Shown here: piece by piece, positions 1 through 64,000 of the stretch | Layout: each line of letters starts with the position of its first letter | Position numbering within the stretch: position 1 is the stretch's first letter | NCBI GenBank assembly: GCA_035516155.1 | Contig: DATJAP010000001.1 | Span: forward strand, 120,239 to 184,238 | Source: Nitrospirota bacterium | GTDB taxonomy: Bacteria; Nitrospirota; UBA9217 | DNA length: 64,000 nt | Direction: 5' to 3' | Made by a program: the position numbers and the translations under genes | The notes under the pieces: generated by a model | Databases searched by the model: none | Told to the model about the DNA's origin: nothing | Seen by the model: the letters and a program-made list of their open reading frames with translations, nothing else

Positions 1-682
1 GAGGTTCTGCAGATCGTTTACCTGAACGCGAACCCGCTGAAATCAAGGCGACTTACGGTGAATCCGGCGGTAGAGTATGAATATGAGGGGAAAGCTGCCA
101 AAGCACTCTTCCAGACCTCAGCGAGCGTGGAGTGTTTATCCTTAACCTAGTTCCACCGTCTGATGGCGCCATGATCAGAGACCGTTTCTGTATCCCCGGT
201 AGGCATCTCATGGCCGTCGCCACGGGCCGCGTTATAAACAGCATCAACTGCAGTCCGGACCAGCAAGCCATTGCTCATCTGTCTTGATGTGACATAACAA
301 TGATCTCGCTGCCTGGTGTGGGAATTGTGTCTGAACAGATATCAGAAAAAAACCGGGAGGCCATCAAGAGTTTCATTAGAAACGCATCTAGGACGCGTGC
401 ATGCGCCTCACTCAAAGCACCCGACCGGTAGATCCCTGTATCATCACCGTGCGGCGTCCAACCAAGTTAATTCCTAACTCAGAACCCTCTTCCCTCTGGC
501 ATGCCGCGGTAATAGAGAGCAGAAAAGACCAACTCGAAGTTTACCCATAAACCGAAACTGGCATAAGTATGTTTTAAAAAGAATATATCTACGTGATCTT
601 ACTGTTGATGCAACAAAGAGCAACTTAATGCATCTTTAGGCACACGAGAGGGCGCGATCGGGCGCAATTTACGATGTCGTGT

Positions 683-710
683 TTGACAAAAAAAGGTATG
701 GTATTATACT
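683..710 (+). promoter_or_regulatory. sigma70-type promoter candidate (TTGACA-16 nt-TATACT)
   Basis: TTGACA sits at 683-688 and TATACT at 705-710. This is about 75 nt upstream of the ATG at 787, which is preceded by GGAAAGGAGGG. Confidence 0.4.
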
Positions 711-786
711 TGAATTATATATTTTATCTTTGTGAAAGAATAATAAATGAAGAAAGCCGTTATTTTTCTGGAAAGGAGGGATTGTC

Positions 787-1008
787 ATGTTGATCCATGT
801 CATCTTCGAAAACCAATGTCATGGTTATATAGAGGCTTCCCGCTTTGATGAGTTCATCGCGACTTATCCGATTGCGTCCTTTCTACGTCGTGGCAAATGG
901 ATACGTGTTGGATTTGACCCTATGCGGTCGCTGGTAGCAGACTCTCCCCCAAAACCAATGGGTTTAGAGCGAAGACAATCATACAAGATGTTAAAAAAAG
1001 CGGCATAA
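787..1008 (+). CDS. small conserved protein, GSU3473-like (73 aa)
   Basis: It has a strong SD and its own promoter. The pattern MLIxVxF...F(L/R)RxxxW(I/V)xVGxDPxR...ERR matches my recollection of the deltaproteobacterial GSU3473 small-protein family. This has not been verified by an HMM. Confidence 0.55.
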   Translation: MLIHVIFENQCHGYIEASRFDEFIATYPIASFLRRGKWIRVGFDPMRSLVADSPPKPMGLERRQSYKMLKKAA

Positions 1009-1779
1009 TGCAATTGTCGCATTCGCACACATCCGTGCTTCCGGTTTCCCGATGAGTTTCCGCGTCGTACGGTAAGACCAGAAGCCACCATCCATCGACA
1101 ACAAGTTTTCCATGCCGGTTTTCTCTTCCTCCCCTTAGGGGAGAACTTCACCATCGAAGTTATCTCTAAACAACTTCCCTTGGGTCGAGCGCCACAAGGG
1201 GGCTCAATATCTCCCCTCTCCTTGCTGGACCAGCGAGTTCGAACACCAGATTCAATAAACCGAGCAGATGCTGTTCAATTCTTGACCCATAATCGACGAT
1301 GGTGACGACTCGATTCATGCGTTTTCATTTGACGAGAAAACCCATTTTAGAGTTGATGGTTCTATAATTATAATGGACACACAAATTTGAACGTCTGCTC
1401 AGAACTGATAAACGAGGTCCATCGATAGAGGGGAACAAGGATGATGAAAGAATGATGCTCGCGAGAGTGCATGTGACATGAAATCAGGTATAATTTAAAA
1501 CGACTCGTGATAAACGCACATTTGACATCTCAAAAATAGCAAAAGATGCGTTTTTGAACATGATATCGATTGCAAGAAACACGAATTTTGACAGCGCAGT
1601 TGATCTCAAAATCGCTGAGGGGGAACAGGCGTCTGAAACCAGCAATCACTAACACAGCATATCAACGTATAGCGCGATGTGTGGATATATTCCTCACATG
1701 CTACCTGTGATTAGTGAACGGGACGCCAGATTTCAGCTCATTCATCCAAAGTCATTTATGATAGAAGAAGACAACCGCC

Positions 1780-2010
1780 ATGGATATAGATAGAGTCATA
1801 TCGGGCATTGTTTCATTAATCACCAGTGTTTGTCTTTTCAAGTATGGAAATGGTATTTTGCAATATATTACCGACCTCCAGAAACAACACCATCAAGAGG
1901 ACTTAAATCAAGACCAAATCTTGATCGTGAAAATATTCGTAGTTGTATTCCGTATCTCGGCGCTGGTTGGAGGCATCATCTTGCTCTATCAGGGCATGTC
2001 AAAAAAATAA
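1780..2010 (+). CDS. hypothetical small membrane protein (two predicted TM helices)
   Basis: The ORF encodes two hydrophobic stretches (ISGIVSLITSVCLF and VVVFRISALVGGIILLY). The SD is weak and I recognise no homology. Confidence 0.3.
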   Translation: MDIDRVISGIVSLITSVCLFKYGNGILQYITDLQKQHHQEDLNQDQILIVKIFVVVFRISALVGGIILLYQGMSKK

Positions 2011-2274
2011 CATCCAATAATCGCGATTATTTGTAAAAAAATGGCAACCCGCCTTTTCTAACTATGCACAAAGATATTTCCTACAAGCCGCTTCTTCAAT
2101 GACGACGGGAAATGCCATTACGTCATTTAGATTCTTTTACGAATAAATCCTTAAGGAACTTAGGTATTAGATAATAATGAGAGCATTAATTTAGAGGAGC
2201 TATAATAAAAGCATACAGAACTTTTAAAATATTTTTGAAAATGTCAGCCTGCTACTCTTGTCTAAAAGGGGGTG

Positions 2275-2466
2275 ATGGCCGTGGATGACCTGCTGATAAA
2301 AGTTAAATGTCCTAACTGTGGCTATCTGGTGCAACCCTTTGACGAAAAAGAAATCGCCGATATTATTGTGCAAATCGCCGAGATTATAGTGCATCAGGCA
2401 AAGAAATCGCAGAACGCGTATCTTATGGAAGAAGCTGTAAAAGAGATGTTGAAAGATGCCGCATAA
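2275..2466 (+). CDS. hypothetical small protein (63 aa) with a CPNCG motif
   Basis: AAAGGGGGTG precedes the ATG at 2275, a TATAAT lies about 70 nt upstream, and a hairpin (GACAGC...GCTGTC) follows the stop. The C-terminus is ...EMLKDAA. Confidence 0.45.
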   Translation: MAVDDLLIKVKCPNCGYLVQPFDEKEIADIIVQIAEIIVHQAKKSQNAYLMEEAVKEMLKDAA

Positions 2467-3252
2467 TTTTCAGACGACAGCCCGAGGGTGCTGTCTGAAG
2501 GAGCTTGGTGATTCCAAGCCATATTTTTTGATATCGATGGTTCCGCCCGCACTCTTTTGTGTACTCATCAGGACGCAGAAAGCCGTTTTTGCAAATACCA
2601 GCAAGCTGATTTTCTTCATATTCATTTCCCGCCCGTTGCTCAGATATTATAGGTCACCGAACCTAGAGGGACAGGTTTCTGCTGTTAGCATCTTTTCCGT
2701 TCATAGCTGATCCTGCTTACGCTCGCATAGTGCAGTCTAGGAACCTGACCTCTTCAGAGCCCCTGGACTAGCCGTTCATGGTTACGGTTCGCAGCGAGTT
2801 ACGACCTCGAATATTCCCACAGCTACGGCACTTGCAATAAGCCCTTTTTGAATTGTGCTCTGACCTGCGTTCACAGAGTAGACGTTCATTTGCCTGGCGC
2901 GTTTCCCGTGGGTTATTTTACGCTTAATTAAGCTCTCGACAGCCTCCAAAATCGCTGCTCGAAGACGTGGCTCAAAGTCCACGCATATCGTGATCGATGG
3001 ATCAAGTGTAAATCAATTTTCTATGAAATTCGCATTATGCTTTAGTCATTTATCAAAATATCCTTCCTAAAGGGTACACCTCTGTGCCGGCAGGCCACGG
3101 AGTAAGTTTCATGCAATCATTGCCAGAGTTCACCATGCGATCCCGGTTTTCAGTTCAGCATGAAAGTTACAACATCCTAGAAAGTATGTAGACTCACATC
3201 AAAGCGCAACGCTGACGGTGGATTGACGGCAATTAAATAACAGGAGGTCAAC

Positions 3253-3816
3253 ATGAGAAGAGTAATAGTATTCAATTTCGTAACACTTAATGGCTATTTT
3301 GAAGGACCAAAGAGAGATATCAGCTGGCATGAGCATGACGCAGAAACAAGTGAATACGCTGTCGAGGGGCTCAATGCGGGCAACACGCTTCTCTTTGGAC
3401 GCGTAACTTATGAGCTCATGGCGAGTTACTGGCCGACACCGAATGCGATCAATAATAATCCGATCGTCGCTGAAGGAATGAATAATGCGGAAAAAATTGT
3501 CTTTTCAAGGACACTGGAAAAGGCCGAGTGGAAGAATACCAGGCTGGTGAAGGACAATATTGAGGAAGAAATAAAAAAAATGAAGCAACAGTCAGGGAAG
3601 AATATGACATTGCTGGGCAGCGGCAGCATTGTCACCCAGTTTGCGCAACAGGGTTTGATCGATGAATATCAGATTATGGTGGATCCGGTTGCCCTGGGCG
3701 ATGGCACGCCGATATTCAAAGGTATCAAGCACAGGCTGGACCTGAAACTTACAACGACAAGAACATTTAGGAATGGGAGTGTTCTACTTTGTTACCAGCC
3801 TGTTGAAAAGGCGTAA
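3253..3816 (+). CDS. dihydrofolate reductase family protein (RibD C-terminal domain type)
   Basis: AGGAGG SD. The N-terminus MRRVIVFNFVTLNGYFEG and the motifs LLFGRVTYELMASYWP and MTLLGSGSI are typical of RibD_C/YwjB-like reductases. Confidence 0.85.
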   Translation: MRRVIVFNFVTLNGYFEGPKRDISWHEHDAETSEYAVEGLNAGNTLLFGRVTYELMASYWPTPNAINNNPIVAEGMNNAEKIVFSRTLEKAEWKNTRLVKDNIEEEIKKMKQQSGKNMTLLGSGSIVTQFAQQGLIDEYQIMVDPVALGDGTPIFKGIKHRLDLKLTTTRTFRNGSVLLCYQPVEKA

Positions 3817-4265
3817 GCTCGTAATCAACCGCATGTTCAACGTGCCGAGCATGCAGTCGTCCAAGATATGGACTGTCCCAAACCTTGCGGCCCGGTGCTG
3901 GGGTCCCAGTAGTGTCTACGGGATGCAGCCAAGCATCATGCTGAAAATCTACCGTATCGAGTACGATGTACAGTCTGCAAATTACAAAAGAGGCAACTTA
4001 CACGGTTTCTTCACCTTGCATTTGTCCCCTCCCTCTGCCCCGCGAATGCGGTTGAGACCGAAGGTAAGAATGATCCGCATGCCTGGCTTGTCGCTAGACG
4101 AAGGGTGTTTCCGAAACATATCGGCGCACACCTGAAGGGTTGGCAGGCGTCTTTGGAAAAAGCCTCCCAAAGAGGTTCGGTAACGAGCAATGCCGTCTGA
4201 AGGGAGTATTTGTGGAAGTTTCAGTTTAATCGATTACCCCAAAAAAAGAGGGCAATATAGCAGTT

Positions 4266-4781
4266 TCATTTCGTGGAATTTCCCGCTATCTGCTTATAAA
4301 TTGAGTGATATATTAAAAATTCCCTTCTGTACTTAGTACTTATATTTTTTCTAAAAAATTCTTTTTCACCTGAATTATACATCGACGCTATATCTTCAAG
4401 AGAAGCATTTTTGTGCTTATCGAGAAGATACTTGATGAATAAAATCGAAGCTTTTATATTTTTTTCAGGGTCATACAAATCTTTTTTAGTCTTTATTTCA
4501 GGATTAAAAAACTTTCCTGTGATTAATGTCAATTGCATAACACCGTGACTTTCTCTGCTAATCTTCTTCATGTGTATCTTTTTTACATTCTTATTAAATG
4601 CGTTGGTTCTAAATCCACTTTCCAGTGTTGCAATTGTTAAAGGAATAGAAGGGTCAATATCATACATTTGAGAATATTTCATTATAAGATTAATATTAAA
4701 ATTTTTATTTGCAATAGCATTTGGGCAAAGAATAACCAGAAAGATAATAGATATTATCAGAATGTAATTTATTTTTTTCAT
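4266..4781 (-). CDS. lytic transglycosylase (SLT domain), secreted
   Basis: Signal peptide. SLT motifs are present: catalytic E-S (TLESGF), GVMQL and MYNSG. The gene lies in a markedly AT-rich patch. Confidence 0.75.
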   Translation of the reverse strand: MKKINYILIISIIFLVILCPNAIANKNFNINLIMKYSQMYDIDPSIPLTIATLESGFRTNAFNKNVKKIHMKKISRESHGVMQLTLITGKFFNPEIKTKKDLYDPEKNIKASILFIKYLLDKHKNASLEDIASMYNSGEKEFFRKNISTKYRREFLIYHSIYKQIAGNSTK

Positions 4782-5616
4782 CTAATTCCACCTCTCGCTT
4801 TAAATTCAAGTTCAAGGTATTCAATTAGATACTTGGCATAATCGATTAAATGATCATTGCCATCAAATTCAAACACCTCACGATTTTCTTTTGATGATTT
4901 AAATAGCCTTCTTTATGTTTCGCAAAATTCTCCTTCTGTATAAACACATTCTTCACTAATAGTAAAAATTGCACGTTTTACTTAAGAATGATCAGTGAAC
5001 TTTTCGTAATGTTACAAAAAGTAATCTTGAACAAGGCCATAGCAAGAATATTGATTATTGGTATTGCAGCGCCTTTAGCCAAGCAGGCCTATTACTGGAT
5101 CCTACTTTTAAGAAGTTATGCAATAAGTACTCCATCTTTTCATGTCCCAAATAAATTTCAAATTACAAAAAGATATGAGAGAAATATTCCTTCATAAACA
5201 GATCGTTAAATATCGTTCATTACCAAAAAAAATTGTTTTTTAACATTGTGGCCGATAGGTGTTCCGCAACTAAAATTATGTTTCCTAAAAAATATGGAGG
5301 GGAAATAACCATACATGTGGGTATTTCACCGTTTATAAATTTAACCCATCAAAACATCCCTTTTTATAGGGAATTGACGCCTGGACTGTTTGTCGGCTGA
5401 ATAACGGGTTTCCCCAGTTTTATTAAGACAAGCTGGGGGGAAATCAGGAGTGTTGAATGCAACTATTGCGGGACAATCTGAAAAAGTGGTTAGTCTGAAG
5501 GAAGCTTTTTATCCCGCGGCAGAGCATCAAGACCGCTCGTTCCTGAAACCAATCTGATTTTTCTAGAGTTCTCATGTATCTGTTATACTTTACTTGAGCC
5601 CTTCCCTTGGACGTCT

Positions 5617-6678
5617 ATGAAGAAATTATCTTTTTTCCCGGTCGCCATTGTACTTTTGTTTTGTCTTTCAACAGAGGCCTTGGAGTGGCGGGACGTTGCT
5701 CCCGGCGATGCCGTAACGTTGCCGAAGGACCTTTACGTTCAGAACGGATACCGCACCCAATGGTGGTATTTCACGGGCCACCTGTACGACGCACAGGGGA
5801 GAGAATTCGGGTATGAACTCACATTCTTTATCATAGGCGTTCAGGGGGGAAAATATGAGTCGAAGTTCGGCGTAGACTCAATCTATCTCTCTCACTTCGC
5901 GATCTCCGATATCGAGGGAAAGGCATTTTACCATTTCAGCGATGCTGATTCCGGGGCATACGGTTTTGCAGGCGCGGACACTTCAAGGCTGCATGTATGG
6001 GTAGACAGGGACGAATTGGAAGGAAATTTGAAAAAGATGCACATTACGGCTCACGCAAACGAGACGGACCTCGACCTCGTCCTCTTGCCGAGAAAACCCG
6101 TTGTTTTAAACGGCGATAGAGGATATTCACGGAAATCCGAGGAATCGCCGCTCATCGCGTCGCTCTACTTTTCCTGCACGGACCTGGAAACAACAGGGAC
6201 CGTGAAACTGGGTACTGCTCTTTTCCCGGTGACAGGCAAGAGCTGGTTTGACCGGGAGATTTCGTCGCAAGGGCTGGCGAAGAGCGCGGCTGGATGGGAC
6301 TGGTTTGCGCTGCAGCTTGATGACGGCCAGGAGATCATGCTGTACGTCATAAGAAAAAAAGACGGGTCATTTGACCGATACTCCTCCGGAACACTCGTAG
6401 ATACTGAGGGCAACTTCTGGCACCTTGCGAAGAGTGATTACCGGATTAAGGTTATCAGCTCGTATTCTTCGAAAAAGACCAATATCCGCTATCCTTCGAA
6501 GTGGGAAATTACGATCCCACGGGAAAAACTGCGGCTCGTTGTCACCCCCTTGATAGAAAACCAGGAATTCAGGGGAGGACTGACGGAAGGGAGTTCATAC
6601 TGGGAAGGTACGTGCAGGGTCGAAGGCAACGCGCAAGGACGGGCCTACGTGGAAATGACAGGGTATGAAAAGAATTGA
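5617..6678 (+). CDS. AttH/CrtC-like lipocalin-fold secreted protein
   Basis: Signal peptide. The WWYFTGHL...GYELTFF motif is typical of the AttH/hydroxyneurosporene-synthase-like domain. It sits next to an ABC ATPase and an FtsX permease, as in att-type clusters. Confidence 0.75.
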   Translation: MKKLSFFPVAIVLLFCLSTEALEWRDVAPGDAVTLPKDLYVQNGYRTQWWYFTGHLYDAQGREFGYELTFFIIGVQGGKYESKFGVDSIYLSHFAISDIEGKAFYHFSDADSGAYGFAGADTSRLHVWVDRDELEGNLKKMHITAHANETDLDLVLLPRKPVVLNGDRGYSRKSEESPLIASLYFSCTDLETTGTVKLGTALFPVTGKSWFDREISSQGLAKSAAGWDWFALQLDDGQEIMLYVIRKKDGSFDRYSSGTLVDTEGNFWHLAKSDYRIKVISSYSSKKTNIRYPSKWEITIPREKLRLVVTPLIENQEFRGGLTEGSSYWEGTCRVEGNAQGRAYVEMTGYEKN

Positions 6679-6912
6679 ACAGGACGCAGAGACACGGAGG
6701 CACAGAAAAAAGCCAGAACCTTCGAGACTGACTGACCATGAATGGTTATGACAAAGCAGAATAAATCATAAATATTCAACGAGCAGCTGTGTCAAAAAAT
6801 CTGTATTTTGTTTTTCTCTCCCTGCCACTTCCTGCACTCGCGTTTTGGCAACGGCAGGGCGTTTCCCTGTGGTGGCTTTCTTTACGAGACTGTCAATGCT
6901 TGATGAGGGTAT

Positions 6913-7560
6913 ATGATTGAACTTGAAAATGTCAAAAAATATTACGGTGCCAGGGCCGTCTTCCGCGGAATTAACCTTGTCGTGGGCAGCGGGGAGTTCG
7001 TTGCAGTCATGGGCAGTTCAGGCTCAGGGAAGTCCACCCTCCTGAACCTTATCGGAGGCATGGATGTTCCGGACCAGGGCAGGATCGTCGTAGACAGGGA
7101 CATCGTCTCATCGTACACCGAAGAAGAGCTCACGGCCTACCGGAGACAAAAGATCGGTTTCATATTCCAGTTCTTCAACCTCCTGCCGAACTTAACAGTC
7201 TCTGAAAATATCGAGATGCCACTTCTCCTGAACAACGGCAAGCGTCAGGAAGGCAGGGTAATGGAATATATGCGAATGGTCGGTCTCGAAGGAAGAGAGA
7301 ACGACTATCCCTCTGCCCTCTCGGGAGGGGAGCAGCAGCGGGTAGCCATTGCTCGGGCGCTCATTCACGAGCCCGGGATCATTCTTGCCGACGAGCCCAC
7401 GGGCAATCTGGACAGCACGACCGGCAAATCAATCGTGCAGTTGATACAAGAGGCGGCCGCGCGAGACAGGAAGACTGTTGTTCTGGTAACTCATAACCAG
7501 GCCGTAGCGGAATCTGCCGCCAGAATCATCAGGATACGGGACGGAACGCTGTTGCCATGA
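6913..7560 (+). CDS. ABC transporter ATP-binding protein (LolD/MacB-type)
   Basis: Walker A GSSGSGKST, signature LSGGEQQRVAIARAL and Walker B IILADEPTGNLD are all present. Confidence 0.95.
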   Translation: MIELENVKKYYGARAVFRGINLVVGSGEFVAVMGSSGSGKSTLLNLIGGMDVPDQGRIVVDRDIVSSYTEEELTAYRRQKIGFIFQFFNLLPNLTVSENIEMPLLLNNGKRQEGRVMEYMRMVGLEGRENDYPSALSGGEQQRVAIARALIHEPGIILADEPTGNLDSTTGKSIVQLIQEAAARDRKTVVLVTHNQAVAESAARIIRIRDGTLLP

Positions 7561-10082
7561 GATTTGCGGCACTCTTAAAACGAATCGTACTCAGGAGCGT
7601 GAGAGAAGAACGGTTCCTCACTGCGCTGTCCGTGGTCGGCATAGCACTCGGCATCGGCCTGTTCATGGGGGTGAATGTTGCGACGCAGAAGGCGTTAGGG
7701 TCATTTGAAACGAACATCAGGGGAATCAATCCAACGTTCAACTACGAGGTCGTGGACTCTTCGGGGATTGATTTCCCCGAGGCGGTGTACAAGTCCGTCA
7801 AGACAATTGAGAGCAACTGCCTGCCGATCTTAACCGTGAACGCCTCTCTCCCTGCCCGGAATGAAACAATCGATATTCAGGGGATCTACACAATAAAGGC
7901 CCTCGCACTGACCGGCTTGTCCGGAGAACAAAAAGTCGATATCGAGAATTTTTTCAAAAGCCGAAACGGTCTGCTCATAACGAGGAAATTCGCCCAAGTA
8001 CACAATCTTAAAAAAGGAGACGCCTTCAGCGCCTACGTTTACAATAAGCAATACCGCCTAATGGTCGTGGACACGATCAACGACCCTTTAGTCCCGGAGA
8101 ACAGCGTCTTTATGGACCTCGGGAACTTCCAGGAGTATTTTCATAAAACCGGGCTTCTTACCAGAATTGATTTGAGTACGGATGAGAAAAAGGCAGCGGA
8201 GATCACACGGGTCGTTCCCCCATGGCTTACTATTGAGAAGAAAGAGCAGGTTGTCCAGGACCAGAAGGCGCTCGTTGACGGCTTTCGGTTGAATTTGCGG
8301 TTTGTCACGTTTCTTGCCGTGCTCGTCGGAGTCTTTCTCCTGTATAATACGATCTTTATTTCCGTGGTCAAACGAAGGACGGAGATCGGCATTCTGCGTG
8401 GGCTCGGCATGGACAGAAAGACCGTTGTTGCCCTTTTCTCAATCCAGGGCATGGTGCTCGGCTTCGCCGGCTCCATGCTCGGCATCGCCTTCGGACAGCT
8501 CTTCGCATGGTTTTCCATCCTGGCTGTTGAGAAGACAATCACCCGCTTCTATCAAAGCGTCGTAATCTCTGATTTTTTCATAACGGGAAAAGATGTGCTC
8601 TGGGCTCTGCTCCTGGGCATGAGCGTATCCTTTCTCGCCTCAATCGTCCCTGCATTAGAATCAGCCAACGTGAGGCCGAACGAAAGCTCACGGGAAGGGA
8701 CGTTCGAACGAACGTATAAACGGAGGCAGAAGCTTCTTTCAGTCATCGGCGCCATCGCAATCCTGTGCGGGGCCGCTGTAATCTATGCTGATTACCGATT
8801 CGTACCGTTTGCTTTTCCGTGGTTGTCCTATGCCGGGATAGTCCTGTTTATAATGGGCTGCACGCTGAACGCGCCGGCCTATCTGGGAGCAAGTCTGGAA
8901 GCATTTCGAAGGCCGGCCTACCGTATGTTCAAGGCGAGCGCACGCCTGGCAATTGGAGACACAAAAGGAAGCCGTTACCGGTTCTCGCTCGCGCTCATGA
9001 GCGTTGCTGTGAGCTCCGCCCTGATCGTTGCGATCGTTACGTCGGTTCATTCGCTGAAAACCTCTTTTATCGACTGGATCGATACTTATATTATTGCCGA
9101 TGTCTACGTAAAACCCGCTTCCTGCGCGTCGAATTTCTGCTTTTCACCCCTTGCCGATAAAATCGTAAAGACCGTAGAAACCATTCCGGGCGTGGAACAT
9201 GTCGGCAGATATCGCGCACTCCAGCTTGATTTACTCGGTCAAAAGGTCGTTGCAGGGTTCGGGAATTCGGAACTCCTGTGGAAGTACCGGCCACGGATCA
9301 GCCCGGAAGAAAAAGGGCGGATACAGAGGCTTGCGCGATACCGGGAGATATCAATTTCCGATTACCTGAAGGTTAAATACGGTTTGAAGCAAGGGGACGT
9401 TATACATCTCCAGACGCCCAAAGGTAAAATTGCCTTCACCATCAACAATGCTTCCATCAGTTATTCTACGATGTCCGGCTTCATCTATACAGATAGAAGA
9501 TGGCTCAAAGAATATTGGGGACTGGACGATGCAACGCAGCTCAGCGTGTACCTCGCGAAAGGACAGTCTGTCGCCAAATTTAAACAGCAACTCGATCATT
9601 CGCTCGGCAACACCTACGCGCTCGATGTAACCGACAACGATGAACTGAGGCAGGCCGTGCTTAGGATCTTTGACAAGAGCTTCGCGCTCACCTATTCCAT
9701 CGAGCTGATTGCTATCGTCATCTCCCTTATCGGCGTGGTGAATGCCCTTCTCATCCTCGTTTTCGAGAGAAAACGGGAGATTTCCGTCTTGCGGTACCTC
9801 GGCGCGACATGGCAACAGATCAGGCAGGTCATGGTCGTGTCAGCGGGCATCATAGGATTTGCAGGAATCGCGCTCGGCTTTCTCATGGGGGCCGTCATCA
9901 GCATCGTGATAACGCACGTGATAAATAGAATCTCATTCGGATGGGAAGTGAGCGTCCGGATGCCGCTTCCTACTGTTTTTCTGTTTATGACGCTGCTGCT
10001 TGTAACGACGCTCTCCGCCGGCCTTGTACCATCCTACTTTGCCAGAAAAATTGACCCGAAAGCCTTCATCAGTTATGAATGA
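7557..10082 (+). CDS. ABC transporter permease, FtsX/MacB-type (duplicated FtsX domains)
   Basis: ATGA overlap with the ATPase gene. The 841-aa product has two blocks of TM helices separated by large periplasmic regions, typical of FtsX-family permeases. Confidence 0.9.
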   Translation: MRFAALLKRIVLRSVREERFLTALSVVGIALGIGLFMGVNVATQKALGSFETNIRGINPTFNYEVVDSSGIDFPEAVYKSVKTIESNCLPILTVNASLPARNETIDIQGIYTIKALALTGLSGEQKVDIENFFKSRNGLLITRKFAQVHNLKKGDAFSAYVYNKQYRLMVVDTINDPLVPENSVFMDLGNFQEYFHKTGLLTRIDLSTDEKKAAEITRVVPPWLTIEKKEQVVQDQKALVDGFRLNLRFVTFLAVLVGVFLLYNTIFISVVKRRTEIGILRGLGMDRKTVVALFSIQGMVLGFAGSMLGIAFGQLFAWFSILAVEKTITRFYQSVVISDFFITGKDVLWALLLGMSVSFLASIVPALESANVRPNESSREGTFERTYKRRQKLLSVIGAIAILCGAAVIYADYRFVPFAFPWLSYAGIVLFIMGCTLNAPAYLGASLEAFRRPAYRMFKASARLAIGDTKGSRYRFSLALMSVAVSSALIVAIVTSVHSLKTSFIDWIDTYIIADVYVKPASCASNFCFSPLADKIVKTVETIPGVEHVGRYRALQLDLLGQKVVAGFGNSELLWKYRPRISPEEKGRIQRLARYREISISDYLKVKYGLKQGDVIHLQTPKGKIAFTINNASISYSTMSGFIYTDRRWLKEYWGLDDATQLSVYLAKGQSVAKFKQQLDHSLGNTYALDVTDNDELRQAVLRIFDKSFALTYSIELIAIVISLIGVVNALLILVFERKREISVLRYLGATWQQIRQVMVVSAGIIGFAGIALGFLMGAVISIVITHVINRISFGWEVSVRMPLPTVFLFMTLLLVTTLSAGLVPSYFARKIDPKAFISYE

Positions 10083-10717
10083 CCTCATAATGCATATTTT
10101 CTTCAGTTTCCCTTGTGGCTGTCATCCTCAGGGGATTATGAATGAGCATCGACCTGTCAAAAACGGAACTCACAAAATATCGATGCTTCTGCCCAGGCCG
10201 TCACCCCCCCCTCACCAGAGGCAACAATACGAGAATGTCTTTCGAGCGCAGGAAACCGTGGCACCCGCCATAGCGAGGAGCGTTCAAAAATATTTCAAGC
10301 TACCCCCTCCCGGCAGAACTGCCTCTCCCTTACCTCCAAGGAATAGGGGAGGAGTCTGGAAATACTGGAGCAAGTTAAAGGCCCTGGGAAGTTGTGGTAA
10401 TCATCATGACCTCTATCTACGACGGTCCTTGCAGGACTTCCCAGGTTTAGCTGAATTGCAAAAGAAGTCACCATACACTCGACAGGCCAATTCTCCGGAC
10501 CACCTTCCAGGAACAAAACTGGCAAGGCGCCGGGTGTAATCCCCATTACCAAACAACGGGGCGTGGGCAAATCAGGTCGCGAATCCCTGCCGCTGCAGCA
10601 TTGTTCGGCTGCACATATAGCTGAGAGCAATAAAATGCTCTGTTGTCATGCGCGGTGTCCAATTATCTCCCTGCATCATGCGCCCCCAAGAGAGCGATGC
10701 TTGGGCGTGATGATTGA

Positions 10718-11968
10718 TCAATTTCGCTGAGTGGGAAGATTGCTCTGCATGAATTCGATCGCGCGAAGCAGCTGACGGTCCTTGCTTGCGCGCAAACCTT
10801 CGGGAGTGATATTCCGTTCTGCTTCCGCGATCAAAGGAGAGGCGCCTTCGGGAAGCGAAACCGTAACATCGGGCGTGATGCCTTTATGCCAGATTGTGCG
10901 GCCCTTCGGGGTGAGCCATTCCAGAAAAGCTAGCTGCACGGCCGATCCGTCAGAGAGCGGGATGGTTTTCAAGACCGTGCCGGTTCCGAAGGTGGTTTCG
11001 CCCACGAGTGTCGCGCGCATGGCGTCCTGGAGAGCGCCGGCAACGATCTCTGCTGCGCTCGCGGTCCCTTCGTTTATGAGAACGACAAGAGGAAGGCTGC
11101 TTTTTTTGAAACCGCCTTCAAGGGACACGGGCCGCACCTTGCCGTGAGCGTCCTTTTCCAACAGCGCATCCCCTTCTTTCAAAAATTGACTTTCCACACC
11201 CACTGCTATGTCCAGAAGACCCCCGGGATCGTTCCGGAGATCGAGAATAAGTCCCTTGGCCCCGGTTCGATCGATCTCTGCGAGTGTTTTTTCCAGGAAT
11301 TTGGCCGTTCCTTTGCTGAATAAAGCAATCCGGACATATGCCAGATCAGTGCCCGGGAGACTCAGCCAGGTAACGCTGCGAATCTCTATTTTCGCGCGGG
11401 TGATCTCGATTGTCCGTTCCTCTCCCGTTGCCGGGTTCATGATTGTAAGTGACACCCGCGTGCCGGGGGGGCCTTTGATTATGGCGATAACCTGTGGTAA
11501 CGGCAAGCCTTCCACGTTGCGGCTGTCAACCTTTTTTATCACGTCGCCGGAACGAAGTCCGGCTTTTTGAGCAGGTGAACCGTCCATAGGCGCAACAATG
11601 ACCAATTGTTTATTTTTCACCTGAAGCTCGGCTCCTATGCCGGCAAATTCACCACGTTCCAAGCTGTGTTCGTCCTGCACCATATCCGGGGTCATAAAAA
11701 CGCTGTGGCCGGTATCGCCAAGGGATTCCACCATGCCGCTGATTGCGCCGTAGGTCATCGTCTTCGGCTGTACGGCAGATCGGTCGACATATTGCTGCTC
11801 GATAGCGTTCCAGGCCTCAGCCATCAGTCGGAATTCCGGAGTTGCTGCCCGGGGAATATCTGAGGAGGGCACGGGATCGTAACGGATAATTTGGTGGAAG
11901 AACGCACCGATCATGATTCCCAGGATCAGCGGCAAAAGCCAATATGCAAAACCCTGTATCTTCCTCAT
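10718..11968 (-). CDS. S41 family C-terminal processing peptidase (PDZ domain)
   Basis: The PDZ segment (GIGAELQ...GSPAQKAGLRSGDVI) and S41 catalytic region (LINEGTASAAEI...) are present. I moved the start to the ATG at 11968 (MRKIQGF..., GGGGAG SD, signal anchor). The track start at 12043 lacks both an SD and a signal. Confidence 0.9.
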   Translation of the reverse strand: MRKIQGFAYWLLPLILGIMIGAFFHQIIRYDPVPSSDIPRAATPEFRLMAEAWNAIEQQYVDRSAVQPKTMTYGAISGMVESLGDTGHSVFMTPDMVQDEHSLERGEFAGIGAELQVKNKQLVIVAPMDGSPAQKAGLRSGDVIKKVDSRNVEGLPLPQVIAIIKGPPGTRVSLTIMNPATGEERTIEITRAKIEIRSVTWLSLPGTDLAYVRIALFSKGTAKFLEKTLAEIDRTGAKGLILDLRNDPGGLLDIAVGVESQFLKEGDALLEKDAHGKVRPVSLEGGFKKSSLPLVVLINEGTASAAEIVAGALQDAMRATLVGETTFGTGTVLKTIPLSDGSAVQLAFLEWLTPKGRTIWHKGITPDVTVSLPEGASPLIAEAERNITPEGLRASKDRQLLRAIEFMQSNLPTQRN

Positions 11969-12844
11969 ACAATGCTCCCCGCCTTCGTTATGATTGTGAC
12001 ACACCAGGTCAGGCACACAATGTCCTGGTGGCTGCCTTTTCATTCATCTCCGCTATGATGCATTCGTTTTAAGTCCTATCAATGACCCTTTCTTTCACGA
12101 GAACCTCAGCCGGAGATGCGAGGACGACTTAATCTATTCTTCGCTGTCCTCCTGTAATTTTAACATATTCAAGAGATGCGAGCTCGGTCGAGTCGCACGA
12201 AGAATATAAGAGTTGACGATGCTGCTCGCAGCAAAGCGGACAATAAGGTCCTTCAACCTCGCCTCGCTGATCGCCCCGTTCGCAGGAGCTCCCGTATGCT
12301 TAGGTCATCAATTCCTGGGGAACCTGTTCGCGGCCGCCGGAGTTTGTACTCTGTCGGTTTTAGATCCAGACTTGCCGATTTATCCGGGCAACGCAGTCGT
12401 AGCGTTTTTATGGTCATCGTAGCAGTCCCTGCCTTTGTTTATTCGTTGAAAGAAGTTCTGGCGGCGAGAAAACAGCCGGCTCCCGGACCGTAAATATCGC
12501 CTGATTCTTTTCGGGCTCGGCTCAAGTGGAAAGATTTTGATAACTTTGTTGCCGGGGAAATCCCCCTACGCATAGCTCAACGAACCCGTCTTCGAAGGCA
12601 AATCCGTTATCGCGATAGAACAGGTTCGGGATGATGAGAAGATCGACCTCCTTGTCCTTCCGGATAACGCGGCACTTGGAATTGCGGGTTCACCGGGCTC
12701 CACCATTGTTGTCTATGAGATTCTCAACTACGGATTCCCGCTCTTGCGACCGTTCTCTTTTTGAGTAAGGGGGAGTGAGAGCTATTCCTATCCTTCAGAG
12801 TAAATCTCCGCAGCCTCCCCCATCAATTCGGCCCTTTGATCCCT

Positions 12845-13738
12845 TTAATCAGCGTCCTTCGGCATCTCGGCAGGAATCTTCACAAATTCCCCGCTTGTGA
12901 GGACGATCTCGATCCTCCTGTTTTTCGCTTTCCCTTCATCCGTGTTGTTCGATGCAACTGGGCGGTACTCGGAGTATCCGCATGCAGAGAGACGCTCCGG
13001 ATCTATACCGTCATTTTGCAGATACCTTACCACGGTAGTCGCCCGCGAGGTGGAAAGCTCCCAGTTTGTCGGAAATTTGGCTTCTAGCCCCGATCCTATG
13101 GGAACGTTGTCCGTATAACCTTCTATCCGAATCTGCTTATCGGGCACCTTTTTCAGGATCTCCGCGACGCGGTCTAGGACCTTTTTCCCGTTTTTCTTTA
13201 TCGCCGCGCTTCCTGAGTCAAAGAGAACCTTTTCCACCATGCTGAGCGTAAGCTTGTCCCTAAGCTGGGTAATAGTGACATCTCCCTTTTTTATTTCTTC
13301 CTGCATTTCTCCTACCAAGCTGTCGTAAGTCTTCTTGACTTCTGCGATGGACTTTTCCTTTTCCGCGATTGCTGCTGCCTTCTCCCGTAAAAGCACATCT
13401 ATATTGTTCCGCAGGCTGGTGACATCCACGTCCCTGTTGGCAAGTTTAGCCCTGAGCTCAACGATTGTTTTATTCAACGCGTCCGCCTTGGATTTAAGGA
13501 TCTCATTGAGGCCCTTGTTGTCCTCCAAAAGCGCCTGATTCTGCTTTTTCAGATCGTCGTTTTCGTTCCTTAATTTTGTCAGTTCGTCCTCTTCCTGTTT
13601 AAGCCTGCTTTCCATCGACGAAACATCCTTTTTGAGATTGTCTATGTCGGTGAGCCTATCCTTGTACTTTGCCGTTGAAACACAACCAAAGACTAATAAG
13701 ATTGCTGAAAAAAGGATTATCAATCTGAGTTTCACCAT
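12845..13738 (-). CDS. OmpA-family peptidoglycan-binding lipoprotein with a long coiled coil
   Basis: GGAGGAG SD before the ATG at 13738. Lipobox LVFGC, about 180 aa of heptad-rich Glu/Lys/Leu sequence, and a C-terminal OmpA/MotB domain (RIEGYTDNVPIG...NRRIEIVL). Confidence 0.85.
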   Translation of the reverse strand: MVKLRLIILFSAILLVFGCVSTAKYKDRLTDIDNLKKDVSSMESRLKQEEDELTKLRNENDDLKKQNQALLEDNKGLNEILKSKADALNKTIVELRAKLANRDVDVTSLRNNIDVLLREKAAAIAEKEKSIAEVKKTYDSLVGEMQEEIKKGDVTITQLRDKLTLSMVEKVLFDSGSAAIKKNGKKVLDRVAEILKKVPDKQIRIEGYTDNVPIGSGLEAKFPTNWELSTSRATTVVRYLQNDGIDPERLSACGYSEYRPVASNNTDEGKAKNRRIEIVLTSGEFVKIPAEMPKDAD

Positions 13739-14350
13739 GACTGCACTCCTCCTTCTCTGAGATGGTGATTTAGTCCGCGTCCGCATGTTTCATAACAATA
13801 CTTTTCCTCGACAAAGCAATGTCGCCGGAAAGCATTTCATCGAGAAGCACCCAACTTTATCACGTCACTGCGGGATGTTTCCTCATTTCTTACTCCTTTT
13901 TTAGCATAGCACAGTTTCTCTCCGTCGTTGTGCATCCAGCGAGTGATGCAACTACATTTACGGACGCGAGACCGAAGAGGCAACCTGTCAAGTAATCTTC
14001 GATCCTGGGCCGCGCGAGACCGGTAGACAGTACAATTCCCAAGCCGACAGCCGTTTACAAGATCCGTTCGGTAGGCATACAGTCGTGCATGTTGCGGCAT
14101 GAAATCCACAGGCACATATCTGCTTGGTCAAGCCTTTTCAAGTGAAAACGGTGGCTCGTTCCGGCTATCCATTGTCTTCCCCTATATAATTGCAGAATCG
14201 CCGGAAAAACAATACAAAAACAATACTCAAAAACAATACTCTTTCTTGACGTCGCCGTTTATTTTTTGTATATTGACACAACGGCAATGTGAACATAAAA
14301 GCGATTCTGCTGTCTATCATAAGTCATTTCGGAATTTTGGTCTAAAATGT

Positions 14351-14851
14351 ATGAAGCGCGGATTGTTGATTATCTTTCCGTTCCTGGTTGTCTTGAACTC
14401 CTTGCTGGCTCCGGCGGCCGAACTTGCCCCCTGCAAGGGAGAGGATACGGCTCTTATCATTGATACCGCCAGCCACACAATGTGGATGTGTCAGAAGAGT
14501 GATGAGATCGCCGAATTCCCTGTAGCGATCGGTCAGTGCGGCGTGGAGAAACGGGGCAAGGGAGATAAAAAAACCCCCCGGGGTGAGTTCGATCTTGGTA
14601 TGCCGAGACCCTCCAGCAAGTTCCTGCTCTTCATCCCCATTGGATACCCGAACGCGGTGCAATTGGCCAAAGGCTATTCCGGCGGAAACATAGGCATACA
14701 TGGCCCGCACCGCGAGAGCCTCTGGCTCGGAAAAGAATCCGCGAAGGTCGATTGGACGCGCGGATGCATCGCCGTCGGCACGGATGAAGACATTCTAACA
14801 GTGGCGAAGTGGGTGAAGGACCAAGGCGTAAAAAAGGTCATCATACGATAA
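14351..14851 (+). CDS. YkuD-fold enzyme resembling YafK/DpaA (L,D-transpeptidase-like)
   Basis: Signal peptide from the ATG at 14351. The motifs GDKKTPRGEF, IGYPNA, IGIHG and TRGCIAV match what I recall of E. coli YafK/DpaA (GDFKSPEGFY, IGFPNAY, MIHG, SIGCYAM). The 84-codon N-terminal extension in the ORF track is unsupported. Confidence 0.75.
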   Translation: MKRGLLIIFPFLVVLNSLLAPAAELAPCKGEDTALIIDTASHTMWMCQKSDEIAEFPVAIGQCGVEKRGKGDKKTPRGEFDLGMPRPSSKFLLFIPIGYPNAVQLAKGYSGGNIGIHGPHRESLWLGKESAKVDWTRGCIAVGTDEDILTVAKWVKDQGVKKVIIR

Positions 14852-14917
14852 CTGGCGACGGCTCTTCTCCATACCACAATTACTCATTTCAGATATCCTC
14901 CCTCTTCTCCCAGTCGC

Positions 14918-14946
14918 TTGACAGGCATTTTTTCATTCACTACAAT
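14918..14946 (+). promoter_or_regulatory. sigma70-type promoter candidate (TTGACA-17 nt-TACAAT)
   Basis: TTGACA at 14918-14923 and TACAAT at 14941-14946. The ATG at 14954 lies 7 nt after the -10 box and has no SD, which implies a leaderless transcript. Confidence 0.4.
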
Positions 14947-14953
14947 GAGCATT

Positions 14954-15853
14954 ATGAAGAGCATCTTCAGACTCATCATTATCTTCGCTTTTTTGTACGT
15001 TCCGGGATTTGCGGCAGGGGGCGAGGCGTTCCACTATGGCAAACAAAAAGAAGTCCTTGGCAGAGTTGGTCGATACACGGTATCAAAGAACGAGTCTTTG
15101 TACGAAATCGCCCGCTGGTACAAGACAGGGTTTAATGAGATCGTTGCCGCCAACCCGGGGGTTGACCCCTATATCCCTGGAAAGGGGAGAACGCTTATCC
15201 TGCCGACAGCATGGGTGCTTCCTGACAGCAATAGGAATGACGGCATCGTCATCAATGTCTCCGAGACGAGACTATACTATTTTTATCGGCATCGGGGCAG
15301 TCGACTGGTCAAGACATACCCCATCGGCATCGGGGATGAAGGAGCCGATACACCCGAGGGGAAGTTCAAAGTGACGGAAAAGATCGTGCATCCTGCATGG
15401 CATGTTCCCGCATCCATAAGGAAAGAAAAGCCGGAACTGCGCGAGGTAGTGCCTCCGGGGCCCAATAATCCAATGGGTGACTACGCATTGCGTCTTTCTC
15501 TGGGGACAGTGCTGATCCACGGAACCGACGTACCGTGGGGCATCGGCAAGAGGGTCAGCCATGGCTGTATCCGTCTGTACCCCGAAGACATCAAAGAGCT
15601 TTTCCACAGCGTCCCTCTCGGGACCAAAGTGACCATCATCAAACAGCCGGTGAAGGCAGGATTGAGCGGCGACAGAGTATATGTTCAAGTTAACGAAGAC
15701 AGTGAGTGGAAAACGTTTGATTACCTCGGGGAGCTGCGAAATCTGCTCAGGAAAAAAGGACTCATGAATCGCGTTAATCCTCGCAGGCTTGAAGCTGCGG
15801 TGCGGAAAAAAACCGGTTATGCTGTGGATGTCTCTCTGAATCAGAAGCGGTAG
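14954..15853 (+). CDS. L,D-transpeptidase with an N-terminal LysM domain
   Basis: Signal peptide MKSIFRLIIIFAFLY. LysM segment (YTVSKNESLYEIARWY...ILP). YkuD catalytic motif HGTDVPWGIGKRVSHGCIRL. The start is uncertain (14918, 14945 or 14954). Confidence 0.85.
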   Translation: MKSIFRLIIIFAFLYVPGFAAGGEAFHYGKQKEVLGRVGRYTVSKNESLYEIARWYKTGFNEIVAANPGVDPYIPGKGRTLILPTAWVLPDSNRNDGIVINVSETRLYYFYRHRGSRLVKTYPIGIGDEGADTPEGKFKVTEKIVHPAWHVPASIRKEKPELREVVPPGPNNPMGDYALRLSLGTVLIHGTDVPWGIGKRVSHGCIRLYPEDIKELFHSVPLGTKVTIIKQPVKAGLSGDRVYVQVNEDSEWKTFDYLGELRNLLRKKGLMNRVNPRRLEAAVRKKTGYAVDVSLNQKR

Positions 15854-15889
15854 GGCCTGCTCTAATTCGGATTCTGTTGAGACGGCCGA

Positions 15890-16126
15890 TTATTTTGTCT
15901 GCATCAGCTCGAATTCCTTCTCGGATTTCTCAGCGGCGGTTTCGGCTTTGTTCGCCGCTGCCTCAGCTCGGAGAGCCGCATCTTCAGCCCTCTTTGCGTT
16001 GATGTCTGCCTGCTGCTCAAGCTTGCTGACCCTCTCCTCGAGCGATTTGACGGAATCTTTGCTTGCGCATCCGCCCCCAGCACTCAGCAGCAAGACGGAA
16101 GCTGTCACTAAGAGAATCTTATTCAT
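15890..16126 (-). CDS. Lpp-like small coiled-coil lipoprotein with a C-terminal Lys (78 aa)
   Basis: Start at MNKILL. Lipobox SAGGGC followed by ASKD. An Ala/Glu/Lys-rich helical repeat is present and the protein ends ...AEKSEKEFELMQTK. Confidence 0.7.
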   Translation of the reverse strand: MNKILLVTASVLLLSAGGGCASKDSVKSLEERVSKLEQQADINAKRAEDAALRAEAAANKAETAAEKSEKEFELMQTK

Positions 16127-16311
16127 GTTTGTCTGCCTTTCCACTGTGTTCGCAATGTCAATAAAGACGGATTTGCATCCAACGAGTGCTTTTGCACAGA
16201 GATTTTTCCTCATCGACTTCCTTTCTCTCTCCTGTGCATATGGTCATGATCCAGGATAAATTAATCTAAGGGGCCTCTAAGAACCAGGCCCCTCCATTTT
16301 CCCTTTGTGCA

Positions 16312-16653
16312 TCATTTTTTTTGCATGAGCTCGAATTCCTTCGCGGATTTCTCAGCGGCGGTCTCGGCTTTTTTCTCCGCCGATGCGGCCCCTTCCTGAG
16401 CAGCTTCGCACTTCTTCAATGAGTCCTCAGCCTTATTCGCCGCTTCTTCTGCGCGGGCAGCCGCGTCTTGCGCCTTCTTCAGATCTGACTCAGAAGTCAT
16501 GCCGGCTTTTTCGAGGTTGCTGATTCTGCTCTCAAGATTGCTAATTCTCCCCTCGAGTGGATCGACGCGTGAACTAACGAAATCCTTGGTCGCACATCCA
16601 TACCCGAGACTCAGGAAAAACACTGCTGCAAGCACGCCAATGTATCGTTTCAT
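16312..16653 (-). CDS. Lpp-like small coiled-coil lipoprotein with a C-terminal Lys (113 aa), paralog of 15890-16126
   Basis: GGGAGGG SD before the ATG at 16653. Lipobox LGYGC followed by ATKD. Contains the repeat RISNLESRISNLE and ends ...AEKSAKEFELMQKK. Confidence 0.7.
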   Translation of the reverse strand: MKRYIGVLAAVFFLSLGYGCATKDFVSSRVDPLEGRISNLESRISNLEKAGMTSESDLKKAQDAAARAEEAANKAEDSLKKCEAAQEGAASAEKKAETAAEKSAKEFELMQKK

Positions 16654-17295
16654 TTTATGCCCTCCCTTCCCAGATGAACTCATAACAAGTTGCCTCTCCT
16701 CTTTTGAATGTTATTCACCTCCTCCGGAAGTTTGATAACCACTCCTGTTATCTCCTGAATTATTCTTAATTTAATCTTGCATTCTGCAGCTTGTTTTCCG
16801 AATAGGTTGGAGCCATGGCCATAAACAAATAGACCTTGCCAATTATCGTACATTTAATGCCGTTCAATCCTCATGACATACTTTGGCTCAAATTGCTGTC
16901 CCCGGGAAATATTACCGATAATCTTGTCCTTGATACTAATAAGTCTAACACGGATTCACTGCATGTCAAATCAATGAGCAGATTTAAAAGGCGCCGCACT
17001 GTTCGGATTTGCGCCTCGGCGATTCTCCTTCCTGAGACTCCCTGTCAGACTTTTCGCTCTTTTAGAACGTTGCCCCAAGCTGTCCCACAACGGTCAAGCA
17101 CAGCTCTTCTTTTCACGCCATAGCCGGTTTTGATGAAGGTTTTGATCTCGAAACTACCATGGCATCGGGAGTATCTGTCACAAGGCAAAAATCTTCGATA
17201 CCAGCACGCACGATGCGTAAAACGCATAAGTCTATTTTCGCACTCTGTGTGGCATCTATGTCTTCTTTCAGCTTTCTTTTCTGGCGCAACGATCC

Positions 17296-18228
17296 TTATC
17301 TTCCGGAATGAACAATAATGACCGGGATCGATGAGTTCAAGATCGTTTCCCGGGCTGTGCTGCCGAGATAGGCTTCCAGCAGCATATTCCTGCCATGCGT
17401 CCCCATTACTGCCAGCGAATAGCCATGTTCACTCTCCTGATAAACGGCGCTGGAGGCCACATCATACTTTTCATTGATTTTGTAGTCGCAGGGAACTCCA
17501 CGACTCTGAAAGAAACGGACCTTTTGTTCTATTAATCGGCTGGAATCATCCCGAATCTGGGTTAGAATTTCATCAAGATTGAGCGGCAGCCAGCCGGCCG
17601 CCGTACTGCTGTCACGAATAATAGTTCTATAACTGTCCCCCAGGCAATGGAACAGAAAGACCCTTGCACCGATGCGCTTTGCAAGAGAAAGCGCATAGAG
17701 CTCCGCTGCACGGCTGTTTTTGCCCAGATCGGTCGCAACGAGAACGTCTATTTGTTTCCGAGCGCCAAAATCTTGGGCATTTTCCTGAGCGACGGGGCCG
17801 ACCACCATCACGGGACGCCGGGCGTGACGGATCACTTCTTCGGCGACGCTTCCTATGAGCAGACGTTCCATTCCCTTCCGTCCCCGGGTGCCCATAACGA
17901 CAAGTTCTGGAGCAGCCCTCGCCCGCAGGGCCTTCAGAATCTGCTCCGGAGGCGAACCGCTTTTTAAGAACGTACGGACGGGCACGGTAAATCGACCGCC
18001 AACTTCCTCTAGCTTTTTCTGATGCAGGGAGTGCCACGCGTAAATGTGGGAGGCATCAAATTCCCGAGGAGAATCGGTTTTTATATCTTCCACGTACAGG
18101 AGGTCTATTCCTGCTTTGAGTTGCTGCGCCACAGAAGAGGCAACAATGCTTATCGCCTGTGAACGTCGTTTGTCAGAATCGTTCTGATTCTCGATGTCGT
18201 CAGCTACTAAAATTGCGCGCTGTGGCAT
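17296..18228 (-). CDS. universal stress protein, tandem Usp domains
   Basis: Two UspA-type ATP-binding C-terminal motifs are present (VMGTRGRKGMERLLIGSVAEEVIRHARRPVMVV and VMGTHGRNMLLEAYLGSTARETILNSSIPVIIV). I chose the start at MPQRAIL because of its GAGGAG SD. Confidence 0.85.
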   Translation of the reverse strand: MPQRAILVADDIENQNDSDKRRSQAISIVASSVAQQLKAGIDLLYVEDIKTDSPREFDASHIYAWHSLHQKKLEEVGGRFTVPVRTFLKSGSPPEQILKALRARAAPELVVMGTRGRKGMERLLIGSVAEEVIRHARRPVMVVGPVAQENAQDFGARKQIDVLVATDLGKNSRAAELYALSLAKRIGARVFLFHCLGDSYRTIIRDSSTAAGWLPLNLDEILTQIRDDSSRLIEQKVRFFQSRGVPCDYKINEKYDVASSAVYQESEHGYSLAVMGTHGRNMLLEAYLGSTARETILNSSIPVIIVHSGR

Positions 18229-18839
18229 TCTCGGCTCCTCTTGCGGTGTCTCATCTGGCGCGACGCTCACGATGCGATTATCTTTCTTTAAAACGATTCT
18301 CAAACCGCTGATAGCGTAAAATATTCTTCATCGCCTCTTTATAAAAAAGAGCTTCTACCCTTTCCTTTTTGAGAGGGCCGGCGCTTCCTTTATGCTAAAA
18401 GTATGTAGCCAACTTGCCACGAGGATGTCGTCCTCCCTTTGCGCCTCGGGAAGAGACCATCGATAAAGAGGTGGAACAGGGATACAACGCAGATGTAAAC
18501 TCCCAAACGAAGGTTCAGGGGAATCTGCGCAGCAGGGCCCTATCCTTCCCGACCCGGGATCCTCGGATTCGCGATCCAGGTCGTCTGACAGCCGGTCCCC
18601 CTCAGAAATTTTATGAAAGCGACCTTGCGGTTGAAAGGCTGACTGATACCGACGACCTTGACAATGAACTTAAGATACCTCTGACTGTACTGTACAAAAT
18701 ACGCCCACCTCAACGTGGTTGGGTTATTCGTAACCGCACCATATCCTCATTCGTCGTTATGGTCGATGGAACGTTCAGTCCAATATAAAAGTCCTCTGGA
18801 TATAGAAAAAAATCGGAGGACCCCACTTAAACACACATC

Positions 18840-18874
18840 CCGGCCTTGTCCCAAAAGCATTAAAGCAAGGCCGG
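18840..18874 (-). terminator. hairpin downstream of the Met/His-rich gene (CCGGCCTTG...CAAGGCCGG)
   Basis: A 9-bp perfect stem with a 17-nt loop lies 40 nt after the stop. The T-tract is weak (GTGTGTTT). Confidence 0.45.
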
Positions 18875-18914
18875 AATGCCCATTCTTGTCAAAGAGCGAA
18901 TTCACCAGTATCAA

Positions 18915-19664
18915 CTACATCTTCATCTTCATCGGTTCCGCGGACGCCATCTTATCGAGGAGGTCGATGACTGTCTTTGCCGCATTGCCGATCTTGTGCG
19001 TGTCCGCCATCATTGCGTTGCCGCCGGTAACGCCTTTTGCATGCATATCCATCATCGCCTTTCCTGTCATGACTTCCTTCAGTACGGAGCTGGCGTTGGA
19101 CAGCATCATCTTTCCATGTTCGATGGAATATTTGTCCACATCCGACATTCCCATTTGTCCGAGCATCACCATATTGGACCCTTGGGTTGCCATCTCCAGC
19201 GCATGGTTTATCATGATATGCATGTGATGCATGGTCATCATGTCGTCCGTCATCGGGCCTTCCATATTCATATTTTCGAGCAAGTCCACCACGGCCAATT
19301 CCGCATTGCCTAATTCATGGGTGTATTTCATGAGGGGATCGTCGCCATGACCGGCCTTGTGCATGGCCTGCATCTCCGGTCCCTTCAGGACGTGCTCAAT
19401 GACCTCTCTGCCGTTCTTGATCATATTTTGACCGTGTTCAAGGGTCATCGGATCGAGTGCGGCGGTCATATTCATTTTGGCAAGCATGACCAGGTTCGAG
19501 CCCTCGGCAACCATTTCAAGCCCATGGTTCATCAGGATGTGCATATGGTGCATGTCCATGGATGCCTCGCCTCCATGTTCGGCATAAGCCGTACCGAAAA
19601 ACCCAATGGTCAGCATGAACGCACCAGCCGTGACGGCCCCCAAGAGCCTTTTTTTGCTTTTCAT
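18915..19664 (-). CDS. periplasmic Met/His-rich protein with an internal duplication (candidate metal-binding)
   Basis: AAAGGAG SD and a signal peptide. By hand count it has about 40 Met and 17 His in 249 aa. Two repeats of about 100 aa each begin M(D/T)MHHMHI(L/M)xNHxLEM and end GNAxxxVxDLLxxM. Confidence 0.8.
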   Translation of the reverse strand: MKSKKRLLGAVTAGAFMLTIGFFGTAYAEHGGEASMDMHHMHILMNHGLEMVAEGSNLVMLAKMNMTAALDPMTLEHGQNMIKNGREVIEHVLKGPEMQAMHKAGHGDDPLMKYTHELGNAELAVVDLLENMNMEGPMTDDMMTMHHMHIMINHALEMATQGSNMVMLGQMGMSDVDKYSIEHGKMMLSNASSVLKEVMTGKAMMDMHAKGVTGGNAMMADTHKIGNAAKTVIDLLDKMASAEPMKMKM

Positions 19665-19741
19665 TTTGCCTACTCCTTTCGAAAAAATGAGATTTTTGCA
19701 ACAATCTGCGTTGTATCTATAGACCTGAATCTTTTAAATAT

Positions 19742-19754
19742 AGCAATAATTGCT
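19742..19754. promoter_or_regulatory. 13-bp perfect palindrome AGCAATAATTGCT upstream of the Met/His-rich gene
   Basis: Seen directly in the sequence, 78-90 nt upstream of the ATG at 19664. Treating it as an operator is speculative. Confidence 0.25.
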
Positions 19755-20073
19755 TTCGCTGCATTTCCTCCTTTCCTTGGCTTTGATACAAAATCGCTAG
19801 CAAAAGTATAGCACGCTTATTCAAAGATATTCCGGTTAATCAATCAGTGGGGAATCTTGCATAGGCCGTAGACGATCAAATACATTGACATATTAAGAAG
19901 ATTTGACGTGCCGTGTGCATGCATCACAAAAGAGAGCAACCGCATTTTCAAGCCGGAAGTCAAAATAAAATGACTCCGCCTCGAACACATCCTCGTGTGC
20001 GAGCATGAGACTGCGGATATGCCGAAGCGGAGCCGATCCTAAAGGGGAGGAATGTCCTCAACGGACAACCTAT

Positions 20074-20088
20074 GCGCAAATATACGCA
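20074..20088. promoter_or_regulatory. conserved quasi-palindromic 15-mer GCGCAAATATACGCA (partner at 22435-22449)
   Basis: 14 of 15 positions match the reverse complement of 22435-22449. It overlaps the short palindromes ATACG-CA-CGTAT here and ACGCATGCGT in the partner. Function is unknown. Confidence 0.3.
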
Positions 20089-20154
20089 CGTATGCCTGGG
20101 CAGTTACGAATCTGAAGCTCTCAATCTCGTTTTTGATGATGGAGGTGCTGTTGA

Positions 20155-20439
20155 TCAGGCTTGCGGAGGGTGTTCGTCTTGATAGGATATTTCGGAAAGT
20201 TTTAATAGGGGATTTACTATTTCAGAAATATTGTAAAGCTCAAGATGCAAGGGATGACCATAGTATTCGTTTATGCATGGCATGTCGCCGTTTGCCGACA
20301 GTGCAGCCGTTGCCGAGTGACAAATGTCGAGGGCTCCGATCGCCGTCGTCGCTCCATGATCGGACAGAAAAGGCAACGAGGGTGGCGCAATGATACTGAG
20401 GGCGATTGCCAAAAGAACGATTAATGCCTGCCATTTCAT
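20155..20439 (-). CDS. small membrane-anchored or secreted protein, 'LDICH' paralog A (94 aa)
   Basis: I set the start at MKWQ by homology with paralog B. It has an N-terminal hydrophobic helix, the conserved core LDICH(S/T)ATxALSxxGxMP, and the tail (Y/F)Q(D/E)ExPPxA. Confidence 0.65.
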   Translation of the reverse strand: MKWQALIVLLAIALSIIAPPSLPFLSDHGATTAIGALDICHSATAALSANGDMPCINEYYGHPLHLELYNISEIVNPLLKLSEISYQDEHPPQA

Positions 20440-20448
20440 GATTTGAGC

Positions 20449-20477
20449 CTTATTCACAGCGATGAGAACGATGTCAA
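20449..20477 (-). promoter_or_regulatory. promoter candidate for LDICH-A (TTGACA-17 nt-AATAAG), near-leaderless
   Basis: The -35 box is at 20472-20477 and the -10 box at 20449-20454 (minus strand). The ATG lies 9 nt after the -10 box and there is no SD. Confidence 0.35.
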
Positions 20478-20505
20478 ACTCCAGCTCTAACTTTAAAGAT
20501 CTATA

Positions 20506-20540
20506 ATGCCGATTACATTGACAAATATCTCCTGTAATCG
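20506..20540 (-). terminator. perfect 10-bp inverted repeat GCCGATTACA-N15-TGTAATCGGC between the OMP gene and LDICH-A
   Basis: Seen directly, 57 nt after the OMP stop. It could be a terminator or an operator. Confidence 0.35.
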
Positions 20541-20596
20541 GCTTCCCATGAAATCAAGCTACGAATGATACATGGTCTGCCCTCGTTGCGCGGCCT

Positions 20597-21664
20597 TCAG
20601 AATGAATAACGCACTCCTAAGGAAGCCGTGTAACGCGGCGCAAGCTGCACTCCATTAAGATCCTGATAAACAGGAACCTGAACGAAGCCGTATACCGCAA
20701 CCTGCGGACTGATCGACGCAGTGATGCCGGGGCTAATATACAGCAATGTGCCACCAGTATTAACTTGATCCGCATTATCCCCTTCATCATGCACAACGTA
20801 TCGATAATTCAGCTGAACCAAGGGGGAGAAATTTAAAAACCCCGCGTAGAGTAAACCCACGGTAAGGTTGAGTCCTTCACCCGGCTTGTATTGATCTCGT
20901 GAGTCCAGCGCTTTTTGATAGAGCGCCTGGGCGAAGTAGTTCACATTCTGGCTTAGCCCATCGGTATAATATGCGCCAACTATGACATCGGTAGTGCCTG
21001 TCCCGGGTTGAAGACCACGATCAATAGGGACGGGGCCAGGAGCGGTCGGGTCAGTTGACGTCCCGGTATCCGTGTAACTGCCGGTCGGCAGCTTTAGCCC
21101 AAAAAGAACACCAACATTGTGCCGTTGTGTCAACCCCTGATAACGACCCATTACCTTTATATCGCCGAGACTTGAAGTATGTGAGTTGTACTGCCCTCCT
21201 CCGGGCCCCGGGGTATAGCCATCCGATTCGGTCCCGAGTGTGCTGTGGTTCCGATTGATCCAGAGTACTTGGACATTCACTCCCCAATCACGGCCCGTGC
21301 TGTAGTCGATTCCCAGCGTATAATAGTTGTTCACCGTGTATTTCTCGATTTCCTCGGTACCACCTGTTTGGGGATCCGGGAGTTTGCTGGCGGTTGCAGG
21401 ATCAATTGTTTTCGTTCCGCTCCGCAGCTGATCCTGATCAATAAAATCCCAACGAAGATCCATCTTTAGTCCTGGCGTGCACGAGAGCTGTTCGTTTTGC
21501 CAATCGGAATTCAATGTGCAGCCACAACTTGCACAGGCCCTTGCATCTCCTGGAGACAAGAGCACGGTGCTTGCAGCCATAATGGACGCTGCTATGCAGT
21601 TAAACAATGTTCGCACAAATTTCGTTTTCTTAACTTGTTGAGCGAAATGTCTTTTATCTTGCAT
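20597..21664 (-). CDS. outer-membrane beta-barrel protein with an N-terminal CxxCxC motif (MetA-pathway/'transporter' OMP-like)
   Basis: GAGGAG SD and a signal peptide ending ...GDARA. The mature N-terminus is CASCGCTLNSDWQ. Alternating beta-strand pattern, an SLGDIKV motif, and a C-terminal ...GVRYSF. Confidence 0.8.
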   Translation of the reverse strand: MQDKRHFAQQVKKTKFVRTLFNCIAASIMAASTVLLSPGDARACASCGCTLNSDWQNEQLSCTPGLKMDLRWDFIDQDQLRSGTKTIDPATASKLPDPQTGGTEEIEKYTVNNYYTLGIDYSTGRDWGVNVQVLWINRNHSTLGTESDGYTPGPGGGQYNSHTSSLGDIKVMGRYQGLTQRHNVGVLFGLKLPTGSYTDTGTSTDPTAPGPVPIDRGLQPGTGTTDVIVGAYYTDGLSQNVNYFAQALYQKALDSRDQYKPGEGLNLTVGLLYAGFLNFSPLVQLNYRYVVHDEGDNADQVNTGGTLLYISPGITASISPQVAVYGFVQVPVYQDLNGVQLAPRYTASLGVRYSF

Positions 21665-21688
21665 GGTGAAGTCTCCTCTTCAAAAGTT

Positions 21689-22198
21689 TTATTGTTGCTT
21701 CAACAGTTTTTCAATTTCGCCGTCATACATTTGTAAAAATTCCTTGCCGAACCCCATTTGCATATATCGTATTACTCCGTCTTTACCGATAATAAATGCT
21801 GTCGGCAACGTTCTAAAGTTATATTCTTTTCTGATGACGCCCTTTTTGTCGATAAGGATCGTAAACGTAACTGGAACCTTCTGGATAAATTCAGTTAGAA
21901 GACTTTCTGAAGAATCGATATCGATTCCGATTATTTCAAGACCCTCATTGCCATATTTTTTATAGAGTGCGTCGAGAGCCGGAAGTTCTTCCCGGCAGGG
22001 ATCGCACCAGGGCGCCCAGAAGTCCAGGAACACCACCTTGCCTCGAAACTGCTTCAAGGTGACTACTTCGCCGTTCACATCTACGAGGCTGAAGTCCGGC
22101 GCCGATGTTCCGACCTGACCGGCATCCGCAAAAACGGGCACGGTGAGCACCAGCAATAGTGCTATTATGACGATTTTCACTGACTGATCTCCTGTCAT
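21689..22198 (-). CDS. TlpA/ResA-family periplasmic thiol:disulfide oxidoreductase
   Basis: Thioredoxin fold with a WAPWCDPC active site and a signal peptide from MTGDQSVKIV. The start is uncertain (22198, 22213 or 22228). Confidence 0.85.
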   Translation of the reverse strand: MTGDQSVKIVIIALLLVLTVPVFADAGQVGTSAPDFSLVDVNGEVVTLKQFRGKVVFLDFWAPWCDPCREELPALDALYKKYGNEGLEIIGIDIDSSESLLTEFIQKVPVTFTILIDKKGVIRKEYNFRTLPTAFIIGKDGVIRYMQMGFGKEFLQMYDGEIEKLLKQQ

Positions 22199-22434
22199 GC
22201 ATGTAAGATGCATCGCTGCTCGCAGCATAAGAAATGAGCTTCTGTAAGCTTGCTCATTTTAGTGCCGTTTTTAAACCGCATATACAGCTACTCTCCGGGA
22301 ACTCAGAGAAATTCCACTCCAGAAATATCGTATCTCATGGATTGATGATGAATCGGATACTCCCGAAGTGGAGCCGAGCTTTAAAGGAAGGATCGTCTTT
22401 ATGAGAATTATTCTCAGAGAGCAATGCGGACGCA

Positions 22435-22449
22435 TGCGTATATCTGCGC
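22435..22449. promoter_or_regulatory. conserved 15-mer TGCGTATATCTGCGC (reverse complement GCGCAGATATACGCA)
   Basis: Partner of 20074-20088 in inverted orientation. It contains the palindrome ACGCATGCGT. Confidence 0.3.
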
Positions 22450-22501
22450 CTTCCTGCTGCTGGGCAACAAGCTGACTCAATAACTTCGGTTGTGTTGCAG
22501 A

Positions 22502-22786
22502 TCAGGCTTTTGGGGGGCGTTCTTCTTGAAAGGCAATTGTGGCAGGTTTCATGAGGGGCTTTATAATCTTAGAAGTTTCTTGAAGAACCAGGGGAAGAGG
22601 ATAACAAGGGCACTCCTGTATAAAAGGCATGCTTCCCCCTGACGACAGGGCTGGAGTCGCTGTATGGCAGATGTCTAGGGTGACTAGCATTGTGTGCCCG
22701 ACACTGCTGCACGTGAGCGAGAAGGAAGGCGGAATGGCGATGGTGAGGGCGATAGCGAGAAGCACGACGACAGTTTGCCATTTCAT
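22502..22786 (-). CDS. small membrane-anchored or secreted protein, 'LDICH' paralog B (94 aa)
   Basis: About 45% identical to paralog A by eye, with the same length, the same MKWQ start and the same LDICHTAT core. Confidence 0.65.
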   Translation of the reverse strand: MKWQTVVVLLAIALTIAIPPSFSLTCSSVGHTMLVTLDICHTATPALSSGGSMPFIQECPCYPLPLVLQETSKIIKPLMKPATIAFQEERPPKA

Positions 22787-22793
22787 GAAGTTA

Positions 22794-22822
22794 TCTTAAA
22801 TGAAAGGGGCTCACGGTGTCAA
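22794..22822 (-). promoter_or_regulatory. promoter candidate for LDICH-B (TTGACA-17 nt-TTAAGA), leaderless geometry
   Basis: The -35 box is at 22817-22822 and the -10 box at 22794-22799 (minus strand). The ATG begins 7 nt after the -10 box and there is no SD. Confidence 0.4.
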
Positions 22823-23252
22823 CATAAAGTTACAATTTTAGCCGGGTTTTAGTGAAATGAATTCAGTAAATTAACATCGACCTGCTCTTTATGAGGTTGC
22901 TCGTCTTGGCGTATTCTCATTCATCGTTGTGTCCCTTGCTTCTTCTCGGAGCACAACAAAATTGCCTGGCCGACCCAGGCAACGTACTCTGCAGTCCCTA
23001 GTTCTGTACATCAATAGATCTTTCTGAGCCTTTTCTTGAATGACACTGCCTATTTTTTTTAGAACGCAGGTGGAAGAAAAATAACGTGCTTTTGTTAGGA
23101 CTCAAAAATAAGCATCTCCGAACATAAAACAAAAGAATCATTATGGCACCTATCTCCAGAGCCCCGGGTTCTGGCGTACCCTCATAATCAGGCAGCCGAT
23201 GGAAACGCATTGGCGCTGATGAAATTCATCGTTGCGAGAGCACCGCCCGGCG

Positions 23253-24719
23253 TTACGGGCCGACCCTGGTGAGTACATCGGACCGGTTCCACCAGCCGCC
23301 GCCCAACGCCTGGAACAGCGCCGCTGTGTCTGCGTAACGGTTGGCAAGGGACTGCACGAGATTTATCTTCGCCTGTTGATACGCCTGTTCGGCATTCAGC
23401 AGCGCCAAATAGCTGATATCGCCCAACTCCAACTGCTTCTGCGCAATAGTGAGACCTCTGGCGGTAGCACGCTCGGCGGCGGCGGCCGCGTTCAAGGCAT
23501 CCGCATCGCCTTGGACGGCGTGCAGCGTGTCGGCCACGTTCTGGAAAGCAGTGAGCACGGCGCTGCGGTACTGCGCCGCCGCCTGGTCGTAGGCCGCTTC
23601 AGCGGCACGCTGCCGGTGCAGCAATGTGCCCCCCTGAAAGATTGGCTGCGTCAGATTTGCCGCCAAAGCCCAGAAGCCGGTGCCGGAGTTGAACAACTGA
23701 TTGATCGCGGTGGCGCTGGAGCCCAAATTGGCGCTCAGGGTAATGTTCGGCAGCCGATTGGCGATGTTGACGCCGATCTCTGCGCTGGCAGAGTGCAATT
23801 GCTCTTCGGCTGAGCGTACGTCCGGTCGTTGCTCCACGAGTTTGGAGGGAAGGCTCACGGGAAGCTCGTCGGGCAATTGCAACGATGAGAGTTCGAATTC
23901 CTCGGTGAGTGTCTCACTTGGGAAGCGTCCGGCAAGGCGCGCCAGCAAATCGCGTTGTTGCGCCAGCTGTTTTTCCAGCGGCGGCAGCATGGCCTGCGTT
24001 TGTGCCAGCGCCGCTTCCTGCGCTACCACGTCTAAAGTTGCAATCTGGCCAAGCTCATATTGACGTCTCAGCAATGCAAGAGATTTGTTCTGAATATCTG
24101 TGATCTTCCTGGTTGCCTCGATCTGCCCTCGTAAAGCCGCCTCTTCTACCGCTGCGGCGACCACATTGGAGGTCAGCGTCAGGTAAACAGCTTCGAGCTG
24201 AAAGCGTTGAGAGTCGGCCTGCGCTTTCAGCGATTCCACCTCACGTCGAGTGCCGCCGAACACATCCGGCGCATAGGCCACGGCAACTTGAGCGGTATGA
24301 AGGCTATAGATGTTATTGCCGTTTGCCAACGCACTGGACAACACTCCGGCAGTCTTTTGACGCGTTGGATTGAAGCTGGCATCTACGCTGGGAAAGAACG
24401 CACCCTGCTGTGCATAGACGTTTTCCCAGGCGCCGCGCAGTGCGGCTTGGGCGGCTTCCAGGTCGGGATTGGACTTGAGCGCTTGTGAAATCAACTCGTT
24501 GAGCGGTTTTGAATGAAACAGTGTCCACCATTGACCGGGGATGTCCATGTTCTGCACGAAGCGCTGCGCCTCGCCTCCCTTGACCTCGACCGATGCCGTT
24601 TGTGCAGGCAGTAGCTGCTGAGTGTAGCGATCGACCGTGGGCGCGGTCGGGCGCTGGAAATCCGGTCCAACAGCACACCCGGCCAGGAAAATACATAAGA
24701 TGATTATTGGTCTATACAT
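23253..24719 (-). CDS. RND efflux outer-membrane factor lipoprotein (NodT family)
   Basis: GGAGG lies 7 nt before the ATG at 24719. Lipobox FLAGC. The protein shows the duplicated TolC-like helical/barrel repeat pattern. Confidence 0.9.
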   Translation of the reverse strand: MYRPIIILCIFLAGCAVGPDFQRPTAPTVDRYTQQLLPAQTASVEVKGGEAQRFVQNMDIPGQWWTLFHSKPLNELISQALKSNPDLEAAQAALRGAWENVYAQQGAFFPSVDASFNPTRQKTAGVLSSALANGNNIYSLHTAQVAVAYAPDVFGGTRREVESLKAQADSQRFQLEAVYLTLTSNVVAAAVEEAALRGQIEATRKITDIQNKSLALLRRQYELGQIATLDVVAQEAALAQTQAMLPPLEKQLAQQRDLLARLAGRFPSETLTEEFELSSLQLPDELPVSLPSKLVEQRPDVRSAEEQLHSASAEIGVNIANRLPNITLSANLGSSATAINQLFNSGTGFWALAANLTQPIFQGGTLLHRQRAAEAAYDQAAAQYRSAVLTAFQNVADTLHAVQGDADALNAAAAAERATARGLTIAQKQLELGDISYLALLNAEQAYQQAKINLVQSLANRYADTAALFQALGGGWWNRSDVLTRVGP

Positions 24720-24721
24720 GA

Positions 24722-27700
24722 TCATTCCTCCTTTCCCAGCGCTTGGGGCTGTGTGGTTTGACGATGTTCCACCCATCTTTCCAGGGCGAAGTAGTAGGTC
24801 GGCAGAATAAACAGCGTGAGCAGGGTGGCAAAACCCAGACCGCCTACCACAACAGTGGCGAGGGCGCGCTGCACATCGGTGCCGATGCCGGTGGCCAATG
24901 CCGCGGGCAGCATACCCACCGTCGCCACAGTGGCGGTCATGAGCACCGGCCTGAAACGCTCGACCGCACCAGACACTACGGCATCGCGCAACGCTATCCC
25001 CTGCTCGCGCATCCGGTTGATGTTGGCAGCCAAGATGATGCCGTTTTGCACTGCCACGCCGAATAGCGCGATGAAGCCGACAGCGCTGGCTACATTCAGC
25101 GTCTCGCCAGTGATGTGGAGCGAGATCAGGCCTCCCAGAGTCGCCAGCGGCACCACCGCGAGGATCAAGACCGTCTGACGCATCTTGCCGAATTCGGCGA
25201 ACAGGAAAATGGTCATGAGCGCCAGCACGATACCCATGATCAACGTCAATCGTGCTTGTGCGCGCTGCTGGTTCTCGAATTCACCGCCCCATTCAAGGCG
25301 ATATTTCGTGTGGTCGAAGCTCACCGACTGGGCAATCTTGCGCTGTGCATCCTCCAGGTAATCGGACAGGGCACGGTCCCTATTGTCGATTCGTACGAGC
25401 AGTGCGCGGTGGCCCATCTCGTGCGTGATGTCGCTTTCGCCGCTCTGCAGCTTGATCTGGGCAACCTGGGAAAGCGGGATCTGCGCACCCCCCGCGGTGT
25501 TCAGCGTTAGATTGCCCAATGCCTCCGGACTATTGCGGGTATTTTCCGGGAACCGCACGGTAACGTTGTACGTCCGGTCTGCCACATAGACTGTGCTGAC
25601 CGGTGCGCCGCCAACCCCGGTCTGGATCAGGTTGGTGATATCTGATACGTTGATGCCGTAGCGGGCAGCCGCTTCGCGGTCGATGTTGATGGCGATCTGG
25701 GGAATCGGAGGCTCCTGAAAGACAGAGGCGTCCGCCGTGCCCCGGATGCCGTGCAGTATGTTAACGATCTCTCCCCCAATGCGACGCAACTCATTGAGAT
25801 CGTCGCCAATAATGCGGATGACCAGCGGGCTGTGCGAGCCACCGATCGCATCGTAGACCATATCGATGATTGGCTGGCTGATGCCGATCTCGAATCCCGG
25901 CAGCTGCTGAAGGCGGGCGTTGAGTCGGCGAAGAAACTCCGCCCTGGTCTCGCCCCTGGGCCACGTGTTGTACGGTTTCAGGCCGACAGGCGCTTCGATG
26001 TGGGAAGGCGTCCACGGGTCGGTTCCATCATCGCTGCGTCCGAGCTGGGTGATGGCATAAGATACTTCGGGAAATTCAAGGAGCGTGCGCCTTAGTTCCC
26101 CGGCCATTTCGCTCGCCTTGTCGAGCGACAGGCCGGCCGGCAATTGCACCTGCAGCCACAAGGCGCCCTCATCCAGTTCGGGCAGGAATTCCCGGCCGAT
26201 AGTCATGCCCAGCCCGATGACGGCTATCAGCGCCGCGCCACCTATTATGTATGCAATTTTCGGAACGGCCAGCATACGTTCCAATAGCAAACGGAAGCCG
26301 TTCTGCAGCCACTGAAGCGGCTGATTGTGGAAGGCCGGCCGGGGTTTACGGAAGGCCATGTAGGCCAAGCCGGGAACCAGGGTAAAAGTGCACAGGAGTG
26401 CGCCGAACAGGGCATAACCCACCGTATAGGCCATTGGCGAGAACAGCTTGGCTTCGGCCCGCTCGAACGAAAACAGCGGCAGGTAGGCTGTGATGATGAT
26501 AAGGGTGGCAAAGAAAATCGGCCGCGCAACCTGTGTCGTTGTATTAAACACATCCTGCTCCCTCAAGGTAGCGGAGGGCTCCGCCTCCCGCCTTCGCAGT
26601 ACGGCCTCGGTCACTACAATAGCACCATCCACAACAATGCCGAAATCGATCGCACCAAGTGAGAACAGGTTGGCAGGCATCTTTGTGAAGTGCATTACGA
26701 TAAAGACGATCACGAGGGCGAAGGGGATGGTAACCGCCGCGATCAAAGCGCTGCGCGGGCTGCCGAGGAACAGAATCAGCACAATACATACCAGTCCGAT
26801 GCCTTCCAGGACGGTATGCGATACCCTGTGTACCGTCTCCTGCACCAGGTCGTCCCTGTCGATATAGGGAACGATGTGCACATCCATAGGCCCGAGTTGC
26901 TTGCTCAGTTCTGCAACTTTGGCATGGATTCCTTTCAGGACTTCTGAGGGATTTTGGTACTTGAGCAGGTCCACGATGCCTTCTATGGTGTCCGGATTGT
27001 TGTCCTTGCCGAGAATGCCCTCGCGCTCCTGGTGACTGTATGTCGTCCTGCCGAGATCGCGCACCAGGAACGGCACGCCGTTTCGCTGAGTGACGACGAT
27101 ATTGCCAAGATCGCCCAGGGTACGTACCATGCCGATACCGCGGATAACATAGCCCTGTTCCCCGCGCGAGATGCGGCTGCCGCCGGCATTCGAGCTGTTG
27201 TTGTCGATAGCCGTGACCACGTCGTTGAGACCGATGCCGTATCGCTGTAGCTGGACCGGATCAAGCTCAACTTGATATTGCATGGTGAAACCGCCGAAGT
27301 TGTCGACGTTGACGACGCCAGGCACCTGCTCCAGTGCCGGGATAACAATCCAGCGCTGGATTTCCGAAAGTTCCATCAGGTTCTTGGTAGCAGACTCCAG
27401 GGTGTAGCGGTAGATTTCACCAACCGGACCTGTTAACGAATCGAGGCCCGGCTGGATGCCGGCAGGCAGGCTGACCTGATTGATCCGCTCCATGATGCGC
27501 TGACGCGACCAGTAGTCTTCGGCGCCGTCGCGAAACACCAAGGTAATGAGAGAAAGACCGAATGTGCTGCTCGAACGCATGGAATCAAGCCCGGGGGTAC
27601 CGGCCAGCGCACGCTCTAGTGGGATTGTGATCTGTTGCTCCACCTCTTCGGCGGCGAGGCCGGGCACCTGGGTGACAACCTGCGTGGTGACATCACCGAT

Positions 27701-27823
27701 TTCCGGATATGCCTCAACCGACATTTTTGTCCACGAGTAATAGCCGAAAACGGCGAGCAGGATCGCCACCATAAGTGCAACGTACCGCTTGTGAAGGCAG
27801 ATGCTAATGATTCGATTAATCAT
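24722..27823 (-). CDS. heavy-metal-efflux RND pump (CzcA/CusA family)
   Basis: 1033 aa. The N-terminus MINRIISICL... resembles CzcA/CusA. TM4 carries AIDFGIVVDGAIVVTEA, the DFG..DGA..E proton-relay pattern. Confidence 0.95.
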   Translation of the reverse strand: MINRIISICLHKRYVALMVAILLAVFGYYSWTKMSVEAYPEIGDVTTQVVTQVPGLAAEEVEQQITIPLERALAGTPGLDSMRSSSTFGLSLITLVFRDGAEDYWSRQRIMERINQVSLPAGIQPGLDSLTGPVGEIYRYTLESATKNLMELSEIQRWIVIPALEQVPGVVNVDNFGGFTMQYQVELDPVQLQRYGIGLNDVVTAIDNNSSNAGGSRISRGEQGYVIRGIGMVRTLGDLGNIVVTQRNGVPFLVRDLGRTTYSHQEREGILGKDNNPDTIEGIVDLLKYQNPSEVLKGIHAKVAELSKQLGPMDVHIVPYIDRDDLVQETVHRVSHTVLEGIGLVCIVLILFLGSPRSALIAAVTIPFALVIVFIVMHFTKMPANLFSLGAIDFGIVVDGAIVVTEAVLRRREAEPSATLREQDVFNTTTQVARPIFFATLIIITAYLPLFSFERAEAKLFSPMAYTVGYALFGALLCTFTLVPGLAYMAFRKPRPAFHNQPLQWLQNGFRLLLERMLAVPKIAYIIGGAALIAVIGLGMTIGREFLPELDEGALWLQVQLPAGLSLDKASEMAGELRRTLLEFPEVSYAITQLGRSDDGTDPWTPSHIEAPVGLKPYNTWPRGETRAEFLRRLNARLQQLPGFEIGISQPIIDMVYDAIGGSHSPLVIRIIGDDLNELRRIGGEIVNILHGIRGTADASVFQEPPIPQIAINIDREAAARYGINVSDITNLIQTGVGGAPVSTVYVADRTYNVTVRFPENTRNSPEALGNLTLNTAGGAQIPLSQVAQIKLQSGESDITHEMGHRALLVRIDNRDRALSDYLEDAQRKIAQSVSFDHTKYRLEWGGEFENQQRAQARLTLIMGIVLALMTIFLFAEFGKMRQTVLILAVVPLATLGGLISLHITGETLNVASAVGFIALFGVAVQNGIILAANINRMREQGIALRDAVVSGAVERFRPVLMTATVATVGMLPAALATGIGTDVQRALATVVVGGLGFATLLTLFILPTYYFALERWVEHRQTTQPQALGKEE

Positions 27824-28979
27824 TGAGCAGCACCCCCCCCTTGACGATGATGCGGTCGCCGGGATTCAACCCCTGGTCAATGCGGGCACCATCGCCCTCT
27901 CCAAAGCCGGGAACGACCGGGCGCTTGATGAAAGTCCAGGGTGCAACCTCGACAAAAACGACGGTGTTGTCGTTATTCATGAGCAGCGCTGAATTCGGCA
28001 CGAACACCGCGGATTTCTGAGGTAGTTTGAGGCTCACAGTGGCAAACATATTGGGCTTGAACTTGCCGTCAGGATTGGAGAAAACTATCCTCACCTTGTT
28101 GCGGCGCGTGTCCGGATCCACCACATCGCTTACGAACGCGACAGTGCCGTGAAAGATCTGTCCCGGGTAGGCTGCGAAGGATACGTCGACGGACTGCCCT
28201 CTGGCAATGCGGGCGATGTCAATCTCCGGCACGTTCGCCGTTACCCAAACCGAACCGAGGTTTGCAATCACCATAAGGGAAGCTGTCAGATCGTTGACGA
28301 ACGCGCCAGGCGCGGTCATGAGTGCAGTGACGCTTCCGGTCATTGGCGCAGTTAGTGTCAGGAGGCGTGACCCGTCTTTCGACTGAGACGGTACGCCGAT
28401 TTGTTTGAGCCGCGCTTCGGCGCGGTTGAACTCGGCCTTGGCTTGGGCATAATCGCTTTCGGCCTGCTCCAGGTCCTTGAGGGCACCGGCGCCGGCTTCG
28501 TGCAGGCCATGTACGCGCTCCAGCGTGTGCTCAGCATGTTGCAGTGCGTCTCGCGCCTTGTCGTCATCAGCATACGCCTGCGCAAGATCGCCCGATTCGA
28601 TCACGGCAAGCGGCTGGCCTTTTACAACATGGTCGCCCAGCCTGACTCCGAGCTTGACCACTCTGCCAGCCACTGGTGGCAGAATGTTGACCGTGCGTGC
28701 GGGGTCAGCCTCCACCACGGCCGGCGACACGAGCATGTGGGGGCTATCAGTTACGGCGACCTGTTGCACGAGCAAACGTGAACGCAGTGCAGAAACCTGG
28801 GGTATGATGAATTTGTCGCCTTGACGGACGAGAGCGGGCGGTGCAGTCTCCTGCACGGCAGCGTGACTGGACGAGTGGAACAAGTGTGTGCCGAACTCAA
28901 TGCCCAGCACAAAAAACATAATCGCGACGCCTATGAAAGCGAAGCGCTTTTGCCGTGCATGGTCATTTACAATAGACAT
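27816..28979 (-). CDS. RND periplasmic adaptor (membrane fusion protein, CzcB/CusB-like)
   Basis: It has an N-terminal anchor, lipoyl/hairpin/beta-barrel segments (GDHVVKGQPLAVIES, LTAPMTGSV), and an 8-nt overlap with the pump gene. Confidence 0.9.
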   Translation of the reverse strand: MSIVNDHARQKRFAFIGVAIMFFVLGIEFGTHLFHSSSHAAVQETAPPALVRQGDKFIIPQVSALRSRLLVQQVAVTDSPHMLVSPAVVEADPARTVNILPPVAGRVVKLGVRLGDHVVKGQPLAVIESGDLAQAYADDDKARDALQHAEHTLERVHGLHEAGAGALKDLEQAESDYAQAKAEFNRAEARLKQIGVPSQSKDGSRLLTLTAPMTGSVTALMTAPGAFVNDLTASLMVIANLGSVWVTANVPEIDIARIARGQSVDVSFAAYPGQIFHGTVAFVSDVVDPDTRRNKVRIVFSNPDGKFKPNMFATVSLKLPQKSAVFVPNSALLMNNDNTVVFVEVAPWTFIKRPVVPGFGEGDGARIDQGLNPGDRIIVKGGVLLND

Positions 28980-29251
28980 GCAATACCTCCAAAATCAGGA
29001 CGGGCCTGTAATTATAAATTCTGAAGTCAAAAAATCCATGAGCGTTGCATTCAGATTTCATTTCATTCACTGACAGGGAATGCCGATCTTGATTTCTGTG
29101 AATTCAATCACGCCATGGATAGAGCTCATGGCCGTACGCGTGATATGCTGGACTGTCCCCTTGTTTGCATCATGTCCGTGCTTACCGTTTATTTCGAGCT
29201 GGTGCTTTCCCTTGCCCTATGTGCTGGCTCGCGTCGTCCATAATGATCGTG

Positions 29252-29617
29252 TCAGCTTATAAAGTCCGCTGTCATGCCAACATCTGTTATGAATGTCATT
29301 ACCAAAACCGTTGGCACGTTTTTCGCGTTGATCCTGCTCATGTCTATTGTTTCAAATAACAACTGCCTCCGTGTGCAGATGCCGCATAAGCGATACATAA
29401 GAAGACCGATATGTTGCTTTTGTGACATTCGTTACTGCGTCATCCCCCTCTGCAATACCATATTGGTGAAAATCGTCGCGTCGTCCCCATTTCCCATCTG
29501 CGATGCCATGCCTGATGACGCTCTTGAAAACATCCAGAGATCAATTCCCATCTTTTCGGCTTTGCTCAATGCAGTGCCTTTGGAGCCTGTCCCTTGCCCC
29601 ACCACAACGATGGTCAT
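29252..29617 (-). pseudogene. DsrE/YchN-like sulfur-relay-fold gene split by an in-frame TAA
   Basis: A 61-codon ORF (MTIVVVGQGTGSKG...) is followed in the same frame, after the TAA at 29432-29434, by ...LCGICTRRQ...TADFIS*. Together they are 121 codons. This resembles YchN/DsrE (KIVIVANGAPYGSE..., CKTCTDGRG, ADKVLTF) from memory. Confidence 0.4.
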
Positions 29618-29668
29618 GAATTTTCTTTGTTGTTAATGATATTCATTATCATCTTAAAGGCAAAAAAA

Positions 29669-30094
29669 TCACCTGCAGTTTCTGCAAATTCCATAAATCT
29701 CAAGCTTATGTCGCTGAGGGATAAAGTCGTTCGCCTCGGCAAGTTTATTCTGAAGCATCTCTATTTTCTCGTCGTGAACCTCAATGAATGCTCCACACTT
29801 CAGGCAGATCAGATGATCGTGATGCTCCCGTTCGTAATGCAACTCAAATCTCGCCCTGTTGTTGCCGATCTTGATTTCGTCCGCGATGCCGCATTCTGAC
29901 AGAAACTTCAGATTGCGGTGAACCGTGGCATATCCAATGTGCGGATTCTTCTTTCTGACAATGCTATACAAATCCTCAACGGTAATATGTTTTTTGGCCG
30001 AAAGAAACGCTTCCAAAATGGCTTCCCGCTGGCTTGTATACCGCAGCCCACGGTCTTTCAAGCAATCAATGAAAATCTCTCTCGCTTCCTTCAT
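29669..30094 (-). CDS. Fur-family metalloregulator (Fur, Zur or PerR type undetermined)
   Basis: The start is at MKEAREI. It has a winged-helix N-domain, HHDHLICLKCG and CRNC metal-site motifs, and 141 aa. Confidence 0.9.
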   Translation of the reverse strand: MKEAREIFIDCLKDRGLRYTSQREAILEAFLSAKKHITVEDLYSIVRKKNPHIGYATVHRNLKFLSECGIADEIKIGNNRARFELHYEREHHDHLICLKCGAFIEVHDEKIEMLQNKLAEANDFIPQRHKLEIYGICRNCR

Positions 30095-30122
30095 CACGAC
30101 CCCGGTCCTGTTTAATAATATT

Positions 30123-30172
30123 GATAATGATAATCGTTTGCAACGATACGACAAATCATGCCGGCTTGTCAA
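30123..30172 (-). promoter_or_regulatory. Fur box overlapping the promoter of the Fur-family gene
   Basis: GATAATGATAATCGTTTGC (30123-30141) matches 16 of 19 positions of the consensus GATAATGATAATCATTATC. The inverted repeat ATCGTT-TGC-AACGAT lies at 30133-30147. On the minus strand, TTGACA (30167-30172) is separated by 18 nt from TATCGT. Confidence 0.6.
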
Positions 30173-30616
30173 GACCTTTTTTCTAGGTTTTCAATTAACT
30201 TTCCTTGTAATCTCTCATTACGAATGGAAGTATGGTCGCGACAATGAAATCGGAGTCGATTTGTATTTTGGACCTCCCCTGCAGTATTTGTTTTTCTATA
30301 ATAAATATTTATCCACCGTCCTTTCAGGATTCATTTCGGCCTTTTCTTTTCCGTCAACATCTATATGGCGAAACTATCACGGATTCTGGAGAGCGAATAA
30401 TTGGGAAACATTCTGGTGATTGCGTAATTTGATATTTGACGATTGTTTCATCTTCTCGAAACTGCAGGCTCACAGATGATCCCCGAGGAACCCCTGGTTT
30501 GATTTATGCGAAGAAATCCTCTTGTGACGAATAGGGCGCTGCCGGACATCGTTTGAGTTGCATTTCTTTGCAACAAGTCATGTTGCACTCTGTATCCGCC
30601 GAATGCCCTAACGATA

Positions 30617-30706
30617 CCCTTTTGATGATATCCTTTTGCCTTGACACGCCCTTTTTTGACACACCCTTTTGATGACATTGACATAGGGTTGTATCAGGCA
30701 TATATT
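30617..30706 (+). promoter_or_regulatory. promoter cassette copy 1: CCCTTTTGA-type direct repeats plus TTGACAT-17 nt-TATATT
   Basis: The -35 box is at 30678-30683 and the -10 box at 30701-30706. It shares TTTGCCTTGACA and ATCAGGCATATATTC with copy 2. The units CCCTTTTGATGA (twice), CCTTTTGCC and CCCTTTTTTGACA lie upstream. Confidence 0.5.
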
Positions 30707-30802
30707 CATTCCGGATATTGTGAATAGTGCTGCATACAGAAGGAATGCGGCCAGCGATAATTTTAACTGTACAAAATCCCGAGTCCCCAACATATTCATG
30801 GT

Positions 30803-31306
30803 ATGCAAAACCTGATGAACCGCAAAATCTCATGTATCATGCTCATTTGCCTTTTGTTGTTGTTGTCAGGGAATTCTTACGGGCAGGATCAACAGGAAAA
30901 TCCTCGGATCAGTTCGATGGCCGGATACAACGTTGAGGTGAGCGCGATGAACAATCGCGACATCGTAAACGCGGGTCTATGGATGGCCGAGCAAGGATTG
31001 TTGGCGCACGTGGGGTTCTATGATATCAAGCCAAAAAATGAAAGCGGAACCTATGGAGCTGATATCGGCATGGGCTATTGCGCCACGGGTTATTATCTAT
31101 GGCCTTTTGCTGAAGTTGGTATGAAGGTGGGAGCGGGCGCGGGATTAACTAGTTTCAGTGGCGAGTTTTATCCTAAGATTGGCATAGGCATGCCTATAAA
31201 CAATCAGATGCTCGTTTACATAGGTTATCTGTACAGCTTTTCGACTCAGGGCAGACATGCAGATTATTCGGCCGCTAGCATCGGTTTTGTGTGGGCAATC
31301 TTTTAA
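30803..31306 (+). CDS. small outer-membrane beta-barrel protein (hypothetical)
   Basis: Signal peptide, alternating aromatic/Gly-rich strands, and a C-terminal ...GFVWAIF. The start is uncertain (30803 or 30815). Confidence 0.6.
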   Translation: MQNLMNRKISCIMLICLLLLLSGNSYGQDQQENPRISSMAGYNVEVSAMNNRDIVNAGLWMAEQGLLAHVGFYDIKPKNESGTYGADIGMGYCATGYYLWPFAEVGMKVGAGAGLTSFSGEFYPKIGIGMPINNQMLVYIGYLYSFSTQGRHADYSAASIGFVWAIF

Positions 31307-31800
31307 CTTGATTGACGGATGTCGAGGAAATTCGGGATGCGAGCAAAGGCGAAGGGCGCTGCTTCGTTCAGGGGCCAGGCCGTGGCCTACGCAGAGGCGC
31401 GGGCACGGCAGGACTTGCAGGTGATTGCGGTGTTCGCTGGCGAATGCGTTGGGCTCATTCATGACCGCCTCCCCTGGGCAAATATTGTCGAAAGCAGAGT
31501 TGCACTAGCACGGGCGCTGGTACAACGCAGCGCCACGCTGGACTTTGCGTAAATAACGATCGCCATCCAGCGGTCTCTCGAGGGGATCGAGAATTCCGTC
31601 GAAAGAGGCATGATGCAAAGGACCAAGGGCTCGCACGAAGTGGAGGCGAGAAAGAGGATACGATCTGAGACAGAGAGGAAACTGGATGAAATCAAAGACG
31701 GGCTCACGCGAATCAAGACGGCAGCCGAGATCGTAAATAAGGGGAATCTTGCCGATGCGGCAGATATTAGTTGCGCTGGTAATCAAGAAAGGAATTATGC

Positions 31801-32271
31801 ATGTTTGAGATCGATATCCCCGGCTTTGGTTTGGTCAGACTGGCACACCTGGTTTCGGATTTTACCGGCACATTGTCCGTGGATGGTAAACTATTACCAC
31901 GAGTGGCTGCGCGGCTGAATACGCTGGCGGAGTTAATGAAAATACACATCCTCACCGCCGATACCTTCGGCAAAGCGCAGGCTGAACTGAAAGGCATCAA
32001 CTGCGAAATACATATTTTAACTGGAGCAAATCACGATGTACAGAAAGAAGCGTATGTAGCGAAACTTGGTGCGGAGAGCGTAACCGCATTTGGGAACGGA
32101 AATAACGACCGGAAAATGCTCAAAATAGCGAGGATCGGAATCGCGGTGTCAGAGGGAGAAGGATGTTCTGTTGACGCGATCGTAGCAGCGAATATCCATG
32201 TGCGGAGCGCGGTCGATGGTCTGGATTTATTGCTGAACCCGAAGAGGCTCAAGGCGACGTTGAGATTTTAA
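31801..32271 (+). CDS. HAD-superfamily hydrolase, soluble P-type-ATPase-like (COG4087 type)
   Basis: HAD motifs are present: DFTGTLS motif I, ILTADT, and GNGNNDRKML motif IV. Confidence 0.8.
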   Translation: MFEIDIPGFGLVRLAHLVSDFTGTLSVDGKLLPRVAARLNTLAELMKIHILTADTFGKAQAELKGINCEIHILTGANHDVQKEAYVAKLGAESVTAFGNGNNDRKMLKIARIGIAVSEGEGCSVDAIVAANIHVRSAVDGLDLLLNPKRLKATLRF

Positions 32272-32286
32272 CGGGAGGACGACGCC

Positions 32287-32655
32287 ATGACCAGGATTTT
32301 TGTGCGGTAGCATCTGATAAAATCGTAGCTCAACATTCTCTTGCTATTGCCATTAGAGACACGCTCCCTGTTTCCCCTGGACACGTACTGATCACACCGA
32401 AGCCCCATACCGCATCGATTTTTGAGGCAATAGGGACGAAGTCGCTGCTTATGGAACTCCTTGCAGAATGCGAAAATCACCATGCTTACGGAACAGGCTC
32501 CGATGGTTTCAATATCGGCACCAACGAGGATCTGGCAGCAGGGCAAACCATCCTCCATCTGTATCCATCTGATACGGGGATGTGCCGCCGGAAACCCACG
32601 CAGCGGTATCAGGCTGATTCATTGCGGATTTGGCATCCCATTGAAATCCCGTTGA
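32287..32655 (+). pseudogene. HIT-family hydrolase gene with two frameshifts
   Basis: The reading is MTRIF / CAVASDKIVAQHSLAIAIRDTLPVSPGHVLITPKPH...GFNIGTNEDLAAGQTILHL / IHLIRG...NPRSGIRLI across three frames. There is a -1 shift at the T5 run (32297-32301) and 2 nt are missing inside the HxHxH codons (32559-32563). Confidence 0.75.
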
Positions 32656-32739
32656 AATCCCGTTGAAAAGGACATCATTTTTACTTTGCCTTGACATCCC
32701 GTTGAAATCGTTGACATCTCCCTGCATCAGGCATATATT
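32636..32739 (+). promoter_or_regulatory. promoter cassette copy 2: 11-nt tandem repeats TCCC(A/G)TTGAAA plus TTGACAT-17 nt-TATATT
   Basis: Repeat units lie at 32636, 32647 and 32658 (contiguous) and at 32697. The -35 box is at 32711-32716 and the -10 box at 32734-32739, 118 nt upstream of the GGDEF gene. Confidence 0.55.
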
Positions 32740-32856
32740 CGTGACTAACGGTGTCAAGATCCTTGTTCGGGGCTTGGATAACATGCAATTTAAAATGCTT
32801 GGATAAGTCAACTTATTCGTTCGATAAGATTTCTTCAGACCGGTAGGGGGGCATTC

Positions 32857-33762
32857 ATGGATACAGAAATGATCGTCGTTCTGCTTATCGAAGATAATCA
32901 CGACGATGCCCTACTCATTCATCGTTATTTGTCCACCGCAAAGAAGGTTTTATATCAGGTCCATCATGTTGACGAACTCCGTAAAGGGCTGGAATACCTG
33001 AATAGCGGGAGTGTTGATGTGGTGCTACTGGACCTCGGCCTGCCGGACGCCCATGGCCTCAGCGCTTTTGAAAAGGTACATGCTCTATCACCCAATGTCC
33101 CCATAATAGTTCTGACTGGTCATGATGATGACGATTTGGCTATGGAAGCCGTTCACAAAGGCGCACAGGACTATCTCGTAAAAGGACAAATCGCCGGTAG
33201 TCTACTGCAGCGCTCTATCCGCTATGCGATAGAGCGCAAAAAGGCGGCCGAGGAGTTGAAGCGGCTCAACGAGCTATTAGAGCGTCAGGCAACCACCGAC
33301 CCGCTAACGGGCATCTTAAACCGGTTGAAGTTCAACAATACCCTGAACTCCGAGATCCAGCGGTCGAAACGGTACGCTATTCCGCTCTCCCTGATCATGT
33401 TCGACATCGACCATTTCAAAAATATCAACGATTCCTATGGCCATCATGTGGGCGATAGGGTTCTGTATGAAATCGTTGGACTGGTTAAGGAGAATATCAG
33501 AGTTCATGACTTCTTCGCACGGTGGGGCGGCGAGGAGTTCATGCTCTTGGCGACTAACACCGAGCAGGATAATGCTCGATTACTCGCGGAAAATCTGCGC
33601 TTCATGATTGGACGGCATCATATCCAGGGAGTCGGGAGAGTAACGTGCAGCTTCGGTGTGGCACAGCTCATCAACGATACTGAAGATCAACTCACCCAGC
33701 GGGTGGACCGCGCATTATATCAGGCAAAGGCGAACGGGCGGGACCGGGTAGAAATGGCCTAA
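32857..33762 (+). CDS. response regulator receiver fused to a GGDEF diguanylate cyclase
   Basis: Receiver domain (VLLIEDNHDD..., DVVLLDLGLPD). GGEEF active site (RWGGEEF) with an RxxD I-site (RVHD) five residues upstream. Confidence 0.95.
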   Translation: MDTEMIVVLLIEDNHDDALLIHRYLSTAKKVLYQVHHVDELRKGLEYLNSGSVDVVLLDLGLPDAHGLSAFEKVHALSPNVPIIVLTGHDDDDLAMEAVHKGAQDYLVKGQIAGSLLQRSIRYAIERKKAAEELKRLNELLERQATTDPLTGILNRLKFNNTLNSEIQRSKRYAIPLSLIMFDIDHFKNINDSYGHHVGDRVLYEIVGLVKENIRVHDFFARWGGEEFMLLATNTEQDNARLLAENLRFMIGRHHIQGVGRVTCSFGVAQLINDTEDQLTQRVDRALYQAKANGRDRVEMA

Positions 33763-34081
33763 GCGCGGTGCAGGCCACGCGCCCCTCTTTGCTGACCTTC
33801 AATCAGCAATCGTAAACATTTCGTTTCCTGAATACTGGAAGCTCCTAGGTAATCATCAGAGCTGTCATATTCTGGATGCAGAAAAAGATTTCGGCTGAGA
33901 CATAGCTCTTGCCAAAATCATGTAGATGAAAAATAATGTAATGCTTAAGTGCTGGAACATGAATCACGACGTCAGGAACCGACAGCGCTCGAAGCGCCCC
34001 CCCGGGTCTCCTTAATCTCTTTTCCGGTGCTATAATTTAATTATTGAGAACAAACGTTCTGAAGAAAAAGAGGTGAATCGC

Positions 34082-34264
34082 ATGATCATCGATCTGGATA
34101 AAAAGGAACGTGACTTGCTCGTTCATGAACTGGAGGAGACGACGATTCCGCAAATCAGAGAGCTAGTGGCCTCCGGCAGCATGCGGAAGAACAGCCGCGA
34201 TGAGCTGAAAGTGGACGAAGAAGTACTGAAGAACGTGCTAGAAAAACTGAAAAAGGCCGCATGA
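34082..34264 (+). CDS. hypothetical small helical protein (60 aa)
   Basis: AGAGGTG SD 6 nt before the ATG at 34082 and a TATAAT about 45 nt upstream. The protein is charged and helical, with the C-terminus ...LEKLKKAA. Confidence 0.45.
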   Translation: MIIDLDKKERDLLVHELEETTIPQIRELVASGSMRKNSRDELKVDEEVLKNVLEKLKKAA

Positions 34265-34393
34265 TCTGTCACGGCTGCGGCCTTAGGTAATTCAACAATC
34301 TATCACTCGGGATTCCGGGAGAGGAAAAAAAGAAGGGGAATTCGTGCACTTTTTTTGCAGCTTTCAGGTTCTTTTGTCCTTTATAGTTTATGA

Positions 34394-35077
34394 TCACTTC
34401 CCCGGTCGGCGTTGTTTCTTTCTCCGCGCTTCTATAGCCGCTCTCACAAGAGCCGCCTCAAAGTCCGAAAAGCTCTTTATCCGTATGCCTGCTTTTTTCC
34501 ATGACTTCCGCAGGAGATCAAGGATCTTTCTCCTGTCCTTCATCAATTCCGGGACGATGCCCCTGTCTTTTGCTGCCATGACTACCAGATCTGAGGGAAG
34601 AGGATCTGCCTTTTCCCAGATGCCGCGCATCTCCCGAAGAAAAATGTTTACAGTCACATCGCCGATGCCCCTAGCGAGCGACTTGAGCCGCTGTTCAAGG
34701 TCCCGCGGATCGGCTGCGGCACTATGGAGATTCGACAAATCCATCTGGTAGTTCTCCGTCAACGCCTTGCACATGTCCAACAGCTTGGTCGCAGTCTTGA
34801 AGTCGTACCGCACATAGCCGCCCTGGTCCAGAATGGCAACGAGACCGTCCCATCCGGTATCGAGAATGGCTTTTGGAGACACTACATCCCGTGAAGCGAA
34901 TTCTCGAAAGGTCTTTTTCACGATACTTTCGGATATCCTCGCACCGAAGAGGATGGACGCAAGAAACCACTTGAAGATCTCCCGGGAACGGCCCGAAGAA
35001 AGGTTGATGCCGAGTTCAACAGAAAACCTTCCCTGGTGCTGCTTGATGAGTGCCTGTATAGACTCCGCCGCTGTCAT
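34394..35077 (-). CDS. HhH-GPD/endonuclease III-like fold protein (uncertain)
   Basis: ATGA overlap with the upstream ORF. Segments such as ILFGARISESIVKKTF and GIGDVTVNIFLREMRGIW resemble helix-hairpin-helix glycosylase-like proteins. The assignment is from memory only. Confidence 0.5.
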   Translation of the reverse strand: MTAAESIQALIKQHQGRFSVELGINLSSGRSREIFKWFLASILFGARISESIVKKTFREFASRDVVSPKAILDTGWDGLVAILDQGGYVRYDFKTATKLLDMCKALTENYQMDLSNLHSAAADPRDLEQRLKSLARGIGDVTVNIFLREMRGIWEKADPLPSDLVVMAAKDRGIVPELMKDRRKILDLLRKSWKKAGIRIKSFSDFEAALVRAAIEARRKKQRRPGK

Positions 35078-35310
35078 GACGCGTAGTACCATTCCAGAAT
35101 ATTCTCGTCGTAATAGATCCGATGAGTATTTCCGTCGCTTCCTTTCACCCTGAAGTATCGCTTTTGCGTCCTGTCCTTGAACCCTTCCTCGACCCAGCGG
35201 TCCAGGATCTTTACAATATCGATGCGGAATCCGCGAAGGATGAACGTTACGGGACGTTCTTCACCCTTGCTCCCTGAATAGGATATGACGTCGATGCGTT
35301 CAGTGTGCAT
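35074..35310 (-). CDS. hypothetical protein (78 aa)
   Basis: The ORF is translationally coupled (ATGA) to the downstream gene. I recognise no family. Confidence 0.5.
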   Translation of the reverse strand: MHTERIDVISYSGSKGEERPVTFILRGFRIDIVKILDRWVEEGFKDRTQKRYFRVKGSDGNTHRIYYDENILEWYYAS

Positions 35311-35648
35311 ACAAAAACCTTTAGATCACGGGGCTACGGCGATAATGCAATATCTTGTTCGTGCACGGAGTCAGGTTCATGAATCACTTTAATTATATAG
35401 GAAAGCAAAATAACTGTTGGGAATTATTATGTGGTCACGAGGACGCCAGCGAGATGACGATCCAATAACCGTATGTTCTTGTACGTCAGCTTAGAATCCC
35501 AACGCCCATTTTTGACATTCCACAAAACCCGTCTCATAACAAGAAATAATTTATGGGGGAAGTATCTGGCGATGGCAAGATGGGATATGATGATTCGCAA
35601 TCCAGTGTTACAGATGTTTCTCTCTAAAAACTTTTATTAGGCCGCGCT

Positions 35649-35966
35649 TCAACGTGATCGCGAACCACCAGAACGCGGTTGCGATGGAATAGACGGAATC
35701 GAGCGGGTAGCAGGCGCGGACCTGTAAGGTCGCCCAGATGGGTGGCCACCTTCCCTTTCTGGATGATGGTCACGGCCGCGATACGGCGCCACGTGGTAGC
35801 CAGGTCCCCAGCCGCCGTAAATGACACCGTAGGGTTCATAATAATCCGCCCCACTGTCCTCGTCGCCGTAGTAGCCGCCACCAGGCACAATGCAGCCGAA
35901 CAAGAAGACCATTAACGTCCAAACCACGACGTCTCGCGCTAACCGGCGTAAGGACAAGATATTCAC
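35649..35966 (-). CDS. Gly/Tyr/Pro-rich lipoprotein (hypothetical)
   Basis: The GTG start overlaps the upstream stop (GTGA). Lipobox LFGC. The mature region is low-complexity. Confidence 0.5.
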   Translation of the reverse strand: MNILSLRRLARDVVVWTLMVFLFGCIVPGGGYYGDEDSGADYYEPYGVIYGGWGPGYHVAPYRGRDHHPEREGGHPSGRPYRSAPATRSIPSIPSQPRSGGSRSR

Positions 35967-36946
35967 TTGGGCACCTCTTTACTCTCAGTGTCGGGCCATT
36001 CAAGCAATCCAAAGTGTGCCCCCAAGGGATCGGCGACAACCGCGACCTTGCCGCCGTTGCGGTCAACCCGCGGCTCGACCACCACGCGGCCACCAAGGGC
36101 AACGACCTTTGCAGCCATCTCGGCCGCATCCTTGACGCGTACGAAATTGAGCCAGTGGGGACGGGCATTGGGCCGATTCGAAGGCAGCGTATTTATGCTC
36201 GCACGAGCATAGTTGTCGGACGCGAGCAGGAGATGTTGGGCTCCCTCGCTAGAGGGCAACTCGAATACTTCGTAGTCGAATAGCTTCTGGTAGAAGGCAG
36301 CATCGGCGTCCGCATCGCTCGAGAACAACGAGGTCCAAATCCATTCTCCGGGTGCAGCCAGAACATCGGGCGGATCACCGCTGCTGGAAGCGAGGACCGC
36401 AAAAACGGCTCCCTCCGGATCCGCGAAGACTGCTTCCCGGCCGCGGTCTGGGATGCTATGCGGCTCGAACAGCACCTTCGCGGCATTTTCCAAAGCAACC
36501 TTTTTTGCCGCATCGACATCGCCCACCGCGAAGAAGCTCAGCCACGCTGGCTGTCGATGCTCACTTGCGGGCAGCTTCTTTTGAATCATACCCGCGACCG
36601 GACGACCGTCGAGTAATACCTCGGCGTATTCTTTCCCCCCATCCTGAATGTCGCGAAATGTCCACCCAAACAGTCCCCCATAGAACTGCTTGGCCGCGGC
36701 GAGGTCCGGCGTCACCAATTCAACAAATATAAGTTTGCCGACGTGATGCTCTTGGCTGGCGGGCTCAACAATCGCCGGCAGCTGAAGCGGTGCAGCCATG
36801 ACCGGCACAGCACACACAACGGCGAGAAGCACGGCGAGCAGTCCTTGCCTAAGGAAATGTCTGGTTCGCACAGGCTGCATCCTGGGCGGACTGCTTTGAT
36901 TTGGTGTTATTAAATCAATCGGCTCGGAGCTGTGTTGCGGATGCAT
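35963..36946 (-). CDS. secreted VOC-family (glyoxalase/bleomycin-resistance fold) protein, two domains
   Basis: Two VOC repeats are present (FVELVTPDLAAAKQFYGGLFGW... and IWTSLFSSDADADAAFYQKLFDY...). Hydrophobic signal LLAVLLAVVCAVPVMA. The start is uncertain (36946 has a GGAG SD; 36880 and 37051 are alternatives). Confidence 0.8.
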   Translation of the reverse strand: MHPQHSSEPIDLITPNQSSPPRMQPVRTRHFLRQGLLAVLLAVVCAVPVMAAPLQLPAIVEPASQEHHVGKLIFVELVTPDLAAAKQFYGGLFGWTFRDIQDGGKEYAEVLLDGRPVAGMIQKKLPASEHRQPAWLSFFAVGDVDAAKKVALENAAKVLFEPHSIPDRGREAVFADPEGAVFAVLASSSGDPPDVLAAPGEWIWTSLFSSDADADAAFYQKLFDYEVFELPSSEGAQHLLLASDNYARASINTLPSNRPNARPHWLNFVRVKDAAEMAAKVVALGGRVVVEPRVDRNGGKVAVVADPLGAHFGLLEWPDTESKEVPK

Positions 36947-37558
36947 CGTAGTCTCCACGTTGTGCTCTTTACTAGAACGTCGTCGCACCAACAAATGATA
37001 TGCGCCAGAGCCTGTCGCCGACAGTGTTGGGAACGCTTTTTCACCATCCACGCTAACACTTCATCTTGAGGCAAGACAGGTTCTCTTTCAAGTTTCTGAT
37101 AATACTGTTTCTTATCAGCCATTAATACCACGTGTCAATTATTATAACATAAAACCGTCTGCAAAGCGTCTACCCGTCTTGAAGTTCAGATCAGACCGAT
37201 AAAGAACCGCATGGCTAAACGGCCATCCGAAAGGCTCATACAAAGAACGTCCCCTCCTGTCACTTCGTTGTTCCGCGTGTTTCAATCCATAAATAGGCAA
37301 TTTTACCGGTTACTTACCACCGCAGCTTTTTAGACCCTCCTGTGGGCCAAGATCGATCAGGATGCTTGTGGTCCGTCACCCCAAATGGGCTCACTCACCC
37401 CTCTCCCCACCCAACTAATTCAAGGACTTACAGCATACACGAATGCGCCTTTCTTTTTGGAGGACAGGAACAGAAAAAGAACAGGAACGTTTTTGGTTTT
37501 TTGAGGCATTCATCCTCAAGCCAGAAGAAAAACGATTGAGCAAAGGCTGCTGCACTCT

Positions 37559-37619
37559 TTTCGCTTCTAAATCATTTCGCTTCTAAATCGTTGACATCGC
37601 ATTGGATATAGCATATATA
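37559..37619 (+). promoter_or_regulatory. promoter cassette copy 3: 16-nt tandem repeat TTTCGCTTCTAAATC(A/G) x2 plus TTGACAT-17 nt-TATATA
   Basis: The repeats span 37559-37590. The -35 box is at 37591-37596 and the -10 box at 37614-37619. It shares AAATCGTTGACATC with copy 2. Confidence 0.5.
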
Positions 37620-37654
37620 TTAGTTGAAATTTCATGGGAATGGGTTCTTATTAA

Positions 37655-38676
37655 ATGAACGATATATTACAATCAATGTTTGACTGTCTCTCACACAGCA
37701 ATGCGATTTATCTTCCGTCCAGGTTTTGGGAAGCGCTCAACGAAAAAAACATCCAACAGCTTGAGTCCAGCGGTCTGCAGAATTTTAAACAGACCGTTGC
37801 TCAAAACTATTTCACGTGGGTAGTTGGGCGTCGGGATAAACAGTTCCGTTACTTGGTACGGCATACAAGTCTTTGGGCGTGGCCTGCCGTTCTCAAGGAT
37901 TATTTCACATATGATCCTTCTGTTCCGCTCAATCGTAAACAGCAGCGAGAACTGATTATTTTTACGAGGATGTTGTGGAAGTTCGCCGAAAAAAATGATA
38001 CCGAACATCTTCTTGCGCACATTGATGAACCTCTGGAGGGCAATCCATTCAGGATACACCTGAATGGTAAGTTGATTTCTCAGGACTTGGCAAATTCAAT
38101 TTTGGAATATTACTCTATTCGCGAAAACTTTAAATCTCCCACTCATGATAAGGTTACTATTTGTGAACTCGGGGCAGGATATGGCAGAAACGCCTACGTT
38201 TATTTGAAAGCTTTTCCCCATTGCAAATACATCATCATTGATATACCGCCCGCATTATATATAGCACAACACTATCTCACCTCTGTTTTTCGAGATAAAA
38301 AGATATTCGTCTTTAGACCATTTGACCGCTTAAGCGATGTGGAATCAGAATTCAATGCGGCTGATATCGTGTTTCTTCTGCCACACCAGGCAGAAATGCT
38401 TCCTGCTAAAATTGTCGATCTTTTTATCAATATCTCGTCTCTTCACGAAATGAAGATAGACCAGATACATGCCTATTTTAAACTTATAGACAGACCAAAG
38501 GTTACTTCTATACGAAACAGTGGTGGGTGAGCCGTAATCCGGTTGATGGGATAACAATTACTCCTCAAGATTATCCTGTTCCGCAGAATTGGAGACAGCT
38601 CTCCCTTCGAGAAGCCAAAGTCCAGACCTATTTTTTTGAAGCTATGTATGCGATAGATCGGGAGGGCGGGCTATGA
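37655..38676 (+). pseudogene. putative sugar O-methyltransferase-like gene with a frameshift
   Basis: The N-terminal 280 codons (…ICELGAGYGRNAYVYL...IIIDIPPALY…) continue in the -1 frame from about 38485-38497 as KGYFYTKQWWVSRNPVDG...AMYAIDREGGL*. The shift lies at AGACAGACC. Confidence 0.65.
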
Positions 38677-39002
38677 GGGCAACTTGTCCTTTGTGCAAAT
38701 AAGATTCAGATTCACCTTTTCGTGCTTCAAATATTATCGGGAACGAAACAACCAGGAACCACAGATACACTGTCCATTCGAATTATTTGACCATGAACGG
38801 TAGCCACAAAAATAATGGGCGTGTCTCCGTTTGCTGTCTTTCGTGCCAGTCCCGCAGGCATTGTAATCGTCCCACGAGCCCCTCTCTTTATCAGAGGCAT
38901 TGACACCTCCGCATTCTTTTGTTACCCTGTATCGCGGCTAAAGTACCAGACAGACTGCGGGTGCATACGCATATGGCTATGCCGTCCGGGAATTTCAGAC
39001 CA

Positions 39003-39719
39003 ATGAGAAAGACGCCATTCATAGTTATCGCCGTCATCACCACGGTGTTTGCCGTCGGCTTGCCCCTCTTTCCGGCAGGCTTGGCTCCGGCAGAAGTGCA
39101 GGCCGGTTTGTCCCCGGTTAGGACATATGACGCGCCTGCGTTGCCTGAACCTCATCTCCACGGCGATGCGCTCCCGGCCAAGGGGAAATTTCTCGTTGCC
39201 AGCAGAACCGTCGCCGATCCCCGGTTCCAGGAGACCGTCGTCCTGCTCATCGATTACGGTGACACCGGCGCGAGCGGTCTCATCATCAACCGGCCCACGA
39301 AGGTGCCCCTCGCCGAACTGCTCCCGTCCGTGCAGGGCTTAAAAAAGCGGCATGACGTCCTGTATTACGGCGGACCCGTCGAGAATGAGCGTATGCTTAT
39401 GCTTATCCGGTCCAATGAAAAGCTGGAAGATGCGGACAAGGTGTTCGTAAACGTGTACGTCAGTATGAGCGGGAAGACGCTTGAGCGCATGATAGGCGCT
39501 CACAAGACGCAAAAGCAGCTTCGGGTGTATAGCGGATATGCAGGATGGTCTCCGGGGCAGATCGACAGAGAGGTATCGCGTGGAGACTGGTACATCGTCA
39601 ACGCAGATGCCGGCTCAATCTTCGAGAAGAAATCGTCAGAAATATGGCGTGAGCTCATTCGTCGAGCCTCTATCTTAGAAGTGCGGAGACACGGCAAAGT
39701 TGAAAGATCAAGTTCTTAA
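39003..39719 (+). CDS. YqgE/AlgH family protein (DUF179) with an N-terminal hydrophobic extension
   Basis: Family motifs are present: VVLLIDYGDTGASGLIINRP, YYGGPV and VYSGYAGWSPGQIDREVSRGDWY. The start at MRKTPFIVIAV gives a signal-like segment. Confidence 0.85.
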   Translation: MRKTPFIVIAVITTVFAVGLPLFPAGLAPAEVQAGLSPVRTYDAPALPEPHLHGDALPAKGKFLVASRTVADPRFQETVVLLIDYGDTGASGLIINRPTKVPLAELLPSVQGLKKRHDVLYYGGPVENERMLMLIRSNEKLEDADKVFVNVYVSMSGKTLERMIGAHKTQKQLRVYSGYAGWSPGQIDREVSRGDWYIVNADAGSIFEKKSSEIWRELIRRASILEVRRHGKVERSSS

Positions 39720-39897
39720 ATTGTGATGAAGAACGAAGTAGCAGAAAGTCCAGCAGGTGACCGCAGGATCTGCCGTATTCGGCATGAAGTGTCAAATCTC
39801 GGTTGATCACCTGTTTTCGCGATTTTTTCCTGACGTTGTAATAGTTTAAATGCGTTGCAACACTTCAACTTTCAATCCGAATTTGTTACGCCTAATT

Positions 39898-39927
39898 AAA
39901 AAACCGGAGGGATTTGCCTCCGGTTTT
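39898..39927. terminator. bidirectional rho-independent terminator
   Basis: AAAAAA-CCGGAGG-GATTTG-CCTCCGG-TTTT lies between the convergent yqgE-like and groEL genes. Confidence 0.75.
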
Positions 39928-39956
39928 CGTTATAACTTCCTCTCCGCAGCAAAATC

Positions 39957-41636
<1,680 letters not shown>

Positions 41637-41903
41637 TTATTTCAGGACCCCCAACACGTCCTCCTCTTTTACGATAAGGTAATCGACATCGTCGAGCCTG
41701 ATCTTTGATCCGGAATACTTGTCGAACAGGATCTTGTCTCCAACCTTCAGAGACTTTACCCCCTCGCCGATAGCCTCCACCTTGCCGCTTTGCGGCTTTT
41801 CTTTGGCGGTATCGGGGATATACAGGCCTCCCGCGGTCTTTTCCAGCTCTTCTGTATAGCTTACAAACACCCGCTCTTTCAACGGCTTGAACTTGATGCT
41901 CAT
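41637..41903 (-). CDS. groES: co-chaperonin GroES
   Basis: AAAGGAG SD before the ATG at 41903. The sequence MSIKFKPLKERVFV...GGLYIPDTAKEKPQSGKV is typical of GroES. Confidence 0.95.
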   Translation of the reverse strand: MSIKFKPLKERVFVSYTEELEKTAGGLYIPDTAKEKPQSGKVEAIGEGVKSLKVGDKILFDKYSGSKIRLDDVDYLIVKEEDVLGVLK

Positions 41904-42204
41904 CTGTTGCACTCCTTTCTGTTCGAACACCGGGATAATCGATCCGGGAACTCCTGTCGGAGTATGGGCCGGCGCCAATGAGCTCCCGGTCTGTTATGAC
42001 ATGGCCGCACATGGCGTTTTAGTGTGCATAACAGCGATCCGCCGTCGCATATATATAAGCAGTAGGATCGCTTCTTTTTCCCCACTCTTAGAGATCACCT
42101 TTTCGTAGTCTGGTATGTTTCGCACAGGCTGCTGGGCGATCTCCTGTCTCCTGTATCACATCGTTTATCACATGTTAATAATAAAAATCTTCGTACCTGT
42201 TTAT

Positions 42205-42705
42205 TTACTCCCCCTTCACGGATATTTTTTTCGTCGCAGCTACAGCCGCGGCGGTTTTCGGCAGTGTTACCGTAAGGACGCCTTTTTTGAAACTCGCGGA
42301 CACCTTATCCGTCTCGACCTGCCGGGGGAGCGGGATCGATCTCAGGAAAGAACCGTAAGAACGTTCGGAATAGTAGTAGTTCTTGTTTTTATCCTCTTTC
42401 TCCTCTTTTTTCTCTCCCCTGATCGTAAGCGTATCGCCGGCTATGGAAAGGTCAATGTCCTTGTCGGTCATGCCTGGCAGCTCCGCAGTCACGGTGAAGG
42501 CCTTGGCGTCCTCGGTCAGGTCCAGGCGCGGCATAAACGATCCTGTAAACTCAGGGAATGCCCCGAGTCCCCAGTTTTGGCTGAAGGAATCAAAAAGACG
42601 ATTCATTTCGCGCTGCATCATGGCAAAAGGATTTTCTTCTTCTCGTCGAACCTCGATGTTCTTCCTGCCGAAAGGAATGAGATTCTTGATGTCCATGACG
42701 TCCAC
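42205..42705 (-). CDS. Hsp20/alpha-crystallin small heat-shock protein
   Basis: GAAGGAGG SD. Alpha-crystallin domain (AELPGMTDKDIDLSI...GVLTVTLPK). Confidence 0.9.
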   Translation of the reverse strand: MDVMDIKNLIPFGRKNIEVRREEENPFAMMQREMNRLFDSFSQNWGLGAFPEFTGSFMPRLDLTEDAKAFTVTAELPGMTDKDIDLSIAGDTLTIRGEKKEEKEDKNKNYYYSERSYGSFLRSIPLPRQVETDKVSASFKKGVLTVTLPKTAAAVAATKKISVKGE

Positions 42706-42726
42706 CTCCTTCGTTTGCTTGCATTC

Positions 42727-43131
42727 CTACGCGGCCGTTACGGCGATCTTTCTGGTCTTCGCAGCAGGCGACTTTGGCAAAACGAGTCTCAAAACGCCGT
42801 TCTTGACCGATGCCTGAATGCGGTCCTTGTCCACCTCGTCCGAAAGGGTGAAGGCCCGCTCGTAGTCCCCAACCTCGTATTCTTGGTAGGCGAGGCGGTA
42901 TCCTGCGGGGATTTTCTGCTCCACCGTCCCCTTGATGGTGAGGACGTTTTTTTCAAGTGTTATATCAAGCGAATGCTCGTCTACCCCTGGCAGGTCGGCT
43001 GTCAAAACTGTGTCGTCCTTCCATTCTATGATATCCACATCAGGCTTGAAAACCCTGCGCGGCTTCGTGCGTTCCACTCCCTCGGGCACGCTTGCTTCCT
43101 TCTTCATCATTTCCCGATTTGTGTCCGTCAT
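42727..43131 (-). CDS. Hsp20/alpha-crystallin small heat-shock protein
   Basis: AAGGAGG SD. Alpha-crystallin domain (ADLPGVDEHSLDITL...GVLRLVLPK). Confidence 0.9.
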   Translation of the reverse strand: MTDTNREMMKKEASVPEGVERTKPRRVFKPDVDIIEWKDDTVLTADLPGVDEHSLDITLEKNVLTIKGTVEQKIPAGYRLAYQEYEVGDYERAFTLSDEVDKDRIQASVKNGVLRLVLPKSPAAKTRKIAVTAA

Positions 43132-43149
43132 TGGTGTGCCTCCTTATCT

Positions 43150-43578
43150 CTATTCAGCTTTAATGGCGATCTTCCGAGGCTTATCCGCCTCGGCTCGAGG
43201 CAGTGTGAGTTCCAGCATGCCCTTGCTGAATCTGGCTTCGACCTTGTCCTGGTCCACCAGATAGGGCAGTTCGATGGACCGTGTGAATGTCCCGCTCCAA
43301 CGCTCGCGCCGGTGCTGGCATTCACCCTTGCACGTGTCCTCAGTCGCCCGCCAACCCCGAAGGGTCACCGACTTACCCGTCACCGAGATGTCCACGTCCG
43401 TCAATTGGACGCCAGGCAACTCCGAGGTGATGATGGCCCGGTCCCCATCCATCCAGACATTGACCAGAGGAAATTCGCTCGTTGATGGAGCAAGCAATCC
43501 TGAGGTCGCGCGGTTCAAACGTTCGAACGCGCGCCAGGGGTCCTGAAGTCCGAATCTATCCAACTCCGTCCATAACAT
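43150..43578 (-). CDS. Hsp20/alpha-crystallin small heat-shock protein
   Basis: AAGGAGG lies 8 nt before the ATG at 43578. Alpha-crystallin domain (SELPGVQLTDVDISV...GMLELTLPR). Confidence 0.9.
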   Translation of the reverse strand: MLWTELDRFGLQDPWRAFERLNRATSGLLAPSTSEFPLVNVWMDGDRAIITSELPGVQLTDVDISVTGKSVTLRGWRATEDTCKGECQHRRERWSGTFTRSIELPYLVDQDKVEARFSKGMLELTLPRAEADKPRKIAIKAE

Positions 43579-43635
43579 CAAGGTTCCCTCCTTCATTTTT
43601 GATTTTTTCCTCCTTGGTACTGCTGATTCCGCTAG

Positions 43636-43662
43636 TTAGCACTCTCGGCCGTAGAGTGCTAG
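43636..43662 (-). promoter_or_regulatory. CIRCE element (HrcA operator)
   Basis: TTAGCACTC-N9-GAGTGCTAG, against the consensus TTAGCACTC-N9-GAGTGCTAA. It lies immediately downstream of the -10 box. Confidence 0.85.
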
Positions 43663-43667
43663 CTCGA

Positions 43668-43696
43668 TATTTACCAAAAAATAAAAAAGATGTCAA
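43668..43696 (-). promoter_or_regulatory. sigma70-type promoter (TTGACA-17 nt-TAAATA) for the hsp20 genes, possibly extending to groESL
   Basis: The -35 box is at 43691-43696 and the -10 box at 43668-43673 (minus strand). Confidence 0.6.
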
Positions 43697-44709
43697 GAGG
43701 GTTCCTGAATTTTTTACATTTTATGAAAAAGGCGCATAATATATTGATAATAATAGCTTTTTAATACGGGTTTATGTGAATTTTATAGCCTTTTTGCTCC
43801 TTGAAGACTCGCCTGCGAGCAGCAAGTCGCTCATACTGAAAGTGTCAGAGAACCTCGAAATAGCTTCACGTCGCATCGAGACCAATATCCGGGTAGGGCG
43901 GCTCTGAAGAAGGTCGACAGCGAGTTCCGCTCATCATTTTTCGTGCCTGTGTACGAGAATATGCAATAAGTTTTCTACTTATTGTTGATTCGTGATGTTC
44001 AGCCGGACTTCGTGAAGGACCTTTTTGCACAGCATGATGCATTACCAGGGAGAGTTCATGGGAAACAGGCTCACGATGTTGATGGAAAAAATAAATGAAC
44101 GGGAAAAGAACTCAGCCGCGAGATCCAGAAAAAAGAAGAGGCATACTACTAGAAAGATATTCGGCAAGAAAGTGACGTTCGAGGCGTTGATAAAACACGA
44201 ACAAAAAGCGCAACCGTCCCCCCTCAGCCGGTGGCCCCGGACGGTCACCATACCATGGGCATCTTATCGCTCACTATCAACTGGAAGAACCTGCTCCCAG
44301 GCATGAATATCATTCTGCTCCATTTTGCAACGCCTCGGAAAATGACGGGCAGCTTTGGTGTGTCTTCTCACAGTGGAAAGGATATCTGGCATTCCTGACT
44401 ATTGAAAATACTTCTGACCGGGGGTGATTGTGCGTGGAGACGAGATAGACATAATTTTTGAAGAGGTGTTGATGTGCAGTTGAAGCATACGGTGCGGACT
44501 CCTTCCTCTATCTCACAAAATTCTCATTCTTGGCAACTCATCAATATTCAATTTGAATTCGTTAGTGCATAGCCTTAAATCCATTCGAAAAAATTGACAA
44601 ATCTTAATATCTGTGCTTGTATTTAAGTAGTTTTCGATAAAGCCAAGCTCTTTTAAGAGGTGATAAAAAGGGTTAACCACACAATCTTCCATGGAAATTA
44701 GGAGGGCTA

Positions 44710-46005
44710 ATGTATAGCAAAATAGAATTCTTCCATGCCCTGCTTCAGAACTCCTTAGACATCATCACGCTTGTCAGCAGTGATGGAACTATACTCTATG
44801 AAAGCCCTTCAGTTGATCGCATACTTGGCTATGATCAGAGAGAATTAATCGGCAAGAACGTCTTCGAGATGATTCACCCTGAAGATCTCCAAAAGGTACG
44901 GACTGCCTTTCGCGAGGTAGTCAGTAACCGCGATTTAACACTGTCTGCTGATTTCCGCTTTCTGCATAAGGATGGATCATGGCGAGTACTCTATGCCACA
45001 GGAAGCAATCATCTTGACAACCCCTTGATCGACGGTATCGTGGTAAATTCCCGGGATATCACAGAGCGCAATCAGGTAGAAGAGAAGTTGCGCCAAAGTG
45101 AGGAACGATTCCGCAGAATCTTTGAGGACGGTCCCCTCGGCATGATTGTCATTGATCCGAGCTACCGGTTTCTCAAAGCCAACAAGTCATTTTGCGAGAT
45201 GCTGGGATATACTGAGCAGGAACTCGTCGGACGCAGCATTGAAGATCTTACCCACCCAGAGGAGAAAGAAGAAAGTCTAGAATTGTCACAGCGGGTTCTT
45301 CGGGGGGAAACACCTCTCTTCCACCTGGAGAAACGATACGTCAAGAAGGACCAGGAAAGTCTCTGGGTCAAGCTTACCGCAACCGCGATCCATGATCCGG
45401 AGGGAAAGGTCCTCTATGCCCTGGGAATGATAGAGGACATCAGTGAACGCAAAGTTGCCGATCGGGAGAGAGAACAGCTTATCTCCCAACTAACAGAAGC
45501 ACTCACCAAGATCAAGACATTGACGGGCTTGATTCCCATATGTGCCTGGTGTAAGAAGATCCGTGATGATAAAGGGTATTGGATAAGAGTCGAGACCTAT
45601 ATCAAGGAGCATTCTAACGCAACATTTACGCACTGCGTATGCCCAACCTGTTTGAAGAAGGAAGATCCCGCTACGTTCAGGGACATATTTGGACAGGGGG
45701 AAAAAGCACAAGTCTCCAAATCTAACAGAGAGAATAGGAACAGTGAACGGCTGAGGCTGAGGAAGCCTGTCAATTGCGCCTTTAAGATGGATTCCGGAGA
45801 ATCGGGGAAAGTGGTCATCAATGCCATCCTCGAGGAGATCGGCGATGCAGGAATATGCGTGAGAACAGATCATCTCCTGGAAGATGACACCCTGTTATTC
45901 TCAAGCAGCAGCGTCGAGGATAAGGTAGGGGTAGTGAGATGGAGAAAACCAGCCGCTCCCGAAGAGGGTGGCTACCGAGTCGGCATTCAATTTGTTCGGG
46001 ATTGA
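44710..46005 (+). CDS. PAS-PAS sensor with a Cys-rich ICAWCKKIR motif and a C-terminal PilZ-like domain
   Basis: GGAGGG SD. Two PAS domains. A coiled linker is followed by LIPICAWCKKIRDDKGYW...FTHCVCPTC. The C-terminal region has RLRLR (RxxxR) and EEIGDAG, a degenerate DxSxxG. Confidence 0.85.
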   Translation: MYSKIEFFHALLQNSLDIITLVSSDGTILYESPSVDRILGYDQRELIGKNVFEMIHPEDLQKVRTAFREVVSNRDLTLSADFRFLHKDGSWRVLYATGSNHLDNPLIDGIVVNSRDITERNQVEEKLRQSEERFRRIFEDGPLGMIVIDPSYRFLKANKSFCEMLGYTEQELVGRSIEDLTHPEEKEESLELSQRVLRGETPLFHLEKRYVKKDQESLWVKLTATAIHDPEGKVLYALGMIEDISERKVADREREQLISQLTEALTKIKTLTGLIPICAWCKKIRDDKGYWIRVETYIKEHSNATFTHCVCPTCLKKEDPATFRDIFGQGEKAQVSKSNRENRNSERLRLRKPVNCAFKMDSGESGKVVINAILEEIGDAGICVRTDHLLEDDTLLFSSSSVEDKVGVVRWRKPAAPEEGGYRVGIQFVRD

Positions 46006-46422
46006 CATCACTGCACCCGCGAGAACTGCCCATGTCGGGGAGCAATTTTCATTCACCCTTGTCACAATATTGACATTCCACGCTTGTGGTTAGGAAATAG
46101 ACATATTGTCTGACGAGGAGTAGAATTGCCGTCGAATCATGTGATGCGGACTTCTTCCTAGCGCAGTTGAGGTTTTCCATTCTTTGTAACTCATAATCTT
46201 TCAACCCGAAATCTGTAACGCCTACCCATACCGTCATTCGATGCCATTATTCAATCTTGACATATGTGTGATGTAGCGCTATCTTTTTAAATAATTCCTA
46301 CCCCTGCATCAGCTCTGAGGCAAAATGTCACAATCCAGTGCATTCGATCGCGGTTTAATCCCGATGCGTATCGGCATTCATCGCTCAACATATCAAGTTC
46401 AACAACAACGAGGAGGGCAATC

Positions 46423-47082
46423 ATGAAACATATCGCATATTCCTTCATTGTATCCCTGGCGGTCATGACGCTCCTGTACGCCGCAGTCCCTGCTGCGGAG
46501 GTGCTCAAGCCCAAGGTCCTGATGAAGCCGCAAATGGACGGCGGGAGACCGCTCATGCAGGTGCTGAGGGACAGGAGTTCTTCACGGTCATTCAGCAGCG
46601 AGGAGCTTCCGCCCCAGGTACTTTCCAATCTTCTCTGGGCGGCTTTCGGTGTCAACCGGCCCGGCTCGGGAGGGCGGACCGCTCCCTCGGCAAAAAACTC
46701 TCAGAATATCGACATCTATGTCGCCATGGCAGACGGCCTTTATCTCTATGATGCCCGATCCCAGGCGTTGGAGCCGGTCCTTGCGGAGGACGTCCGCGCA
46801 CTGACCGGCCGCCAGCCTTTCGTGAAAGATGCACCCCTAAACCTGATCTACGTCGCCGATCTTGCCCGTCTGACCGGATCGTCACAGGAGGAGAAGGATC
46901 TCTATTCTGCCGCTGATGCCGGTTTCATCAGCGAGAATGTCTATCTCTTCTGCGCTTCCGAAGGGCTTGCCACGGTTGTACGCGGGTCCGTTGACCGGCA
47001 GGCGCTGTCAACGGTCATGAAGTTGAGGCCCGATCAAAAAATCATTCTAGCGCAGACCGTCGGATACCCGAAGAAACCATGA
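46423..47082 (+). CDS. nitroreductase family protein with an N-terminal signal or anchor
   Basis: GAGGAGGG SD. The hydrophobic N-terminus is MKHIAYSFIVSLAVMTLLYAAVPAA. Nitroreductase motifs are present (RSSSRSF, NLLWAAFGVNR, RTAPSAKNSQ). Confidence 0.85.
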   Translation: MKHIAYSFIVSLAVMTLLYAAVPAAEVLKPKVLMKPQMDGGRPLMQVLRDRSSSRSFSSEELPPQVLSNLLWAAFGVNRPGSGGRTAPSAKNSQNIDIYVAMADGLYLYDARSQALEPVLAEDVRALTGRQPFVKDAPLNLIYVADLARLTGSSQEEKDLYSAADAGFISENVYLFCASEGLATVVRGSVDRQALSTVMKLRPDQKIILAQTVGYPKKP

Positions 47083-47205
47083 ACAGGATGTACTGGCTAC
47101 GATCCATTTGTCGTTGAGGGAGGAATCAGCATGCTGAAAATCGTGTATGGGTGAATGGAGTACGCTGAAAAGGGGTGAGCCTGTAAAAGTAACTGCGAGG
47201 TGGTT

Positions 47206-47994
47206 ATGGGGAAATTGGACGGGAAAGTGGCAGTCGTGACCGGCGGCGGCCGGGGAATGGGCAGGGCCATTGCCGAGGGATTCGTACAGGAAGGTTGCCG
47301 CGTGGTAGTGACCGCGGCTCGCGAGCGGGCGGAGATCGATTCCTTTGTCTCTGCCTGGGGACGGGAAAAAGCCCTTTCTCTTCTGGCGGATGTTACCGAG
47401 TCCCGCGCCTGTGAAGGCGTCATAAGCGAAACGATTTCCCGCTTCGGCCGTATTGACGTGCTCGTGAACAACGCCGGCCGGGGCATGAAATACGTTTCCC
47501 CGACCTTCATGACCGAGCCGACTCGCTTCTGGAAAACGGACCCCGAGACATGGAAAATGGTGATCGACACGAACGTGAACGGTCCCTTCTTCATGGCCCG
47601 CGCTGCTGTGCCGCATATGCTGCGCCAAAAAAGCGGGGCGATTATCAATGTGACCATGAACTACGAGACCATGAAACGCAGAGGGTTCTCGCCCTACGGC
47701 CCGTCGAAAGCAGCCCTTGAGTCCGAGACAATCATCTGGGCCCAGGATTTGGAAGGCACAGGCATAACCGTGAACGAGATCCTTCCCGGCGGTGCTACCG
47801 AAACCGGCATGATCCCAGCCGACTTTTCCGCCGATCTCCGCTCGCGCCTGCTCAAACCCGAAATCATCGTTCCCGTTGCCGTCTTTCTGGCATCCGATGA
47901 AGGACGGAGGATCGCGGGTCGGCGTCTTACCGCAACGGAATGGTCGCCCCAAAATGCCGATGGCGTCCCGGCTTCGAAAGGCATCGGCGCTTAG
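47206..47994 (+). CDS. SDR-family oxidoreductase
   Basis: TGGGRGMG cofactor motif, NNAG, and YxxxK (YGPSK). Confidence 0.9.
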   Translation: MGKLDGKVAVVTGGGRGMGRAIAEGFVQEGCRVVVTAARERAEIDSFVSAWGREKALSLLADVTESRACEGVISETISRFGRIDVLVNNAGRGMKYVSPTFMTEPTRFWKTDPETWKMVIDTNVNGPFFMARAAVPHMLRQKSGAIINVTMNYETMKRRGFSPYGPSKAALESETIIWAQDLEGTGITVNEILPGGATETGMIPADFSADLRSRLLKPEIIVPVAVFLASDEGRRIAGRRLTATEWSPQNADGVPASKGIGA

Positions 47995-48078
47995 CGGGCA
48001 GCACGTTTACTTCACATTAGATATCATTACTTGAGACGCAATCTGCTTGATTCCGCCGCCGAAAAGGAGGTCGCTCTC

Positions 48079-48825
48079 ATGGACAACGCATTGAAGACAA
48101 AGTTTATCGAGCTGTGGAGCCGATATTTCAACGAAACTGAGCTTCCTCTGACTTTTTATTACACTGATGAGACAGACGATGCTGAACTCGTTCCAGCCCC
48201 ATCAGCCCATATGTGCATGATCGGCGTGCTGGCCAGAGCAAGAAAAGGCGTCTCGCTCCGTTTTGAATCTGACTCGATCGGCTGCCGCGGGGGCAAGCGA
48301 TATTCCGGGTTTACAGATGAAATCAGCCCTCAATTCGAATATTTTCTCTCGTGTGGCATTCCCGGCAAGCTCGAAGGCGAGCGTTATAAGAAGACTCCGG
48401 AAATCGTGAGGGAAATGGTGAGGATCCAACCGAAGTTTGCGGCCCCGGCACGCGCAATCGTTTTCAAAAGATTCGACATGCTTGAGGAATCGGATAATCC
48501 GGACGTTGTCGTTTTTTTTGCGGCCCCCGATGTGCTTTCTGGCCTCTTTACTCTTGCAAACTACGACGAGAGTGAACCAAATGGAGTTTATTGTCCCTTT
48601 TCCGCCGGCTGTGGTTCAATTATTCAGTATCCCTACCTGGAAAAAACTTCGGACAGACCGCGAGCCATAATCGGAATGTTTGATGTATCGGCCAGGCCTT
48701 ATGTCCCCAAGGAAACACTCACCTTTGCTGTGCCAATAAATAAATTCATGCGCATGCTCGATAATATGGAAGAAAGCTTTCTCATCACGCGAAGCTGGGA
48801 AAAAGTGAGGAAAAGATTGAGTTGA
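48079..48825 (+). CDS. DUF169 domain protein
   Basis: AAAGGAGG SD 8 nt before the ATG at 48079. Size and motifs (LTFYYTDE, CMIGVLARARKG, GCRGGKRYSGF) are as I recall for DUF169. Confidence 0.7.
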   Translation: MDNALKTKFIELWSRYFNETELPLTFYYTDETDDAELVPAPSAHMCMIGVLARARKGVSLRFESDSIGCRGGKRYSGFTDEISPQFEYFLSCGIPGKLEGERYKKTPEIVREMVRIQPKFAAPARAIVFKRFDMLEESDNPDVVVFFAAPDVLSGLFTLANYDESEPNGVYCPFSAGCGSIIQYPYLEKTSDRPRAIIGMFDVSARPYVPKETLTFAVPINKFMRMLDNMEESFLITRSWEKVRKRLS

Positions 48826-48890
48826 TGGCCTCCTTGATAAACGCTGCCCACCATGACGACATGAGATCCCTTTTCAGAAAGGAGCAATGA

Positions 48891-49520
48891 ATGATAAATG
48901 CAAATGGCATTACCGTATATGAAAATCTGACAGAAATAGTCGACCCCCGGCATTCGTGCCTCGTTGTCTGGGATGTTCAAAATGGCCTTGTAGACCGAAT
49001 ATTCAATCAGGAAGAGTTCATAGGCAAGTTAAAACGTCTGGTGGAGATCTTAAGAAATAAAATGCCTGTTGCCTATACCCTGATAACTCCCGTTCCGAGG
49101 GAATTTCAGTCATCCTGGAGCATTTTCAACATGATGCGGCGCTTTAATGTCAAGCAGGTGGACAAACTTCCCAATTTCATGCCGCCAGGTTCACGAGAAA
49201 GAGAGATACCTGAAGCCGTAAAGCCCGCAAAAGGAGATCTCCTTCTGGATAAATCGACGGCAAGCATCTTTATAGGAACGTATTTCGAGAACATGATGCG
49301 GAACAGGAATATAACGACGCTAATATTCACAGGCATTGCAACCGAGGCTGGAATCGAGTCATCTTCGCGTGATGCATCAAACAGAGGATTCTACCCGGTG
49401 GTTGTTTCCGATTGTGTCTCTTCGATGGACAGGGATGCGCATGAGCGATCGTTGAAAAATCTCGAGAAAACAGCTATCGTAAAAAGCTCTGCAGAAATAG
49501 TCGATAGTATCGGACGTTAG
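48891..49520 (+). CDS. isochorismatase-family cysteine hydrolase
   Basis: Motifs CLVVWDVQNG, LIFTGIATEAGIESSSRDA and VVVSDCV (catalytic Cys region) are present. Confidence 0.85.
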   Translation: MINANGITVYENLTEIVDPRHSCLVVWDVQNGLVDRIFNQEEFIGKLKRLVEILRNKMPVAYTLITPVPREFQSSWSIFNMMRRFNVKQVDKLPNFMPPGSREREIPEAVKPAKGDLLLDKSTASIFIGTYFENMMRNRNITTLIFTGIATEAGIESSSRDASNRGFYPVVVSDCVSSMDRDAHERSLKNLEKTAIVKSSAEIVDSIGR

Positions 49521-49593
49521 GTAATCATAAAGCATTTTGTGCACCGGAGCATTGTTCCGTTCATCTGCGAGATGGGAATAGGAGGGCTCTTCC

Positions 49594-50259
49594 ATGGATA
49601 TCATTGATGCTTTAAACACGCGGTTTACGGTCCGAGCTTTTAAGCCTGACCCCATCGACCATAACACGCTCGAAAAGGTCATAGAAGCGGCGCTCAAGGC
49701 GCCTTCCTGGGCCAATACGCAGCCGTGGGAAATTTTCGTAGCTGGCGGCGAGGTCTTAAACAGACTGCGCGAGGCCTATGTCGTGAACCTTAAAAATTGC
49801 GTGGCGCGTAACCCCGATCTTACCGCACCGATGCAATGGCCGCCGGATCTAAAGAAACGGATGGATGACATGCGGGCCGAACGCATGATGACCCTTGAGC
49901 GGGTCTGTCTGGACAAGACTGTAATGAAGGACCTTTCTGAAGTGAATTATCATTTCTTTAATGCGCCGGTTGTCGCATATATTTGCATGGACCGCACACT
50001 TACTCCCTGGTCAATCTTCGACCTCGGCCTCTTTTCCCAAAGCATCATGCTGGCGGCGCGTCACTTCGGCCTCCATTCAGCCCCGGCGGTAACCCTTGTT
50101 GCCCATCCTGACCTCATCAGGAAGGAACTGAAAATCCCGACAGGTCTTTCGATCATCATCGGGATAGCGCTCGGGTATGCGGATGCCGAACATCCTCAAA
50201 ATCAGTTTCGAAGCACAAGGAGGTCCGTTCAGGAAGCAGTCACATTTAAGGATATTTAG
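49594..50259 (+). CDS. nitroreductase family protein
   Basis: Motifs RFTVRAF, KAPSWANTQPW and a C-terminal IALGYAD are present. Confidence 0.85.
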   Translation: MDIIDALNTRFTVRAFKPDPIDHNTLEKVIEAALKAPSWANTQPWEIFVAGGEVLNRLREAYVVNLKNCVARNPDLTAPMQWPPDLKKRMDDMRAERMMTLERVCLDKTVMKDLSEVNYHFFNAPVVAYICMDRTLTPWSIFDLGLFSQSIMLAARHFGLHSAPAVTLVAHPDLIRKELKIPTGLSIIIGIALGYADAEHPQNQFRSTRRSVQEAVTFKDI

Positions 50260-50467
50260 CGCATACGTGTATCGCTCCGGTAAATAAATAAAAGGAGACG
50301 GATGTCTCCTCTTGCCGGTAAAAAAGACATCGTCGAAGCCTGAGAAATAAAGTAACGGGTGAAGTGAATCTACTCTGTCGTTGGTGCTGCAGAAGTTTTT
50401 ACCGCTGCCTTGATCCATTGACAGTGCATTTTTTGGGGTATTTTCCATTAATTTGGAGGCTGAAAGT

Positions 50468-51535
50468 ATGTCAAAAGTCATGATCCATCCTGCCAGTTAT
50501 GAAAATGTCCACCAAGCCGTGGACCGGGCATTTGAACTTTTTCCTATCACGATAACTGGGAAAAAAATTCTGATTAAGCCCAACGTACTTCGAAGCTCGG
50601 AAGCAAAAGAAGGCATCGTCACCAGTCCTGCTGTTCTTCGCTCCGTCGTGGAAAAGGTGGAAACGATGGGTCCCGCCTCCATTATTGTGGGAGACAATCC
50701 AGGCCTGTTCAGTTACGGTGCAAACGAGGAAAGCTTTACCAGGACTGGCCTGACGGAGGCAGCCAAAGGCTACTATCAGAACATCGGCAATGATTCTCAG
50801 AAAGTCGCCTTCAATCCCAAATACCTGTCTACCGTCAGCATCTCCCGGGCTGTGCTGGAAGCTGATGTTATCATTAGTCTGCCGAAATTCAAAACGCACG
50901 GCCTGACCGTTGTGACCGGAGCTATCAAAAACAGCTACGGTTTACTGCCTGGCGCGCAGAAAGCCATGCTGCACAAGGCTGCCGGCAATCCGACGGATTT
51001 TAATGAAGTGGTGGTCGAGGTATTTCGGCTCCGAGTACCGGATTTGTTCATCGTCGACGCCGTAGTCGGCATGGAAGGCAATGGTCCGGCTTCCCCAGAC
51101 CTCAGGAATATCGGCGTAATCCTTGCTTCTGACAATGCCGTTGCCGTTGACTCCGTCATTGCGACTATGATGGGATGCGATCCGGGGAGGCTGCGTTTCC
51201 TTCAGAAGGCGAAAGAGGCGGGCTTGGGCGACTACGACCTCGGTACAATTGAAATCATCGGGGAATTGAAACGCTTGCCCGATTTCAAACTACCCCCTCT
51301 AGGTGGCGAAGCAATATTCCACAATGAGGCCATGCAGTCTCTGATCCATAAGCGGGCAACACTTCGTCCTCAGGCAGATCCCGAGAAGTGCACGAGTTGC
51401 AATACTTGCGTTGATCATTGTCCAGTATCTGCCTTATCCATGGTTGGGAATATTCCTCAGGTGAATGCCAGCATTTGCATTGCGTGCTTTTGCTGCCAGG
51501 AAATGTGTCCTGAGAAAGCCATTACGCTGCGATGA
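50468..51535 (+). CDS. DUF362 domain protein with a C-terminal 2x[4Fe-4S] ferredoxin domain
   Basis: GGAGG SD before the ATG at 50468. DUF362-like core (ILIKPNVL..., LPKFKTHGLT, VDAVVGMEGNGP). Cys clusters CTSCNTCVDHCP and CIACFCCQEMCP. Confidence 0.8.
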   Translation: MSKVMIHPASYENVHQAVDRAFELFPITITGKKILIKPNVLRSSEAKEGIVTSPAVLRSVVEKVETMGPASIIVGDNPGLFSYGANEESFTRTGLTEAAKGYYQNIGNDSQKVAFNPKYLSTVSISRAVLEADVIISLPKFKTHGLTVVTGAIKNSYGLLPGAQKAMLHKAAGNPTDFNEVVVEVFRLRVPDLFIVDAVVGMEGNGPASPDLRNIGVILASDNAVAVDSVIATMMGCDPGRLRFLQKAKEAGLGDYDLGTIEIIGELKRLPDFKLPPLGGEAIFHNEAMQSLIHKRATLRPQADPEKCTSCNTCVDHCPVSALSMVGNIPQVNASICIACFCCQEMCPEKAITLR

Positions 51536-51599
51536 ACACGAGATATATTCGGTCGAGGGGGAACCTGGCCTGAGCCACCCCGTTCCCACAGGAGGGTCA

Positions 51600-52595
51600 A
51601 TGAATTACGTCAATCTTGGCAAGACCGGACTCAAAGTTTCCCGCATTTGTCTCGGCTGCATGAGCTATGGAGTGCCGGCTACCGGTGAATTTAAACCTGG
51701 CAGCCATGCCTGGACTCTGAACGAAGAAGAGAGCAAGCCCTTCTTTCGTCAGGCGCTTAATCTCGGGATCAACTTCTTTGACACAGCGAATGTCTACTCA
51801 GGCGGAGCCAGCGAAGAGGTACTTGGACGGTTTCTGAAAGCCAACATCCGTCGCGAAGCCGTCGTCATCGCCACCAAGGTCAACGGCGTCATGCGCGACG
51901 AACCCAACGGCCGGGGTCTTTCGCGCAAAGCAATCTTTTACGAACTCGACCAGAGTCTCCGCCGTCTGCAGACCGACTACGTGGACCTCTACCAGATTCA
52001 CCGCTGGGATTCTGAAACGCCAATCGAAGAAACGCTCGAGGCTCTGCACGAGGTAGTGAAATCTGGCAAGGTGCGTTATATAGGCGCCTCGTCTATGCAC
52101 GCATGGCAGTTCACTAAAGCTCTCTATCTCGCCGACCGTCACGGCTGGACCCGTTTCGTTTCCATGCAGAATCATTACAACCTGCTTTATCGCGAAGAGG
52201 AGCGCGAAATGATTCCCCTTTGTCAGTCCGAGGCTATTGGCGTCATTCCCTGGAGCCCTCTCGCACGCGGCCGCCTGGCTCGTCCATGGCAAAGCGAACA
52301 CACCAAACGCTACGAAACGGACCAGTTCGGGAAGAGCATGTACTCGCGTACCGAAGAAGTTGACCGTAAAGTTGTGGATCGCCTGGGTCAGGTCGCAGAA
52401 CAACGTGGCGTCCCCCGCGCGCAGCTTGCTCTCGCCTGGCTGCTCAGCAAGCCGGTTACCTCTCCCATTGTTGGCGCAACCAAGCTGCATCATCTTCAGG
52501 ACGCCGTAGCGGCGCTCGCATTGCGTTTAACGCCTGAGGAAATTGCTTCTCTTGAGGAGCCGTATACGCCGCATCCAGTGCTCGGCTTCAGTTGA
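51600..52595 (+). CDS. aldo/keto reductase
   Basis: Starts at MNYVNLGKTGLKVSRICLGCMSYG. Motifs DTANVYS, DLYQIHRWD and GASS are present. Confidence 0.9.
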   Translation: MNYVNLGKTGLKVSRICLGCMSYGVPATGEFKPGSHAWTLNEEESKPFFRQALNLGINFFDTANVYSGGASEEVLGRFLKANIRREAVVIATKVNGVMRDEPNGRGLSRKAIFYELDQSLRRLQTDYVDLYQIHRWDSETPIEETLEALHEVVKSGKVRYIGASSMHAWQFTKALYLADRHGWTRFVSMQNHYNLLYREEEREMIPLCQSEAIGVIPWSPLARGRLARPWQSEHTKRYETDQFGKSMYSRTEEVDRKVVDRLGQVAEQRGVPRAQLALAWLLSKPVTSPIVGATKLHHLQDAVAALALRLTPEEIASLEEPYTPHPVLGFS

Positions 52596-52930
52596 GTCTA
52601 CGTCCGAATGTGCCGGACCGGAATGCGAAACAGATTATTTCGTGAATCACCTCTGCGAACGGCAGCGGGAGCGTGGACCGTGGCTACCTGCCACTTGGCC
52701 AACTTCACCTCGGAGAGACGTCCTGGTCATGCTTGTCGCTGACGCCGTCCAAAACATTGCACATCCCGGCCATCCACGTCTCTTTCGGATTGATAAGAAC
52801 CAGGTGGTCATTTTCATGAAAATGATCTATAATTTTTTATGGGAGAAGAAAATCACATTATTGCCATTTTGGTCAATGCATGTCGTTGTTCATGAATGAA
52901 CTTTGATCATCTAAAGAACACAGGATTTTT

Positions 52931-53707
52931 ATGGCAAGGATATTCATTACAGGCTCTTCCGATGGACTAGGTCTCATGGCTGCGCGATTACTGGTTGCAA
53001 ATGGCCATCAGGTCGTATTACATGCCCGTAATCAAAGTCGGGCTCAAGAAGCATTATCCAGTGTTCCCGGAGCGGAAAGCGCCATATTCGGTGATCTTGC
53101 CAGCATCGCCGAAACGAAGCACGTTGCAGATCAGGTAAATGAGCTAGGCTTATTTGATGCCGTTATCCATAATGCAGGTATAGGCTATCGTGAATCACAT
53201 CGTATTCAGACTATTGATGGCTTACCGCAGGTCTTTGCCGTAAATTCATTAGCCCCCTACCTTCTGACATGCCTGATTAAAAAACCAAAGCGCCTGGTAT
53301 ATGTTAGTTCAGGTATGCATCGAAGTGGCGACCCCACCTTGAACGATTTGACGTGGAACACCCGGTCATGGGATGGATCTCGCGCCTACGCTGATTCTAA
53401 ATTACACAATGTCATCCTTGCCTTTGCTGTTGCCCGCAAATGGCCAGGCGTCTTATCCAATGCACTGGAGCCTGGTTGGGTGGCAACTAAGATGGGTGGA
53501 CCGGGAGCACCCGATAGTGTGGAGGAGGCGCCTAAAACACAGATTTGGCTGGCGACTAGCCAAGAAAAGGAAGCTTTGGTCTCAGGAAAATATTTTTATC
53601 ATCAACAACTTCAGCATTTTCACCCGGCAGCCGCGGATGCCGCCACTCAGGAAAGATACCTTTCAGAATGTGCTCGTCTGTCCGGAGTCCCATTCCCCCT
53701 CGAATAA
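52931..53707 (+). CDS. SDR-family oxidoreductase
   Basis: ITGSSDGLG cofactor motif, NAG, and YADSK. Confidence 0.85.
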
Positions 53708-53769
53708 ACAATGATGATGGCCATCATCGCAAAATAACTCAACCGGGAAAGAAAGGGAGCAATAAAAAA

Positions 53770-54765
53770 ATGAAATATCGGATGCTTGGCAAAACGAACG
53801 CACGAGTATCTCAATTAGGCTTGGGCTGTATGGGGATGTCGGATTTTTACAGCGGACGAAAAGTGGACGATGCCGAAAGCATCTCAACAATAAGACGTGC
53901 GATTGAGCTCGGCGTCAATCTCCTTGACACCGGCGATTTTTACGGAGTAGGACACAACGAGGAACTTATCCGCGAAGCAATCGCGGGAATTCCGCGCGAT
54001 AAGGTTTTTATTTCGGTCAAGTTTGGTGCATTGCGCAATCATGATGGCAATTTTATCGGCTTTGATAGTCGGCCCACTTCCATTCGCAATTATTTATCCT
54101 ACAGCCTGCAGCGATTGCGCGTTGATTACATTGACCTGTATTACCCGTCACGTGTTGACCCGAACGTCCCGATTGAGGACACAGTCGGAACACTTGGACA
54201 ACTTGTAAAAGAAGGCAAGATTCGTTATGCCGGGATTTCTGAGACGAGTTCGGCAACGCTTCGACGTGCTGCCGCTACCCAACCGATAGCGATGTTGCAA
54301 ACAGAATACAGCCTCTGGACTCGAGAGCCGGAAGCCGATGTTTTGCCGACGTGCCGCGAACTCGGCATTTCACTGGTCGCTTACGCTCCGCTTGGCCGCG
54401 GCTTTTTAACAGGAGCCTTTCAAAAACCCGCAGACGTGGCAGCGGATGATTATCGTCGCCATATGCCTAGATTCCAAGGCAAGAATTTCGAACATAATCT
54501 GCAAATCGTTGAAAAAATCAAAGTCATTGCAAAAGAGAAAAAATGTACGCCGGCTCAGCTTGCCCTTGCCTGGCTTTTGGCGCAAGGAGAAGATATCATA
54601 CCGATTCCGGGAACAAAGCACCGGGAACGGCTTGAAGAGAATCTGCGGGCTCTTGAGATCGAGTTGAGCAAGGACGATTTGCGCCGCATTGCTGAAGCTG
54701 CGCCGCAGGGTTTCGTAGCGGGGACTCGCTATCCTGAAGCGGCCATGCGTACCGTTAGCCGTTAG
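53770..54765 (+). CDS. aldo/keto reductase
   Basis: Starts at [24 protein letters not shown]. Motifs [16 protein letters not shown] and [13 protein letters not shown] are present. Confidence 0.9.
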
Positions 54766-55106
54766 GCTGAGCGAAAAGTGAATTCTAATCGAGCAGTAGC
54801 GTTCATCGTAAAGGACATTGGCAATGAAGGCGCTGATAACCCAACGGATTGAGAGGGACGCTAAACTGCATGCCACTCACCCGCGCGTTCATGTGATTAT
54901 CAATTTTCAACCGCAATTCCGCATCTTTTTTTGTCTGACACGGACATCTATTGCGAGTCCTGCTATCCTTCGAAGAAAAGCGGCACAGACCGAAAGAACA
55001 ACCGCACATGACACAAACACCAGCCATGTTCACTCGTGCCGCCTGAATCTGGGAAGTTTCCATTGACGAAATTAGGATCATTTGAAACTGAATGCAGGCA
55101 TCAGCG

Positions 55107-56216
55107 TTACGCAGGCCGGTGCGCATTCAGAAACCATCGATCAAGCAATACATGCCGCGAGAACCATCTGCTTTTCATGAGCGTGTGGCTCATGAAATGT
55201 CTCACCACCTGAGGCAATATCAATATCCCGGGACTCGTGCCGCCTTTGCCGAAGCGGTCAGCCAGCAGCATGGGATATTGTAGAAGACGGCCGCGCCGAT
55301 AGTCGCCAGCAGCGGAAAGGATGACATCTGCCGCTGTCAAGGCGGACTCTACTGCCGGCCGGATCCCCTCTCCGCTTTTGGGATATGCCAGTCCGGCCGC
55401 ATCCCCGATCAGCATCACACCGTCATCAACCAGGGTTGGAGATGCACCATGATACAGCATGTAGGCATGCCCCCTGAAGTTGCTCGGGGTATTCGCCGGG
55501 ATAGTCTTCTTGTCCCTCAGATAACCGAAGAATGACCGAACCTGCTCCGCGACGTTCATGTTGCCTTCACGGCCAAGCCCGATATTGAGGAAATTCCCTT
55601 TTCGTACACACCATCCATACCCCTTCAGGTCATCGCAAAAATAAAGCTCGGGAATCTCTCCCGCCACCCGGCAATGGCGTTGCTGAGACTCATCCATCTC
55701 AAATTCCACTTCCTGGGCGATCACCGCTGACCCGTTTCGCTCCCCCTTCCCCCTGAGGAATCTCGAAACGGGGCAGAAATGACCTCCCGCGCCGATCACC
55801 AAAGGTGTCTTCACGTCGTCATTGATGATCCAGACGCTTTTTTTCCGCTCCATGGTCTTGAGGGGCTCTCCGAGCCGCAGACGCGCGTCGGCGCGCTGAA
55901 GGAGATAATGATCAAATTCACAACGGCGTATGCCGTAGCTGACCGTGCGTCCATACCGTGTGAGAACCTCGGTCGTCCCGATCATGCTGGTTTTAAATCC
56001 GCTGATGCGCTGCAGCACCCGTTCACGGGAATACTCGTCCGTGTTCAGTTGCAGGAGGCCAGTAGTTGCAGGCGTGATCCAGCCTGCACACACCTTGTCC
56101 CGCGGGAATGCGCTCTTATCGAGAATCAACACGTCCAGGCCTCGGTTTCTCAGCTTCCAGGCAAGCGTGGAGCCCGCGGGGCCGCCACCGATGATGAGAA
56201 CGTCGCACGAGTCCAT
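55107..56216 (-). CDS. FAD-dependent oxidoreductase, geranylgeranyl-reductase-like
   Basis: AAGGAG SD before the ATG at 56216. The N-terminus is DVLIIGGGPAGSTLAWKL...DKVCAGWI and the protein contains GDAAGLAYP. Confidence 0.85.
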   Translation of the reverse strand: MDSCDVLIIGGGPAGSTLAWKLRNRGLDVLILDKSAFPRDKVCAGWITPATTGLLQLNTDEYSRERVLQRISGFKTSMIGTTEVLTRYGRTVSYGIRRCEFDHYLLQRADARLRLGEPLKTMERKKSVWIINDDVKTPLVIGAGGHFCPVSRFLRGKGERNGSAVIAQEVEFEMDESQQRHCRVAGEIPELYFCDDLKGYGWCVRKGNFLNIGLGREGNMNVAEQVRSFFGYLRDKKTIPANTPSNFRGHAYMLYHGASPTLVDDGVMLIGDAAGLAYPKSGEGIRPAVESALTAADVILSAAGDYRRGRLLQYPMLLADRFGKGGTSPGILILPQVVRHFMSHTLMKSRWFSRHVLLDRWFLNAHRPA

Positions 56217-56226
56217 GTGCTCTCCT

Positions 56227-57480
56227 TCAGCGGCCGATCTCGGCATATAAATGGGCCCTTGTCCAGGGGAGATCGTTCTTGTTCGGATGCGCGAAAACGA
56301 CCTGGAAGAGCTGAAGGTCTCCGGCGCTAAAGGCCGCAATGGAACCGGCGAGATAGAGCCTCCACGACCGAATGAACTTCTGATCAAACATGGTGCCTAT
56401 CTGGTCCTTCGCCAGCTCAAATCTCTCCAGCCAGTGTTCCAGTGTTTTCGCATAATGCAGCCGGAGGTTTTCTACATCGAGGATGGAAAACCCAGAAGGC
56501 TCGAATATCTCCATCATTTCCCGCAGGCTCGGGGGATAGGCGCCGGGAAATATGCGCCGTTCTATCCATGGATTCATAGGTTCCGCCCTGTTTCGTCCTA
56601 TGGAGTGTATGAGTCCTATTCCGTCTTCCTTCAAAGAGCGTCTAATGACCCTGCCTAGCTCCCGGTAATACTGAGCACCCACGTGTTCCAGCATCCCGAT
56701 CGACACAAAGACGTCGAATCTGTCCGATATGTTCCGGTAATCGTCCTCGATATATTCCACCCGGCTGTCCAGCCCTTCCTCCTTCGCCCGTTCGCGTGCC
56801 CAGACGATCTGCTGATGAGAAATATTATAAGCCTTAACCTTGACGCCGTAATGCCTGGCCATGTGCAATGCCAGGGTTCCCCAACCGCACCCTGCTTCCA
56901 CAACCGTCTCGCCGGGCTTGAGCATCAGTTTTTTGCATACGTGATCCATCTTGGCAATCTGGGCCTCCTCCAAGGTAGCGGAGGGCGCCGGAAAATAGGC
57001 GCACGTATACTGCATTTTTTTATCAAGCCAGAGCCTGTAAAAATCGTTGCCGATATCATAATGATCGTGAATGTTATCCTTCGATCCGCTCAGGGTGTTC
57101 AATCGAGGTCGGCTGATGATTTTTGTTCTATAGGCGTTGACCAAACCTCTTTTAGGTGACTTCGAAATACACCTGAATGCGGATTCCAAGACCTTGATCA
57201 GGTTCCCTTCTACCTCGACTTTCCCCTCGCTGTAAGCGTCTCCGAAGTGAAGTTCAGGATGGACGACAAATTGCAGCAGTGTTTTTCGGTCACGGATAAT
57301 GACCCTCCCCACTGATTTTCCCTCTGCCGGACAGACCGTGCTCCCGTTCCCGATAACCATTGTGATGGGAGGATTTCCTAAGTGCGCCATCTGCCTGCGG
57401 ACCAGCCGCTTCTCAATTTCCAATAGTCTGTTTAACCCGAAGATGCTGCCAAGGTGTTTGGCTTTCACTGATTCTTCCAT
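56227..57480 (-). CDS. cyclopropane-fatty-acyl-phospholipid synthase family SAM methyltransferase
   Basis: GGGAGAGGAAA precedes the ATG at 57480. Motifs HYDIGNDFYRLWLD, VEAGCGWG and the C-terminal region are typical of Cfa/mycolic acid methyltransferases. Confidence 0.9.
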   Translation of the reverse strand: MEESVKAKHLGSIFGLNRLLEIEKRLVRRQMAHLGNPPITMVIGNGSTVCPAEGKSVGRVIIRDRKTLLQFVVHPELHFGDAYSEGKVEVEGNLIKVLESAFRCISKSPKRGLVNAYRTKIISRPRLNTLSGSKDNIHDHYDIGNDFYRLWLDKKMQYTCAYFPAPSATLEEAQIAKMDHVCKKLMLKPGETVVEAGCGWGTLALHMARHYGVKVKAYNISHQQIVWARERAKEEGLDSRVEYIEDDYRNISDRFDVFVSIGMLEHVGAQYYRELGRVIRRSLKEDGIGLIHSIGRNRAEPMNPWIERRIFPGAYPPSLREMMEIFEPSGFSILDVENLRLHYAKTLEHWLERFELAKDQIGTMFDQKFIRSWRLYLAGSIAAFSAGDLQLFQVVFAHPNKNDLPWTRAHLYAEIGR

Positions 57481-58381
57481 TTTCCTCTCCCTTCTGTGCG
57501 AGTCCAGAAGTTCCACAAAAACATGATTGGTACATTTTGGGGAGTACCTCACGTTATATTGAAAATATAGTTATGTATTTTAGACTTGTCAACCCTGCTT
57601 ACCCATATAAATGCAGCATTCTCAAAATGGACCCGCCTTTTCCAGGCCCCGAAGGGATGCGGAAACAAAAGCCTCTTCCCTGTTTTCTCAGGGAAAGACC
57701 CAAGAGCAGGCCTCAAGCAGATGGGTTCATAATGGTGCTTGATTTTGTGGGGCCAGAGCGAGCAAAAAATGATCCTGCTCTCCAAGTCCTTCTTCAAAGG
57801 CCAGCAATACCCACTATCCAAACTGGCGCCAACTTCCTGATTGGGAATGAGAGATGATTCCGCTATTCTACTGGCATTCGTCAGCATTTCTATTCAACGA
57901 AACGAGCATGATGGTTCACGGTAACGAGACAAACAAAATTTTTGACGAAGTGTAGAATCTCTGCTGTAGAACGCGGTGCGGGATTCATCCTGTAACTGTT
58001 GATATCGCCATTCTTTGAGACTCATAAATCATCAACCTCATGGACGGCATCTTTCCAAAATCCCCCCGCGCAAGAGCCTAACGCGCATTTGACTTTGAAT
58101 ACTCCGTACGATATATTTTTATTATATCGTTGTCTCGGTGGATAATAATTCTAGATCAAGTATATGATTATCAAGTTTGATGGGTATTCTACATCTCCGA
58201 TTCATCAAATGCCGCCGCACAATCATAAGTGTACATCAGACGCAAGGATCAATGACGAAGAGAAGACCGCGGTACGAAGTATACAGTCACTGGTCCTTCC
58301 TGAAGTCATTGACCGCTTCATCTTTTTGAAATTGCAGAATGCGCCTCGAATTTTTACCGGTACGTTGCCGCATGGCTATCC

Positions 58382-58411
58382 TTGACACCCTTGGTGCGGA
58401 GTTTGTATAAT
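58382..58411 (+). promoter_or_regulatory. sigma70-type promoter candidate (TTGACA-18 nt-TATAAT)
   Basis: Both hexamers are consensus and lie about 170 nt upstream of the ATG at 58584. Confidence 0.4.
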
Positions 58412-58583
58412 GCCTCCGTACATACATTCCCAGCAGCAGCTGACTCCCGCACTCGGCATCCAGCGGGATATCTTCACGAGAATACGTCCGCCTATTCGCA
58501 GAGAATGTAGTGTCCATCAAACGGGGAGATAGAACCCCTCGCAGTCCCTTAAGGCATATTCTTGGTAAAATGGCCATGACACC

Positions 58584-59141
58584 ATGCTAATAATATTCAG
58601 ACTTGCTGTTTTTATTATTGTGTCTGTTGCGATTTATCTTGTATCACGCAAATCCTTGCGCAGCTTTCGCTTCCATGGTTTTTACCGCTTTTTCGCATGG
58701 GAAGCTGTTTTAGCGCTCGTGTTGCTGAATCTGGACTTTCGGACCTATCAGCAGACCAGTCTGCATTACATCATTGCGCTCGTGTGCTTGACCCTCTCCG
58801 CACTCCTGGCGATTCATGGATTTCAGCTACTGCGCAGGGAAGGCATGCTCGATTCCCGGCGCAGCGACCCGACGTTGCTCTGGGTCGAGCAAACGACCGT
58901 CCTTGTCACGGTGGGAGCATACAAATACGTTCGACATCCTCTGTATTGTTCTTTCCTTATGCTGATCTGGGGTTCTTTTCTATTGGTTCCATCGTGGCAA
59001 GGCGGTTTGCTGGCACTCTTTTCATCGCTGAACATTATCTTGGCCGCCCGGGTAGAGGAACAAGAGAACCTGCTATATTTCGGCACCGCATACAGTGACT
59101 ATATGAATCGAACGAAGATGTTCATTCCTTTCGTGATATGA
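58584..59141 (+). CDS. isoprenylcysteine carboxyl methyltransferase (ICMT/PEMT-like) family membrane protein
   Basis: Several TM helices. The C-terminal motif is YKYVRHPLY...EEQENLLYFGTAYSDYMNRT. Confidence 0.8.
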   Translation: MLIIFRLAVFIIVSVAIYLVSRKSLRSFRFHGFYRFFAWEAVLALVLLNLDFRTYQQTSLHYIIALVCLTLSALLAIHGFQLLRREGMLDSRRSDPTLLWVEQTTVLVTVGAYKYVRHPLYCSFLMLIWGSFLLVPSWQGGLLALFSSLNIILAARVEEQENLLYFGTAYSDYMNRTKMFIPFVI

Positions 59142-59590
59142 AGTGTTTGTTAGCGACAAGACCCGGCTTGAGGCAGATGCCGCACCGTACAACTTATCCG
59201 CTAAACGTTGATGCAGGTTTCAAGTATTCTGCAGCCTTTTCCATGAAGCGTTAGTACATGCAAGGAGGTGCGCCTCGCAGAGATCCTAATTCTGATTGAG
59301 GTGAAGATCTGTTGTAACGTGCAGTGCGTCCTACCTTCCTGAAGTTTTTGAAGTTCGATTCTTTGCAATATTCAATGTTGCATCCAGTAATTAGTAATCC
59401 CCTCGGCTACCAGTCTTCTAACATTTCTCTAATATACTTCCAAAGCCCGGATTTGCCATTCATAGCAATCATACCTAAATGAAATGATATACTTATACTA
59501 TAATGCTGTTTAGATATTAATGCCAGGTTGAACGCAAACGCGATGAAAGTTAAAGATATTCCGTGTCCATGCTACAAGAGATACAACACC

Positions 59591-60442
59591 ATGCAGACCA
59601 AGGGGGCACTTTTATCGAAAATTAGCGCAGTATCCCGCCGACCGGCACTGGCTGTCGTCGTCTTGATTGCGATCACCGTTGTTGCTGCACCGACACCGTC
59701 CTTCTCCGAACATAACGGCATGACTGTTTCATTCCCGGTCGAGGGCGGAACGATGTCCGGGGTTCTGTTCGTGCCAGCCCGGACACCGGCCCCGGCTGTG
59801 GTCGTACTGCACACCAAGGGTCTAGCCGTCGAGCCAGCGGACGTGAAGTTCGCGGCAGCGCTCGCCAAGGAGGGCTTTGTCGCAGTCGCCGTGAACTACC
59901 TTGAAGGTGCCGAAGGTAGGCTTTGGGCGCCCGCGATCGATGAGCGACTCTCGCAGGTAGTCGACCTCCTCAGAGAGCGGCCAGAGGTCGGGGGCAGACC
60001 GGTAGGGGTGGTGGGCTTCTCGCTGGGTGCACATGGCATCCTGGTGTCGGCCCTCATTCCGGCCGTGAAGGTCGTCGTGGTCTATTATGGCGCCTATGAC
60101 CCGCGTAAGGCGAAAGGTAAACATTTCGGGCCTGATGTTAAGCTGCCAATCGACGTCGTTGCCGAGGTCAATGCTCCGGTTATGATGCTACACGGAACGC
60201 TTGACAACGAGGTCCCCGTGCAGATCGCGCGCGGCATGGAGGCGGCCCTCAAATCTGCGGGGAAAAAAGTAGAGCTGGTAGTTTATCCCGGTGCCTATCA
60301 CCGCTTTGATCGTGGCCCGACCGCCCGTATGAGAGGCAACAGGACGAGGGACGGCTTCATCTATCAATATGATGAAACTGCGGCGAAGGATGCGTGGAAG
60401 CGAACGATCGCATGGTTTCATACATACCTGGATGGCGCATAG
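59591..60442 (+). CDS. dienelactone hydrolase family alpha/beta hydrolase, secreted
   Basis: Signal-like N-terminus. Nucleophile elbow GFSLGA, plus MLHGTLDNEVPV and YPGAYHRF. The start is uncertain (59528, 59543 or 59591). Confidence 0.8.
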   Translation: MQTKGALLSKISAVSRRPALAVVVLIAITVVAAPTPSFSEHNGMTVSFPVEGGTMSGVLFVPARTPAPAVVVLHTKGLAVEPADVKFAAALAKEGFVAVAVNYLEGAEGRLWAPAIDERLSQVVDLLRERPEVGGRPVGVVGFSLGAHGILVSALIPAVKVVVVYYGAYDPRKAKGKHFGPDVKLPIDVVAEVNAPVMMLHGTLDNEVPVQIARGMEAALKSAGKKVELVVYPGAYHRFDRGPTARMRGNRTRDGFIYQYDETAAKDAWKRTIAWFHTYLDGA

Positions 60443-60758
60443 TCATGCATTAGTCTGCGGCCAGAAGAATGATTACGCATGCCTTGATTTTGAAACATGC
60501 ATTCGTGCACACACGCGGCTGACACGATTTGTTCACGTGTAGGTTACATCGTATTTATTGATAGTTGCAGCAGGACGCAATTGCAGACGTGCAGGTGAAG
60601 CTCAGAGAACCAGAATCGCCGAGCAGGTACCACATGCCGTTAGAGTTTTTTAGTCAACGCTTCTTTCTAAAATGTGCACCTATGGCATGATGTCTCAATG
60701 TGCATATTTGACAGAAATCTATGTTTGGTACAATCGCTATAATTAGGAAAAAGGGAAA

Positions 60759-61940
60759 GTGAAACAAAACGCCTCCAGGTCTGTGGCCCGGAAAGTCATG
60801 AGCGAGTTTGCCGATCTAACCGGGCTGCTATCGAACAGTAAAGTGCCACGGCGCTACTTATGGACGGACGCTTTTGCCGTCTGCACCTTCCTGGGGCTTT
60901 ATCGTCAGACAAGCGATAACCTATACAAGAATCTCGCGTTGCACCTCGTCGATCAGGTGCATTTCATACTCGGACGACACCGTGACGATGACCTAAGAAC
61001 TGGCTGGATCAGCGGACTTCGTGAACAGGAAGGCAGATTGCATCCAACAAGGGGCGGGCTAAGAATCGGCAAGGGGATGAACGAGCGCGGGCCCAATGAT
61101 CCCTATGACGAACAGTTGGAATGGGATCGAGATGGACAGTACTATCATTACCTGACAAAATGGATGCATGCTCTCAATAGAGCAAGCAGAGTCACTGGAG
61201 ATTCAACCTACAACAGCTGGGCGATTGAACTTGCAAAAACTGCACATGCCAAGTTCACTTATGAACCATCGTCCGGCGAACAGAAAAGCATGCACTGGAA
61301 AATGAGCATTGACCTCTCGTATCCGCTTGTAGCCTCCATGGGACAACACGATCCTCTCGATGGATTCATCACTTATCTCCAGCTTCAGTCTCCTGCAGTA
61401 AAAGATTCCAATAAATCCAAACGGTTCGACCTCAGCGAGGAGATTGCGGACATGTCCAATATTTGTAAAGGAAAAAACTGGGTAACAGATGATCTCTTGG
61501 GTATCGGAGAACTCTTGAGTGCCGCGTACAAATTAGCCCAATTGATAATACTTGAAGGTTTTGATCAAACTGACTTTCTGGAGGTTCTATTGGATTCTTC
61601 CATGATTGGTTTGGAATCCTATGCAAGGGGAATGAATCCCTTGAAGCTTCCTGCTAATTACCGGCTTGCATTTCGCGAACTGGGCTTGTCTATTGGATTA
61701 CACGCAATAGAAAAAATGCAGGGACTGGTTAAGCAAGCTCCAAACAATGTAGACATGAAACAGCGGCTGCATTCGCGGGTTGAGAGTCTGATGCGGCATA
61801 CACTTCTTAGTGAGGTAATTGAGACTTTTTGGCTTGAACCTGTAAACAGACAAGCAAACACCTGGAGAGAGCATCGTGATATCAACATGGTGATGCTGGC
61901 AACAAGCCTAGCCCCTGATGGGTATCTCACACTTGAATAA
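60759..61940 (+). CDS. hypothetical protein (393 aa, predominantly helical)
   Basis: A long ORF with coding-like composition and a GTG start after AAAGGGAAA. I do not recognise the family. Confidence 0.6.
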   Translation: MKQNASRSVARKVMSEFADLTGLLSNSKVPRRYLWTDAFAVCTFLGLYRQTSDNLYKNLALHLVDQVHFILGRHRDDDLRTGWISGLREQEGRLHPTRGGLRIGKGMNERGPNDPYDEQLEWDRDGQYYHYLTKWMHALNRASRVTGDSTYNSWAIELAKTAHAKFTYEPSSGEQKSMHWKMSIDLSYPLVASMGQHDPLDGFITYLQLQSPAVKDSNKSKRFDLSEEIADMSNICKGKNWVTDDLLGIGELLSAAYKLAQLIILEGFDQTDFLEVLLDSSMIGLESYARGMNPLKLPANYRLAFRELGLSIGLHAIEKMQGLVKQAPNNVDMKQRLHSRVESLMRHTLLSEVIETFWLEPVNRQANTWREHRDINMVMLATSLAPDGYLTLE

Positions 61941-62361
61941 GTTAACGGAGCCGGCGTTGCTTACCCTAACCTTTAATCATAATGATGTGAAATCTTCATC
62001 GTAAAATGATATTGCTGCATCCCCTCCTTCCCGAACTTTTTTAAGTTCCCATTCGTTGGTCCTCATCAGGGTCAATTGCCAAATTAACAAGTAATTTGTC
62101 CTTCCCTGCGCTGTCTTCAAATTCTCCCCTGCCCTAGTTTTGCTTGCAATATTCGTCCCGGTTTGATACTCTTCAACATCACATAGCGGGGCATCGGAGT
62201 TCTTGGGTGCAGGTCCCAGAGATGCCAATTAATTCGTCATGCAATCTATGCTTGGCTGGGGTAGCATGGACCACAGATCCCCCCAGAATGCACAATTTTT
62301 GTTGGGGTTGCCCTTGAGAAGACCCCATTTATTCATTGAGACGGTAAAAAAATGACACCGT

Positions 62362-63342
62362 ATGACGATTAAAATTCTGTCGTTGGACGGCGGAGGGATA
62401 CGAGGAATCATCCCCGCGATCATTCTCGCCGAAATAGAGGACCGGACGAAGAGACCGATCAGCTCACTATTCGATCTCGTTGCTGGGACGTCAACAGGCG
62501 GCATTCTGGCCCTCGGGTTGTCAAAGCCAGAGAATGGAAAACCCCGATACAGCGCAGGAGAACTTGTCCAGTTCTACGAAGACAAAGGAGAAGCAATTTT
62601 TTCTCAGTCCCTCTGCCATGAGATTCGCTCCCTGAAGGGATTGATCGAGGAGCGCTACCCGCCGGACGGCATCGAAGCCGTATTGGACAGGTACTTCGGG
62701 GCAACAAAACTTTCCGAATCGTTAACCGATCTCTTTATCACGAGCTATGAGATCGAACGCCGTGACCCTTTTTTTTTCAGGACCACTAAAGCGAGAAAAG
62801 ACCCGGCCTATGACTATCTGATGAAGGATGTCGCTCGCGCGACCTCGGCTGCCCCTACCTACTTCCAACCTGCCAAAGTCCGTTCTGAAAAGCAAGCGGC
62901 TCGCAATGACCGTTTGAACTATTACACCCTTGTAGACGGAGGAATGTTCGCGAACAATCCAAGCATGTGCGCCTTTGTCGATGCGAAAATCGACATGTTC
63001 AACAAGCATGACGAGGAAGACCTGATCATGGTATCGATCGGGACCGGCCAGCTTTCCAGGACTCTTCCCTATCCTCTCGTTCAGGATTGGGGCATTCTGC
63101 AGTGGGCGAAACCGGCTTTGGATGTGGTCTTCGACGGCGTAAGCGACACGATTGATTACCAGCTGAGACAATTGTTGCCGACGGACAGGTACTACCGCTT
63201 CCAGGTAAGCCTCGAGATTATGGGCAGCGACGACATGGATGATACATCAGCGCAGAATCTGCATGAATTGAAAACAATCGCAGAGGAATTGATCAGCAAA
63301 GAGGGACAAACGCTGGATCGATTGTGCGCACAGCTCCTATGA
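62362..63342 (+). CDS. patatin-like phospholipase
   Basis: Oxyanion GGGIRG, nucleophile GTSTG (GxSxG), and catalytic Asp in VDGGMFANNP. Confidence 0.9.
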   Translation: MTIKILSLDGGGIRGIIPAIILAEIEDRTKRPISSLFDLVAGTSTGGILALGLSKPENGKPRYSAGELVQFYEDKGEAIFSQSLCHEIRSLKGLIEERYPPDGIEAVLDRYFGATKLSESLTDLFITSYEIERRDPFFFRTTKARKDPAYDYLMKDVARATSAAPTYFQPAKVRSEKQAARNDRLNYYTLVDGGMFANNPSMCAFVDAKIDMFNKHDEEDLIMVSIGTGQLSRTLPYPLVQDWGILQWAKPALDVVFDGVSDTIDYQLRQLLPTDRYYRFQVSLEIMGSDDMDDTSAQNLHELKTIAEELISKEGQTLDRLCAQLL

Positions 63343-63636
63343 TGCGGATCTATGTAAAAATGGATCGGCCTTTTATGTTAAAGGGCAAGTCTTTTCTGCA
63401 ATCGAAGCCTTTCTTCTGTTTTGTCTTTGGACGAGCAAGTCTTTAAAACCACCCTTTTATCAGCAGACATGCCTGAAGCTTGAAGGCCGCTGCATTTCCT
63501 CGGTCATGTTTTAAAGTGTGGGTACGCAGTCTGTAGCTGGGCAGACACATCGAAACGGTGCTGCAGGAAGAAAAAGAGCGTTACCCACGAGACATCAGGT
63601 CTATAAAGATCGACCGTCCAAGTACAATCCCGTCTG

Positions 63637-64000
63637 TTATTGAACTACTGCCGGCACGTACTCCTTTTGGTTTTTAAGAACGTATCGGATCCGGTTCAAC
63701 AGTTTTCTGGCGATATGGATAATGGCCCTGGTCTTCTTCATCTTCTTCGTAAGCCGCTCATAGGCCATTAATAGCGCTGGATCCTGCCGTACGGCGGCCC
63801 ACGCGTCCTCAATAATCAAAAAGCGAAGGAACTGGTTCTTCCGATTCGTCATGCCTTTTTTGGCATCTTTTTCTCCGCTAGAGTCTGTGTCAGGAACAAG
63901 ACCGATGTAGCTCGCCAGCTTATCGAGCGATGGGAATCGGTCAATATTGAATAATTCCGTAAGGAGCGTCATCGCGGTAAGCGTATGAATGCCGGGAACC
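63637..64000 (-). mobile_element. IS110-family transposase, C-terminal part (truncated by the window end)
   Basis: The Transposase_20-type region is present (F.SLDKLASYIGLVPDTDSSGEKDAKKGMTNRKNQFLR...). The reading frame stays open to position 64000. Confidence 0.85.

Follow-up and report, generated by a model that had tools for sequence, protein, structure and literature searches.

The DNA analysed here, called the window in the following, is a stretch of 64,000 nucleotides that corresponds to positions 120239-184238 of contig C1 in an assembly of 3.07 Mb and 44 contigs. Between a frameshifted HIT-like gene and a receiver-GGDEF gene it contains a short tandem array that runs into a promoter. 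We call this site copy 2, and two related sites in the window copies 1 and 3. The features are the following, all on the forward (+) strand:

30616-30706, +: copy 1, same promoter class; a 16-nt unit, an insertion sequence (IS) end stump, two further units, -35 at 30678 and -10 at 30701
32287-32655, +: frameshifted HIT-like gene; its last codons and stop reach into units 1 and 2
32636-32668, +: three contiguous 11-nt units (TCCCATTGAAA, TCCCGTTGAAA, TCCCGTTGAAA), read here as additional proximal-box copies that lie beyond the IS stump as seen from the promoter
32669-32696, +: right-end stump of an IS1202/ISNCY-family (ISTde1-type) element, AGGACATCATTTTTACTTTGCCTTGACA, 28 nt, ending in the IS terminal ...TTGACA
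32697-32710, +: promoter-proximal unit plus TCG, the 14 nt from the IS terminus to the -35, in the position of a right-hand target-site duplication
32711-32716, +: -35 hexamer TTGACA, consensus
32717-32733, +: spacer of 17 nt, ending in the class-specific block ATCAGGCA (32726-32733)
32734-32742, +: -10 hexamer TATATT (32734-39) and the conserved CGT
32744-32748, +: predicted transcription start, placed by the class-conserved A 7-9 nt past the -10
32857-33762, +: receiver-GGDEF gene with Response_reg and GGDEF domains; 5' leader of about 110 nt
37559-37619, +: copy 3; two exact-register 16-nt units (TTTCGCTTCTAAATCA/G) adjoining the -35 (37591-96), with the -10 TATATA at 37614-19

All four units of the array are exact matches to TCCC(A/G)TTGAAA, as the preliminary description had stated: unit 1 is TCCCATTGAAA at 32636-46, while TCCCGTTGAAA is found at 32647-57, 32658-68 and 32697-707. 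By chance about 0.06 exact matches to this degenerate 11-mer are expected per 64 kb, and within the 64-kb window exact units occur at this locus only. The contiguity of the first three units and their exact 11-nt period are borne out by the coordinates and by TRF (period 11, 3.1 copies, 95% matching, 32635-32668). The fourth unit was described as abutting the -35, which is not the case, as TCG (32708-10) lies in between. Read from 32636 the order is TCCCATTGAAA TCCCGTTGAAA TCCCGTTGAAA, AGGACATCATTTTTACTTTGCCTTGACA, TCCCGTTGAAA TCG, TTGACA, the 17-nt spacer ending in ATCAGGCA, and TATATT CGT. The stop codon of the HIT frame (32653-55) lies inside unit 2, and the repeats supply at most about the last six codons of that frame. 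Using a query that is short and partly out of frame, we found no HIT orthologues in 30 genomes of the family.

The promoter, TTGACA-17-TATATT, scores 11/12 and is, together with copy 1, the top promoter-like site in the 17.5 kb between 29.5 and 47 kb of the window. It has near-consensus hexamers, a 17-nt spacer and a co-oriented gene that starts 117 nt downstream, and we predict it to be a strong promoter of the sigma-70 type. Both the consensus TTGACAT-17-TATATT promoter and its place upstream of a receiver-GGDEF gene had been noted before and hold, as Response_reg and GGDEF domains are found in the product of 32857-33762. This response regulator has GGDEF as its output and contains no DNA-binding domain. 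Its orthologues in two species (L030, L031) are 87-88% identical. Homology with these orthologous loci begins only about 20 nt before the ATG (window 32837-32856), and the copy 2 cassette was not found at either of them. The GGDEF gene gained its present promoter region in the lineage of this genome, its whole leader and promoter region having been exchanged.

Copy 2 belongs to a class of promoters. The class core, TTGACAT-N10-ATCAGGCATATATTCGT, is present in about 12-14 copies in this genome, and the related pattern TTGACA-N14-GCATATA occurs 12 times genome-wide. An nhmmer profile built from these sites gives 11 matches above 32 bits, then the 37.6-kb copy at 24 bits and then noise; copy 2 is the best match (39.6 bits). 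The recurrence of the core inside the window, reported earlier, is confirmed, with TTTGCCTTGACA and ATCAGGCATATATTC at 30635-30707 and AAATCGTTGACATC at 37585-37598. It had also been proposed to search the whole genome for the shared strings: with about 14 copies, and conservation across the genus, the core is not unique to the window. Outside this genome, TTGACA-N10-12-CAGGCATATA is present in 13 of the 14 further genus members and in 4 of the 10 other genera of the family. The 16 genomes from other families of the phylum have no match, and a reversed-pattern control gives zero in all genomes.

To obtain a consensus, 84 unique promoters from this genome and its relatives were anchored on the -35. 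Several positions outside the search pattern are conserved: a proximal box acAtacCCatTCGAnaTcG immediately upstream, T-g-a-A-T before CAGGCA, C-g-T past the -10, and an A-rich position at the expected start. The class box directly upstream of the -35 is CCCATTCGA. Copy 2 carries a CCCATTCGA-like proximal box, TTGACAT, ATCAGGCA before the -10, and TATATTCGT, and the 17 nt upstream of its -35 (ACATCCCGTTGAAATCG) match 11 of 12 conserved positions. By this alignment, the 11-nt unit is the copy 2 promoter's own version of the proximal box.

In the same genome, the tRNA promoters resemble TTGACA-17-TATAAT and have neither the box nor the CAGGCA block; both are therefore specific to the class and not general properties of housekeeping promoters. 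Conservation of the box throughout the class makes a function of its own probable, and extra copies could influence expression or be selected. The existence of a conserved class with both a box and a spacer block points to a factor, or a special promoter grade, in this lineage. The genes downstream of class promoters are unrelated to each other. Among them are, by Pfam, the receiver-GGDEF gene and one that is O-methyltransferase-like; others we take, by eye, to encode MurJ, an ABC ATPase, a small β-barrel-like protein, a substrate-binding protein, a 939-aa PHP-ATPase and a 1910-aa CheB/CheR kinase. An UP element is an A+T-rich tract at -40 to -60 that is contacted by the alpha subunit of RNA polymerase. 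In many class members AAAATA is found at about -55, and the proximal box itself is C-rich.

The sequence that separates units 3 and 4 has its counterpart elsewhere in the genome. Two tandem copies of the string GGACATTT(T/C)(C/T)ACTTTG(C/G)CTTGACA are found at contig ends and at a few internal sites of the genome, and at C35:1-1411, outside the window, a complete element that encodes a 419-aa transposase has them as its right end. This transposase matches NF033594 (NCBIfam ISNCY) with E=1.7e-120, above the cut-off, and Pfam recognises HTH_28/23 and, weakly, rve_3 (integrase core). The element is 1411-1412 bp long, has TGT...ACA termini with inverted terminal repeats (5'-TGTAATGGCAAAATGA...ACTTTGCCTTGACA-3') and two subterminal sites at each end, and in 9 complete copies it is flanked by target duplications of 15, 16 or 17 bp. 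Its length, TGT ends and 15-17-bp repeats are the features that define the ISTde1 subgroup of the IS1202 family, formerly the 'IS1202 group' of ISNCY (Siguier et al., 10.1101/2022.12.17.520857; Harmer and Hall, PMC10132070). Members of this subgroup are alike in a size of about 1.4 kb, an HTH and DDE transposase, TGT ends, repeated subterminal sites and 15-17-bp target duplications, and they have been reported in 'Nitrospira' among many phyla (10.1101/2022.12.17.520857; PMC10132070).

In copy 2, positions 32674-32696 are identical to a variant of the right-end stump in 22 of 23 nt, where no such match is expected by chance, and BLAST with the intact element (C35:1-1411) aligns 32676-32696 at 95% (20/21 up to the IS terminus). 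The string TTTGCCTTGACA, common to copies 1 and 2, is the terminal 12 nt of the IS; the stump in copy 1 is 12-15 nt long (TTTGCCTTGACA, 30635-46). By these alignments, 32669-32696 derives from the right end of an ISTde1-type element of which the last 23-28 nt or so remain. The stump has a repeat unit on both sides, as a target-site duplication would have.

Among the complete IS copies in relative G011, the right-hand duplication directly adjoins a TTGNNN-17-TAnnnT promoter in 9 of 10. In the genus as a whole 31 distinct right-end flanks were collected; a promoter stands at 14-17 nt in about 25 of them, compared with 0.26% of random genome positions. At 30 additional transposase loci in the family's other genera the same geometry is seen in about 18 flanks, including four tRNA promoters and several class promoters; five of these loci are tandem IS pairs, in which a right end is followed by 16 nt and a left end. 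The orientation of the IS relative to the -35 is always the same. Promoter-directed insertion by an IS1202-family element is well documented here, with dozens of independent insertions in many genera of one family.

In the literature, target specificity is reported only for the ISAba32 subgroup, at 5 bp from XerCD/dif-like sites, and the other subgroups are stated not to share this targeting (10.1101/2022.12.17.520857; PMC10132070). We found no report of promoter targeting by IS1202-family elements in the literature searched. Compared with the described ISTde1 members, the element here is distinguished by a position 16-17 bp before -35 hexamers and by its single orientation, and the window has only a stump of 23-28 nt.

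Sites of the IS were recorded at the contig ends C39, C33, C10, C1 (3' end), C34, C43 and C35 (3' end), and at loci L178, L179, L215-L221 and L231-L260. At L020 163-1233 (G009) an IS110-type transposase ORF, recognised by eye, lies in or beside an ISNCY element upstream of a class promoter, which suggests nested insertion sequences. An IS110 element of the bridge-RNA type was considered as the element responsible and set aside, as the IS110-like ORF in L020 appears, by eye, to belong to a second element within or beside the ISNCY copy. A circle-junction promoter (TTGACA-16-TGTAAT) was also rejected: the left-end hexamer is without the A that is critical at position 2.

Over the relatives and loci examined the element is found in a series of states: intact IS, internally deleted IS, stump, and bare tandem duplication. 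At L178 and L179 an intact IS is flanked by a 17- or 16-bp duplication, with an additional older copy on the left. L179 has in addition an older right-end stump and a partial unit further to the left at the same promoter, so this promoter has been hit at least twice. A 264-bp internally deleted derivative, consisting of the left end and the right end, with a 16-bp duplication is found in G002 (L181), while only internal IS fragments are kept in G001 (L183). At C16:81562 of the present genome the order is AACCAATCGATATTC, a 20-nt stump, AACCAATCGATATTC and the -35. Copy 2 has the same layout, that is unit(s), stump, unit and -35, and copy 1 also has a stump. At the end of the series, bare 16-nt duplications with an offset of 0 are found in copy 3, where no IS remnant is left, and at C1:192096, L141 and L156.

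Beside intact IS copies the older left-hand copies are truncated to 11-14 nt (C1 end, C10, L179). As the duplication is 16-17 bp, the shorter units of these arrays suggest a trimming of older target copies. The intact IS left end at C1:254957-255000 is flanked by four units of 10-12 nt (AACCCCTGTCA), and the one at C10:142-171 by two units of 14 nt (CCGTTCACAAAAAT). Within the window, positions 14205-14241 hold three copies of AAAAACAATAC(TC) with a period of 13; TTTC and a TTGACG-17-TATATT promoter come next. Together, unit and linker make 17 nt, the geometry of an IS target duplication, and there is no stump.

Multiplication of the proximal box is not limited to copy 2. Several other class members carry two to four copies of their own box, in tandem or nearly so, at periods of 10-18 nt. 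In an ungapped test, a duplication ending 0-3 nt from the -35 was found in 12 of 88 class promoters, against 10 of 1760 shuffled sequences. Each of the four best duplications (94% identity), copy 3 among them, measures exactly 16 nt and has an offset of 0. In the whole genome, 15 of 61 tandem arrays with periods of 10-18 adjoin a promoter-like site, compared with 1.9% of random positions, and unit plus linker is 16 nt in most of the promoter-adjoining arrays. Many promoter-adjacent arrays have periods of 12-14 and not 16. The number of units also differs between orthologous-looking promoters, with two at C27:17826 of the present genome and four at L152 of G011.

We consider it probable that the repeats of copy 2 are multiplied target-site copies, the scars of a promoter-seeking IS in front of a strong lineage-specific promoter, and not a docking array built for a regulator. 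The site would then consist of three layers. First, a sigma-70-type promoter of the class would drive the receiver-GGDEF gene, with the consensus acAtacCCatTCGAnaTcG, TTGACAT, N10, ATCAGGCA, TATATT, CGT and a start about 7 nt later. Second, an ISTde1-type IS of 1.41 kb would once have inserted here and duplicated a target adjoining the -35, leaving only its right-end stump; this stump would account for the upstream TTGACA and for the 'TTTGCC' string common to copy 1. Third, TCCCGTTGAAA would be both the proximal box and the IS target, with one copy between the stump and the -35 and the others beyond the stump. The two further 11-nt copies may come from earlier cycles of insertion and loss that left truncated left-hand copies, or from slippage.

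Three observations do not fit this reading directly. Many of the promoter-adjacent arrays have, as noted, periods of 12-14 in place of 16. The period of copy 2 is 11 nt and the distance from the stump to the -35 is 14 nt, compared with 15-17 nt in intact IS copies, so trimming of the left copy upon loss, or later slippage, is needed. Further, copy-out-paste-in elements do not excise, and we know of no mechanism by which this IS family would be lost while leaving both target copies.

The same difference in length is what an explanation by slippage or unequal exchange alone can build on. In that case a promoter-proximal hotspot would have produced the array, and the IS would have entered it later, adding at most one copy. 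The 11-nt period differs from the 15-17 nt of IS duplications, and intact IS copies do lie beside older arrays of shorter period (10-12 nt in four units at the C1 end, 14 nt at C10). However, slippage alone does not predict the about 13-fold enrichment of short-period arrays at promoters, nor that the arrays adjoin the -35 with unit plus linker of 16 nt in most cases and that the best-kept duplications are exactly 16 nt with offset 0. We therefore regard slippage alone as unlikely.

Alternatively, the units could be binding sites of a transcription factor, which might be an OmpR/PhoB-type response regulator or some other activator or repressor, multiplied because more sites alter regulation, with the IS stump incidental. 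This agrees with three direct repeats at a period of exactly 11 nt, or one helical turn, within the 10-11 bp typical of OmpR/PhoB-type sites, and with the conservation of the proximal box in 84 promoters, which something probably reads. The TTGAAA hexamer in the unit also resembles OmpR/PhoP-type half sites. In the preliminary description the array was compared with OmpR/PhoB-type activator sites, a comparison that is not supported: the -35 is consensus and begins 3 nt past the last unit, neither replaced nor overlapped, and the word is not common to a regulon, as other promoters of the class repeat their own words with periods of 10-18 nt. Further, the array is split by the IS-end stump, the neighbouring regulator has no DNA-binding domain and no gene for a DNA-binding regulator adjoins the site. 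The variation in unit number between orthologous-looking promoters (C27:17826 and L152) also speaks against binding sites, and taken together we judge this explanation improbable. Iteron-like elements, another earlier suggestion, have no replication context here, the neighbours being a HIT pseudogene and the GGDEF gene.

That the whole cassette of about 100-200 nt, repeats and promoter together, moves or spreads as a promoter module and was copied to its place before the GGDEF gene is very improbable, for although homologous promoters stand upstream of unrelated genes, an upstream module of about 200 nt has at least 35 matches in the genome, clustered at C1:150-197 kb, and homology with the GGDEF loci of two species starts only about 20 nt before the ATG, the module has no terminal repeats or duplications around it, its copies are only about 50-60% alike and conserved in blocks, the repeats differ between copies and copy 2 has only the promoter-proximal part. 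The earlier idea that the cassette was inserted or is mobile is supported in that mobile DNA is involved, in the form of the IS stump, but what is present is not one mobile unit; it is better described as a host promoter with the scar of a promoter-targeting IS.

Starting from this description of copy 2 as a scarred host promoter, a broader proposal can be made, in which our confidence stays somewhat below even. The ISTde1-type IS1202-family element may land on sigma-70 promoters in general, 16-17 bp upstream of the -35 and in one orientation, favouring the strongest ones (tRNA promoters and the present class). The signal it recognises may be the -35 itself or RNA polymerase bound to the promoter, and repeated insertion and loss would build arrays of promoter-proximal units of 11-16 nt. 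If true, this is a previously undescribed, transposon-driven remodelling of the regions upstream of promoters, which would explain about a quarter of the short-period tandem repeats in this genome. Already the reading of copy 2 as a scar makes a dated record of transposon visits out of what looks like a regulatory array, and it calls for caution in motif-based prediction of regulons, as direct repeats beside a -35 can be target-site scars. The targeting raises the question of how a DDE transposase reads a promoter and, if real, would provide a natural tool to place DNA at a fixed distance from promoters.

Three known systems resemble the site in part. Putative mobile or reused promoters (Nijveen, Matus-Garcia and van Passel; PMC3575422) are very similar promoters before non-homologous genes, within or between related genomes; here, in contrast, the similarity is block-wise (box, -35, spacer block, -10) and does not indicate a recent copy, and the recurrent flanking strings are accounted for by an IS end. 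Pho-box and other OmpR-family sites are likewise direct repeats with an 11-bp period just upstream of a promoter, but here the -35 is consensus, no regulon shares the word, promoters differ in their period and the array is split by an IS stump. The heptad repeats (TTTTGAT) of Vibrio cholerae ctxAB are tandem short repeats upstream of the -35 whose number varies between strains; they are documented as regulator-binding sites (10.1101/2021.05.14.444153), whereas the origin here appears to be a transposon target duplication.

The upstream module deserves a separate description. It is an intergenic, block-conserved sequence of about 200 nt with the layout CTTCCTG, N8, GTTTCCATTCTTTGCAAC, GTTTCAACCTGAATTCGTTAAC, CTACCC, AAAATACCCATTCGA and promoter. 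In the window it is found at 30524-30721, 39823-39888, 44490-44602, 46144-46247 and 59333-59399, with at least 30 more sites in the genome. Of the at least 35 matches in total, 11 lie at C1:150-197 kb, and the module is almost always co-oriented with the flanking genes. Many class promoters are located at its right end, copy 2 keeping only the promoter-proximal part, while some module copies have no promoter half; the copy at 39823-39888 precedes the groEL terminator.

Several identities for the module were tried and rejected. An RNA element is not indicated, as Rfam gives no match for 28-40 kb or for the window as a whole (E<=1) and RNAalifold gives no consensus structure on either strand of the module. 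In the block GTTTCCATTCTTTGCA, a sigma-54 promoter would lack the GG of its -24 element (by eye), and a divergent small ORF ('MET...') on the reverse strand has reading frames that are not conserved (by eye). The module is not recognisable as a stump of the same IS: nhmmer against the IS ends gives E=0.4-0.8, which is not significant, and the extant IS ends from 30 loci are unlike it. Terminal inverted repeats CTTCCTG...CAGGAA surround only a subset of the copies and do not appear in the 84-promoter consensus. Finally, a subfamily of the module, GACTTTTTGAATTATTGCAYTTTTCATTCGGAATCTGTTAAC, is found at L152, L157, L163, L164 and L130 (G011, G010) and at C27:17826, with a similarity within genomes above the average of the family, and this hints that modules may have been duplicated within genomes.
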